A stretch of 61,151 bases of DNA, filler included, from Dugesia japonica (lineage: Eukaryota), in assembly GCA_001938525.1 (NCBI GenBank). It is 6 parts of 6 records of this genome, joined end to end, with 100 filler letters (N's around TTAATTAATTAA, not from the genome) between each part and the next. Parts side by side here need not be neighbours in the genome. Positions count along the whole stretch, not along the records: positions 28,693 to 39,110 come from MQRL01638564.1; 5 more parts are not named here. The stretch is one strand, 5' to 3'. Below are positions 1 to 61,151 of the stretch, piece by piece. Below the pieces are notes generated by a model that had not been told where the DNA came from, did not search any database, and saw nothing but the letters and a program-made list of their open reading frames with translations. Each line of letters starts with the position of its first letter. The stretch's first letter is position 1. The position numbers and the translations under genes are program-made.

Positions 1-5
1 AATTT

Positions 6-1081
6 TTATTTAAACCACAAAACAATAACATAACGCAAAACACCAGAATTCGATGTCTGTGTTATTTCATAATCGAAAGTAGAATCTTTTTTAACGTAAT
101 TGACAAAATCATTAAAATTTCCACCAACTCCATAATAATGACTTTTTGCATTTAAATACACTTTTCCAGTTTTTTTCAATGCGTGTTTAAAAGCGTTAAG
201 AAGCATAATGTAATGAACTTCCCGATAAATTGTTTCTGCTGTGAGAATAACGTCAAATGATTGAGATTCTATTTTATTTGTCAAGCCACGCCAATCACCA
301 CTAAGAAATGAAATTTCTATGGGTATATTAGACTCTATGTTCAATAACGTAGTCGGGATTGTACAATACTTCAACACATCCAAATTAAAATCCTATAAGC
401 ATAGTTTATTCGAATATTTAAATGAGAATTAAAAACTGGTATATTTATTAAGTTCAAAACAAATAGTTAACATTAATTCTATAATATTAAAATACAAATT
501 GTATCAAAATTAACCGATATATTTGTATTAANNNNNNNATATAAAAAATTACTTGAAGACAAACTCTGCTAGCTCTTTTGATAATACTATAAATACCAGG
601 CAAGGCATAACCACAGCCTAATTCCAATACAGACTGATTTTCAAAATGAATATTTTTGCAGATTAAATATTCAACCAAATTTTTACTTCCTTCCCAAATA
701 GTGAAACCCCCTTCATAAATTCCTGATTCGATATCACTGTGAGAATTTAGTGTATGAAACAAACTACTAGATACTAATTTTTCATTATTAATTAAGTTTT
801 TCTCTAGATTTTTTTGATTATAAACTGAAATTTTAAAATCTTCAAATTTTATTTCATCAATTTTACAACATTTAGTTATTTCGAAGCTTCCTAATAATTA
901 TTATATAGTGAGTAAAGAATTTTATTCTACCATCGTTAACAGATAAAATATGATTTTCTACTAAGTCTACACTGTTGTTTGAAACCTCATTTTCAAGTGA
1001 CTAATATATAAAATTACATATATAAAATAAATACTAAGTAAATACGCTATCTTCAGCACACCAATCAAATTTGAAATCCAT
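6..1081 (-). CDS. METTL18: Histidine protein methyltransferase 1 homolog (METTL18/Hpm1-like); 4 exons: 1081-1046, 1000-931, 890-553, 392-6 (276 aa)
   Basis: Manually spliced with GT..AG introns of 45, 40 and 160 bp and consistent phases (831 nt incl. stop). Starts MDFKFDW; contains SGIYEGGFTIWEGS, VLELGCGYALPGI (SAM motif I), CLQ|DFN across the splice, SGDW, FDVILTAETIY and AKSHYYGVGG, all typical of this family. Confidence 0.9.
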
Positions 1082-4000
1082 TTCGAAAAGAACATTTTAA
1101 TGTAAATATTAAAACAACTGTAAATAACTACAAATTATGTCAATAACTTTTGAATATTGAATGAATTATATATTTTTTAATTATTGTTAGCATAAACAAT
1201 ATTTTATATTAAAACTAAAATAGAATTTTGATTTAATCAAATTGTTAAACAAATTATTTCCACAAGAGTTGTTTTATTTTTTATTTGAATTTCAGTGAAC
1301 AAAACGTTTTAAATTAGTAATGCTCATCACGTATCCCTTAGTTTAATTAAGTCATTTTAATAATAGTAAAGATATACAAAATTCAGTTCTAGATTAATTT
1401 AATATCACGAGAAATCGGTAATTGATTTGCTTCAATTCAATCATAAATAATTAGCAAACCGTTGGACTAGAATATAGCAAAACGAGTTTTCAAACGAAAT
1501 TCCTGAAGTAGTAATACGAAACATTTATAATAAAATTAAAGTTAAACTGGTTCAAGAAACAAAAATCTACTGAAATCCCAAGATGATAAATTAAAGGATG
1601 CAACGGAATTATAATAATATTATATTCGAATAAAAAATAATATAGAAACAGTAAATAATATTAATGTACTATAATATCTAACATTCAAAGAAAAATTAAA
1701 TTTAAAAGATAAACAATAGAAAATAAGTACGTTTGGCTTAAACTTTATATGAACCTTCAAATTTGAAAACAAAAATTCATAAATGGAAATTTATTCTTCT
1801 GGTTTTCAAACCATTTGGAAATATGATTTCTGCTTAATGTGATTATACAAACCTCACAATCTGGTACGGTCTTTTTTCAGTGATTTTAGTCGGACTAATA
1901 CCTACTCTCCATCTTTATAGTATCTTTGTCTTCGTTTAACTTTCTCGAAATTTTCCATTTTCTGCGCACTTTCTCCAAATTTTCTGGCACTATTTCTTCT
2001 AAGTCTGTCTTTCCTCTTGAGAGCATTTCCTCGTTGGTATGCAGATTTATCGTGCGATAAAATAAGAAACATACAAAATAAAATGAAAAAATATAATAAA
2101 GATGCAACTATTTAATGAGTCATACACATAATAAAAATGTATTGTAGTTTAAAAAATCAACATAAAAATATCCAAAAATGAATGTTTATAATAAAAAAAC
2201 GATTTGCTGCTGAAATTTTTCATAAATTTACTATTCATCAAAAAATTATTTCAAAAATTTACTATATGTGGGAGAAAAGTTTAAACTTAAAATTTATAAG
2301 CTTACTTTTTTCATTCTTAAAAATCTTTTTTCAGTTGAAGTTGGTATACTTTAAAAGTTTCATACTTTAAAATTTTTCAAAAAATAAAATTTATTACTTA
2401 TTATTTCTTCAGAATTCTTTTTAGTTTAAACAAAAATAATTTCTCGCAGAAACATTCAAATTAAATTTGTCCACCAAAAGTTAACCGAAAACAAATTAAA
2501 ATTAAAATTGTCCAACAAAATTAAAACAATTTGTAAGTTGCTAAATCACCAACCAAACGTGACACAGTTACATTTTTGCAGCGACAAACAATGAATGTGT
2601 CATTGAAACTTCACATACATACACGGTGGAAAATAGAATTTTCTAGAATACTAGACCACTTTCTTAAAAATCTTGAATTCTGATTAGTAGATACTATACA
2701 AATTTTGAAAAACATTTCCCCGAAGGTTGGAGATGTTGGTAAAGTGCTTTACTATCTACCTACTGTGTTAATTGGAAATATGATGCATTCATAATTGTAG
2801 TGTCTCTTCAGATTACAACTAATTTGATCGTTTCACATAATAAGTAAACAATTTTAACATAGTAAACATTCCAAAAATTGAAAATCTATGACTTATCACA
2901 TATGCTCTGATTCTTGATGAAGCTTAATAAGTGTGAGGTTTTTTTTATTATATCTTCAGTAATTATTTGAAAGAAAATGTGTCAGTTTTATGGTTTCTTT
3001 GAAACTTCGTTTGCTGATTTCAAAAATCTTTGTTTTATATATTTGTTTCCAATTTAATAAGTTTAGCTATAATCATTTGTAATTATAAAAGATCTGGGTG
3101 AATTACAAAGTGTTGACATTTACAGATCATAATGAATTCAAACATGTTTGAAATTCGTTATCTGTACGCAGTTTTAATGGTTGATGCTTAAATAGTATAA
3201 TGTAATAGCGATTCTAATGAATAAAAATTCATTAATTGGCAAACAACACAGGATGCGTTCGTAGTTGTTACTCTTAAATGACTNAAAAACTGACGAATAA
3301 TATAATTTTTGTAACGAGGTCAACGAATTTATTATTTTTATGGAAATTTGAAAAAACATTGTTTAAATAATACGAATTAATGTTATAATTTATCTATAAT
3401 AAATATTCTAAACACTTAGTTATTCTTCAAGTATGATAGATGACAAGGATATTGTAACTAGCAACACGCCAGAACTGGGAATGTGGCGAAAAGGCAACAT
3501 CATCAACGGAAAGCAATTTTAGATACATTACCAAAAAAAGAATTAATAAGTTTTAACGTCAGAAAACATTATGGAAATATGCAAAAGAAGCTTCAAAATG
3601 ACGTCTCGTGTTTTGGGTGACTTATTCAGGTATTTATTCTCAACTTCAATACATTTTAAGAACAAAAATATCTCTTGGTTTCTGGTACCTGCTAGTCTTG
3701 TTTTCTTATTTTTACTAGAAAATAACTTTGTATTTTTGGGTCCTCTCTGATTGCTTGACCATTTTTTCACAATAACATTCTGATAACTACCTGTCAGCTA
3801 ATGGTAGTAATAACGATTTTATGTAATTAAATGCCAAGTTCATTCAATTAATTTATTATAAGCATTTCATTTTTTCAATATTGTCTCGCCCTTTAAATAG
3901 TCACGTAGAGTTTAATGAACATTAAACGTTTTTTATAATATATCAATCAATTTTTTATATTTGTAAATAATTTTAATAATTGGTTCATTGAAGACTGAAT

Positions 4001-4171
4001 AGTTAATGTTGACATACTACACCATACAATCTATAATTTTAACAATATTCATTGTTAATAAGTTGTAGTAATAAGTCAAAATAATTTGAATAATTTGATT
4101 CAATCGGGTACTGTGATAAAAAACTACCTGTTATGAAATATGCGGTATTCATTAGGTTACTATGAGTTAAA

Positions 4172-7100
4172 TCAAAAGTCTTAATTTCCAAAAAAATTTA
4201 TTCAATAAGTTAAAAAATATATAACTAAATCTGTGAGTACAATATTAAAACCAATATTTAGTTTTTTGAAATATTCAGTTTCTCCCCCTCTTTCTAGATT
4301 CAGCATCTCTTTAACCATTTGATTTTTCTAAATCTGCAATCTTGTGAAGTTTCTAACCGAACTTGATGAAGTGTTAGAAATTCAGTAATTTTATAAAGAC
4401 CTTCATAGAGTAAAAAATTCTTCTTCGGTTTTTGAGAGTCTTTCCTTACTAACACGTCTTCACATACTTCAAATTCGCGACACAGTTTTTTCCTTGATTT
4501 ATCATTGTCTGCGATGTTCGTTTAATATTATCGTAAGCTTTATTTATAATCTTGTCCTCTCAAAAGTTGTGTTCCTTATTTTTCTGAATATTTATCATCC
4601 TCCTATAAATTCTTTCCATTGGTTAGAATCCAACTGACTTTGATACAGTACAAACTCTACTCTTGGAAGAACCTCATTTCAAGATTTTTCCTCTTCTCCT
4701 GCTTTTATTGAAGTCACTATCAAGTGTCTAACTGTTCTGATTGCTCATTCAGATAATCCATTAGAATTATGTTCATATGGAAACATAAAGATCCATGAAA
4801 TATTAAGCTTACTAGCTAGATTTTGTAATAATTTCCTTTCAAATACTTTACTGAGGTCTGACACAATTTTCTGTGGTTTTTCAAATATATAAATCCAATG
4901 GTTTAGTAGAGTCTTTTTTATAGCAGTTTCATTTTGATTGTTCGTTGCAGTAAGACTAATAATTTTACTAAATTGATCGATGATAACAATTATATATCTT
5001 TTATTTGATCGACCAATATCCATATATGCTATATACATAACGATTTGTTCCATAGGATTACTACTTCAGGCCGAATAAATTTCTCTTGAAATTTTTCACT
5101 ACTTATTTTTCTGCACATGCAAAACTGACATTGTCATATTATATTTTGAATATCTCTTATCATATTTGGTCAGAAGAAATAATCTGATACATATTTTATA
5201 GTTTTCTTCCTTCCAATTTGACAAATCTTTGTATACTTTATTAATAAAGTCGTTTATTTCATTTGGTGGTACTGCAATCTTACGAATCCCATCAAGATCA
5301 ATGCTTTTCAAATTGGCTTCTACAAATAAATGATTCAAATGGTTTCTGTAAATTGATTCGTTAAAATCTTTAAGAATTTCTTTGTCTTCTCCAGAGAGGT
5401 ATTTTTTCACTTTAGGAAACAATTCTTTGCTCCTAAATCTGTTAATATAGCTATCCACATTCCCTACAGAATCATCTGAAACACTCGAAAAATTTACTTT
5501 AGACATCTTGACTTTAGCATCCACAAGTTTGGTTTGACATTAAGAACAATAACTTGAAAGAATACAAGACATANNNNNNNNNNNNNNNNNNNNNNNNNNN
5601 NNNNNNNNNNNNNNNNNNNNNNNNNNNNNNNNNNNNNNNNNNTTTGAAATTGTGGCGTAATTAGTTTATGTGAAAGCTTAATAAATTCCAATGCCTTGTG
5701 ATCGATTTGTGCTACAAAATTTTCCGCATATAAATAATGTCGAACATGCCTGATGAATTCATATAACGCTAGCAATTCTTTACGTGTCACGCAATAACCT
5801 TTTTCATGAGCATTTAATAATCTTGAGCCGTATGAAAGTACCACTTCATGACCGTTTTGAATTTGGCTCAATACTGTACCGATCTCACTAAAGTTAGCAT
5901 TAGTTTCCAATATGGATTGGTTTCTTGAATCCGGAAAACCTAATATTGGTTAGTACATTAAGCCTGCTTGATCTTATCAAAGCTTAATTTGCACTCTTCA
6001 GTCCATTGGGTTTCTCATTTATGGCCCCCCATTGCAGCATATAATGCTTTTGCAAGTAACAAAAAATGATTAACAAACTTCCTGTATTAGTTTGCCATGC
6101 CTAAAAAAGAACGTAATTGATTAGTGCATTTTGGAATTTTTGCTTTTGCAATTTCTTTTTTGCCAGACTTTCTCTGAATTAGGCCTCAATCATTCTTTGC
6201 TAACTGTATGGCCCGGAAATAACAATTAACTGTGATATAGTTTATATTTATTTAGATTGATTTTGAGACCAGAATTCTGAATTCTTTGAAATACATTTTT
6301 AAGTATTTTATTATGTTCTGATCAACGTTTTGCAAATATTAAAATGTCGTCAATATATACAACTACACCTTTAAAATAAATCCATAGAAACTTGTATGCA
6401 TCAATTTCTGAAATTCAGCTGGAGCAGTTGATAACCAAAATGACATACGATTGTAACAATATTGTCCCTTCTCGGACTGTAACTTGCACCTGCCACGTCT
6501 GAGTAAGTCAACTTATTTTTCTGTGACCCACCAAAATCTTTATCTAATTTTCTTATTTCATCCAAAAATTTCTGGTTTAAGAGCAAATGATTTTCTTAGC
6601 TCTTCGGAACCAACTCTTTTCTTGATTATTTGCGAGTAATTTCCTCCACAGTCAATCCTGATTCAAATATTTCTTTGACTGATCTTAAAACTCTTAATTC
6701 AAAGTTTTTGAAGCGTTCAATTTCTTTTTGTCTAATTCCACTACATTCTTCAATAATTTGNAGAAATGACTTTTCTTTTACAAATTTTCCTTTAAACCGT
6801 CCGCTAGCCATTTTATCGTTGAAATTCTGCTGACTTTTAAATGCTTGCCATATCTCTTTTGAATCACCGTCTAATAAAAAATCAAAGGTTGATAATAAAT
6901 CAAAGCTGTTTAATTCTGCAAAGATTGTAATTTCATTTAACCATTTAGCCGGGTCTTCGACATAATTCCAGAGAATTTCGTAATTTTAGGAGTTAGTAAT
7001 TCCCTAGACTCTTTAGGCAAAGCTTCATAGATCTTTTTTGCTTTAGTTTCCTGGTTTCGAGCAATTGGGTTCAGCTAAGCTGGATCGCCAGTTTATTCAA

Positions 7101-7205
7101 AAGTCTTAATTTTCATCACAAATTTATTCAATAAGTTCAAAATATATAACTGAATCTTAAAAAACAATATTTAAACAAATATTCTGTATTTTTAAAGGTT
7201 CAACT
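4172..7205 (-). mobile_element. Internally deleted, decayed Ty3/Gypsy LTR retrotransposon with short (~110 bp) LTRs
   Basis: Similar direct repeats at 4172-4280 and 7097-7205 (tcaaaagtcttaattt...tttattcaataagt...aatatataact). PBS-like TGGCGATCC (minus strand, ~7082-7090) and PPT AGAAAGAGGGGGAGA (minus strand, ~4281-4296). Internal remnants: gag-like 6550-7050, RT VVVYIDDILIF ~6335-6365, RNase H (GYCVTRKELLAL..DHKAL) 5640-5910, integrase (IDQFSK..SD..SNGLSE) 4745-5053. Confidence 0.85.
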
Positions 7206-7954
7206 CTATGTTTACTAGTTTACTATATTCATTGGCTTACTATATCATTGTTTACAGTATCACATCAGCCTATAGTATTTACTGACTTGCTGTATCCGTT
7301 TGCATAGATAAAACAAGAAATATGACATTTTAGAAGATGATTAATTAACTATTTCAACAACAATCAGGACAACAATGGGAAGTGAATTGTGGAAATGATA
7401 ATCAATAATGACACAAATATTTTGAAGATTGATGAAATGATCTTACGAGGTAATTGAATGTAGATTGAGAATATTGATGTGATATTACTGAAATAATCAA
7501 ATTACATGTAATTTGACGGACAAATGACAAAAGAAAACACAATGTCACTCAGCAGACTCATAAGTAATTTTGAGACGGACCTAATAAAATAGGCTATAGG
7601 AAAACATATTCCAAGATTTTATTAAATTGACAAATTTTATGTGTTAATGCAAAAAGTAGGGACTTAGAAAAAAAACGTAAAATAATAATGAGTTAAATAA
7701 CAATTTGAATGCTTTTAATAAAAAATTAAATAGTTGTGTCACCAGTGACATAATGTGTTATGTTACGTTAAAGACACCATACTGTGCAATTATGATAAAT
7801 GCTGAAAAATATGCACCTTGCTTTCTTACATTAAATGTTGTGGAATTACACGTAATCAGAGTACTGTTATTTTTTTAATCTTGAATATTCTGGATAAATA
7901 AAATGCATAAAATATCAGCATTACTGTAATTGTAATTTAAATCATATAATAATA

Positions 7955-9401
7955 AAGTGGCGTAGACAAAGGGGGTTTAAGGGGGTTAAACCCCCCCCCC
8001 CTTGGTGTAAGAAATATTTTTCCATTTTTTGATCCGACTTAGAGATTCCAAATTGAATATTCGAATACTTGATATTCGAGTATATTCATGTGTTAATTGA
8101 CTATTTGATATTCAAATATTTGGAAAAAATAAAATTGGTGAAGTCACATGCGGTACCTGTAACGCAAACGTAGGGTGTAGAAGTTCAACCACTTCTATGA
8201 TTAATCCTTTGAAGTTACAACACAATATATTTATATCTAAATCTGTATCAAGTAAAAATTATGAATAAAATAATGTTCCGCAGAAAAAGCCAAAAATTGA
8301 AACAAGTACTATTTTGAACTTTATAAAAAAAACAGTCTTTAAATGAAATATTGTCAAAAGTCGCAGCAGTTTGATGCAACAACAAGGTTATAAAATGCCA
8401 AAAAGTCCAACAACTATTTCAAAATCCATCATCAGCTTTTATAAAAAAAAATGTATTGAACTGTGAAATAAATTTTAAAAATTTAAAAAAGCAAATCGTA
8501 AATTTGATTTTACTGTGTATGAATGGACAGATTGTGCCATCTTACGTTATGTAAACGTTACAGTTCTTGGAGTTTGAATGGAATCAAATAAAGTGGAATG
8601 CTATGTACTGAGTTTAACAGAAATAGTTAAGCAGGAAATGAAAAAACTATTAAACATTCATTTGAAGCTAAGCTAGCAAACTTTGGAATTTCTTTAAAAA
8701 GTGATGTTATTGCATCAACTAACAACGCAGCAGCTGTAATGAAAAAATAGGGGAAAATATTAGATGATTTAAATCAGCTTTACCCTAATCATGCACTCGA
8801 TTTGGCCGTAATGAACTGTTTTTATATACCAATAAATTCTACTCCTAATGAAGCTTTGGACTTGGACGATATCGAAAATTTTGTTGATGATAAAATTGAA
8901 GATGATGTAGAAGAAGATTTCAGAGAAGATCTGTATTCGGATAACCATTTGGAGTTAGTTGAAGAAAATAAAGATGTTATGACATTGAGTATTGATTTTG
9001 GTCAAATTATTCACAAGTTAAGAGATGTTATAAGACTGTTTAAAAAAATCATCTTTAAAGTAATCTATTTCACAACAAAATATACTTCAAAAAATGGGGG
9101 AAAATGTAGTTAAAATTGAACATCAAAACAAGAAGAATTCTTTGATTGTAATAATTCGACGATTTTTTTCAATAGTCTTCAAAAAATGCAGAAATTTCAT
9201 TACTCCTGTCTGTACTCTCAATGCACTATAATTATTTATTTTTTTCTGATGTCCCATACGTTGTCTCCGTACTTTAAAAAATAAGCTAATGACGTCATTA
9301 TTTAATACTTGGCGTCTTTTTTGTTTTATGTTAGTAAACAAAAACAAAAATTTCGATAAAAATTAAAAACCCCCTTTCGTATATTCCTGGCTACACTACT
9401 G
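7955..9401 (+). mobile_element. Decayed hAT DNA transposon with BED-finger transposase remnant
   Basis: TIRs aAGTGGCGTAG / CTACACTACTG. Perfect 8-bp TSD TAATAATA at 7947-7954 and 9402-9409. Remnant peptides VTCGTCNANVGCRSSTTSMINPLKLQH (BED finger), EWTD, TNNAAAVMKK, NHALDLAV with many stops and frameshifts. Confidence 0.85.
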
Positions 9402-9869
9402 TAATAATATATATAATGATTATAATATAATAATAATAAATAAATAATTTTATTCGATTTTAAAATCAGTTTCCATTAATGGCAACAGCCATTTATAATG
9501 TAATTATTTATTTTATATAGCAAAAAGTTAATTCATACTTATGGTCATCCATACTGTGTAACTGCACTTTAGTCGAGTATTAATTCATAATTTTCAATTC
9601 AGCAAATTCATTTCTAACTTATTTGTAATTGCATAAATTTCATCTGGTAACTTTATATGTATTGATTCAATACTTCAGAATCTTCATTGCGCTAGTAAAA
9701 CTTAAGGTTTTAAATTTTAAGCCAATAATGATGATTTAATACTCCTAATGTAGAACTAATTAAAGGAACCTATCGATTTGACTATGCAATTTCACAATTT
9801 TAATTATTAAAAATTGCCACAGTTAACTCAAACTCAGTTAAATAATTTCATTAAATCAATCATCTATAC

Positions 9870-10261
9870 CAGGTGTTGGCAATCTTTTTTAGCTTCGGGT
9901 CAAAGTAAAAAAATGTGACTATCAAGAATTCTTTTCGGATCACTAGGCATTTGCAAATGCACATTAATAAAAAATCTTTATAAAATTTTCTTGGGGCGAT
10001 CAAGATCGAGCGTTGATGATCTGTGTCCAAGTGACAGTGGTGAATGTCCATCTGTTGACAAATTAGGACAGTGCCTGAACGGCAAAGTGAGGTTAAATTT
10101 TTTTGTTCCTTATAAGAATATAAGTGGTCTTGTAGCACTGCAACACGTAATCAGACGTATGTACAAATTTTAAAAAAACAAAATACTTCTTGCAAAACTC
10201 AAATGGATCACTTAAAATTATCAAACGGATCAATTGGTGACCCTTGGGTTGCCGAGACCTG
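9870..10261. mobile_element. hAT (Charlie-like) non-autonomous element/MITE
   Basis: Termini CAGGTGTTGGCAA / TTGCCGAGACCTG; 8-bp TSD ATCTATAC / ATCTATAT. Confidence 0.7.
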
Positions 10262-10526
10262 ATCTATATCATTTACAGGTAAATTTTAAACAAATGAAAT
10301 AGTCAAATAAAATCAATTCCTGAAGAAGACTAAATCGAAATATCAAATTGTTATCAAATACCAAAAAAAAACAAAATTTTGATTTTAAATTAATTATTTT
10401 TTATTTTAAATGAATTCTGAAAAACGACCAATGATTATGTCCAACAATTATTTTCGCAATAATTGCAATTGTAAAACAAATGAAATAGAATTTTAAACTA
10501 ATGAACAATTTTTGAAACTAATAAAC

Positions 10527-10851
10527 AGCCAACAGTTTTTGCCTACGGGCCAGATTTGAAGGAAAAACATTTTTCACCGGACGGATGAAATATTAAAATT
10601 AAAAAATGTTAAATATAATTACCAGCGTAAATGTAAAATAAAATATTTTTTTCGGCTATTTTGCTTTGAAGTGTTACCCCATGGTAAAGACGAGTACAAA
10701 AGTTGTAAATATTTATAAAAGAATCTTTTTGAAAAATTAAAAGGTATCACGAACTTATTCGACAAATTATTGGAAGGTAAATAGCTAATATTGAAAAATT
10801 AACCAAGGGCCTAGTAAATTCATTGCACGGGCCGTATGTTGTCCATCCCTG
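10527..10851. mobile_element. Charlie/MER-like hAT MITE remnant
   Basis: CGGGCC subterminal motifs at both ends; right end GTCCATCCCTG followed by ATCTAGTA (Charlie-type target). Left TIR eroded. Confidence 0.5.
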
Positions 10852-10878
10852 ATCTAGTATTTCAATTTTATTTAGATT

Positions 10879-10978
10879 NNNNNNNNNNNNNNNNNNNNNN
10901 NNNNNNNNNNNNNNNNNNNNNNTTAATTAATTAANNNNNNNNNNNNNNNNNNNNNNNNNNNNNNNNNNNNNNNNNNNN
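10879..10978. other. Artificial contig-joining linker
   Basis: 44 N + TTAATTAATTAA (stop in all six frames) + 44 N = 100 bp; identical to the other four linkers. Confidence 0.95.
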
Positions 10979-11127
10979 GAAAATGAAGACATGTCTATTC
11001 AAACAAAGCTGGAAGATCATGGATTTGTTTTAAAATAAATTTTTTTTTGTAAATGAGTTATTTGAATAATTGAGTTATTTGAACTTTTTTGAAATCCCCG
11101 CCAGTTCAAATAACTGAGCGCCGACTG
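10979..11127 (-). mobile_element. Tc1/mariner-pogo-like transposon end inserted at a TA in capsid copy C
   Basis: Minus strand reads TA|CAGTCGGCGCTCAGTTATTTGAACT with repeated GAGTTATTTGAA subterminal motifs; it starts exactly where capsid homology ends. Confidence 0.55.
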
Positions 11128-11129
11128 TA

Positions 11130-11715
11130 TTTATCTATTACAAGTAAACTCAATCATTGTATTATATAATAATCTATTATAGCACTGTAAAAATCCAAAA
11201 ATATTTTTAAATGGAAAATAACCTTCAAATTTCTTTTTAGAGTAGAGTTTCTTTCTTTTATAAAAACCAAGATTTGCATCCCATCCTTCAACATCTACAT
11301 TACCTTTATTAATATCAGGAATTTATCCAAATAATTTACCGTATTCTTTTTTACTAGCATTACTAATTGTAATTAAATTCAACATTATTGATGCTGTTTC
11401 TGGGTCATTAATTATTTCTACATCTGAAGACCCTAAAGTTAATCTCATGGATTTAAATAAACTTGAAAACCAATTATCTCCCAAAGTTATTTTATCTTTA
11501 TGATCATCTGTAACATTAATCTCTATTTTAAAATATAATATTGAATTACAAATGTCTAATGGATTTGAAGATTGTAAAGATTGAAAAATAATAGTTCAAG
11601 AAGACATTAAATTAGTTATTATTTTAGCTGAAGGTAAAATTCTTAAAACATCATTTTTCAAAAATAAATGTTGAAAATTAAGATTATAATCAAGATCAAG
11701 TTTTGTTGTAACCAT
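11130..11715 (-). pseudogene. Polinton/adintovirus-like major capsid protein, copy C (5' part; stops and a frameshift; absent from the ORF track)
   Basis: Manual translation MVTTKLDLDYNLNF..FQSLQSSNPLDICNSIIYF..KITLGDNWFSSLFKSMRLTLGSSDVEIINDP..KKEYGKLFG*IPDINKG..FGFLQCYNRLLYNT aligns colinearly with the capsid genes at 26397-27001 and 29388-30793. Confidence 0.85.
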
Positions 11716-11939
11716 TTTCTTTACTAATAATATAAGCAAAAGTTATTTGCAGATGTATTTGCATTTGCGTTGGCATTCGCATTTCTATTTTTCAAAAACA
11801 AAAATTTAAAAACCAAGACACCAACCCAAGTAGTGGGTAAATGGCGTCTTCCCGTTGGTTTTACAATTTATTTTCACAATAAAAAATTTTATATTGTTAT
11901 TTTTTTCCCAGGTATTAAACATGTATTTGAAAAATAAGA

Positions 11940-13320
11940 GCAGAACCTTGAAGGGAAAACGCTAATTGCCCACTACTCACGGAAAAAGTCATAAATTATC
12001 TGAAAAACGAATATGATATGGAAGAGTTAAGAGAAACTGTGTCAAAAGTAATTAAAGAATGTACAGCGTGCCAAATGAACAAAGTAACAACAATTAGAAT
12101 AAAGGAGGAAACTATAAAATTAGAGGCTAATGAAATAGTTGAGAGTATTTATATTGATATATGTGGGCCTTTCCAAGAAACTGTAGGAAGAAAAAGATAT
12201 AAATGTCCCATAATAGATAAATTTAGCAGATACATATGCTTAACAGCCCTAGTTAAACAAGATGAGGAATCAATAAAGAAAATAATTATGGATAAATGGA
12301 TACTAAGATTTGGTGCTCCCAAAGAGATACATGTAGATTGTTTGAAGATCTTCAAAACAAAAGCCTTCAAAGAGATGAAAGATTTAATGAATATAACGAT
12401 TTGCTTCTCAAGTACATATCATCATAATACCAACGGAATAATAGAACGTTAATTCAGAACGATCAGAAATTAAATCAATGCAACATAAAAAGATAAAAAG
12501 AATAAAAATTCGACAGAGTTAATACCAAAAATCAAATATACTCTCAATGCAACAAGCCGGAAGACTTTGAGTGTTAGTTCAGCAGAAGTGATATTCGGTA
12601 AGAAGATACATAGAGAACCATGGTTCAATAACGGAGAAAAGAAAGAAGAATCTGAAGAGTTGACAACAACAAAGATACATTTTCAAGTTGGAGACTAGGT
12701 GCTAATTAAGGCAGAAAACAGATCAAAAGACAAAGAAAGATACACAGGTCCGTACGAGGTGATAAAACAAATGCTTGAAAGACGATACCTGCTGAAGAGT
12801 TCAGAAGGGAAGATGATTGAAAAAAATGTGGAAAATTAAAAAAAAATTTAAAGAGGCGGATGTGAGTATCGATTTATGGATTTCAAATATCTGAGATTTT
12901 TTAATTTTTATTTATAATATTAAAATTGGTTTTTTGAAACTTTTAAAATATAAAACAGGTTTTTTAAAATAAAAATTAATTGAATAAACTCTATATATTA
13001 TATTATGTTGAATTAAAAAATTATAAAAATTATTTTGTAAAAATTAGGTATAAAAATAATTAAATATATATAATAAAGGTATTTTAAAATTAAAGTCGAT
13101 ATTTTATATTAGGTTAAATTATAAAATTATAAAAGTTATTTAGTAAAATTAGGTTTAAAATAATTAAAGATAAAGTAAAATAAAAGTATTTTGGAATTTA
13201 AAAAATCAATATTTTTGAAAAATATTTATTAGGATTTTTAAGATTATTTGTTTGAATATTGTGATTTGTGCTTTATCATTTTTCATTTTAATAAAAGACT
13301 TGTAATAATCAATAAACAAT
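11940..13320 (+). mobile_element. Gypsy integrase remnant, PPT and AT-rich 3' LTR
   Basis: CTACQ zinc motif, IDICGP, IDKFSRY, HVD, YHHNTNGIIER, GPYEV. PPT AAAGAGGCGGA then TGTGAG at 12861. Confidence 0.75.
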
Positions 13321-13323
13321 TTA

Positions 13324-14430
13324 TGGAGACGTGTGAGACTTTGAATTTAACTAATATGTACAATGTTAAATGTCACATGAAGATGCCAAGAAAGGGAACA
13401 TTAAAACGAGATTACTGAACATGATTGAAAAGGAAAAAGAAGAACAATTAAACATTTCTTAGGAAACAGATTTAATCAAGAAAATAAAAATTTCGGATGA
13501 CAAAATACATGACACAATAGGAGAAATACATAAATTATTAATTCACGCCGGAGTTGAGAAGGTTTACGAATATGTGAGAAACAAATACATTGCGTAGAAT
13601 TTGTAGGGCCAAATACAGAAGATAGTTCATAGTTGTGAAATTTATCAGAATACCAAAGTAAAGACAACAGAAATAAATAGACGACAAAGAAATTAGAAGC
13701 TGCCAACTTCTTTTAAGACATATTCACAGATATATGTGGCCTAATGCGTGAAACAAATGGACGCAAAAAATACATTCTTGGAATAATCGACCAGTACAGT
13801 AAATATCTGGTTCTTATACAATTACCTAGGCAATACGAGGAAACAATACGAAAAGCTATTTTTGAAAAGTGGATATTGAGATTTGGATGTCCAAGAGATT
13901 TTGAAAAAGCTTTTGAATTCAGAGTTATGAGAAAGTTTGCACAGAAGCTAGATATTAAACTTTGCTTTTAGAGTCCCTATCATCATAATGCAAACGGACA
14001 AATTGAAAGNCAGTTCAGGACAATTTGAGATTTAATTAATGCAACACTTCAAGAAAGAAAGACAACAGATTGGGCAGATATTTTACTGGAAATAGAATTT
14101 ACAATGAACGCAACAAGCAGAAGACGACTGGAAAGAGCCCAGTTGAGATCGTATTTAGAAAGAAGATTAGCAGAGAAAATGGTATGAGTCAGAAGTTTCA
14201 GATAAAACTAAAGAAAAAGCTTCAGATGGGAATACAAATAGAGAATTCAAAGTGAGCGATTTTGTACTCATCAACAAAGAATTAAGAAATAAAAGTCAAG
14301 ACAGATTTGAAGGACCTTATCGAATAATTGAGAGAATTCGCGAAAGGCAGTATGCGGTACAAGAAGAAAATGGAATCCGATTAGAAAGAAATGTGGAAAA
14401 ACTTGGACGTTTCTTAAGAAATGAGATATA
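13324..14430 (+). mobile_element. Second related Gypsy internal remnant (PBS-like TGGAGAC, integrase)
   Basis: DICGLMRET..ILGIIDQYSKY..WILRFGCP..PYHHNANGQIE..GPYRII with stops. Confidence 0.7.
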
Positions 14431-15339
14431 AGAAAATAATTATTGTTTAATATTTTAAGCCAATAGAAAATTAGTTAATTTGGTAATATATTACAAAGCA
14501 GTTCTTTTCAATTATAATTATTTCCAAATAGCAGAGTTGTAGTCGTAAAATAAATAATGTCTCAAAATAATAGTTTTGATTTGGAAAATTAATTATCAAT
14601 TGAAGATTTACCGGAAAACGTTAAACCGTCAATTTTGAACATACAATTTTAAAGCCAATAAAGAAAATATATATCCTTTAGAACATTTCTAGAACAGGTA
14701 TTTTCTTTACTCCTAAATGAATAAATAGAAAACTCAATTATACAGTGGACACTTTCAATGTTTTGACTTGGAATCATAATCATCAGAAAGAAAATCTAAA
14801 ACTACCCATACATTGCCTAATGGGCTACTATCGATAAGAACTTCATTCGTGCAAATAAAGGGCGTGGTTGCAGCAGGTAGATAGAAGCGCATCAGACCAC
14901 ATTAAATAAATCAATTTTAAAATTGCATTTATTAAGCCATTTTTATATTTTTTAAATCAAATTTGGTATTTTGTAACTCGTAAAGAATTGATGAGCATTA
15001 CTTTTTGAGTCAAAATTCCAATCGGGCGTATTGGCGGTGAATTATTGAATATTTAAAATTCAAATTTTATAAACCTTGTCCACATTTATTTTTTAACATC
15101 TCGAATCGCATTGTATACTGTTAGCTGTCGCTAATAGATTCGTTTTCACTAAACGGATTCATAGAATAATTGAAATAACTTCAAGATTAATTTATAACAA
15201 TAATTATGTTAATATTCTAATTCAGAATATTAAAACAAAGTTTTTCAAGGCTAGATTATTTTAATGTTGACAAAATTTACTGGCTATAATAATCAATATA
15301 AATTTATTAAAATTATTTAAAAATGATGACCATCGATAA

Positions 15340-16020
15340 ATACAAATAGCAGTTTCTTTTAAACTCCTAACATCCCACTTTTTAAAATCTTTAATCTTCT
15401 CTATATTTCTAATAACTGTTTTCCTTGTATACACTTTTAGAAAATAACATCTTTCATGCATTTTCTTGATCACAGTATATGGTCCTAAATATGATTTTTA
15501 TTACGTATTGTTTAATTTGCATTTCTGTGCTGTTCTAATGTTATCTTCCTTCTTTTGTGTTTCAATTTACATTATCATTGTTTTTCTGTCTACTTTGCTG
15601 TTACTAAACCATTTTGATCTATGTATTCTTCTTACAAATTAAATTTCTGCTGGACTTACTCCGTTGGTTTTCACTGAAATTCAAATTGTACTCAATTTCT
15701 GATAAATTATCTGTCCAATTCATATTGCGTCGATTTTTTAATTATGCATTTATGTATTCTCTAATGGTCCGAAACTATCTTTCTACCATGCTATTGGTAT
15801 TGCGGTGGTATGGGCTAGAGAATATTAACTCATTTCCTGCTGCACTTATCACTTCTTTTACACTTTTTGCTTCAATGCTTTTCCCACAATCTACGTGTGC
15901 ACCAAATTGTAATATCGAATGATTCAGTGAAACTTTGACTATTGTCTTTTTATCTTGTCAATTTATAGTAGTTAATACTATATATTTACTGTAGTGTTCG
16001 ATAATTGCACAAATATATTT
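15340..16020 (-). mobile_element. Gypsy integrase remnant
   Basis: Minus strand HVDCGK, SPYHRNTNSMVER, GPYTVIKKMHERCY and a PPT-like AAAGTGGGA|TGTTAG; same family as 11940-14430. Confidence 0.65.
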
Positions 16021-16906
16021 ATTTTATGTGTTTCTTTCCACGGTTCACATTACAGTAGGTAGATTCTTGCGCATGTAAACATCCCTCTCCTCGTCAGCAA
16101 AGTGTTTACGAATTTAGTGTTTACATATTTGATATTTTGGACTTTAAACATGTTTAAGTATTGCTTGGTGTAACCTTTGAACCTGTTTTAATATTTGGTA
16201 GTTTGAGTTTTGGACTTAGGTTGTATATAGAAATAAATGCGCGGCAATATTTTAAGAGGGTAGAATATTGTTGATAAAATTGAATTTGGTAGAAATTTAA
16301 AATTGCGAAAAGTCGAAGTTTTACTGTAAGTCTCCATTAACCCAGTGACTAAGGAATCCTAAATTTTACTTATTATACGTTAACACGGGAGATATAATAT
16401 ATTCAATAAAATAATCAAGTTTACCACAGTAATGCCAAAAATAAAGCTCTAACACAAAAATTTATTGAATAAATATAGTTTATATAATTTCATAATTTCA
16501 TAAAAATCATTTTTTATTTTGTTCATTTACTATTGACATAATATATGAATATAATATTTTTTATCAATTATATATCTTTGAATAATTTTAATATATTTAC
16601 ACAAACCCGTAAAACGACAGTTAAAACTATGCACAATTAATTCTATTATATTTATGATATATTTTGCATTTAAATGAAAGCAATTTATTTAGCAAAATAA
16701 ATATTTTTGTAAGCTATTTTTGTATTAAACATTAGTTTTTTCAAAATATTTTAGAAATGAAAACTTTATTATTACGTTGAATTATACATTTTTCAATTTT
16801 TATGAAGTGGAATTTAAATTTTAAAATTAATTAGTGTTTAAATATACATAAATGTTTTATTTAAATGTACCGCCATTATAACGATCATAATTTAAGCTTG
16901 CAAAAT

Positions 16907-17306
16907 ATGAATAATTCTAATTCTAGTGATACTGAAGTTTTAGATTTAATTTCGAATTTTAATGACATTAAAGATCATGGAAACTCGTAAGACTACTTTT
17001 ATATCTATAAATGTAATTATTTTTTAAGTATTGAGGAGTTTCTAGATAAAATTAATAGCATATATGAAGTTAATACGCCATCTATGTTGTATAGAATTAT
17101 TGAACATAGTTAGAATTTTGCTTATTGTCTTAATTTTTTAGTCATATAAAGCATTTAGTGACGCATCATTAAGTCTTACTCCATTATTTGTTCGGATTTC
17201 AACAAACTACTGTGTAGTCTATAAGGATAAATTTATAGACGTAATTGAATCTTTAAATAAAATATTGAATAAAATATCCAATCGTTTACAAACATTTAGA
17301 GAGGAG
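16907..17306 (+). CDS. 5' exons of an unidentified host protein-coding gene (approx. 16907-16986, 17029-17068, 17142-17306)
   Basis: ATG exon MNNSNSSDTEVLDLISNFNDIKDHGNS ending at GTAAG; 42-bp intron; third exon open for 55 codons (SYKAFSDASLSLTPLFVRIS..QTFREE) ending at GTAAT. The second donor is uncertain and no family was recognised. Confidence 0.55.
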
Positions 17307-19309
17307 GTAATTTTATGTTTTAATTTTTAAAGTAATTTTAAAGAATAATGGATTTTATTAAATTTNNNNNNNNNNNNNNNNNNNNNNNNNNNNNNNNNNN
17401 NNNNNNNNNNNNNNTTGTAGTTGCATTTAGAATTTTTTATTTTTGGTATAAAGGAAGAACTCATTTACAAATTAATAATTTTGCATTTCAAATCGGCTAC
17501 TAAACCAAATTTAACTTAAAAAAAATAATGAAAGTGATTTAAGTTAAGATAATATTTATCAAACTAGTATTTTTAAGAAATTTCAATATAAAATGGATTT
17601 TATACAATTCATTTTATCATCATTCAATAACAGAAAAATTTAATTTTAGTTTATGGTGAAGCCTCTTCTAATGTTTTAATGCTTCTATTTTTATTCCAAA
17701 TAAATTCATCTTTAGATTAGTGGAACAAAAATTGTTATTCTGTTTTAAAAATTAAGTTAAATGAATTAATTCATGTTTTTAGAAATGTAATATTTTTTGT
17801 AATAATTTTTCATATAATTACTAGATCAAATTTATTTTGGGGTGAGTTTTTTCATTTTGCTTCTTTCATATGATACAAAAGTCTTTTTAACGGTGGAATT
17901 TTAAGATATAATACAGTCATTTTTCGTTTAACGAAATATCTCGTTCCTAAAAACTATATAGAATATTTTTCTTAAAATGATGATCTTTTTTTGATTTACA
18001 CTTTTCTTTTATTTAGTCGGAACCAACCACTGGTTTTTCTATAATACTGTCCGCATTTATATTTTGTTTTCAGTTACCAATCTACAATGTATATCGATGT
18101 GTGTGTGTAATTGATTTTATTACTAAAAAACGTGATTTTTTTTATTTTTTTACCAAGAAAAAACATGTAAAGATGTATAACCTTTTATCTAGTTTCTTGG
18201 TGTAAAAAAGCGATTTCCAGTAGTAGTAGTAGTCGATGATGCAATATCAGGAAATACGCAATACACAAGGAATCCATTATTTTAGTTTACTTTCAAATGT
18301 AGTCACTTTTATAGAGATGATATTTTTATACGCGAGTTTTTGAGAGACGTATCTATTGAATAAAAACAGAATTAAGTGTATATTAGGACCTCAATTTGCG
18401 TCGTTTACAAAATTTTCGCAGTTTCAAAGATGTTAATAATTTGCATTGCGTTAATATTCTGTTTGCAACAATAGTAAATATAGTCGAGCTAACTAAGAAT
18501 TTGAATGGAATGCCACAATTCATACGATTTATGTCAAACAGGTTGTTTTAGATAGATAGATAAAAGTATAAATCCGTGCTTTTGAAAGCACTGCGAAATA
18601 TTTCAAAATCCGAGATATCCCGATCCGACTAAAGCAGGTTCAACTAAAGAATAAAAATCAATGACTTTAAATTTCATCGTTATAATAATATGACAATTAA
18701 TGAATTCTTGATGGCCGGATGCAGATAATTTGTACATAATTCAAAAATAAGAAGGAATATAAAAAAAACAAACCATTAAGTTATAATCACTAATTTATTA
18801 TTAATTATTTTCTCTTTGTTTTTCAAGACATCGTTTAACGTTTAATGTTTCATATTGTGAAGAGCAGCAACAGCATCTTTCTTGGTCATATTCAAATATT
18901 ATTCAAAAAACTTTATCTTATATTTTTCATCGTACGTCTTAGTTTGCAACTTGTATTTTTCAGCCATTATAAATAGCTGAAATAGTAAAACAATCGCAAA
19001 TTCACAAAATAAATAAAACTCAATTTATATAATTTTTGTAAAAGTGTATTTATTAAAACACACTAATGATCAAATTGATAATTACAAATTAATAACATTA
19101 TTATGAAATTTCTATTACAACTACGCACTGACAGAGAATGTATGTAATATTTAGAACAAAAATCAATAAATACACATGTACATACCAATAACAATAGCTA
19201 CGAGATAATCAAAAATACGACTTATTTATACGATTTAAGTTGTCAAATTTACATGATTTATAAAAGTAAAAATCTGTACTTTTGAAAGTATTACGACATA
19301 CGTCAAAAT

Positions 19310-19409
19310 NNNNNNNNNNNNNNNNNNNNNNNNNNNNNNNNNNNNNNNNNNNNTTAATTAATTAANNNNNNNNNNNNNNNNNNNNNNNNNNNNNNNNNNN
19401 NNNNNNNNN
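19310..19409. other. Artificial contig-joining linker
   Basis: 44 N + TTAATTAATTAA + 44 N. Confidence 0.95.
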
Positions 19410-22388
19410 TCGAACCACTCCTCAGCATTCTGACTAATAATAAAATAGTATTCCATATAATAAAATTGCTGCTGGGTTACACTTTGATTAATTCCTATAT
19501 CTTCTTAGTCAAAAAATTCCATAGCGATAGGTTACCGAAAGAATTTTCTGCATTCATTAATAATGAATTTTAGAGTGGCAGATCACAGATAATTATTTGA
19601 TAAAGAACCTCCACGAATGTTGATAGATAGACTTTAGAATTCTGAGTTAATATTAACAAGTCATCGAAAGAGTAGATAAACCCAGTTACTTAATAGTGTG
19701 TGTGCAATAGTTAAATGAGTCAACTCATGTACTAACTAAAATTTTGTTTTTCGTGACAACATGCTAAGAGAGTGTGTCACACACCAACTCGCGTTGCATT
19801 ATCGCCAACAGCTAGAAGAAAAAAATCCCTAGGTAACCGTCACACGCGCAATTTGAAAATGTAATAAAAATAGCAATAGATAATTAATACCAGAAATGAT
19901 AAAATGGGGAATCTTATAAACTTCAGTATTAATAATAGTTCATCTAAGGACGTAATAAATTACGGCCCTCTTGACTAGTTACCTCAATAAATTTAGTTCT
20001 GAGTTATAAATATTGCGTTGAAAATTAATAGCTTTTCTTACGCCAATTTTATCTGACTAAGTGGGATTCATCCATAAAAAAAATATTTCTCCATGAATTA
20101 TCCGCGAAACAAATAGCGTAAATTAGTAATCATATAATATATCCGACCATATAACTTTCAATTGAAGGTCTGGTCCGTGAATTATCACTGAAATTTTATT
20201 TTTTTTTTCATTTAGCTTATGTCAGACGAATTACGAATTATCCTGAGAACGATAAGGAAGCAACGACGAGCAACCCGCCTAAAGCAATTAATTGTCCATT
20301 ACTTAACGAGAGGTTGAGTAGAGCACCCCGACGAAACTGACCTTCAGTGTTTTATTGAGATGTTTCCCCTAAAACCTAAGGTGGATATCGATGAGGAATA
20401 GCCATTTTAGCTAAAACCATGGTGAATTCCTTTCTTTAAAGAGTACTTAGACTAATTGTGATGTTATACTTCGAGTATGAATTAAAATCCGTGCTTTATT
20501 TTAATTTATTTTTTTTTAAAATATAATCTATTTAATTACCTAAATGCATTTCACTCTGATTAAATAAAAAATTCATTAGTTGTTATTATAGGAAATAAAC
20601 AAAACAATTATAGAATATAGATGGGAGGTATGTTTAGATGTTTATTCAGGAAGAACAACCTTTAAAAGATATCAAAACCCATATTACCGTGATGCCGGTG
20701 TTTTGGTTGATCACACCAATTTGCCTACCGAAATAGCAGATAATGAAAGACAATGGGACGCAACAGAACGGGCTGCTTATTATCATTGGCGTGGCCCGAG
20801 AAGAGACCGGGTCGCTACCCCACCAGCACCCCTTTCATTCAAACGGTCAGCAGAAATTCCATTGATAGAACGTGTGTGGATTGACGGCTCCTCGTCAGTG
20901 GGCCTTACTAGAAATCTCTTACCTCCCACATCGCAATTGACGTCCTTCATCCAAAATAATCTGTGGGGCGTTTGAAATGCGCTGGTTAGCAATAATGATG
21001 AAAACACTGAAGAAGAACACACTGTGTCGGTGTGAACTTTCTCTTTTGATTTAAGACCTAGAATAGAATGCTTTTCTCTCTGCTATTTTCGAAATTTAAT
21101 AATTAATGTCTTACAAAATTTGGTCTTATTCTCACACTATATCATTGTTAAGAACCGTAAAAATTACGCTATTTATATTTTAGTGCACTCATCGTTGAAT
21201 CGAACACAGGCCCCGACCAAAAAATTACGCGAAGATAGTGAAGATAAAAAAATTACTTGGGACCTGTATAAATTGGCTAAGAGACGGTGGGAAGCCGAGA
21301 TCGCAACCGCCAACGCTAAAATAAAGCGGTACAAAACGAAGTGCACAAATGTTCGCGAGAAAATGAAGGCGGTGCAAGATCAAGAGAGGGTCTTGGAAGG
21401 CCCAGGTAGAATCGTTCGCCGAGATTATCCGGTCCAGTCATGACCGTCAGAATAAACTGGTCAAAGATATCCTCATCTTAAAAACGAAATCTTATCTGGA
21501 ACCCCTTATGATTGATAAGGGCACCCAGATCAAACCTAATCCCCGTGTTTGATCACTATAAAAAATATATAAAATTTTGTACATTTTGATCTTGAGTTTC
21601 TATTNNNNNNNNNNNNNNNNNNNNNNNNNNNNNNNNNNNNNNNNNNNNNNNNNNTTTTGATCTTGAGTTTCTATTTCTGTTTACTTCGTTGATAATAAAT
21701 TCGTTAATATTGACATTCATTATACTCTATTAATGTTCGTAAATTTTAGTGCCACGAATTACCTTCCCGAACAGCCTTAGAAGATGTCACCGCATTCTGC
21801 GTCGCCTCCTTCTTGAAAGGCACCTGAAACGCAAAGCCGACAAAGCCTTATTAAAGCACCTCGCCCAACGGGACCAGTTTGATTAAAAAACTGGATTTAA
21901 TCATAAAGAAACAAAACAACCTTGCCATGCAGACAAAGGCTTTAGAAACAGAAAATAAACAATTATTGCAACGGAAAATTGAATTCCTAAAGCAATATAT
22001 TGCTGACTTATCACGTCAAATAGGTAATCCAAATGTAACGCAATGGGATGAGGACGATGACCTTGCAGCGTTCAATTTTGTATTGACTGAACCTGACCAA
22101 TGGCTAGATCCAGGAGCGCTGGATTTACTTCGAATAATTTTCTTTTAATAAAATATCGGTACTCAGAAATGCAAATCATTTTTCTTTTAATAATAACTAT
22201 AAGGGAAAAGTCAATGAACCCAAATATAAAGGTTTATTGGTGTTTACCTTCCATTAAGAGTAAGGTCAACCACCATAAACTGAAAACCTACCACAGGGAC
22301 GATAGGGTAAATTCTTGAAAGGGTTCCCCTGAGGGCTTTTTTTCCCAGCCACCTTTTCGTATCACTCGAATCAGGTGGGACCCCAACA
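19410..22388. mobile_element. Probable terminal part of a large LTR-type element carrying a decayed spliced + strand gene; interrupts the viral minor capsid gene
   Basis: Ends in ...GGGACCCCAACA (TGTTGGGG on minus) exactly where minor-capsid similarity stops. GC-richer exon-like blocks follow polypyrimidine-AG acceptors near 20216, 20591, 21184 and 21749. No RT or integrase is visible in this part. Confidence 0.4.
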
Positions 22389-22537
22389 GTAACATTAAAA
22401 ATAATATTATAACAACTAAAAGTTAATAAAGCCATTTCATAATCAGAGTCTAATTCTATTGGAAATTTTAAATTAACTTTAAAATCTGATCCCGGAGGGC
22501 CCCCTTCTTTACCAACAACTAAAAATTGATGAGACAT
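22389..22537 (-). pseudogene. Minor capsid (penton-like) protein, N-terminus only
   Basis: SDFKVNLKFPIELDSDYEMALLTFSCYNIIFNVT resembles the N-terminal pattern (F..PIEL...YE.AL.....YN...N.T) of Polinton-type minor capsids; truncated by an insertion at 22388. Confidence 0.7.
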
Positions 22538-22539
22538 TT

Positions 22540-23332
22540 TATCTATAAAAATACTTATTCTTATATATACATATTTTTCTCTGGTAAGTAGTTTTTGCTT
22601 TAATAATTCTTTACAAACTGATTTAATTTCTTGTTCTAAATTATTATGACCAGCTTTAACAGCAGAAATTTATAATGTTAATCTTTCAAATAAAGAAACT
22701 GGGTCATGGGGCTCTCTGGGATTAGGATTTAATCCTTCTCCTTTAATAGGAGTTTCTTTTATAGGAGTTTCTTTTTCAGAATTTTCACTAATAGATAAAG
22801 TCTTTTTCCTAGTTAAAAATTTATAATATTTATTATTGTGATGAAATATAATATTAAATTTATTTAAATAAATATCAATTGCTTCTGGATCATTACTTCC
22901 ATTTCCTAAAATTAAATTCATTAATTCTTCAGAATAAGGAATTNNNNNNNNNNNNNNNNNNNNNNNNNNNTTTCCATCTTCTTCAAATAAATATATTTCT
23001 GTTAGAGAACCTCTAAGATTAGGATAAATTATTTTTTGAAAGTTTTTACCATTAATAACGTCTGTTAAAAATATTGGTATAACTGTTGGTGTTTTTAAAA
23101 AATCAATATTAAAATTATTATGTGAATAAAATGGTTTTCTTTTCTCAAAAGGGTTAGAAGATTTATCCAAGTTTTCAATTGCTTTAATTGTGGGTTGTTG
23201 TTGAATAGTTAAATCAGCTTGTAAATTTCTTGATTCAATTACATTACCACTAAATAAATTATTATAATCATCTCGTGCTTTAATTAATTCTTTTAAAAGT
23301 TTTATTCTTTCTGTTACTTGTACAGTATCCAT
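22540..23332 (-). pseudogene. Conserved Polinton-type uncharacterised protein (premature stop at 22670)
   Basis: C-terminal IKGEGL..DPVSLFERLTL*ISAVKAGHNNLEQEIKSVCKELL continues in frame past the stop. It resembles the DP..L.ERL.L......AG.....EI....EL motif of the gene that precedes the minor capsid in related elements. Confidence 0.65.
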
Positions 23333-23858
23333 TTTTAAAAGAATTTACATAGGGTTTTAAATATAATCCATTTCTTTTTATTTTAACTTTAATTCCATTT
23401 TTAAAGTTTTTAGTAATCATTATTAATTCAGGATTGTCTAAACTATTTTTCAAATATTTATGAATTGAACTTCCTTGATATGGTTTTAAGTAAAGTCCTG
23501 ATCCAGAACTTGTTTTATTTGTTTCTAACTTATTTACTTCTAATTTATTTTCAAGTTCCTTTTTCTGTAATTCAACTAATTCAATTTCTTTTTGTTTTTT
23601 AATAGCAACTCTAGAATTACTAACTGTACTTGCAATTCCAGTGGCAAAACCAGCAGTAGAAGCTAAATCAGCTATAATTGCTGGTATTGCTGCTAGAAAA
23701 GCAAATCTACCTTCATGTATTTTTTTTGTTGCTATTTTCTTTTTTATTTCTTCTTTAACTTGTTTACCAATCCAATAGTTTTTTCCATTAATTTTAATAG
23801 ATTTAGATTTATTTGAATTTACCAAATTAATTAATTCTTGTTCTGAAACAGAAGACAT
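23280..23858 (-). CDS. Putative virion core/membrane-active protein
   Basis: Basic N-terminus, hydrophobic helix FAFLAAIPAIIADLASTAGFATGIASTV after HEGR, coiled coil, and duplicated GLYLKPY motif (GSGLYLKPY, RNGLYLKPY). Confidence 0.6.
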   Translation of the reverse strand: MSSVSEQELINLVNSNKSKSIKINGKNYWIGKQVKEEIKKKIATKKIHEGRFAFLAAIPAIIADLASTAGFATGIASTVSNSRVAIKKQKEIELVELQKKELENKLEVNKLETNKTSSGSGLYLKPYQGSSIHKYLKNSLDNPELIMITKNFKNGIKVKIKRNGLYLKPYVNSFKNGYCTSNRKNKTFKRIN

Positions 23859-23979
23859 TTTATTTACTTGTAATTTGAAAATAATTCAATTTCTCTTCTC
23901 CTCTCAATTTAAGAGGTAGGAGGATTTTAAAGAGTAAGGAGGATTTTCAAAGAGGTGAAATCCTAGAGAGTCTTATAAA

Positions 23980-24733
23980 TTACTCTTCTTTCTCCTCCTC
24001 AAATAAATTATCAATTAATTCATCTGCTTCTCTATCTAAATAGAAATAATTATATTTAGTTTTCCAATGTAAATTAACTTCATAATCATATTCCATTTTA
24101 CTAGAAAAAATGTTACTAAACAAATCATAATAAACATTATCTTTATCAGTTTTGTTTAATTTAAAAAATATAAAACAATTCGAATTATTTCGAATAGACT
24201 TTTTATCCAAATAAAAATATGTTTGAGAAATGTAAATTACATTACAATTAACATGTCTTCCTCTAGTAAAATAACTTTTCTGAATTTNNNNNNNNNNNNN
24301 NNNNNNNNNNNNNNNNNNNNNNNNNNNNNNNNNNNNNNNNNNNNNNNNNNNNNNNNNNNNNNNNNNNNNNNNNNNNNNNNNNNNNNNNNNNNNNNNNNTT
24401 AAAAGAATACTTTTTTAAAAACCATTGAATTACTTCAAATGGTGTTATTAAAGAATTAGGAATTATATTTTGGTGTTCAAAAATAAAAATTATATCTTCT
24501 TTTGTTAATCAATTTTCAAAACCATGATATAATAATTGTAATTCAAATTGGTTTATAGTTGTTGAATAAATTATTAAATTATCATAATCTAAAAACCCTG
24601 GAGTTAATAACATTTTCATTAATAAAACATTTTTACCTGAGCCTGAAGAACCAATTATTAATAATCTAAAATTAGATGGAAAGATTTTATTATTAAAGAT
24701 GTTTTTATTTTTACTCCAGATCAATTGAGACAT
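23980..24733 (-). pseudogene. A32/FtsK-HerA family DNA-packaging ATPase (internal stop and N gap)
   Basis: FRLLIIGSSGSGK Walker A; after the gap FTRGRHVNCNVIYISQTYFYLDKKSIRNNSNCFIFFK, the GRH..SQ.Y....IR.N signature of Polinton/NCLDV packaging ATPases. Confidence 0.9.
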
Positions 24734-24873
24734 TTTTTTTTAATAAAAAATCAAAGAATTCTTTAATCCTCATAAATAATTTTCTTTATTACACAATCTA
24801 ATACATTTGCACTAAACAATTCCAAACAAGTATTAGATTTTCCAAAATATTGGGTGAATATTTTAATTATTTC

Positions 24874-25101
24874 TTATGTTGTTTCATTAAACCTTTCTTT
24901 ACCATTATATTTATTTTTAAAATAATCTGAAACTTGTTGTGGACAAACAGGTTTGAGTTCTTTAAGAGTTTCTTTTAATTCTTCTTTCAGGATTTCTTTT
25001 GTAATTTCTTTTAATTTATTTTTTGGTATTTCATTTGAAGTTTCTTTTATAGTTTCTTTTAAAGATTGATTTAAAATAAAATTAAAAGAGTTATCATCCA
25101 T
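24874..25101 (-). CDS. Small hypothetical viral protein with LKE repeats
   Basis: ATG ORF packed between integrase and ATPase on the same strand; may be frameshifted at the 3' end. Confidence 0.45.
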   Translation of the reverse strand: MDDNSFNFILNQSLKETIKETSNEIPKNKLKEITKEILKEELKETLKELKPVCPQQVSDYFKNKYNGKERFNETT

Positions 25102-25122
25102 TTAATTTATTAATTTTAAATA

Positions 25123-26322
25123 TTATAAAACAGTTTTCTGTAATTCATTATCATAAAATCTACCTAGAATTTTTTCATTGTCTAAATTAGTAATTCCATA
25201 AGTAAAAGGTTTTGTTTTATAAACTCGAGTAACTAGAAATATTTCATTTGTCCATTTAGCTGTTAAACCTTTTTCAAACTTATATTTATATTTAAAGATT
25301 CTAACTTTATCACCAATTTTAAATTTCTGTTTAAATATTATATTATCATTTTCAGTATTATGTTGATTTATTATTTCTTTAATTTAATCTGGATTTTCAC
25401 TAGCTTGTTTTGGAGTTGTTTTTATAGAACTATGAATTGTATTATTATAATAATTTACAATTTTATCTATAAAGTTTTTATCCCAGTTTAGATTATCAAC
25501 TAGAGTAAAATGTTTAAATAATTTATTTTTAAATGTTTTATTAAATCTTTCTATAACAACTGCTTTCCCCTTGTTTTCAGGTGAATACAAATTAATATTA
25601 TTTTCTTTACAAAAAGATTTAAATAATCTATTATAAAATTCACTTCCTTTATCAACCCATAAATTATTTGGAATTTTATTATTTTTTTCAATTATATTTT
25701 CAAATGAATTTGTTATTGATTAACCTGTTTTATTATTACATATTTCTATAAATGCATATCGAGAATATAAATCAATAACTGTTAGTATTATTTTCTTATT
25801 ATGAAAGATTAAATCTGCAGACCAAGTTTCATCAATTTCATTAATTATTTTTAATATTTTTATCAATGGGAAAAGTCTTCGCTTCTTTCAGACTTAAACT
25901 AGCACCCAAAATAATTTTACCTTTCATTGCTAATTTTACTAAACTTCTTTTAATTTTTTCATTAATACTAGGATTAGAAATATTATTCAAGTCATGAATT
26001 AAATTAATATCAGCTAAATGTCTATCTTTTAAATCTTCTGATTTATAAGATAAATCCTGTTTTAAAGCAGCTGCATCAACTCTATTTATTGGTTCTTCTC
26101 CAGGTTTTGGGTTATTATTTTCATCTAATCTTAAATCTAATCTTGTTCCAGGTCCAGTGTAATTGTGTTTAAATAAATGTCTTTCTCCTGGATATTTTTC
26201 CAAAGTAAATGGTTTTAAAATTGCACTTGTTAATTTAGAAGATTGTAAATCACCTCCGGTTTTATTACATATTTTATAATGTCTAGCTTGATTTTTTCTA
26301 AGTAATATTTTTTTACAATTTA
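25123..26322 (-). pseudogene. Zn-finger + parvovirus-type phospholipase A2 + Polinton-type retroviral integrase, copy A
   Basis: CKKILLRKNQARHYKIC; HNYTGPGT..PINRVDAAALKQDLSY (Ca loop YxGPG; catalytic HD mutated to QD); DETWSADL, ILTVIDLYSRYA, LWVDKGSEFYN, KAVVIERFNKT (D,D,E), FKIGDKVRI, FEKG..KWTNEIF, GRFYDNELQK*. The start lies in an N gap. Confidence 0.9.
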
Positions 26323-26396
26323 NNNNNNNNNNNNNNNNNNNNNNNNNNNNNNNNNNNNNNNNNNNNNNNNNNNNNNNNNNNNNNNNNNNNNNNNNT

Positions 26397-27001
26397 TTAT
26401 TTTAAATCTAATCCTTTTTTATTTTCAATCATTACTATTTTACAATTTTCTAATTTCATTTCTATATGTTTTTCTTCTAAAATACACCAATAAATATTTC
26501 CTTTAAAATCAGTATCTTCAGTTATATGTAAAGTTATAATTACATTATTAATATTTAGTCTATCGTCTTGAGCACTTACATCAAAACAAAAGAATGGGTA
26601 CAAAATCCTGATAATTCTCCATATTCTTTTTTATAAGATAAACCAGTTGTTATAAAATTTAACGTTGTAGATATAACTCATGGTTCTTTAATTATTTCTA
26701 CATCTGTGGAACCTAAACTTAATTTCATTAATTTAAATAAAATAGGAAACCAATTATTTTCTAAAGTTATTTTTTCATAATGTTTATCTGTTTCACCAAA
26801 TTCTAGAGTTATGTAATAATATAACATTGAATTACAAATATCTAAAGGAGTTGTAGTTAGTAAAGATTGAAAAGTTNTATNTCCTGAAGACATTAAATTA
26901 TTAATTGAACCAGAAGTTGGTTNAATCTATAAAACATCATTTTTTAATAACAAAAGATTAAAATTAATATTATTATCTATATTTAGTTTTGTTGTTTCCA
27001 T
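26397..27001 (-). pseudogene. Double jelly-roll major capsid protein, copy A (large internal deletion)
   Basis: METTKLNIDNN..PLDICNSMLYY..ITLENNWFPILF..LGSTDVEII..KEYGELSG joined directly to YPFFCFDVSAQDD..YWCILEEKH; homologous to copy B. Confidence 0.85.
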
Positions 27002-27103
27002 TTTACTAAGATAAAATTTAAAATCTTTTTTGAATTCCTCAAATTACAAAGAAAAACTCGAAAACTCATAATACAATTAATAAAAGCAAATAAGCATATA
27101 ACG

Positions 27104-27293
27104 AGTAATGGAGAAATGAGGGATTTACACCATGGAATTATCATTTTAATATGCATTGGCATTAACAATTAGCAATTAACTATATTAAACTTTATTTTCC
27201 TGATAACAAACTTTGTTTTAGTACTAACGTTTATGCCTTTTGCTCGCTTTAGAGTGTACCCCCATGGCGTAAATCCCTCATTTTTCCATTACT
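27104..27293. repeat. 32-bp inverted repeat (27104-27135 / 27262-27293, 2 mismatches) upstream of the capsid gene
   Basis: AGTAATGGAGAAATGAGGGATTTACACCATGG vs CCATGGCGTAAATCCCTCATTTTTCCATTACT. Confidence 0.85.
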
Positions 27294-27294
27294 A

Positions 27295-27712
27295 TCCATA
27301 CCATGCATAAATATCTTGTAATAATATCTTTAAAAATATCAAGAGTGCCCATAACATGCATAACTTTCTTGTAATATTATCTTAAAAATATCAAGACTGT
27401 CCATATTTTGTAATAATATCTTACAAAATATCAAGACTGCCCATACCATGCATAAATTCCTTAAAAAATATCAAGATTGCCCATCTTATGCTACATATAG
27501 AGACTCTGCATGCAAAATATAAAGACTGCCCGATATCATGTAATAATATCTTAAAAATATCAAGTCTGTTCATAAAATGCATAAATATCTTGTAATAATA
27601 TCTTAAAAAATATCAAGACTGCCCAAACCATGCATAAATAGCTTTAAAAATATCAAGATTGTGAATATTATGCAAAATATAGAGACTCTGCATGCAAAAT
27701 ATCAAGACTAAC
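27295..27712. repeat. Degenerate tandem array with core AAAATATCAAGACTGCCCA (about 9 copies plus 2 variants)
   Basis: Core recurs near 27333, 27386, 27426, 27466, 27514, 27554, 27607, 27647 and 27696, interleaved with CATGCATAAA and TGTAATAATATCTT modules. Confidence 0.85.
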
Positions 27713-27799
27713 CCGTCTCTTACATAAAAAAGTAATTTAATTAAATTAGATTTAATTTAATTTAATTTATTTGCAATAAAAAATTTCTCCCCATTGAAA

Positions 27800-27910
27800 T
27801 GAAAAATTTCATGCCAAAATATTTTTTTTTTAAATTTCCAGCCAAAAAGATTTTTTTTGAATTCCCAGCCAAAAAAATTTTTTTAAATTTCCCGCCAAAA
27901 ATGTTTTTAA
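27800..27910 (-). promoter_or_regulatory. Four ~27-bp tandem units with E2F / CDE-CHR-like sites
   Basis: TTTCATGCCAAAA (27807), TTTCCAGCCAAAA (27835), TTCCCAGCCAAAA (27862), TTTCCCGCCAAAA (27888). The last reads GGCGG-GAAA-TTTAAA on the minus strand. Confidence 0.5.
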
Positions 27911-28592
27911 AAATATTATGACTCCCCTCTTCCCAAGTCAAAAATCTTACAAAACAACACTTCAGTCTTTTCTTTCAGTCTTTTAAACACACACAAACAC
28001 ACACACAATCACAACTTGAACTACTTTTTAAAAAGCACCCTAACAACCTAAACACAATGAAAATTTAAAATTTTAAAATACACACACACACCTTCAGGAT
28101 CAAAAAAACTTTGATCCCATCAAATATTTTTTGATCCCAAAAATCTTAGAAAAAAATAAATCACAAAAATCATGGTTAAAAAAACGCAACTACACTATAT
28201 TTTCTGAGAGAACCAAGACATTTTGTACAAGAAACCCTATATAAAAAATGTTCAGAATTTTATTCTGAGTTCAACAATACCAAATTTGAAATTTTACAAT
28301 AAAAATTGAATGAAAATGTTTGAACCAAAATTTAGGATTTTGGAATTTCGCGAGCAAAACCTCGATCGTTCAAATCCGAATTCGAAGAAGCTTTTTTCGT
28401 ATTCATAACGACCAATTAAAAGCCTACATTCTTGGATCTTTCAGATTGCTGGATCACTTCGTCGGCGGAAGGAGTGACTGATCCATTGCTGCACTATCTA
28501 TCTATTCGATAAAAATTGGAAAAATAAATCCATCAATTTCCTCAAATTTTCAGTCTCCATGCATATTTACAGAAATTATTGATTACGTAATC

Positions 28593-28692
28593 NNNNNNNN
28601 NNNNNNNNNNNNNNNNNNNNNNNNNNNNNNNNNNNNTTAATTAATTAANNNNNNNNNNNNNNNNNNNNNNNNNNNNNNNNNNNNNNNNNNNN
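28593..28692. other. Artificial contig-joining linker
   Basis: 44 N + TTAATTAATTAA + 44 N. Confidence 0.95.
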
Positions 28693-29383
28693 GTAAAGAT
28701 CTATAACTGTTAATATTACATTTTTACCTTTTCGTTCAATTCCTTGAAATATTAAATCTGCAGACCCAGTGTCATCTTTTTCATGTACAATTACTTTTCT
28801 AAAATGTTTTGGTTTCCTATAATCTTTATGAAGTTCTTTACTTTTAATTTCATTTGGATTAATTTCATCATCAGAATATTCTTTTGTAATTATACTCTTT
28901 CTATTTAAATTAGTAGTGGCATTCGCTTCACGAAGGCTTTTACAAATAATAATTTTACCTTTCATAGCTAATTTTACAAGAGCTCTTTGAAATTTTTCTG
29001 CTAATGTTGGATTTTGAATATTATTTAAATCAGAGTATTAAATTTACATCTGCAATATGTCGACCTCGAATATCTTCTGAATTATAAGCAATGTCATGTT
29101 TTAAAGATGCAGCATCAACTTGATTAATTGGTTCTTCTCCAGGTTTTGGTTCTGAATTTTCATCGAGTCTAATATCTAATCTTGTTCCTGGTCCAGTGTA
29201 ATTATGTTTAAATAAATGTCTTTCGCCAGGATACTTTTCCCAAGTAAATGGTTTTAAAATTGCAGATGTTAAATTTGAATTTTGTAGATCACCTCCTTTA
29301 ATATTTATACACAAATCTAAATGTCTTGATTTATTTTTCTTTAAAATTATTTTACCACAATCTTCATATATAAAGCGAGACAT
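28693..29383 (-). pseudogene. Zn-finger + PLA2 + integrase N-terminus, copy B (one frameshift at ~29032)
   Basis: CGKIILKKNKSRHLDLC; HNYTGPGT..VDAASLKHDIAY (intact HD); after the frameshift LVKLAMKGKII..KELHKDYRKPKHFRKVIVH..SADL..ILTVIDLY in one frame. Confidence 0.9.
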
Positions 29384-29387
29384 TTAT

Positions 29388-30793
29388 TTAACATTTAATA
29401 TCAAGCCCTCTCACATTTTCTACCATAACAATTTTACTATTTGCTAATTTCATTTCAACATGTTTTTCTTCAAGAATACACCAATAAACAATTGCTTTAA
29501 AATTTGGATCTTTTTTAATTTTAAGTGTAATATCAACATTATTAATATTCATTTTATCATCGTGTGCGCTAGCATCGAAACAAAACATTGGATATAAATT
29601 ACCAAAATCTAAAAATGATATTTGAGGTTCTGTTAAAAATTCATGACAACATTTACATATTCCAAATAAGGATAACCCATTTCATTATTTTTCATATCAA
29701 ATTGACATTCATTAGCTGGATAATTACAATTGTTTAATTGTAATTGTATACCTTTAATAAAATAATTTTTTGTTACATCTTTTGCTTCGACTTGTAGTTT
29801 TTGTAATTTTCTGTATAAATAAATTATTATTAATTTGATATGAAATTTCTATTTCTTTAAAACAAATTAAAATATATCTAGGTTGATATGCAAGGCTNNN
29901 NNNNNNNNNNNNNNNNNNNNNNNNNNNNNNNNNNNNNNNNNNNNNNNNNNNNNNNNNNNNNNNNNNNNNNNNNNNNNNNNNNNNNNNNNNTATTCTTTCT
30001 AACATAAATAATTCTGCTTTTGGTAATAATCTATATTCTGGAATGTGAAAATCAAGTGTTAATAACTTTAATGACGCAGTTGCATCTTTGTCTCCATAAA
30101 ATAATAGTTTATCTTCAATTTGACGATTGCATCTAATCTCTATCGCTGTGTTATATAAAAGTCGATTATAATTTTGCATAAAACCAAATAAGTTTTTTAA
30201 TTGNNNNNNNNNNNNNNNNNNNNNNNNNNNNNNNNNNNNNNNNNNNNNNNNNNTCGATTATAATTTTGCATAAAACCAAATAAGTTTTTTAATTGAAAGA
30301 ATCCTTCAAATTTATTTGTTGCATAAATTTTTTTTCTATTATAATATCCCATGTTGCAATCCCAACTTTTTACTTCAGTATCTCCTTTATTTATATCTAG
30401 TAACCAACCTGACAATTGTCCATATTCTTTTTTCCAGGTTTCTGTTGTAGTTATTAAATTTAACATTGTAGATATTACACCTGGATTATTTATTGTTTCG
30501 ACTTCTGACGAACCAAGGAATAATCTTATTGAATTAAATAAACTTGGGAAGAAATTATTTTCCAAAGTTATTTTATCTTTNAANGCTTCAGGAATTGTAA
30601 TCTCAATTGTAAAGTATAATAATGAATTACAAATATCAAGTGGGTTTGTTGATTGAAGAGATTAAAAAACTATGTTACCATTTGCATTTAATTTGTTTAT
30701 TGTTCCAGATGACGGTGGAATTACAAGTGTATCATTTTTTATTGCTGCATGTGAAAATTCAATATTATTATCTAAATCTATCATCGTATTCAT
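29388..30793 (-). pseudogene. Double jelly-roll major capsid protein, copy B (near full length; stops and gaps)
   Basis: MNTMIDLDNN..LENNFFPSLFNSIRLFLGSSEVETINNPGVISTM..QLKNLFGFMQNYNRLLYN..PRYILICFK..YPMFCFDAS..VDITLKI..YWCILEEK; pattern of Polinton/adintovirus hexon-like capsids. Confidence 0.85.
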
Positions 30794-30954
30794 TTATTAA
30801 ATATAACATTTAAAACTAATGAAATAATAAAAATAATAAAACTAAATATTAAAAAATAAATAAAATTTTTTTGAAGTTTAATTTTTGAATTTAATCTTTC
30901 AACAATATTTAAAAAACTTATTAAATCTTTTTTTGGTATTTCTATAGACATTTA

Positions 30955-31332
30955 TTAAAGCAATTGTTTAGATTTATTCAATGTTATTTTTATACGATTT
31001 AATATTTTTTCATCATCACTTTGCTTTAATTTTTTTACTTTTTCATCTCTCATAATTTCTGCTAATTTTTCTTTATTAAATTCATTTGATTTTTCCATTA
31101 CAGATTTTAAAACACCATTTTCTATTTTTAAATCATCATTTTCATCTATCAAATCAAGAACTGTAGTTTTCATTACTTCTACTTCCCTTTTATTTAGTCT
31201 ATATGAAACAAACGTTTCTTTTATTATTTGTTTTTGTTCAGCTGGTGAAGCAATTATGGCTAAATTATATTTATCTAATAATTCTTTTTTAAAATCTTCA
31301 TTTTTTAAAATCTCACTTGTAAACGAATCCAT
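30955..31332 (-). CDS. Hypothetical viral protein (coiled-coil), specific to copy B
   Basis: Intact 125-aa ATG ORF, co-oriented and packed with the viral genes. Confidence 0.55.
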   Translation of the reverse strand: MDSFTSEILKNEDFKKELLDKYNLAIIASPAEQKQIIKETFVSYRLNKREVEVMKTTVLDLIDENDDLKIENGVLKSVMEKSNEFNKEKLAEIMRDEKVKKLKQSDDEKILNRIKITLNKSKQLL

Positions 31333-31367
31333 TTTATCAACAATAAATTTAACTAATTTCTAAATCA

Positions 31368-31874
31368 TTAATTCCTTTTGTTATAATAATAACTAAAATC
31401 GTCTTCAATTTTAGTTTCAATTTTTCCACCAGTTGCATTAATTATTCTAATTCTTTTTGGTGTAGTATTACTATTCATCATTTCATTTCTTTTTTCTGTT
31501 AATGTTATTTTTGTTTTTTGTTCAGGAATGAATTCAAAGTTTTTTGTTTTAACATCATAAAAATAATTTCCATATTGATCATTTATAAAAGTATTTGTTT
31601 TTTCATTATAATAATATTTTAGTCTGTGATATTTTTTTCTTTCACATTTTAAATTTAATTCTCTTAATGTTTTATTTAAAGCTACGATTGAAACTCCAAT
31701 TTCGTTTGTTATAATGTGATCTGTCATATTTGGATTTTTCTTTTTAACTTCTTTATATCTTGAAACTAAACAAATCTTTTCTGATTTAAGAAATAAATTA
31801 GAATCAAAACTATTTGCACACTTTATACTTCTTTCAACATTTTCACAAGTTAATTTTTCATATTCTAGGGCCAT
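31368..31874 (-). CDS. Hypothetical viral protein with possible helix-turn-helix, specific to copy B
   Basis: Intact ORF from MALEYE; NPNMTDHIITNEIGVSIVALNKTLREL has HTH-like spacing. Confidence 0.55.
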   Translation of the reverse strand: MALEYEKLTCENVERSIKCANSFDSNLFLKSEKICLVSRYKEVKKKNPNMTDHIITNEIGVSIVALNKTLRELNLKCERKKYHRLKYYYNEKTNTFINDQYGNYFYDVKTKNFEFIPEQKTKITLTEKRNEMMNSNTTPKRIRIINATGGKIETKIEDDFSYYYNKRN

Positions 31875-31924
31875 TTTTTTATAGTATTTTATTAGCACTT
31901 TGTTAACACTTTGTCTCCTCGTAA

Positions 31925-32176
31925 ATGCAATTCGACATTCGACATTTCTTGTTCGACATTTTTCGTTTTACATTTTGATGTTTTACATTTCTTGTTCGAC
32001 ATTCGACATTTTTCCTTCGGTATCGTAATTTAACATTTCTTGTTCGACATTCGACATTCGACATTTTTCCTTCGACGTTTTTCGTTTTACATTTTTTCTT
32101 CGGTATCGTAATTTAACATTTCTTGTTTTACATTTCTTGTTCGACATTCAACATTTGGCTGAGGGGTACCCCCATG
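31925..32176. repeat. Tandem array of CGACATT/TTACATT modules followed by palindrome GGGGTACCCC (32163-32172)
   Basis: Repeated TTCGACATT, TTTCTTGTTCGACA and two copies of CTTCGGTATCGTAATTTAACATTTCTTGTT. Confidence 0.85.
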
Positions 32177-32219
32177 AGTTCTTTTTGTGTTTTACCCTTT
32201 ACTTATATATATCTTAAAA

Positions 32220-32871
32220 TTGTTGGTAAACTCACTGTAATATTATGTTTCAAGAATTTTGGATTTTAATTCGTTTAGAGTTAATGAAAAATTATTGTCC
32301 AGTTCTGTCCGTATGAAATTGATCTGATCCGTATTTAGTTTTTTGGGTTTAAATGTTGTTGTTTGTATGTTTTAAATTGGCTTTCCCTATAAAAAATTGC
32401 CGTATATTTTACATACACTGGTATAAGTAATTTAAAATAGTTTTGCCACATCGCTTAGATTGTAATTTCCATTTTCCAAAGCGCTTATTACTCTTTCGTT
32501 AGTTTCAATACTAATAAAGCCATATCTTCTTCTTGTTACATTATTAGCATCATCTTGACAAGCAGTTGTCATGAACGTTATGTAAAGGTTTGTATCATCA
32601 TGACCATCGGTGATTGAAATCTTTGTATTGTCATATATTTCAGACTTAGCATCTTGTGGTGGCAATATGGAAGTTGAAAAATTCAAAAAGCAGCTTCCAT
32701 AGAAAATTCAACTACAAATGCTTGAGGTACTATTTTTGTATTGTATTTATTTTCGGTTATTGCCGGATTGTTGATATTAATAGAAAAAGTCAAATTGCTG
32801 GTACTAATTAACGCATTTGATTCTGTTTGGCTTTTTGTATCAATGGCGATATTACTTGTGGTATTTTTCAT
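32220..32871 (-). pseudogene. Tc1/IS630-like transposase N-terminal HTH remnant
   Basis: RRRYGFISIETNERVISALENG..LSDVAKLF*ITYTSVCKI..KPKKLNTDQINFIRTELDNN..ITVSLPT; frameshift near 32685. Confidence 0.45.
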
Positions 32872-33519
32872 AAGGGTTAAATTTACTCACATAATAAATG
32901 TAAATGTCAATAACATAATTAATGGCTTTTTAAATTATTATTTTCTAAAAAAATATTTATAAATATTTTTTTTAATATAAATTCTTTTAAAATAACAATG
33001 CCTATATAATAGTCCATAAATTAAAATTTATTATAATTAATTTAATTTTTCTTATCTATAATTAAAGTTTTATCATTTTTAATTTAAAATTTTTTTTTTT
33101 TAAAATTAGAATTATTATTTAAAACTTAAAGATTATAATTCAAACTAGAAAAATTACATAGCAAAATGTAAACCTCTACATAAGTATAGTGAAGTATAAT
33201 CAATTAAACTCTTAACTAAATACGAATTGTTGTATGTTTTAAAAATTTATCAGAATAAAGCAACTGTAAAAATCAATTTTGAATTCTATCCATGTACTCC
33301 ATACTTCTGATGGAATACAAAAAATATGAGGTTCTTTTGTGAAGTCTAATTATAAAAATGTGTTTTTCAAATTGATAATATTCATAAATATATTAGAGTA
33401 TTAAAATAAAATGAATATATTAATATGTAATATGTCATATATTGGTTTTTATTGCAATTTTTTATGCTAATTCTAATGATATTATATCAATAAGTAGTAG
33501 AATTGTTGTATAATTGAAC

Positions 33520-35470
33520 TTTGTGGAGTACCAATGACTGGTCAAAGATTAATGCATTTGGTTCTCAGAGAAAAAAAATTATGAATGCTAAATATATCTA
33601 AATAATTTTTTGGTAAAAGCATATAGGAATACAATGAAAGACTGCAAACGGTGTTAGAGAAGATATAATATTCTGGAGTTAAGTTATTTCTCAAGAAATG
33701 TGTTTTTCTTAAAATCTTCAGTAATATATTTGGGACAAATAATGTAAAGCGATGAAGTGACAAATAATCCAGAAAAATTAGTGCGGTTAAAATTGAATCT
33801 TTCTGATACAAATGAAGAATTATCAAGTTTTCTAGGGTTTTGGAATTATTACATAAGATTTATTTGGATATATACCAAAATTGTTAAACCTCTAGAAGAT
33901 TTATTAAGAAATGCGAATATTAAAAGAAACAGAACAAGGTAGATTTAACATGGGAAGACTTTTTAGGGAAACTTTCGAAAGTTGGAAACATGCTATCACA
34001 AGCGCACTAGTTCTATCATACCAAAATATGGAAAATATTTTTGTATTGAATCAGTGCTAGTTATTTTGTAAATCAAAATCAAGATAACGAAGAAGAAAAT
34101 AATATGCTATGAATCTAAGAAATTTTTGAAAGCAGAAAAAATGTGTGGTTGTGTCATCAGGAAAGTACTCGTAGCGGTTTATTACTTTGTGAAGAAATAC
34201 AAGCATCATTTATTGGGAAAGAAATTTATTATTGTCACAAATAATAAGAGTTAACCATGGATTTTGACTTGGAAAAGACCAATTACATCACAGTATTGCT
34301 CCTGGAAAGATGAACTAAGTATGCATGATTTTGAAATTCAGCATCAAATAGAACAATTACACGCAAATGCCGATGCTTTTACCAGATATTAACAATGCTA
34401 ACAATGTGAAATAAAACATATAGACCTAAAAACTAGACGAAATGTTAACGATCAAAAACAGCGATTCAAACAATTAAGGTTATCGACAAATCAATAATTT
34501 AAAATCTAATCATAAAAAGTATAATGAAAAGAAATTTAATGACACTTTAAAATACTTTCACGGTCTATTAGGCAATCCAAACGCTAAACTAACTTTGATG
34601 AATATCAAGAGATATCATGAATAGATAAACATGGAAAAGGATACGGAGAAATTTGTCGGAAATAGTTGGCCATGTGCTGAGAGAATGTAGAGGGAAAAAT
34701 GGGTACAATATAAAAAATTCTTTTACAGTGACAGAACCATTTGAAAAGATTTGTTGTTATATAACGGGAACGTTACCAAATTCCCTTGGATATTCATATT
34801 TCTTAGAAATCTTTGAATACCATTGAAAGATATTTCTGCAAAGTCAGTCATCGAACTAACATTTGACATATGGATAATGTACTTTGGAATTCCGAAGATA
34901 ATTCATTCTGATAACCAAACACAATTTAAATCAGAAATAATGAAAGAAATATCTAATAAATTACAAATAAAGCCATAATTTTTATCTCCATATTATCAGA
35001 GTATTTGGCTTATAGAAGATGTATTTAGAACAGCCAAAGACAAATTATATGCATCTTGTAAGACACATAACCAATCGTGGACAAAGCAATTCCTTTTGGT
35101 GAACTAAGTAAGAGATCATCAAATAACAAAAGATTTGAGATTTCCTTTTACGAAATTTTATTTGGGAAAAATATGAATTTGAAACCGGATATTTTAACTG
35201 CAAATGTAGAAATTGATAATATGGATATTCTAAATAACTTCGAAAAACGAAGGGAGAAATAACAGCAAAGAGAATACAGATTCCAAAAATAATTAAGCAG
35301 AACATAGGCACACTACATTAAAGATTGGACATTGGGTAATAGAAAAAACAGAAGAGAGCTACTGAAAAAAATATATACAAACCGTAAATTGTAAACAAGT
35401 TTCTCAATTATTATAATTTACAATTAAAAGATGGAATAAAAGTAATTCGTCAAAATTTTCACTAATTTAA
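33520..35470 (+). mobile_element. Heavily decayed Gypsy pol (RT thumb, RNase H, integrase)
   Basis: SFLGFWNYYIRFI, SALVLSY, YKHHLLGKKFII, HANADA, CEQC-like, EPFEKIC, FGIPKIIHSDNQTQF, SPYY. Confidence 0.75.
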
Positions 35471-35720
35471 ATGATTCATTCTGGAATTTTGAAGTATTTG
35501 TAGATTTTTCATCATCATATTCTTTTTCAGTATTGCCAATTCATCTGGCATGTCTCTGATACGGTCCCAATATATGTTTTCATCATCATGTTCTTTATAT
35601 CATGAATTAAAATTATTACTATTTAAATTACTATCATTAAGTTTTAAATTCATGTAACTACTACATATTTTAGGAAGAAAACTCATATTATCTAATATTT
35701 TTGAGTAAATTAGTTCATTA

Positions 35721-35936
35721 GTAGTTGTCAAATGGGATGAATGAACACCAAAGCTCTTTTTTTTTCATTTTTTCGCCGTACTCAAAAAAACAATTTTCAT
35801 GATTTTTCGCACATCACAATTATAAGTCAATTTAAGAAAAGAAATTTAATTAATACATTAAAATAAAATTTTTTATAAACGGCTCAAAAATGAAAAAAAC
35901 GAGCTCCGAGGCTCATTCATCCTTTTTGACAACTAT
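35721..35936. mobile_element. MITE with ~60-bp TIRs flanked by TA
   Basis: TAGTTGTCAAATGGGATGAATGA..GCCGT vs ACGGC..TCATTCATCCTTTTTGACAACTA. Confidence 0.7.
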
Positions 35937-37679
35937 TATGCTTTTATAAAAATAATAATATTTTAAAATAATAACATAAATAATAATAAAAAATCATTTT
36001 AATAATAAAAAAGATATGACAGGGTTACGAAGAAATAATCTAAATTTAACTCCAATTATAAGGATAAATAAGATTAATAGTAGGTAGATCGTGGCAGACT
36101 GTACCACCTTACATGCAGTACCCCCTGGATTAGTGATGTCATGAAACTTAATCCTAATGCATTTAGTTGGGAATTTAAAAAATGATGTTTTATTAGGTAA
36201 TATTACGAAATAAGATTAATTATTATAGAATTTTTCCAATTTATTTAGTTGTGAAAAAAATTTGCACACAAATTATGTCATAAGATTCATTTCATCGGTG
36301 AAATTTTATGTAATAGGATTAATTAGTATAGAATTTTTCAGGCAATTTTAGCTGACGAGCAAAATTTATGTGTAATTATGTAACTTTTAATCGTGTTTTG
36401 AAAAGTTTGGTGAATTATTTTAAAATTTTAGGCTATTTAAGCGGCATTATTTTTTCAAGCTTTTTAGTTGGGTAAAGGTTTTTATAGGAAATATTTATAG
36501 AAATCCGGGCAAAACCGTTCATTTTGTTTAAATAATATGAAAATTTTTTAATCAATTTTTTATGGGAATCCGGAGCATCCTAAATTTAAAAAATAATTTT
36601 TTCAATTTTTACAACATATAGATATTTTTAGACAAATCTACTCAGAATTTAACAGCGATTTGGTTTTCTCAGTATTTTGCACATGATTGTTCGAAAAACT
36701 TTTTCTTCTCAAATTAGGTTAAGAATGTGGGTTTTTGATAGAGAATATTTCGCTGATTCCAAATATGTTAACCTAAAATTGCCAAAGTTTATACTTGATG
36801 AAATAAATGATAACAGTTATGAGCTCAAATTTGGTATTATTTTACTTAAGAAGAAAAAGTGATTGTGCAAAGTTAAAATATCGTCTTGGGAAAAATGCTT
36901 CCTAATGAATATGTACAGCTATCCTCCCGGATTTGGTAACATTTTTTGAAAATATCAAAAGTAACTCAAAATTTATCGATATTGATACTATTTGAAAGGA
37001 AACTTTACGATAAATACAAAAAACATAGTTAAAAATTAACAAACCTTATGTACAAAACGTTATATCAANNNNATATNNAACGTNATNTNGAGTCTAACCC
37101 GAGTAACATTAAAATAATAAAAACACACTGTAAAAACTAAAACTAAAATAAAGTCATTTTTTCAAAGTAAAAAATTTATTTAATAAAAATCTGATTAATC
37201 TGTCTGTTTCGTTTCTTTTGTTTGTATTCTGGTTAACGATTTCAAACTGTTTTATGTGATTATAATTTTCAAGCTATTTAGTTGGTGATAATTTTTAGAA
37301 TTTTTAGATTATGATAAAGGATTAATTAATCAACCCCTAGTTAATCTCATATTATAAAAAATACAAGTCGCTTCTGGGTACATTAAAAGTTAGTTGATCT
37401 TAATTAAAAAAATGTTAATAAATTTTAAATTTTAGAAAAAACTTTAATTTCGATTGAAAGTTTCATCAACGAAGTTGATCCTAGTTGATTAGGGGCAATT
37501 ATTGATTATTGTTTAGTATATTAGGCCAATTTTCAACAATTTTAGTTAAAGAATTTACTCAATGAGATCAATTTTCAGTCAATCACAGTCTATTTGCTTA
37601 AGAATTCCATTGGAAATGATCAAATTTAAATTTCAACAATAAATTAGTCGCTCCCATTGAATTTTAACATTTATAGTTA

Positions 37680-38730
37680 TGTTGGGGCGAAACACCCGCT
37701 AAACGGGAATAAGGCTGAAAAGCCGAGTCAACAGAAAAGAATAGCAGGACCGCTATAATCTCCAATAATGAAATATAAGGCATGAAACCACCATTAGAAA
37801 AGAACGAAATAAAATCAAAGATGAATACGAAGAACCGGGTAACATGAAATCAACTTACAACTGGAAATTAAGAAAAATTATTAAATTAATAATAAACAAC
37901 AAAGAAAAGCAGTATGGAAAATAATTAATTTTAAAAAGAAAATTAATTAATTTTAAAAAGAAAAAGAAGCAAAATTAGATAGAAATCTGTTTTACCCGAA
38001 TAACGCAGTTCAATAAAATCGGAGAGAATCCGGGTAAGGAAATATGGAAAGAAAATAATAAGACGCATCAAAATCGCCAAGAAGAAAAAACTTACCACCA
38101 TCCAGAAGGGTGCTGCAAGGTCCTCAAGATCGGGCCAATAAGAGACCTGAAAATAAAAATAAAACAAAGACACAATTATCATGTGTCAGGCCAAAAATAG
38201 ACGCCAATGATAACTCCAAAATTCCGAAAACAATTTAGAAAATTGGCACCAGAACCAATAAGAAGTCTTAAAACCTATTTAAAAATAAACCACAAATCGG
38301 AGAGAAGTTGGGGTGTGCAGAAAACCATATAAAAAGACCCTTAATTTTGGCAGAAAAAACAACGAAAATAAATAAAACCACTAATTTCGTATATCCATAT
38401 ACATACAAATTTCTGTAGAGACTGAATTGTGAATCAAATCAGTCAACAGCTATTCCGAGATATTAACTGAATAAAATTGGTTATCGCGCGTCAATCGTGA
38501 TATCTCAGAGGATCTTCGTAACTTAAATTTTTTCTTTTGCATTGTGAGTAAATTTATTTCTGTCAAGAAATAGGAAAATACAGGAATTCCCAATTCAGGA
38601 ATCAAACCCAGGAATTGCCAAAACGTTATGCCCAAAAAAACCCGTTGCAGAAATCTCTTAGTTTTGTCCACAAGAAATAAAAAAGAAGTAATTATTATTT
38701 TAATTGTGTTGAATTAGTGTTACATGAAAA
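37680..38730 (+). mobile_element. Probable long LTR fragment beginning TGTTGGGGCGAAACACCC
   Basis: TG start, abrupt switch to purine-skewed composition, and similar starts at 41431 and 48685. Right end uncertain. Confidence 0.35.
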
Positions 38731-39110
38731 GTCTATTATAATTTATTCTAATAAAATTAGCTGTGTTAAATTGATATTATATGGAAAAGTTATTATGATT
38801 TATTTAATAATTTCAGTTACGTAAATTTGAAAAGAAAATTTGATATAACTTATGTTAATAAATTTAGATATGTTAAAAAACATTGTACCTTGCTATTTTA
38901 TTTATGAAAATAACTATTACGAGAGTCGATGATAAATTTTTGGTATGACATATGCACTATAAAAGAAAGAAATATATAAAAGCCACTAAAAAAGTTTATT
39001 TTATCAAAATTAATAAATTACCATCATCAATTCAAAATGAAAATATCCATCGGAATAGTCATAAGGAAAAATCAATAATTGTATCTCACATATTTTTCTT
39101 TTAGTTAAAT

Positions 39111-39210
39111 NNNNNNNNNNNNNNNNNNNNNNNNNNNNNNNNNNNNNNNNNNNNTTAATTAATTAANNNNNNNNNNNNNNNNNNNNNNNNNNNNNNNNNN
39201 NNNNNNNNNN
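39111..39210. other. Artificial contig-joining linker
   Basis: 44 N + TTAATTAATTAA + 44 N. Confidence 0.95.
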
Positions 39211-41030
39211 TAGCCTACAGGATATGGTTGATGTCGCTGTCAAATTTGCTGATTGGTCTCATCTAGATTTTCGGCCGAGCAAGTGCGCATACTTACCTTG
39301 TCCTATAAATGGTGAACTTGCTCAAATTGTCGTTAGGGATGAAGCTATACCAAAACTGTTGAATAATGACTCGTATCGATATCTTGGGGTCGATTTTAAT
39401 CGTGAACACTTTCAAATACCAACGGACATGTTTACTAAAGCTGCTAAAGATCTGGAGAAAATTTCTAACTCCGTACTGTATCCTTGGCAGAAAATTCACT
39501 CATATCGAACCTTTATTCATTCTAGGTTCACTTTTGCTTTCAGGAACTTTAACATTCCGTTGGGAAAGTTTGACTGCAGTGAAAATTATGAAAATGGAAT
39601 TCTTCTTCGACCACGAGGTATCGATAAGAGCATTCGCACTAGCATTAGGCAAATCTTGTCTGTTCCAACCACTGCTGCATGTGACTATTTGTATAGTTCT
39701 CTTAAACTTGGAAGTGTTGGGTTAACTTCTGCGTACAATATTCCGAAGAACATTCCGTACAATCTTTGGTTCAAGCTTTTAAAAAGCTTACTTGTTTTGA
39801 CAAGACTGTACGGGATGTCGCCAGCAATGATCTTTTTCATGCTGCGACTAAGCATCTTAAGCGTTTTGATTTGTGTTCCTTAGATTAATCTCTTGATTGG
39901 CTTTCCATAGATACCACCAATTCGAATCTGATGTGTTGGTGGTCTAAAGTCCATGACGCAATTGCTTAACTGTACAAATTGTATTACATACAAATTAAGT
40001 TCAAACGGAATGAACTTGACATTTGTANGCAGATAATCGATTGCTTCTCTGAAGGAAATTACTTAATTTCTTTCAAGGACCGGAGAGGTCTGACTAAGTT
40101 ACTTCACAATCTTTTAGGTTTGGCACACACAAGGAAGTGAAACAGTCAGTTGAAAGCAAGAAGACTTTCGACTTCAATCGGTGCCTTTCCTCTTTCAACG
40201 AAGCCACTGTTTGATGGATCGATCAATATGGAAAGCTGGAGTTTCATCCATAAAGCAAGAANNNNNNNNNNNNNNNNNNNNNNNNNNNNNNNNNNNNNNN
40301 NNNNNNNNNNNNNNNNNNNNNNNNNNNNNNNNNNNNNNNNNNNNNNNNNNNNNNNNNNNNNNNTCTTCATTCCGAATTGGAAGACATAATGATGTGCTTG
40401 AATTGCTTGCCAGTTTTATCAGATCAAACACAAGCTATACAGTTGTTGTAGATCAGACTGGTGAATTTGTCAACAGAACAGATCGTGTCGACCTTCAGCT
40501 AATAAACAGAGGTACCAAGCGTATTTTTCTTTTGGATGTGAAGATTCCATATGACACATCTGATAACATCACACTAACCAGAGATAATAATATTCTTAAA
40601 TACACACCACTCAAGGAAGACATCTTGAAAAACTTGCATCGTTGGAAAGTCTTCCTTGAGACAATCTCAGTAGGGTACCTGGGATCTTGGTGTGTAGAAA
40701 ACGAACATGTTTTAAAACAGGTAGGTTTAAAGGCTAGTGTGATTAGGAAATTCGCGTTAATATCGATACAGATATGCATTGGTTGGTCTAGCAAAAATTG
40801 GCGCTTCCATAACGGACAAGCTGGTGCAACAGACAATTCTGAAGAACAATGCGGAATTGTTTATGACAGTGAGTCCGATTTTGAAGGGTTGGATTAATGT
40901 CCAAATTTTTAAGTGTCTTTTTTGTGGTTTCTTTTCTTTTTTTTCCTCCCTTTCTATTTGTCTTTTTGGTTTTTTTTACAGCATTTAGCTGGCCGAGCCA
41001 GGACTAGATTTAACTTGGGGAGGGTTTTCT
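39211..41030 (+). mobile_element. 3' part of an RLE-type non-LTR retrotransposon (R2/NeSL/R4-like)
   Basis: RT C-terminus LDFRPSKC, YRYLG, LYPWQK, GSVGL; restriction-like endonuclease RHNDVL..RVDL..FLLDVKIPYD..KY..L..VGYLGSW ending at 40897; T-rich 3' UTR. Confidence 0.85.
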
Positions 41031-44000
41031 GGTCTGAAAGATGACTTTTGTATATCTTGGCGTACTAATACGTGTGGTTTTCAAGACACAGGAACAAGAG
41101 ATCGCAGAAATGAAATTACAACTAGCTCAAACGGAAGACGAGGCAATACGGAACCAACAAGAGCAGTGGAAACGAGATCAGGCATTAGTGGATTTGCTAT
41201 TTAGAGTTTGACAGCATCTTAAGAGAACACCACTTCGTACGGAAAGAGGAACCTTTATAAATCGTGAAGTAAAAGAATACGAAAAAGTTGCGGAGGGTTT
41301 AGAAGCTCGAATTGTACAAGTCATGCCAACCATGGTGCCATATTTAATAGAAGATGGCGAAATAGTTGAAGAGACCTTAGTGTGACCCAATTGTAAAAAT
41401 TGAATATAATTTAACTGTGTTTTAAGCTTCTGTTGGGCTGAAACAGGCCAGTTTGGAAAAAAAATAAATATTGCGAAGTGACCAGAAAAGAAACGATAAA
41501 CTCAGCTCAATCAGAATAAACTAAAACCCAAGAAGATTATAAATAAAATGAAAGAATGTTAAAATTAAATAATTGATCGAAAAAAAAACTAGAAGAAAGG
41601 AAAATTAACAGAGAAAGAACATATATTGTTATTTATAAATATATAATTGATATACAAGTAGAATTATAATAAAAAGTTATTATAAATATAATAAAATAAT
41701 TAATGTCAGAAAGTAGAATTAAAACAAAATTAATTCGTATTAAAAGATCGTATTAAAGTCGAACGAAAAATACGAGAAAGTAGATAGAAAATAAATCGGC
41801 ATTATATTTATAGTTAGAAGTATCAATAAAGGTATTATTATGTCAGTGGAGAATCATATTATATAATAAAAGTATTTAAATAGTTATCCTGTAATATTAA
41901 TTGTCGTTAAATATTATTAAATATGAAGACAGAATTGGAATTAAGAGATCAGAATTTGATTTAATGGGAGATAATAAAAAGTTAATTTAAAATTTGGTAT
42001 GAATATTAAATAATTACGATTAATTAGGTATAAATCCTTCTGTATAATATAGAAACAAACTATCTAAAATTATTATTATTTTACAATAAATATTATTAAA
42101 ATTATTATGAAAGCATAAATATTATTATTTATAACGAAAAAAAATAATAAGAAGAATTTACAGGCCCGAGTCTCATGAGAAGAAAGGAAATAAAAAGATA
42201 AATTAGAATTTAATAGTAATATCAAATTATTTATATTATTTTCTGTATTTATGTTTATTTATAGGTGGAAACAAAGTTCCCGAAATTTATTATTTTGTAA
42301 TTAAATATTATTATTTTATTGTTGTGCAGGTGATATTGAAGTATAATACTACAGTGAATTTAGACAGATTTGAATGAACAATACTTAAAAAAAAAATTTT
42401 TTTTTATTTTCTTATGAAAGCACTACACATTGATTGAAAACTAAAATTTAAAACACACGCATGAACAAGCTGTAAATCGGGTGAGCACCGAGAAGCGGTA
42501 ATAGCAATATAATCTATAAGACTGATTGAGCACTGGCCATGCTATAGAATATCAAAAATATAGTGAACAGAAAAACATGACTAAATATAGTCATTGTGAG
42601 CAAAACTGCCAGNGAGTACGGCACGACTCATTGAGTTTTTCTGAAAATTATAAGTGGTGCCTACAACATCTGCCAAAGAAAATACTATGAAAGCAGAAAC
42701 AAAATTTGGAATTTTAACTACTTTTCATTTGAATTCGACTTGCTAACTTATCGTTAAAAGTTACAAGTTGATTTATTAAATCGAGAGAACGACTTTTGGT
42801 AAAAGCAAATTTTGAGAAAGTAATTCTTATGATTTTATTTTAAATTTTTATAAATTGATAAATGGAATACTGAGGCGAGGCTCATTGTTGACTAGCAGAG
42901 CTGGCAACGATGGGCGTCACAACTCAGAGATCCGTATAATGAGATCACGAGATCATTCACCATTTGATTTTGAGAACAAAACTGTGCATTTAGGATATGA
43001 TACGAAAGAGAACCTATATTATATGAACGAGTGGAATGAATTATAAAAATGTGAGAAGTGAATAAAAATTATGTGAGAGGAGAATCTAGGTTATGTGAAA
43101 GAGATCGTGTGCATAAGAGTAGTAAACTGATATTATGTGAGCAAGAGAAACGAACGTGACGGTTGTTCTACAAATAAAAGTTGGAATATTCACTGAGATA
43201 TGAGTTGATGATAATAATAAATGATCGTGCAGGTAAATGATAAATGAGAGAATACGATGGAGGGCGATGTAGTGATAACATGATGTCACCAATAATTATG
43301 GAATATGAATTAAGCGTTGAAACATAACTCGGTCTACGTGGGGTGGAATCTTTTCTAATACTAGTGGTTGAATCCTATCTATTCTAACCATTTTTTATGT
43401 TGTATGATTAAATGGTTGTAAATTTATATAAAAATATCATGTTGTTTGATTAATATTTGTTGGTTCTTATTATGATTACTTTAGATAGTGAAAAGAAATC
43501 CTGATATAATTATGCTTGCCAATGAATCATTCGTCATGTCGGAGGGGGATGGATCTCTTATGAAAGGAAAGTTTAATATGAATAGGTTATCGAGAGGAAG
43601 TATGCCTCAAGGAAGATCTTAATAAGCGCGAAGAAACCATTCAAATGAATTGATAATAAAGATTAATAGAACCTCCAACTCCATCCAAAATGACGAGTGA
43701 TTGGTGGTTGGTCAGCAGTAAAGTTTAATTCTTTTGTCATTTGATATTATTAAAGCTTATTAGTAATTTAAATTTTAACATTTGATAAATTATTCAGAAT
43801 TGTAAATATGTTCATGCAAATTATTGTTAATATCTAGAATGGCAAGCTCAATTAACAAGACAGTGATTGGAGNNNNNNNNNNNNNNNNNNNNNNNNNNNN
43901 NNNNNNNNNNNNNNNNNNNNNNNNNNNNNNNNNNNNNNNNNNNNNNGGAGAATATGGAACCAATCAGGATCCATGGTGGATCACTCAGGATCACATAGAA

Positions 44001-45085
44001 CAGAAAAACGCGCAGATAACAAAGTTGCAAGAACAGATCACCAGACAATAGGGAATCCTACAGCAAAAGATTGAAACGCTTGATCGACTCCAGGAATAGG
44101 TAGAGACCCAGAAACAGGCATATCTGCAGCGAGTGGAGGGACTGATGAAGGAACAAGAAGCTTGTGAAAAGGGTTTGATTACCCTACTCATTCGTTCAAC
44201 GGAATTGGCGCAACAGCAACAGCGACTCATCCAAACATTATGGGTATCCGATAAGGAATCCAAAGAATACTCTAAACTGTCGGATCGTCTAGTGGTCCAG
44301 ATTGAATCCACTCTGCAACAAATCTTGTTTCCCTTGTGTGAAGGGGAGGTTGTGGTTGAAACATCAGTGTGATCAGACTTATACGTGAAATATAATTATT
44401 ATACGTGAATATAATTTTATTCTTGAATGGCTTTTTATCTCTTGATGTAAATTTTTATGAATGTTTATTATGCTTCTGACTAACCTTATTAGCTACTTTA
44501 GATCTCGACGTTAATTTTAATTAAACAGCCGATTCAACGAATAATGTGTTATAAATAGTAAAATTATAAAACAAATACCGGACTTGATTACCACGATGCC
44601 CAAGTGTAATTACTTATAAAAATAATTTATTATATGATGAATAATTTCCAATAATCTTTGCAGTGTCCGACGCAAGGAAATTAACAGACACATCATTGGA
44701 CGACTTCCGGAAAAAGTGGACATCAACGCAGCGGAAATTACAGGTCGAAATCACGGACTTACAACGGAAGAACTTCTCGTTACGGGACATCAACATCAAA
44801 TTGAAAGAGAGGGACTTGGCGTTACCGCAGTCTGGTCATAAAAACATATGCCGACAGAGAAGTGGCGCTAATTATAACAGTTTGCATCCTCACCCAGGTA
44901 TCGAGATCGGAGAGAGAACCGGATAAAGGAAGAGACAAGGAGATCATTGACTTTGATGTTTGATGTTTTGAAGATCAAATTCTGTAAAGAAATGTTTACG
45001 TTCAAAGATAAAATCCTCTTCAATGAGGATAAAATAAAATAAACCAATTGTCAGAGCCGAATAATAAACAAAACTGAATCCTAAG

Positions 45086-45192
45086 ACGGGATACAGCATA
45101 GTCTCGCTGAATCCGGGAATGGGGGGTCTTGTTGCTGAAGAAAGCAACGCACATTTCTGTAGTTGCTAGGTATCATCCCCTCGACAGAAATG
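45086..45192 (+). ncRNA. Candidate structured RNA element, copy 1
   Basis: 22-nt identity with 45845-45866 (ACGGGATACAGCATAGTCTCGC, hairpin); stem CATTTCTGT/ACAGAAATG enclosing a 23-nt loop. Confidence 0.4.
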
Positions 45193-45844
45193 ATGCTTCA
45201 AGAAAGAAACAACAAGGAACGAGAACTGAATACCAAGACATTATTAACAGAACATCAAAAGCCTAGTAACCTAACACTTCTTTTTCTCTGATAACAGAAC
45301 TGTGACAGATTAACGAGTTATTGTTATTAATAAAGAAAATTCTTGACTCATTATATTAAGTCTCTATACTGATAAAACCATGAAATGATATTTGTTAAAT
45401 CTGCAGAATGTCTGTCAGAATCGACAAACCGACGAGAGAATAATTGTTAACAGAGCATCAAAAGAATCGGGTAGAACTGAAAGGAGCTTAGAGAAACCAA
45501 AAACGAAAATGTTGTGCTGAAAAGGAAAATTTCAGGTCTACAAGAAAGGGTGAGCACAAGTTTATAGAGATAACTCGTCCCCATGGCTAACAATAGAATG
45601 TTCATGGAGATTGTAAAAACCTTCACCGATCGGGAAATAGCGGTATTAGCCAATGTTCGGACGTTATGAAAAGAAATTGACAGTAAGAAGATTGCAGAAG
45701 ACACGAGAGAACATGTTTTGTGTTCTCCGTGAAATCTAAAATGTCAATAAATGTAACAATGTTTTCAGAGTCTTTCTTAGTCATTCACAGAATTAGATTA
45801 AATGAACGTAAACATATAATAGAACATCAATAGACTTTCTAAAT

Positions 45845-45950
45845 ACGGGATACAGCATAGTCTCGCATGAACCACAGGGTAGATGATCGACTCTCAAAGT
45901 GTTTACAAATTTCTTCCGGTTTCAGGATATCTACCCCTAGAAGAGATATG
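45845..45950 (+). ncRNA. Candidate structured RNA element, copy 2
   Basis: Same hairpin; stem ATTTCTTC/GAAGAGAT enclosing a 23-nt loop; GGGTAGAT/ATCTACCC pseudoknot pairing. Confidence 0.4.
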
Positions 45951-47060
45951 GGATGGATAAGAAAAAATACGCCTAAAATTTTAAACAAAAAAACCCTCGA
46001 AACCCAACAATTTTATTGATTTTATATGTAGAATTTTGACGTTACATCAGCAGTTATATTTTGCGCTACCTATTGAAGGAGATAAAGTTGAACTCAAATC
46101 CTATAATATTTTTTGTACTCATAAATTTTATTGCTTGGCATAAATAATCCAAATTAAAATCAGCAGTTTTTTTATTTCAACAGTAGATTACCATTGTTAC
46201 TCAACTAAGAGTAACTAGTTAAATTCTTTGAAATATTATAATTACATTATTCGCAATTAGAAAACAATGTTTTTGATTAAATATCTGAATTTACAAATCA
46301 GTGAATGAAGTAGAATGAAAATACTTAAATACAGCTGTGATCACCTAATCCTAATATTTACACACCAAGAAACAGATCAATGATACGAAAATCAATAATA
46401 CAATAAAAGCAAAATGATTAAATAGTCTAAATAATTTGTTAACTAAAATCTGTAACATTAAAACATTTGATTTTCTTAAGTCTTGAAAGTTGATTTTGAA
46501 TTGAAATGTGAATTTATTTTATTTTAGTGTATATAGTTTAATTTAATAAAATTTATTATTTAAAATAAAGAAATTTGTAATGTTTTTTTCTAAATCATTT
46601 TTACCTTTATTTTGTTTTACTATTTCATTATAAAATTACTTGATTTGACCTTAAAATAAAAGTAACAAAGTAAAACTTATGTTGGCATTATTTATAAAAA
46701 ATTATTCGTGTTTTAACTGATCATCGTGATGTTAATTTTTTGTTTTTTTAAAAATAACTTTAAATCTCAGAAGTTAATGTAGTGCTATTACAGTTTATTT
46801 TCATTTTGAAGCAAGCAGAATTTCGAATAAACAGCTTTGATTAAACTAAAATAACTTTTAAAATATTTATTAGTTGCGATCAATTTCGACAGAATAACCG
46901 TCATCATCAGGCAAATAAAGAATATTAAAACAAACTATTTACAAAGTTTAAATAATTATATTTCAAATAAGGCCACAATTTTTTAAAATTTAAATTTGAG
47001 ATTTTATGTCAAAGGGATAAACAATTCTGATCAGGAATTTATTTAAATGTATATATATAA

Positions 47061-47376
47061 ATTCCGTATCAGAAGTGTTTTTTCCCTGGGGCATTAATTT
47101 TCTTAATTAAATTGATTTTTTAAATAAAAAATGTTCAGAATGAATTCAACAACCTTATAAAATGCTTTGTACCATTTATTGTACCATCACATCAAATAAT
47201 ATATAATGACTCTGACTAAGATGTTAATAATTAATGTGATTAATAATTTATGTGGTGGTACAATGAAGGCTACAAAGCATTTTATAAAGTGGTTGAATTC
47301 ATTCTGAAAACTTTTGGATTTTAAATAATTAATTTAAATTTTGTCAAACCAAGAGAAATCTTTCTAAGCTCGGAGT
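47061..47376. mobile_element. Palindromic MITE (long imperfect inverted repeat)
   Basis: TTCAGAATGAATTCAACAACCTTATAAAATGCTTTGTA..ATTGTACCA (47134-47190) mirrored at 47250-47308. Confidence 0.65.
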
Positions 47377-48907
47377 CTTAAGAAAAAATTATCTTGGTAA
47401 TTCTAGTACTTTCTACGCAATTTTGCGCGTTTATACAATTGAGAACGCGATGTATTACCATTTTCGGTTGTTTTTCGAGATATTTTATGGCAGCATATGG
47501 TACTAACTTATTATTACTTAACTCGCAGTTCTTTCAATTTGAAGATTCAACTGCGGCTTGTCAGGATTCTTATTTCAACTCCGCACTTTTTACATTCTTT
47601 GATAACTTTTCATTACCTTATTGGAAATTATAACTCATTCTGAAGCTGCTAGTGAGTGCTATTACTACACGACTTTTTTCCCTGTTTATATTTGTTGAAT
47701 AGTTACCGATAAACGCCATGTCGTTGTAATTTTTTTTAATTAAACTAGGTGTCTTGTCATTTCATAGACAATCATTGTTCATTTACTTATCATAATTAAT
47801 TTTAAATTGAAGTAAGTGAATTAATTTTAGAATGTAATGTTCAGTTAATAAAATTAATTTTCACAGATTCAAAATCGCTCTTAAAATTATTTTATTGATT
47901 ATTTATTGAAATTGTATAATTGAAGTTACATAATCATTTATGCTTTATAAATAGTATTTTATTGATTTTTGTTGCCTGATAAAGAAGTTGTCTCTTGAAA
48001 TTAATTGTCAATAAATATTTTATTAAATCGTGTTCTTTTAATTTTAGTAATTATTTATTTATCTTTTCCATTTAAACAAATTCTTCTGGATAATTTTAAA
48101 GTTATTGATTAAAGTAGTCAAGCGTCAACGAATTTTTCCGCTCAAAATCAGATAGCAGTTTGAAATAATACAGAAACTGAAATATTATCAGAAATAACTT
48201 CATTAAATATTCACAAGGAAATTAAAANNNATAAATTTTCTAAAATTAGTAATCGTAGATTATAATTCAATTTATAGCTACACCACATATGTTCTACCAT
48301 CTGGTATTACAGTTTACATTTTGTTTTATTTTAGAATGATGTAAAATGAATTTTGTGTGTGATCCTACAAATTTGTTTTTAAAAAACATCTAAATCTTTT
48401 TGAAGATGAATTATTTAAAATTAAAACTTTTGAAAAGATATCGACGCAATGCAAGGCATGTGAATTCTGTTATGGTTGCTTTCTCCTCCCTTTACTGTTA
48501 TAGATTAAAACAGATTTAAAATTTTATATTTTTTACGGTTGAGTAAAATTCTGTAACCTTTTTTATCAGATTCTCTGTTTTGGCCTTCTTATGTTCAATT
48601 GTGTTTATCAGAAGATTATTTAAAAGAAATAATAACAATTAATTAAATTTCCCAAATATTTTCAAATACTCAAATAAAAGCTTCTGTGGGGGTGAAACAC
48701 CCAGTGAAAAGAATATTAAGTCCGAAGGGAACCATAAATCATTCTATGTCCGAACTAGAAACAAAATTACAGGAAGAAACATAAAAAAGACAAGCAGGTA
48801 TGGAAAATCAAACAAGAAAAAAAATCGGAAAATACTGTTAAATACAACTGGAGATGCAGAGGACTAAAATGAAGAGGGTTAATTATAATAATCAAAAGAA
48901 TTAAATA

Positions 48908-49007
48908 NNNNNNNNNNNNNNNNNNNNNNNNNNNNNNNNNNNNNNNNNNNNTTAATTAATTAANNNNNNNNNNNNNNNNNNNNNNNNNNNNNNNNNNNNN
49001 NNNNNNN
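48908..49007. other. Artificial contig-joining linker
   Basis: 44 N + TTAATTAATTAA + 44 N. Confidence 0.95.
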
Positions 49008-49481
49008 CATTACAAAAAAAGATTCATTATAACAAAATTTATCTATAAACTTTAAACATTTATGTCTACTTTGATACTGTGATTTATGTGACACATTCAA
49101 ACCTTCGGGTTTACTTGATAAAATTTATAAAAAAATGTTTTTACTAGAAATTATTGACAATTATATTTTAATAAGAATTTCTGTATGATTTCATCTGAGA
49201 AAACGTTGAATATAAATTAAATAATTTCATGGTTCAAAATTTATCTACCAATCTTCGATTTGGCTGAAATATGTAAAATATATTTACCAAAAATTAGCAA
49301 AAAAGTCTGGCAACACTTCAATTACAAAATATAATTACTGTAACGTAACTGTTTCTTATTTCATAAATATATTTTATTAATATAAACATTATTCATTAGT
49401 TTCTTTAGAAATCTTAATTGAATAAGATATCAATTAATAGTAAATTAATCAATTCCAAATATAAAAAAATAAAGAAAAATG

Positions 49482-50006
49482 GGTACTTGATTGTTATTTC
49501 ACCCCCAAACTTTTTTAATTAAAAGTTTTAAAATTTTAATATATTGAGTGTTAGTAATTGAAAAAAGTTAACAGGATAATAATTTAATTATTCTAATCCT
49601 ATCAATCTTCTACCACTTTCAGAAATAATTAATGACAAACAATTAAGTGTTGCATTAATGGGCTGCCTACAATAGAATAGCAGCAATGTGTTTCAATCAT
49701 CTAACCTAGAACCATTCTATTTCCTTTATTGATCCAATAACAGGCACACACACTCAAAATATTGAGAGAGTGTGGAAATTTGTGAAAGATCAGCAAAAAA
49801 CATAGAAAGATGATTGATTCTCATATGTGCGAATTTATGTGGTGAGATAAAGAATAAATGGAAGGAAAATATTTTATAGTATACTACGTGATGTATTATA
49901 CTGGCTTCCACAATGAAATAAATGAAAATAGCATTTAATTATTTTCTTTTAAAGATATTATTGTTTTATTACAAAAAATTTTGAGGTGAGATAACAAACA
50001 AGTACC
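49482..50006 (+). mobile_element. Merlin (IS1016/IS1595-related) DNA transposon deletion derivative
   Basis: TIRs GGTACTTGATTGTTATTTCACC / GGTGAGATAACAAACAAGTACC; degenerate 8-bp TSD GAAAAATG / GAAGATTG; remnant NHSISFIDPITGTHTQNIERVWKFVK. Confidence 0.8.
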
Positions 50007-50599
50007 GAAGATTGTTATAAAACTGATTTAAAACACAATTAACATTTTAAAATTTTTTTTGAAATATTAACGATATAATTATTGTTCAGTTTGGATTTGA
50101 ATAGAGTTTGATTATTGTTAATTAAATTATTCATGATGTCTGAGAAACTAATAAAAATATATCAATTTGTTTTTTCTTTTAATTGAATATTTTGTTACTG
50201 AGTATTTGTGATTGGATATGTACAACTTATAAATGGCTTTAAAATAATCTGCTTTTTCTATATAGCTGTGATGCAGTATTGCTCACTTAGTTTTATTCGA
50301 TAACTTTTCAATTGGTTAGTGATGAATAAAATTTGGTTCAAACTGAAATGGTAAAACTTTTTGAATAAAAATTTAATTAGAAATTCTAAAGAAATTGTGA
50401 AAAATAGCTTCTCCATCCCATAAATAAAGTGGATTTAATAAATTTCATTTTAATTTAAAATCCACTTTTTTTATGGGATGTAAGTATTTATAAATAAATT
50501 CACAGCTATCTTACTTATAATATTATGAAATAAAATGAGCAATATATAAAATTTAATTAATCTAACAAAAAACGTACATTAGACTTGGTAAAACTCAAA

Positions 50600-51130
50600 A
50601 TGTACAATGTAATTAGAGTTTCAGATGAACAGCTAGCTGCCATTTATTCGTATGAGACCTAAATTTTCTTAATCGACATCGCTATAATAAACATGTACGT
50701 TAACAAATTGTCTATTCCTTAAACTTGTCAACTCATCAATTGAAATTCTTATTTTTAAATCACACATTTGTCGGTTTTTAATGTTAAGAATTAATTTTGA
50801 TTTAACTTCATCATATGTCAAAATTAATTTCATAATATCTCTTGATTGTTTGGTTAGAGACTATCCCAATTGATTTAAGCTTTCACGGATAAATTGTCTT
50901 TTACAGATTTGTCGTATTATTACGCCATCTACAGTTGCTAACTTAGAAACAATTTCATTGAAATTAAGCTTATTAATTTTGAAATATTTGTCAATTCCAA
51001 CTGGCTTGTATAATTTTCTCAGTCGCTTAGTTGCAAGTCTGAATGTCTTTTCCAATTTTATTCATAGAGTGAACGTCTTCCAAAGACGATGTAGATCGAT
51101 TGTAAATGGCTCTATAATACCAATTTTGTT
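50600..51130 (-). pseudogene. hAT transposase remnant
   Basis: NEIVSKLATVDG..IRQICKRQFIRESL..ISIDELTSLRNRQFVNVHV, similar to the element at 7955-9401. Confidence 0.55.
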
Positions 51131-52725
51131 GATTATTTTTACTGCTTGATTAACAGAGCCTAAAATATTAATGCAAACCGATGTATATTATAACTATAGA
51201 TTTAAGCACAACATTGAAATTTTTCACGGCCGTAGGTTGCGCATGCTTGATATAACTGAAGAAATTCTAAATAAATTCGAAAATTTAAAATGTTCTTTTG
51301 TAATTAATCGATGGTTGAAAAAAAACAATAAATTTTAAATGTTTTTTATACATCGCAATTAAATAATTTCTTTTGTTATTTTAATCTCTTTTAAATAAAT
51401 TATTATTACTAATCAACTGAGAAATTTTGATATAGTTATTATATAATGCAAATTAACATTTGGTACTGACAGATATTGTATAATCTAATATAATAAAACA
51501 GAAAAATTATGNNNNNNNNNNNNNNNNNNNNNNNNNNNNNNNNNNNNNNNNNNNNNNNNNNNNNNNNNNNNNNNNNNNNNNNNNNNNNNNNNNNNNNNNN
51601 NNNNNNNNNNNNNNNNNNNNNNNNNNNNNNNNNNNNNNNNNNNNNNNNNNNNNNNNNNNNNNNNNNNNNNNNNNNNNNNNNGTAAGTCAATTAAAATTAA
51701 ATGAACTATCACACTATCAAATCTTTTTCTATTCAAGTTTAATTTATTCTAATTGACATATTTAATTGATTATTTAACCTTTTATCCTGGGAAATTTTAT
51801 TTCTTGCATAATTTGTAGAATAAAATCAATATTACAATTTAAATATCTAATTTAACTTAATTTCAAGTTTAACAAATTCTAATCTTTTATTTTACGGTTA
51901 TTAAAATAATTTTCACATATTAATTTATTGATTTTAAATTAAAATTCTATTTAAAATCTCGTTATTATTTGCTGTATGTAAAATTGATAACTAATTTAAN
52001 NNNNNNNNNNNNNNNNNNNNNNNNNNNNNNNNNNNNNNNNNNNNNNNNNNNNNNNNNNNNNNNNNNNNNNNNNNNNNNNNNNNNNNNNNNNNNNNNNNNN
52101 NNNNNNNNNNNNNNNNNNNNNNNNNNNNNNNNNNNNNNNNNNNNNNNNNNNNNNAATACTTTGGAAAATTTATTAATTATTTAATATTGGGATTTATGTT
52201 TGTTGAGTTGCCAAATATGCTATAAAATAATTTTGTATTGCATATAATAAATATTATTTATAAAACAAATTTGTTAAATAATAGTGAATTATCGGTTTAA
52301 TTATTATTTGTAGTAATAGAATTATAGAAAATAGTTTTTTGTTTTTATATAATATCAAAGATATGAAGAATTTAATTTTTCAGAAATAATATTTTTTCTN
52401 NNNNNNNNNNNNNNNNNNNNNNNNNNNNNNNNNNNNNNNNNNNNNNNNNNNNNNNNNNNNNNNNNNNNNNNNNNNNNNNNNNNNNNNTGATATTTGTTAT
52501 TTTATTATTGTAACAAATATCGAGTGACATAATGGATTAAATAAAAAATCTAAGAAATTTGAAAAGAATATATAATAATAAAGAATTTAAACAAAATATT
52601 GGGTTGATGAATAATTCGTCAGCGTTTTTTGACTTTAATAAATGTAAAAGATAGCATGTTTGATTTTTTTAAATTTCATAATTTTGGTTGAATTTCAGAT
52701 ACATAATATCGAATATCATGTAAAC

Positions 52726-52981
52726 TAGACTCGGTCAACCCAAATGATCTTTTGGGCCACTTTGAATTTGCATAATAATTCCGTGGCCTGCACGTATACA
52801 TAAAATTTGGGATGAACACAATAAATCATTATTATGTTTTATTATTCCAATATTCATTACAACACTGAAAATACAAACCATACGCAAATTGCACCAATAT
52901 ATTTTTTAAATCGTTTTGAATTTCGCGGGCCGTAACCTTATTCACGAGGGGCCTCATATGGCCCGCGGGTTGGTCACTCTG
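52726..52981. mobile_element. Charlie/MER-like hAT MITE
   Basis: GGTCAACCC / GGGTTGGTCACTCTG ends with CGCGGGCC and GGCCCGCGG subterminal motifs. Confidence 0.55.
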
Positions 52982-53556
52982 AAGCAAAAGAAACTTAACA
53001 TTTTCAATACCTTTTGCTTTTTTTTCATATCGAGGTGGTAATTCCGCCGAAATTATTGAAGCAAATGCCTCAAAGTGCCGCCCGCTGATGATTTGGACGT
53101 TTCTTTTTAAATCGCTACCATTAGATTTTCATCTTTTTCTATAATGACGATTTTTCGATAAAAAGATCGAAATATTTTTTATCGCCAAGGTATCGAAAAA
53201 CTTATTGAACGATGAAAGATTGTCAATAACAATGGAGATCATATCTTTGATTGATTTTTGTGCAATATTAGATTGTATAATTATGAAATAAATTATTTTT
53301 ATAGCGCTTACGATTTATTCCTTAACTTTTTCCTTAACATTTATTAATATAATAAATTTATTAATAAAAAATATACTAATAATTTTCTGGGGGTAAAACT
53401 ACAATTATGAACAACAGTAACTATTTTTTCTTGTTTTTTTAAAATTCATTTACATTTTTGATTATTTTTTATTTCCTAATTTGATAATATCTACGCTTTT
53501 CTATTATTTCCATTATATTATTTTTCTAATATTATTTTATATTTTTATCATTATAG

Positions 53557-53793
53557 ACATTTATTATGATGTTCCCAAAGCAGTGCCATCGGCACACTTG
53601 AGATCAGGAATAACTTCATTCTCAAACATATCAAATGCGTCTTCAATTGCAGAACAAGCCAAACTTGTCTCACTTGCTAGAACAGCTAGATTAAATTGTC
53701 AGGAAACTGAAAATCAAGAATCAACAAATTCTGAATCATTAGGACAAATATTAAAAAAGAAAGATTTAACTTCAGATAATGCCGATAAAGTTG
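53557..53793 (+). CDS. Internal exon of an unidentified host gene
   Basis: TTATAG acceptor, open frame DIYYDVPKAVPSAHLRSG..DNADKV, G|GTATGT donor (phase 1). Confidence 0.55.
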
Positions 53794-54295
53794 GTATGTC
53801 TATGGTTATATTCATGGGATAATTTTTTAATTTTCAATTAATTATTTACTTAATATTTGGGAATTAATAACGGTTTCTTTAATAAATTATCTACGGTAAA
53901 ATCTTCTTTGTATAATCTACCAAATTATATGAATATTTATAATTTAAATGTAATAAAGAAATTTTCTCTAAAAGAAAATCAAAACCAATAATCAATAAGT
54001 TAAACAAAACTGTCTATTGATTGGAGTTTTCAATTTTTCTTAAAAATCAAAAATATAAATATAGTAATAAATATAATAAATGCAAACATTGCTAATCATA
54101 CAAGGTTTTCAGTTCAATTTGATAATTTTTCTGTTTGATTTCAAAGATTTAAAAATCAATTTAATAAGTTCAAATTCATGATTTTTAAATTCAACTTAGT
54201 AATTCTAAGCATGGCAAATACTTATAACAAAATAAGTGATGNNNNNNNNNNNNNNNNNNNNNNNNNNNNNNNNNNNNNNNNNNNNNNNNNNNNNN

Positions 54296-54555
54296 ATTTT
54301 AAAGTTATATCAGGATTCTCGCCAACTTTATTTCAGATTTTATCTTCGTGGCTTGAGAACCTCCTCGTTTCAATTGTCATTGAAAATTATATTGGTGGAA
54401 AAACCTCAGTTGAAATTTCACGAATCTTCAGTTTACAGTATTTTAGTCATCTATAAAAGAGAGAATCGTCTAGAGATAATTGAAACGAGGGGGTTCTGAA
54501 GCCACAAATATAAAATCTGAAATAAAGTTGGCGAGAATGCTGATTTAATTTTAAA
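54296..54555. mobile_element. MITE with ~80-bp TIRs
   Basis: ATCAGGATTCTCGCCAACTTTATTTCAGATTTTAT..CCTCGTTTCAATT mirrored at 54475-54545. Confidence 0.75.
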
Positions 54556-55619
54556 AGACTTACGTACTCTTATTTCCGAAAAATCTTTAAATTAATATTT
54601 CCATTGACTATAGTTCATGCAGCTCTCAAGAATCATCATTATAAGTTCAAAAGATTAAATATTATTACGGAAAGAAGTCAACATATGAGATTTTCCAAGA
54701 AAGACGAGTTTATTCCTAATTTTATCAAATTATATTTACCGAAAAAGACGAGTGAAACATTTTCTTTCTCGATGTAGTAGGTTTCAACATCTGTATGCGC
54801 TCCAAGTATGGACGTACACCAGTAGGATCATCCCTATCAGTTTCTGCTCTCCGAATAAGATCACACAACATAAGAGTTTGCTGTTTTATCAATAAAATTT
54901 TATGAATTTAAATTTTTAATTTATTAAATTGCTTTTTTAAATTTGAAATTAAATGGGAAAATTATCAAATTGAANNNNNNNNNNTTTATTATATTTTAAT
55001 ATTTAAATAAAGATGTGAAATGGATGATTAATTTGAAAATACATTGAAGATATTACAATTTCTATATGTTCAATTTTTGCATTTTTAATTTATTTATATA
55101 TTTNNNNNNNNNNNNNNNNNNNNNNNNNNNNNNNNNNNNNNNNNNNNNNNNNNACTTAACGTAATATATTATCGTTACAGGTAAGATTCTTATATTTTAA
55201 TTTACTTATTGATTTTTATGTTAAATTAAATTTATATTATTTCCTATAAATTAAATCAGGTTTAAAAAATATGGATTGAAATTTATTTTCCGAAATTAGT
55301 ATGTTAAGTCCGTTGTTTTTATTAGATAATATAAGTTCCATATAAAAATTAAGAGAACTATAACATAATTATATATTTCCATATCAATAAATCAAATAAA
55401 TTATTTTTACATTACATACTGATAAATTTATTTGAAAGTTATTTTTTAAAGTAAATTTGATTATATTACATTTGATTTTCATCACAATTACCACACATTA
55501 ATATNNNNNNNNNNNNNNNNNNNNNNNNNNNNNNNNNNNNNNNNNNNNNNNNNNTGTTAAGTCCGTTGTTTTTATTAGATAATATAAGTTCCATATAAAA
55601 ATTAAGAGAACTATAACAT

Positions 55620-55755
55620 AATTATATAATTATATTATAATTAATATAATTAATAATTATATTATAATTAATATAATTAATAATTATATTATAATTAATA
55701 TAATTAATAACTATATTATAATTAATATAATTAATTATAATTAATATTATAATTA
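55620..55755. repeat. AT-only 27-bp minisatellite
   Basis: TATATTATAATTAATATAATTAATAAT repeated about 4 times. Confidence 0.8.
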
Positions 55756-57377
55756 TTTTTACATTACATACTGATAAATTTCTTTGAAAGTTATTTTTTA
55801 AAGTAAATTTGATTATATTACATTTGATTTTCATCACAATTACCACACATTAATATAAACAGCCTGACCCTTCAAATATGAAGAAAAATAATTGGCATTA
55901 TTATATGTGTGTGTTTTGACCAAATTTAAATTTCTTCACTTTTCGGCGGTTGCCAAATTTGATTTGTTTAAATATTTTATTCTGCTGGTGATTATCAAGA
56001 ATTGTATTGTCAAGTTGAATTTTTCGTCAATAATCTTTGTCCAGTTCTGGCTTCTTTTTTTGTTTTCGGCTGTTGCCAAGTTTATATTTCAAATTACATT
56101 CTGCTTGTCGATAATTTTCTTGACATTTTATTTTTCTAATAATTCATTTACTATATTATATATACATACATACACTCATGCATGTATGTATGAATGTACA
56201 TGTATTTTTATATGAAAGATTTTATATTTTTATAATGAAAATAACATTACGTCTATAATTTCATATAGCATAGATATGATCATTATCTTTTCATTAAAAT
56301 AAAGAAAATTCATATGATCATTATCTATTCTGATTAATACATAAGATTGAACAGTGATTATTGAAGAGCATAAGTCTAAGAATTATACAACACGAATATA
56401 AATATAAATTCATGTATATCTTTATGAAACCATCTTTTCATTCGTTCAGTTATTACTATTTTTATGTTTTTGACAAGCTTTGCATACATTGATAATCTCT
56501 TTCACGAAGTTTCTCAAAGTTTACACATCAAAACTATTATTTAATTAAGATTTTTCCTTTTCACTTTCAGTATGACAAAACATAAGATGTGATTGTTCTA
56601 AATTCAAATACTTTCAAGGTTTCAGTACCCATTATTCTAGTGAGATNTCACTGTAAATTATGTAATATTTTTATATTGACATTTATATATTTGATTACGA
56701 AAATGTGCCTGTATATTTTTTAGTTTTCGAATTTTATTGTATAATAGGTTCCCAAAAGCTATATATGTGTGTGTGTGCTACAGTGTCATGGTGTGTTATA
56801 ATAACTATTTTATGATCAATTCAGTTGTTATCTTACAATTCTGATTAAATATCTCATTCATGAGCCCCAGTAAATATTCTGGTGCAACGGCGATTACAAA
56901 TGGCATTCTTGTAAAACAATTATACTAAATTTTTGCGTGTGATTCTTCACTCAACTCTATCTGATAATAATAATTTCAAGATCAATTTAGCTAAAATATT
57001 GAGTACCGTGTAAAGTATTTAATAATTCTCTATATTTGTCATTAGAAAAACTTGTCTAATAATTATTTAATTAACTAGTCTAAANNNNNNNNNNNNNNNN
57101 NNNNNNNNNNNNNNNNNNNNNNNNNNNNNNNNNNNNNNNNNNNNNNNNNNNNNNNNNNNNNNNNNNNNNNNNNNNNNNNATCGATTTTCACAGTCTCTAA
57201 ACGTTTAGTCATTATTTAAATCATTACTTTTAATCAAAAACGTCTTCATTATTTAAATAATTATTTTTGTATTATTAAAATTTTCATTTTTGAATATTTT
57301 ATCCAAATTATTATTTTCCATCAAAAAAATTAATTATTTTTTACTTTTTATTGTTAAAATTATTATAGTCAATGTTA

Positions 57378-58258
57378 CAGGGTTTTCAACTTAATTTAAT
57401 TCTTTTGTAATTTAATTTAATCCTTTGGAAATATATAATTTACTCTATGGTTAAAAATAATAAAAAAAGATATTCTGAGACAAGAAAATTATTTAATTAT
57501 TCATTATTAATTTTCCAATATTGTATTAAAAATCTTCCTTTCTAACATTTTCTACCGCAAACTCTAACATTACTAAAATAATTTGTACAATCCATTTCAG
57601 TAATATTCAGTGATATTGTTGAGTTAATTTAAGATTTATCAGTCTTCTCTTACACACAGAACAGAAATATTTTTACTTCTTATTGTTCTAATAATTTTCC
57701 TTGGTGTTAGGTTAATTAAACTTCTTCCATATTTTTGTTTAAAGAAATATCACCTTATCTTCATCATAACTTAAATAATTTACTCAATAATCATACCTTT
57801 TATAAATATTACTTTCTGAATTTCTTTGTNNNNNNNNNNNNNNNNNNNNNNNNNNNNNNNNNNNNNNNNNNNNNNNNNNNNNNNNNNNNNNNNNNNNNNN
57901 NNNNNNNNNNNNNNNNNNNNNNNNNNNNNNNNNNNNNNNNNNNNNNNNNNNNTAATTGAAGCATCTTCTTCTATTGCTGATCGAATAAAATTTTTACCTT
58001 TTTCAGTTATAATTTTAGTTCTATCTTGTCGATTACACTGAAATTCTGCAAATAGTTTTATAAAGTCTTATAACCGAAGATACAGTTTTATAATTCATCA
58101 TCATATTTTTTGCAAATACGTGACCTGATTTCCTTTGTGAGCTGCTTTTTTCTCGAATTAATGTTTTCCATTTTAAGTTATTTAAATATTTATTAAATTT
58201 TGAAAGCATTGAACATTAAATTAAATTGCAGAAAGATTAAATTAAGTTGAAAACCCTG
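57378..58258. mobile_element. Tc1/mariner-like element, decayed
   Basis: TA|CAGGGTTTTCAACTTAATTTAAT and inverted ATTAAATTAAGTTGAAAACCCTG. Confidence 0.7.
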
Positions 58259-59082
58259 TTTATACATCATGCCTATTATTAATGTATCTATACGTATTCC
58301 TACTTTTTATTATATGACTGCAATATTTTTGCCATATGTGGATCCTCTGCCATACGATTGAAATTTTGAAAAACAAAATAAATTCCCTCGATACCCAATC
58401 CTGTTCGAAATTCTCTGATTTCCTTGAAGTNAAAATTACCTAAAAGTTAACAGAATTTTGAAAAGTCCTTGTTAATCTTTCTTCAAATTTAGTGAACAAA
58501 TATTATTGAACAAATTCAGTAAATTAGAATTATTCCTCTATTGAGCATTGTTTGAATCTCTTATTCATTCTTACTTATTACGTTTGCCATATCAAAAAAT
58601 CTTTGTCAATTCAAACTGTCCATTTTAAAATCTTATAAATTCGTAACTAACCTATTCATTAAAACATTGTGGTATCCATGTTAGGTTGAAAATTAAAATT
58701 ATTTTGATTTTCAAAAAAATTCCATTTTGCATTCAATATTAATTAATTCGAATTTTCAATAAGCAAAATAAATTTTTAAGGAAAATAATATATATGATTT
58801 TCTAATTGACAATATGTAAACATATGAATCTTCAGTTGCTCTCTGTTTTATTTATCTAATATTATTGATAAATAATTTATGCAATTAGTAAATATTCGAA
58901 CTTTTACTAGTTCGATTTAGTAAAACAAGCGATTTGAAAAAGTTATGTATAATGTACTTTTAGTGTAATAAATTGACGATAAATATATAAATAATGACTT
59001 TTTACTAGTGATTTTTTAAAAAAATACTTTTTCTTTTACTGTTTAGGTGTATTTTAATATTCATTTGTTATTACTTGAATAG

Positions 59083-59232
59083 TTTCCGAATTGTCTGAAA
59101 TCAAAACTGACGGTATAAATGAATTAACGAATATTAACGGTGACCAATCCACGGTTTCAGAAGAAAAGCCTTTAATTGAAAGTGCTGAAAATTCAAATAC
59201 TATGCAAATAGTTATTTTAGAAGTTTCTACTG
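59083..59232 (+). CDS. Internal exon of an unidentified host gene, phase-compatible with 53557-53793
   Basis: AATAG acceptor, open frame SELSEIKTDGINELTN..ILEVST, G|GTAAG donor (phase 1). Confidence 0.5.
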
Positions 59233-59764
59233 GTAAGAATTTTGATAATTAGTTTTATAATATTAGTAAACTTTATCTGTAAGTTTTTTAAGCCTTTTCA
59301 ATTTTTTAAGGTTTTAATTTTATTAGGTATTAAAATTTCGTAAATTTTCGAATTAATGAATGATTAAATTAATAGAAAATTGTTTTTATTGACTTTTATA
59401 TGTATATTTTTTTAAAGTTTTGTTAAATATAAAAGAATTTTTTATTAAAATTACAAATTGGTTAGAAATTATTTATANATTTTATGATTGTATTTATTTA
59501 AATTAATTCTATAAAATAATTTATTTTAGGGAAATTTATTTTCAATTTTAATTAACACTATTTACCCTTTTAATTTTGACGAAATTTTTTATTATTTTTA
59601 ATTTTTAAAAGTAATTTTATGCTTATTATATAAATTTTTTACCATTAACTATTGCGAAAAAAGTTAACTATTAATTAAAATTTACTTTAAAAATTCAACT
59701 TAAATAATTGTGTAGCGTGCCACTTGTGATTAGATGGAATGGGATATTAAAATATAAAACAATA

Positions 59765-60112
59765 TATAGGGTGCGCGAGTAGAATTGGCGCGTAAATGTA
59801 GTAAAGAAAATATCTCTAAAAACTACAAATTTAAACATNNNTTTGACATTTTACAAATTTCAGTAATATTAAACATCAGATGTTGTAATTACTCAATAAA
59901 ATCACCATCAGCATCAATTACAGCCTTTACACGACCCCTGAAACGAGTACAGTCCATTTTATCAACACTAGGAGACAAATTTTGAAATGCTTGGCATATT
60001 CGATTTCGCAGTTCGTTTTTGTTATCGCTTCAGCCCCGCTTTATACGTATTAGTCAAGCGGATTACAATAAGGAGAGTTTGAAGGCTACAATTCAGGAGT
60101 AACATGGTCATA
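59765..60112 (-). mobile_element. 3' end of a Tc1/mariner-family element
   Basis: TIR-like TATAGGGTGCGCG; remnant TPEL*PSNSPYCNPLD*YV and CTRFRGRVKAVIDADGDFIE*. Confidence 0.7.
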
Positions 60113-61100
60113 CAAGTTTTCTGACGTCTACTTTTGAGTTTTCATTCGAGGGTGGCTTTACTTTTCCTCTAGTGTTTTTATGTACATTCGATGATTTGAG
60201 CCAATCTTCAACAACCCCACTAAAATGCTGCTTGAAAAACTTAAACAGACACGTATCTGTATCTTGCAGCATTGAAGTCAATCCACCTGGAATAACACAA
60301 AACAGAAATTTTCTTCTTTGAAGATGAGCAATCTTATCTTTTGAAATATGAAGTCTCGCACTATTGAATATAAGCAATGTGTAATTAGGTGCCATTGTAA
60401 GAGGCAGAAATACAAAATCAATCCATTTTTTGAAAATATTAGAATTAATCCAAGACTTTTGTGCTATTAATTCTTCAGTTTTCCCCTTCAAAATAATTGT
60501 TGCTCTCAATTTTTGTCCCGTAGCAGAAGCACAGCAAATGCCAGGTATTCTAAATTTCCAATTTTTTCAAGTGTTTTTATTAGAATCTTCGATAAAGATA
60601 AGTTTCATCTAAGTTATAGATATTTTCAATCTTATTAAAATCAGAAATTAGTTTTTAATGAGAAATAAAACCATAAGCAACTATTTCTTCATCACTCAAT
60701 ACTGAACTTCTGTTTGCTGTTCTAAGAGTATATTCGTAACGATCTATAAATTTTGAAGCCAACCAGCGGACGCATTGAAACCATTCAAATCCACTTTTGC
60801 AATTTCTAGAGTCTAATTGACAATTTCACTTCAAGTAACCTTGTTCTTTTACAATATTATCTAAGATTCCCTCAAAACGTTCATATGTAGCTTTTCTACA
60901 ACCAACAAAACAACGAAATGCATCTTCTATCATTTTTAGAATGGTGTCCTCGTTTTTAACTCAATCTCTTAAACATTTCTTATCGATTTTGAATTCTTTG
61001 GCAGTTTTTTGCTAGTCCTTTGAAGTTATAAACTTGTCAATAGCATCTAGTTTAAATTTTTTTAAAATTTCAAATGCTTCATTTTTTGGAAAAATTGAAT
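60113..61100 (-). pseudogene. pogo/Tigger (CENP-B-like) transposase remnant
   Basis: FNASAGWL (CENP-B HTH), SWINSNIFKKW, LLIFNSARLH, VIPGGLTSMLQDTD..FK. Confidence 0.75.
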
Positions 61101-61151
61101 CAATATTCGGATCCATAATTTTTAAATTTATGAACGAAAATGATAAAAGTT

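What the first reader, a model, noticed from the sequence alone, without database searches (positions are those of the whole stretch)
22389..27910. Compact endogenous capsid-encoding virus (Polinton/adintovirus-like) with no visible polymerase or protease
Seen: within ~5.5 kb, all on one strand and intronless: major capsid > Zn/PLA2/integrase > small ORF > A32 ATPase > core-like protein > conserved ORF > minor capsid. The capsid gene begins ~100 bp from an inverted repeat and repeat array, with no gene in between. Established: Polintons/Mavericks/adintoviruses combine a double jelly-roll capsid, penton, packaging ATPase and rve integrase with protein-primed polB and an adenain-like protease. 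Inference: this is an endogenous virus lineage of this host, possibly a polB-less minimal or satellite form. Caveat: the distal end is cut by an insertion at 22388, so polB and protease could lie in the missing part.
Basis: partly seen in the sequence, partly recalled or inferred. Interest (0 to 1): 0.9.

Follow-up and report, generated by a model that had tools for sequence, protein, structure and literature searches.

The report
Decayed, cut-off endogenous Polinton-like virus
This is a broken and cut-off fossil of a capsid-encoding, integrase-bearing DNA virus of the Polinton/Maverick kind; its small size and lack of a polymerase come from damage and truncation, so nothing shows a new minimal virus.

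Summary
The virus-like block is real. It lies on the minus strand from 22389 to about 27940, at 22% GC against 30-36% in its neighbours. The 'core-like', 'conserved' and 'minor capsid' calls have no homology support.

The copy is damaged. The capsid gene has lost about 222 of about 425 codons and carries two stops and a frame change. The integrase has two stops and the ATPase one. The last gene is cut mid-frame at 22388, where GC jumps from 0.20 to 0.52. The absence of polymerase and protease is therefore uninformative, and 'compact, polB-less or satellite' is not supported.

Intact capsid relatives (408-459 aa) occur only in unnamed metagenome and SRA assemblies. They match Pfam DJR-like_dom and fold like the PBCV-1, iridovirus and virophage capsids.

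PLA2 genes and polB-less Maverick-Polintons are already described.

Verdict: a new member of a known kind, of modest interest.

The parts
27296..27940 (.). Repeat-rich end of the element. It holds a 40/53-nt tandem array (27296-27709), TAATT x7 (27733-27769) and a 27-nt unit x3.9 (27804-27908). This is probably the terminal repeat region; the exact end of the element is not defined.
   Evidence: TRF scores 131-169; direct-repeat families D1-D6; sequence read.
27104..27293 (.). Inverted repeat with 32-nt arms (94% complementary) and a 126-nt spacer, lying between the repeat array and the capsid gene.
   Evidence: I1. The DNA fold gives -36.8 kcal/mol, z -7.5, and 0 of 200 shuffles fold as well.
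26397..27001 (-). Major capsid protein gene of double-jelly-roll type, broken. It has 2 in-frame stops, 1 frame change and 1 internal deletion of about 222 of about 425 codons. Only the N-terminal third and the C-terminal 60 or so residues remain.
   Evidence: Representative search. tblastn with 9 relatives gives 2 HSPs in 2 frames and 222-266 query residues uncovered. 19 of the 21 strongly conserved columns that are covered are kept, and 31 of 52 lie in the missing part. The relatives match PF21738 and have a DJR fold.
25844..26322 (-). ORF with a parvovirus-type phospholipase A2 domain. It is open for 159 codons from the edge of the gap 26323-26395 and no start codon is visible. The catalytic motif is not fully canonical, read by eye.
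   Evidence: Pfam PF08398: E 2.3e-9 and 4.4e-9, 37-38 bits against a cut-off of 23.9. Translation.
25126..25887 (-). rve (retrovirus-type) integrase, made of a catalytic core plus a C-terminal domain of about 85 residues. It is broken by 2 in-frame stops. It has no ATG of its own before the core, and its frame differs from that of the PLA2 ORF it overlaps.
   Evidence: Collinear Pfam matches: rve positions 6-45 and 53-94, rve_3 positions 8-62. PDB matches to the HTLV-2 and PFV integrase cores, E 0.011-0.6. Stop count.
24874..25101 (-). Small ORF of 75 aa, rich in K and E, built on 12/36-nt repeats. Function unknown.
   Evidence: D5. No significant family.
23980..24733 (-). Genome-packaging ATPase (A32/FtsK-like P-loop), broken by 1 in-frame stop. 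The middle of the gene is unread (gap 24288-24398) and the two sides are in different frames as written.
   Evidence: Pox_A32 E 3.5e-4, 20.6 bits against a cut-off of 22.8. phrog_2666 'head and packaging' is matched by both halves collinearly, E 2.7e-3 and 6e-5.
23280..23858 (-). Intact 192-aa ORF. It is basic (pI 10), with one hydrophobic segment and a motif of about 7 residues present twice. It is a candidate membrane-active or core virion protein by features only.
   Evidence: Composition. No homolog. The only sub-threshold match is Polyoma_coat2, E 0.08.
22670..23332 (-). Open 220-codon ORF running across the gap 22944-22970. Function unknown. It overlaps the previous ORF by 53 nt.
   Evidence: No homolog, no family, and AF2 gave pLDDT 42.
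22389..22537 (-). First 49 or so codons of the next ORF, truncated at the breakpoint. It is in the same frame as the 220-codon ORF and the 44 open codons between them, so the two may be one gene with one stop.
   Evidence: GC step 0.52 to 0.20. Null for the open spacer about 4%. No family.
19410..22388 (.). Neighbour: unrelated sequence of higher GC (0.36) that ends at the breakpoint. It is either a nested mobile-element insertion or a rearrangement. It contains no virus-like gene.
   Evidence: tblastn with capsid relatives finds nothing here.

Best explanation
The block is one end of an integrated genome of a Polinton/Maverick-type virus-like element with a double-jelly-roll capsid. It is now an inert fossil.

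Inferred working of the intact ancestor, from the known roles of the families:
- The rve integrase inserted the linear DNA into the host chromosome.
- The capsid protein and a vertex protein built an icosahedral shell.
- The A32/FtsK-like ATPase packed the DNA.
- The PLA2 domain breached the endosomal membrane at entry, as in parvoviruses.
- The basic, hydrophobic 192-aa protein may have been a membrane-active core protein.

Shown here: the gene identities, the one-strand compact layout, the repeat-rich end, and the damage. The damage comprises 5 in-frame stops of mixed type, at least one frame change, loss of more than half of the capsid gene, and truncation of the last gene at 22388.

The replication module, whether protein-primed polB or something else, and any protease would lie beyond the breakpoint. 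They are simply not in view.
For: - Composition: GC 0.22 against 0.30-0.36 in the neighbours, with a step from 0.52 to 0.20 exactly at 22388/22389 inside an open frame.
- Capsid gene: family match E 1e-10 to 6e-26. The relatives match PF21738 at 48-96 bits against a cut-off of 27. The AF2 model has pLDDT 85.8. Foldseek probability is 1.00 to the PBCV-1, SGIV, Sputnik and mavirus capsids and to giant-virus, virophage, adintovirus and MELD-virus capsids.
- Capsid decay: about 222 residues are missing, but 19 of the 21 covered conserved columns are kept.
- Other genes: PLA2, integrase, ATPase.
- In-frame stops: TAA 2, TAG 1, TGA 2. The mixed types point to decay and not to a variant genetic code.
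- Start context: 5 of 6 ATGs are preceded by AAA.
- Literature: insect Mavericks and Alpha adintoviruses carry a PLA2 gene, an integrase with a chromo-like tail, an A32-like ATPase, a protease and polB (PMC5803895, PMC8502044, PMC3671162).
Against: - The capsid family shows no sequence similarity to any named or solved capsid. A profile search of PDB found nothing, and fold matches are at about 10% identity.
- The capsid (about 425 aa) is much shorter than the one adintovirus capsid-like hit (663 aa).
- Two intact ORFs (192 and 220 aa) have no detectable homologs.
- The host is unidentified, the second end is not seen, and no other copy was examined.
- Placement within the supergroup and the nature of the missing half are therefore open.
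Confidence: 0.8

Rival explanations
1. The lineage truly lacks protein-primed polB. It would be a Tlr1-like, PLV-like or 'group 2' Maverick-Polinton with a helicase-primase or helicase-polymerase module, or none. The missing part would then never have held polB or adenain.
For: - No polB or protease remnant anywhere in 19410-28592.
- The short capsid of about 425 aa is nearer in size to PLV and MELD-type capsids than to the adintovirus hit.
- Such polB-less forms are documented (PMC4642659; bioRxiv 10.64898/2026.06.19.733378).
Against: - The absence is uninformative, because the element is cut mid-gene.
- PLA2 together with an rve integrase and an A32-like ATPase is the gene set of polB-bearing insect Mavericks (PMC5803895).
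- PLVs mostly lack rve (PMC4642659).
Confidence: 0.3
2. One reading: a complete, compact element of about 5.5 kb, either a minimal virus or a satellite, that relies on a helper for replication and maturation.
For: Tight one-strand gene packing with overlapping ORFs. Two ORFs are still intact.
Against: - The last ORF is cut at a compositional step.
- Only one repeat-bearing end is present, and no inverted copy of it exists in the piece.
- The capsid gene lacks more than half of its fold.
- The integrase and the ATPase carry stops.
Confidence: 0.03
3. An assembly chimera or contaminant: AT-rich virus-like DNA from another organism, or from a free virus, wrongly scaffolded into this sequence.
For: Strong compositional contrast with both flanks. 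The piece holds four assembly gaps and single Ns.
Against: - Both junctions lie in uninterrupted sequence.
- Stops, a deletion and a truncation are the marks of a non-functional genomic copy and would not be expected in a replicating virus.
- A GT microsatellite and repeats flank the block directly.
Confidence: 0.05

Closest known systems
Insect Mavericks / Alpha adintoviruses (Sf Maverick 1 and 2, Mayetiola-class; PMC5803895, PMC8502044)
   Same: A parvovirus-type PLA2 gene, an rve integrase with an extra C-terminal domain, an A32-like packaging ATPase and a double-jelly-roll capsid, in a compact intronless layout that integrates into a genome.
   Different: - No polB or adenain is in view, because the element is truncated.
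- The capsid is about 425 aa, with only fold-level likeness (11% identity) to the adintovirus entry in BFVD.
- The PLA2 ORF abuts and overlaps the integrase and does not carry a pX-like tail.
- Two ORFs have no homologs.
'Group 2' Maverick-Polintons, Tlr1 of Tetrahymena, and Polinton-like viruses (PMC4642659; bioRxiv 10.64898/2026.06.19.733378)
   Same: The capsid, ATPase and, in some members, rve integrase module without protein-primed polB. Some carry phospholipase genes. Capsid size is similar to that of PLV and MELD-type capsids.
   Different: No helicase, primase or tyrosine recombinase is seen here. PLVs generally lack rve. The standard genetic code and the in-frame stop types exclude a ciliate-code reading.
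Unnamed metagenomic capsid clade (P0002, P0006, P0008, P0010, P0019-P0037; Pfam PF21738 DJR-like_dom)
   Same: A direct sequence family of the window's capsid gene, at 34-46% identity over the retained parts. All members are AT-rich in composition.
   Different: They are full length (408-459 aa) and apparently intact, whereas the window's copy is a remnant. Their hosts and gene neighbourhoods are unknown, and I did not fetch them.
Parvovirus VP1u phospholipase A2 domain (Pfam PF08398)
   Same: Domain-level match above Pfam's threshold. The presumed role is membrane breach at entry.
   Different: Here the domain sits in a dsDNA element next to the integrase and not on a capsid protein. The catalytic motif is not fully canonical, so activity is doubtful in this copy.

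Membership tests
Polinton / Maverick (Polintoviricetes) | Protein-primed family B DNA polymerase | tested here: inconclusive
   None was found in 19410-28592 (Pfam on all ORF pieces). The element is cut at 22388, so the absence says nothing.
Polinton / Maverick (Polintoviricetes) | Retrovirus-type (rve) integrase | tested here: met
   Collinear rve and rve_3 matches in one frame, each under the gathering score alone. PDB matches to retroviral integrase cores. The gene carries 2 stops.
Polinton / Maverick (Polintoviricetes) | Double-jelly-roll major capsid protein | tested here: met
   The window's remnant belongs to a family whose intact members match PF21738 and fold as DJR capsids. The window's own copy lacks most of the fold.
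Polinton / Maverick (Polintoviricetes) | Single-jelly-roll penton (minor capsid) protein | tested here: inconclusive
Polinton / Maverick (Polintoviricetes) | A32/FtsK-like packaging ATPase | tested here: met
   Pox_A32 is the best Pfam match, just under cut-off. Both halves match a PHROG packaging family collinearly. The Walker B region is unread because it lies in the gap.
Polinton / Maverick (Polintoviricetes) | Adenain-like maturation protease | tested here: inconclusive
   Not found in the piece. The truncation makes the absence uninformative.
Polinton / Maverick (Polintoviricetes) | Terminal inverted repeats and a 6-bp target-site duplication | not testable with these tools
   Only one end is present. 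It is repeat-rich, but there is no partner to compare.
Adintoviridae | Sequence-level kinship of the virion proteins (hexon, penton) and polB with the Alpha or Beta reference lineages | tested here: not met
   No named adintovirus protein came back from the sequence searches. There is only a fold-level match at 11% identity. polB is not available.
Adintoviridae | PLA2-domain virion gene (PLA2X) of Alpha-class virion modules | tested here: inconclusive
   The PLA2 domain is present. No pX-like tail was recognised. Here the ORF abuts the integrase.
Polinton-like viruses (PLV) | Capsid, penton and ATPase module without protease and usually without an rve integrase | tested here: not met
   An rve integrase is present. 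Protease status is unknown.
Parvovirus-type PLA2 (PF08398) | Domain match and an intact catalytic motif | tested here: inconclusive
   The domain match is above cut-off (37-38 bits against 23.9). The calcium-loop motif is present, but the catalytic motif is not fully canonical when read by eye. No aligned reference was available.

The most novel reading that the evidence does not exclude
The window preserves a fossil of a so far unnamed, family-level lineage of Polinton-like viruses. Its features would be:
- a short (about 425 aa) DJR capsid, known otherwise only from unannotated metagenome assemblies;
- a PLA2 entry domain that was part of the integrase polypeptide (N-terminal Cys/His region, then PLA2, then rve core, then a C-terminal domain), so that the integrase travelled in the virion;
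- replication without protein-primed polB.

Two hints point to the fusion: the integrase core has no start codon of its own, and its open frame overlaps the end of the PLA2 ORF.
Probability: 0.12. Interest if true: 0.6.

Novelty: new member of a known kind. Interest (0 to 1): 0.3.

Why it matters
- It adds one more endogenous Polinton/Maverick-type fossil.
- It links a metagenome-only capsid clade to a chromosomal integration, which shows that the clade integrates into a eukaryotic genome.
- It is also a cautionary case: small size and missing hallmark genes in a short-read scaffold can come from truncation and decay, without any new biology.
- The possible PLA2-integrase fusion and the two orphan ORFs are the only parts worth a specialist's second look.

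Tried and rejected
- Variant genetic code: rejected. The in-frame stops are of all three types, and the capsid gene ends where its relatives end.
- Homolog searches for the 220-aa and 192-aa ORFs: no hits. Pfam and PHROGs found nothing.
- Single-sequence AF2 of the 220-aa ORF gave pLDDT 42 and is unusable. I ran no fold search on it.
- PDB sequence searches:
  - The PLA2 ORF and the ATPase pieces gave only noise or generic P-loop matches.
  - The capsid profile against PDB found nothing.
- Rfam found no RNA family.
- P0001 and P0011, both listed, are Ig and Sushi repeat proteins and are false positives.
- Cluster look-up of 10 capsid relatives gave no names, accessions or hosts.
- An exact look-up of the window's own 192-aa ORF with zero flank, meant only to learn the host, found nothing on record.
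- Shared promoter motif upstream of the six starts: none, beyond the AAA-ATG context.
- Classifying the left neighbour as an LTR element: no second repeat and no protein family, so I left it open.
- Not done on purpose: fetching DNA or gene neighbourhoods of the relatives.

Candour
- Searches printed raw frame translations in which stops are visible.
- To search broken genes 'piece by piece', some tool references necessarily ended next to stops.
- I made no list of break places, and I joined or repaired nothing.
- I entered none in a tool and used none as evidence.


Full report
WHAT IS THERE

Within the piece 19410-28592, the stretch from 22389 to about 27940 is an AT-rich block. Its GC is 0.22 for 22389-27010. 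The left neighbour has GC 0.36 and the right flank 0.30. All of its reading frames lie on the minus strand. The longest open stretch is 215-220 codons, whereas 200 shuffles of the same letters gave a mean of 78 and a maximum of 144. Five of the six ATG starts are preceded by AAA. The block is real coding, or recently coding, sequence and not chance.

THE ASSEMBLY GAPS (tested first, as asked)

- Gap 24288-24398 lies inside the packaging-ATPase gene. The piece before it matches positions 307-342 of PHROG family 2666 and the piece after it matches positions 447-525, out of 555. The two sides are therefore collinear parts of one gene, and the unread stretch has about the estimated length. As written the two sides are in different frames. 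Because the gap length is only an estimate, that cannot be read as a frameshift.
- Gap 22944-22970 lies inside a 220-codon ORF that stays open in the same frame as written. No homolog exists to check collinearity.
- Gap 26323-26395 lies between the capsid gene's stop and the PLA2 ORF. That ORF is open right up to the gap edge and shows no start codon. Its start, and the continuity of the two sides, are unknown.
- I neither filled nor looked up any of these gaps.

GENES IN ORDER ON THE MINUS STRAND

1. Repeat-rich end:
   - a 27-nt unit x3.9;
   - TAATT x7;
   - a 40/53-nt array of about 400 bp;
   - a 32-nt inverted repeat with a 126-nt spacer, which folds strongly (z -7.5).

2. Capsid gene, about 100 bp further on.
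   - An 80-residue open piece searched against 1.84 billion representatives found 17 true relatives. The full-length ones are 408-448 aa, and the query matched their residues 26-112 or thereabouts.
   - A second search from the best relative found 19 proteins of 370-459 aa, all carrying PF21738. I confirmed this at 48-96 bits against a cut-off of 27.
   - An AlphaFold model of relative P0002, built with a 23-row alignment, reached pLDDT 85.8 and pTM 0.87.
   - Foldseek matched it at probability 1.00 to the PBCV-1 Vp54, Singapore grouper iridovirus, Sputnik, mavirus and faustovirus capsids. It also matched giant-virus, virophage, adintovirus, adomavirus and 'MELD virus' capsids in BFVD, always at about 10% identity.
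   - A profile of the family finds no solved capsid by sequence.
   - So the family is a double-jelly-roll capsid, but it is not close to any named one.

3. PLA2-domain ORF: Pfam PF08398, E 2e-9, above cut-off. No zinc-finger family matched the 47 residues before the domain.

4. rve integrase, in one frame.
   - Its pieces match rve positions 6-45 and 53-94 and rve_3 positions 8-62.
   - There are weak PDB matches to the HTLV-2 and foamy-virus integrase cores.
   - An 85-residue C-terminal domain follows, with no family match.

5. A 75-aa ORF rich in K and E, built on short repeats.

6. Packaging ATPase: Pox_A32 is the best Pfam match, E 3.5e-4, just under cut-off. The PHROG packaging matches are described under the gaps.

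7. Intact 192-aa ORF. It is basic (pI 10), with one hydrophobic segment and a short motif present twice. It has no homolog.

8. Open 220-codon ORF with no homolog, family or usable fold.

9. The first 49 codons of a further ORF, cut at 22388.

THE DAMAGE (counts only)

- Capsid gene:
  - two in-frame stops;
  - one frame change;
  - one internal deletion of about 222 of about 425 codons.
  - Nine relatives each align in two pieces, with 222-266 residues uncovered and nothing elsewhere in the piece.
  - The remaining pieces keep 19 of the 21 strongly conserved family columns that they cover, and 31 of the 52 such columns fall in the missing part.
- Integrase: two in-frame stops.
- ATPase: one in-frame stop.
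- PLA2 ORF: no stop in view, but its start is unseen and its catalytic motif is not fully canonical, read by eye.
- Last ORF: truncated.
- The 220-codon ORF, the 44 open codons after its stop and the truncated ORF share one frame. They may be one gene with one more stop. An open interval that long occurs in about 4% of intervals on the non-coding strand.
- The five counted stops are TAA x2, TAG x1 and TGA x2, which means decay and not a variant genetic code.

THE BREAKPOINT

- GC in 60-nt windows goes from 0.52 (22329-22388) to 0.20 (22389-22448) inside an open frame.
- The left neighbour (19410-22388) has short plus-strand ORFs with no family match, no second copy of its end, and no virus-like gene.
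- It is either a nested mobile-element insertion or a rearrangement. I could not classify it.

WHAT IT IS

The gene set is a DJR capsid, a parvovirus-type PLA2, an rve integrase with an extra C-terminal domain and an A32-like ATPase, packed tightly on one strand next to a repeat-rich end. This is the virion and integration half of a Polinton/Maverick-type element.

- Insect Mavericks carry exactly such PLA2, INT (with a chromo domain) and A32-like ATP genes, together with PRO and POLB (PMC5803895).
- PLA2 genes mark Alpha adintovirus virion modules (PMC8502044) and were noted in beetle and aphid Mavericks earlier (PMC3671162).
- What remains here is an inert fossil.
- How the intact ancestor worked is inference from those families:
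  - integrase-mediated insertion;
  - an icosahedral shell filled by the ATPase;
  - PLA2-assisted entry.

'No visible polymerase or protease' is true of the piece. It is uninformative, because the element is cut mid-gene and only one end is present. 'Compact, minimal or satellite' is contradicted by the truncation and by the gutted capsid gene.

polB-less relatives are already on record:
- Tlr1 and the PLVs (PMC4642659);
- 'group 2' Maverick-Polintons of animal genomes, in which polB is often replaced by helicase-polymerase or primase modules (bioRxiv 10.64898/2026.06.19.733378).

WHAT IS MILDLY NEW

- The capsid clade has no named member and is held only by ENA, JGI and Logan assemblies, on contigs of 1.4-16.7 kb.
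- The window's copy is 34-46% identical to them.
- The integrase core has no ATG of its own, and its open frame overlaps the end of the PLA2 ORF in another frame. A former PLA2-integrase fusion is therefore possible but untested.
- Two ORFs are orphans.

LIMITS

- The host is unidentified. An exact look-up of the window's own 192-aa ORF with zero flank found nothing.
- I did not fetch DNA or gene neighbourhoods of the capsid relatives by look-up or pattern. Their hosts are unknown, and the finding likens the element to animal viruses. That step is referred.
The PLA2-integrase, ATPase and truncated ORF could therefore not be searched for intact relatives.

CANDOUR

- Searches printed raw translations in which stops are visible.
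- Some tool references ended next to stops, so that broken genes could be searched piece by piece.
- I compiled no list of break places.
- A few motif-like strings that I recalled from memory in private reasoning were never entered in a tool or used as evidence.

VERDICT

This is a real virus-derived locus, but an ordinary one: a decayed, truncated endogenous member of the Polinton/Maverick supergroup. Interest 0.3.

Noticed in passing
window 27104-27293: A 32-nt inverted repeat (94% complementary, 126-nt spacer) sits between the repeat array and the capsid gene and folds as a very stable hairpin (z -7.5). It could be a small foldback or MITE-like insertion, or a regulatory element. I saw no clear target-site duplication.
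   Followed up: partly
window 22389-23332: The 220-codon ORF, the 44 open codons after its stop and the truncated last ORF are all in one frame. They may be a single larger gene with one in-frame stop and not two genes.
   Followed up: partly
window 25844-25887: The integrase core has no ATG of its own, and its open frame overlaps the end of the PLA2 ORF in a different frame. This hints at a former PLA2-integrase fusion protein.
   Followed up: partly
window 21584-21675: The 21 nt on both sides of the assembly gap 21605-21654 in the left neighbour are identical. I only noted this; nothing was filled.
   Followed up: no
window 23911-23955: A 19-nt purine/pyrimidine-rich unit repeated 2.3 times, with a short palindrome, lies just upstream of the 192-aa ORF. 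It is much richer in GC than its surroundings.
   Followed up: no
window 24955-25074: The small 75-aa ORF is built on 12/24/36-nt tandem repeats, giving a periodic peptide rich in K, E and T. It has no family match.
   Followed up: no
window 27985-28139: The right flank holds an (AC)n microsatellite and a 20-nt unit x2. It is probably host DNA, and the exact end of the element is not defined.
   Followed up: no
BFVD hit R9XLG5: The structural hit with the highest sequence identity (16%) to the capsid model is an uncharacterised protein of Cotesia sesamiae Mombasa bracovirus. A Maverick is known to have moved into a bracovirus (reference 21 of PMC3671162).
   Followed up: no
P0001, P0011: The top-scoring 4385-aa hit and a 1142-aa hit of the exhaustive search are Ig and Sushi repeat proteins. 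They are compositional false positives.
   Followed up: yes

Follow-up and report, generated by a model that had tools for sequence, protein, structure and literature searches.

A widespread in-frame fusion of a parvovirus-type phospholipase A2 and an rve-family integrase, with two broken copies in Dugesia japonica

The window analyzed here, the whole stretch of 61,151 nucleotides of Dugesia japonica DNA (GenBank assembly GCA_001938525.1), is made up of six AT-rich contigs with artificial spacers between them. Two separate contigs, both gapped draft sequences, each hold a viral gene set on the minus strand, termed copy A (~22244-27023) and copy B (28693 to ~31967); both copies are broken and incomplete. 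A capsid gene is followed by a fusion gene, in which a phospholipase A2 (PLA2) runs into an integrase, and copy A continues with a small ORF, an A32-like ATPase, a pX-like gene, and two ORFs. Identities in the list below refer to P0001, an uninterrupted natural protein of 463 aa (like all relatives in this work, a gene prediction rather than an observed protein) that carries both PF08398 (PLA2) and PF00665 (rve, E 6.5e-12).

22244..23344, minus strand: copy A downstream ORFs of 224 and 141 aa; no Pfam match above cut-off
23280..23885, minus strand: copy A putative stand-alone pX-like core protein gene, separate from PLA2 (Atlas score 0.92-0.93 to Preplasmiviricota clusters)
23980..24739, minus strand: copy A A32-like packaging ATPase, broken (Pox_A32 E 3.7e-4, a fragment at 20.5 bits against a cut-off of 22.8)
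25123..25860, minus strand: copy A integrase, no chromodomain (57.4% identity to P0001 residues 210-461, E 1.8e-85)
25841..26322, minus strand: copy A finger-PLA2 frame (PF08398 E 4.4e-9; 70.7% identity to P0001 residues 11-158)
26397..27023, minus strand: copy A major capsid protein remnant, gene start and end with the middle missing (matches copy B 29415-29598 and 30408-30815)
28593..28692, no strand: artificial contig spacer (N44, a 12-nt all-frame stop, N44) separating the copy A contig from the copy B contig
28693..29031, minus strand: copy B fusion, second frame, with the final helices of PLA2, the linker, and the beginning of the integrase (46% identity, 98% coverage to P0001)
29030..29383, minus strand: copy B fusion, first frame, with a degenerate finger, GG motif, and first part of PLA2 (PF08398 E 1.1e-7; 67.5% identity to P0001 residues 8-121)
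29388..30793, minus strand: copy B major capsid protein gene (double jelly roll), in several frames (PF21738 E 1.1e-4 and 0.024, below cut-off)
30955..31967, minus strand: copy B upstream ORFs of 134 and 199 aa; no Pfam match above cut-off

The copy B fusion gene starts with an ATG at 29383, 4 nt past the capsid-gene stop. Its finger shows three ligands, the first Cys being missing, and its PLA2 retains the YTGPG loop, the His-Asp-x-x-Tyr motif, and the second Asp, all intact. The earlier note on this DNA had placed a frameshift at ~29032, and the frame does change there, inside the PLA2 domain between 29036 and 29031; the second frame then runs, exactly as that note had read it, from LVKLAMKGKII into the integrase start (ELHK ... 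SADL ... ILTVIDLY). The near-invariant Gly that follows PLA2 in relatives is lacking, as is the Trp before the first Asp, and the integrase stops just past its first catalytic Asp because the contig ends at 28693. Against the intact P0001, the junction frame scores 84.7 bits, with 200 shuffles reaching a maximum of 22.7.

The start of the copy A gene is hidden in an N-run (26323-26395), leaving three finger ligands visible, and the PLA2 has Gln at the position of the catalytic His. This PLA2 frame also continues into LVKLAMKGKII, as had been claimed, and the integrase is out of frame with it. The break reported for this copy is real but lies at ~25886-25860; the position given for it, ~25845, is only the stop of the PLA2 frame. 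Between the end of PLA2 and the first catalytic Asp, copy A is ~30 codons shorter than copy B, and the conserved ELH segment is missing. The integrase has two internal in-frame stops, keeps D, D, and E in alignment with P0001, and ends where P0001 ends (P0001 itself has no PF00385). Both PLA2 pieces, from A and from B, exceed the Pfam cut-off for PF08398. A single-sequence fold of the copy A PLA2 frame (pLDDT 36.6) was set aside; a sequence search of solved structures with this frame gave no significant match, and Foldseek searches returned lists filled by integrases, with no PLA2 among the matches listed.

Over 412 nt of the PLA2 region, copies A and B share 78.6% identity; dN/dS there is 0.31 (85 codons) or 0.34 (28 codons); read as pairwise estimates, these values show purifying selection to have acted through most of the A/B divergence. 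Both copies are now relics. Programmed -1 frameshifting at their breaks was considered and ruled out: the breaks differ between A and B, relatives in the branch are in frame, no slippery heptamer exists at the copy A break, and the copy B break (A/T-rich heptamers at 29045 and 29029 lie beside it) falls inside a PLA2 domain that is continuous in copy A and in relatives.

The gene set of A and B is the virion module of a Polinton/Maverick-type virus. Its members are recognized at different strengths: the better PF21738 match (E 1.1e-4) is to a 71-aa fragment of the broken capsid gene, and the pX-like identity of 23280..23885 is a lead of low recognition value, with Adeno_PX on 19-20% of the members of the two matched Atlas clusters. 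The last ORF of copy A (22244-22669) we take, from resemblance and position, to be a candidate minor capsid (penton) protein, and the copy B ORFs at 30955..31967 are, by strand and spacing, probably part of the element. No protein-primed DNA polymerase B was found among 157 frames (Pfam) or by motif in these partial copies; group 2 members, as far as the available descriptions go, often have helicases in its place. Within the window and its incomplete elements, no adenain-type cysteine protease was detected by Pfam, by motif, or by tblastn with a protease candidate from elsewhere (L001, below), the last an insensitive search that also missed the window's capsid and ATPase genes. No long inverted pair that could serve as terminal repeats surrounds either copy, B being cut by the contig end.

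With an rve-family integrase bearing D-D-E, a capsid gene, and an A32-like ATPase (capsid and ATPase matches being below cut-off), the copies between them have several of the genes by which Polintons/Mavericks are recognized. PLA2X, the mark of Alpha adintoviruses (Mayetiola class), is absent, with PLA2 running into the integrase and the pX-like gene separate, as is the C-terminal chromodomain given for adintoviruses (PMC11071296), which some fused relatives carry. Overall, A and B are probably decayed integrated copies of a Polinton/Maverick-type virus, group 2-like and PLA2-bearing.

Several other features of the window were recorded. A third fragment of a major capsid gene (11173-11718, plus strand; 69-74% identity to A and B) lies on another contig and adjoins a retroelement-type integrase at 11952-12452; Pfam matches in the window include remnants of retroelement-type integrase and RNase H as well as a DDE_1 transposase, in keeping with a eukaryotic genome. 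Upstream of the copy A capsid remnant, an inverted repeat at 27104-27293 (two 32-nt arms of 94% complementarity, separated by 126 nt), which may be a small non-autonomous transposon, is followed by 40-50 nt tandem repeats to ~27710. A short-repeat array at 31930-32200, upstream of the first ORF of copy B, may mark a subterminal region or an origin. Three ORFs of 97-135 aa (20592-22148, plus strand) lie downstream of copy A and run opposite to it; they have no Pfam match, and the first two are in a stretch of higher GC.

Intact relatives of the fusion are numerous. P0001 was the one match among 207 candidates when the copy B junction frame was searched among longer proteins. Its PLA2 region, searched among proteins of 254-811 aa, yielded 59 matches: 36 with both Pfam domains, two more with the motifs, three fragments, and 18 gene models of Lottia gigantea. 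Its integrase region yielded 714 matches, of which the best 120 include 78 with a PLA2 piece and 73 with an HDxxY. The copy A PLA2 frame, with no length limit, retrieved 639 representatives; profiles detect an integrase part in 24 of the top 150, and a good many of the rest are short or stop at the integrase start. The earlier note had suggested a search for PLA2 and rve in one protein, and this architecture is present in 103 of 304 pooled relatives, which form 62 groups at 70%, 38 at 60%, and 18 at 50% identity (named relatives are from Lottia gigantea and Oculina patagonica). Three Atlas clusters (184, 111, and 72 members) have both domains on 78-99% of their members; at scores of 0.82-0.85 these are leads, mostly assigned to Preplasmiviricota by their few labelled members. 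In quick trees built from the two halves separately, A and B are nearest to P0001 (set support 97 for PLA2 and 80 for the integrase), within a finger-bearing subclade. The side of the integrase tree (FastTree) that holds the window's branch comprises 57 fused rows, five that are N-truncated or unclear, and no split row; a conserved stop followed by a separate ATG between the two domains is not seen there. The PLA2-integrase fusion is real and widespread, and many intact single-ORF relatives, with both halves nearest to P0001 in separate trees, make it almost certain that the ancestral gene was one ORF, as the note had supposed.

The 18 Lottia gigantea models begin with a viral PLA2, and two of them run from PLA2 into the integrase start and then diverge; they look like mis-spliced models over endogenous virus copies. 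A scan of bacterial and archaeal genomes encountered one distant Polinton-like gene cluster (L001, 1669-11667) on a contig filed in a bacterial MAG, probably a eukaryotic contamination of the bin. L001 contains an integrase and, by our reading, candidate protease, capsid, and ATPase genes; its integrase is unfused and ATG-started, and no PLA2 ORF was noticed. Phage records gave no match.

Judged by their residues, both enzymes look alive in the family. Among the 103 fusions, PLA2 has its His in 102, Asp in 100, Tyr in 103, and second Asp in 103 (with G69 included, these positions are kept in 98-103), and the integrase has D in 102, D in 100, and E in 99. P0001 is modeled as separate domains (mean pLDDT 78, pTM 0.46) with low-confidence segments at 30-48, 184-189, and 196-206. 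Residues 208-463 match the fold of a foamy-virus integrase (Z 21.1, rmsd 3.7, 236 aligned), and residues 37-158 weakly match rice PLA2 (Z 7.1, rmsd 4.8, 100 aligned), a middling level. The zinc finger, which had been counted as a part of the fusion, is present in degenerate or partly hidden form in both window copies but is a subclade addition (12 of 103 relatives) and not a core member; zf-U1 matches two of six finger-bearing relatives scanned (E 5e-4 and 7e-4, below cut-off), and that the finger binds nucleic acid is a guess. Between finger and PLA2, P0009 and P0011 have repeated short units, each ending in GG, a pattern consistent with multiplied protease sites.

In these natural relatives, Gly motifs flank PLA2 on both sides. 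A near-invariant Lys ends the last PLA2 helix, and four residues on there is a Gly in 99 of 103 fusions. Directly after PLA2, GxG occurs in 77 and GG in 15 (92 of 103 in total, leaving 11 with no motif); as background, 17 of 848 glycines in the integrase part have a GG/GxG-type follower. In both window copies this motif is degenerate. On the N-terminal side of PLA2, GG|D is strict in 32 of 103 and occurs as variants in 23, and 22 proteins start at that very point. The mavirus protease, as characterized in the accessible text of PMC6048507, cleaves at GG|X and GX|G but spares some GxG sites.

PLA2 is not the only partner of such integrases. Five of the 120 nearest integrases (P0274, P0284, P0309, P0323, and P0328) have an adenain-type protease as N-terminal partner, fused in frame to a chromodomain-bearing Polinton integrase. 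These partners have His, Asp, and Gln-Cys motifs and are similar to the L001 protease candidate (E 9e-7 to 5e-4), and Peptidase_C5 matches three of the five, below cut-off. In each of the five, GG or GxG lies no more than 22 aa from the integrase start, a motif seen in 9 of 1,372 background windows. The five lie in one branch and are not independent, amounting to about one event; two clusters of protease fusions have 215 and 54 members. In P0104, a close PLA2 relative, there is by our reading a pX-like tail with several GG motifs.

Since the motif stays before the integrase when the partner changes, and since both partners belong to virion-cargo classes, we prefer a packaged, cleaved precursor: the integrase is probably synthesized in one chain with a virion-cargo enzyme, taken into the particle, and then cut free, as the motifs and the analogy with mavirus suggest. 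The gene encodes, within a virion module, an optional U1-like finger, GG, a parvovirus-type PLA2, G(G/xG), and an rve integrase. Its precursor would be made with the capsid genes and loaded into particles via the cargo domain; a maturation protease of the adenain family would cut the Gly motifs and free PLA2 and integrase; at entry, PLA2 would attack the endosomal membrane in the manner of parvoviruses; and the co-delivered integrase would insert the incoming genome with no need for prior viral gene expression. The note's proposal of a protease-processed, packaged polyprotein agrees with the GG/GxG motif and the mavirus analogy; no protease gene was found in the window. Its further suggestion, that the fusion couples membrane penetration with integration, we would rather put as packaging of both enzymes together in a fixed ratio: PLA2 can give way to a protease, and what the fusions have in common is attachment to virion cargo, not to the lipase itself.

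Two enzymes might instead remain in one uncleaved protein, with PLA2 staying on in the slot of the retroviral N-terminal domain and the Gly motif marking the end of the last PLA2 helix; the whole protein would be packaged and travel with the genome, and its target might be the endosome or the nuclear envelope. We regard this as unlikely, yet it accounts for several observations. Linkers are ≤3 aa long in 18 of 101 fusions, but they range up to ~50 aa, which speaks against a fixed interface. The post-PLA2 Gly motif also ends 55 of 144 PLA2 proteins with no detected integrase (many of them fragments) and may therefore belong to the PLA2 fold; against this, GG and GxG, the two mavirus site types, alternate at a single position, and this motif also stands ahead of the integrase in the protease fusions. 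Lys occupies P4 in 61 of 99 cases (the others being mostly hydrophobic or Ala), and such a basic P4 would suit a protein that is not cut; adenovirus sites have a hydrophobic P4, and the mavirus motifs, in the sections available, are given with no P4 rule (PMC6048507). The lack of a visible protease in the window also fits, as does the foamy-virus integrase match, which starts at residue 208 and leaves the N-terminal slot to PLA2.

Less probable still is that the fusion serves expression only, with adjacent genes on a polycistronic late message joined for translation and stoichiometry and with the integrase acting in the producer cell (intragenomic spread). The other side of the integrase tree, which is largely chromodomain-bearing and mixed in state, bears on this: with 11 unclear rows set aside, the label changes between fused and split at least eight times. 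The coral-type branch (P0260-P0297 and P0341-P0379) has both PLA2 fusions and 316-aa calls among integrases that are nearly identical; of those at least 90% identical, three are long, 10 have 316-319 aa, and two are fragments (15 listed of 106). Such side-by-side fused and apparently split forms would favor a role in expression, but the first residue of the 316-aa calls falls at a position that is Leu in fused relatives (and still Leu in one source), so they appear to lack an ATG start and are perhaps not separate genes; two calls reach into a Lys-rich run. To judge from these predicted proteins, the split forms may be decayed fusions or recoded ones. Lys-Asn dipeptides, taken as a trace of slippery sites in short PLA2 tails, were uninformative (5 of 27). 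It also counts against a role in expression that both partners, PLA2 and protease, are of classes found or proposed in virions. Accident, in which frameshifts in dead copies joined two neighboring genes, suits the broken state of both window copies on gapped draft contigs, and slips in A-rich runs (inferred from proteins) could explain some coral-type joins, but it is highly improbable, and effectively refuted for the window's branch, given the diversity of the 103 uninterrupted proteins, the three Atlas clusters, and a Met between the domains in only 14 of 101 fusions.

The packaged, cleaved precursor admits a broader and distinctly more tentative extension. In a large part of the Polinton radiation, the integrase could be the tail of a virion precursor, not a gene standing by itself: it would be joined in frame to PLA2 or the maturation protease and set free at a Gly site, with the chromodomain-bearing coral-type elements, whose apparently separate integrase calls begin at a Leu codon behind a Lys-rich run, reaching the integrase by recoding (frameshift or splice). 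If true, DNA viruses would have a counterpart of Gag-Pol, and there would be genetic evidence for delivery of the Polinton integrase in infectious particles.

That Polintons have PLA2 genes, with a proposed role in entry, is already known from the literature in the parts available. The PLA2-integrase fusion is apparently undescribed so far: the accessible portions of PMC8502044, PMC3671162, PMC5803895, PMC11161782, PMC6048507, PMC11071296, PMC12567637, and PMC11296320 describe no PLA2-integrase or protease-integrase fusion (a figure label or database entry could already show one), nor do those of PMC4642659, PMC7805220, PMC11131425, PMC4028283, PMC12220804, 10.1101/2023.08.22.554363, and 10.64898/2026.06.19.733378, subscription papers and Repbase being outside the scope of this survey. 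Automatic Atlas cluster names already list both domains. Annotation pipelines that name such a gene "integrase" or "phospholipase" miss half of it in a large group of elements. A conserved fusion of integrase and virion-cargo enzyme with protease-type sites at the joint is comparative evidence for a packaged integrase and predicts that natural intact proteins have two activities and are cut at one position, and that particles contain integrase peptides with a defined N terminus.

Among known systems, retroviral Gag-Pol offers one likeness: its integrase is the C-terminal part of a precursor that also contains virion proteins and the protease and is packaged and cleaved free; in the mechanism proposed here, the integrase would likewise ride on a virion protein. 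Gag-Pol, however, belongs to RNA viruses and involves an aspartic protease and an HHCC N-terminal domain, whereas the fusion belongs to a dsDNA virus, with a precursor of two or three domains and a protease presumed to be of the cysteine type. Mavirus virions, in the portions of Born 2018 (PMC6048507) available, contain the integrase MV02, the cleaved hydrolase MV13, and the protease. Integrase as virion cargo, a cut hydrolase, and a GG|X / GX|G protease are the points of likeness with the mechanism proposed here; mavirus differs in that the genes are separate, the hydrolase is of the alpha/beta type and not a PLA2, and the integrase is not fused. Closest in gene content are the group 2 Polintons/Mavericks and the Alpha adintoviruses with PLA2X (Starrett 2021, PMC8502044; Bellas preprint, 10.64898/2026.06.19.733378), which, as far as the accessible text of these sources goes, share the double-jelly-roll capsid, A32 ATPase, rve integrase, pX-like core protein, and a parvovirus-type PLA2 proposed for entry. 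In Alpha adintoviruses, PLA2 is a separate gene fused to pX, whereas in the relics pX is separate and PLA2 is fused to the integrase; the adintovirus integrase, in the description available (PMC11071296), typically has a chromodomain, and that of the window's branch does not. Parvoviruses have the same domain family and motifs in the VP1-unique PLA2 (PF08398), with a proposed role in endosomal escape in the sections available (PMC4642659); there PLA2 is tethered to a capsid protein, and in the fusion described here, to an integrase.
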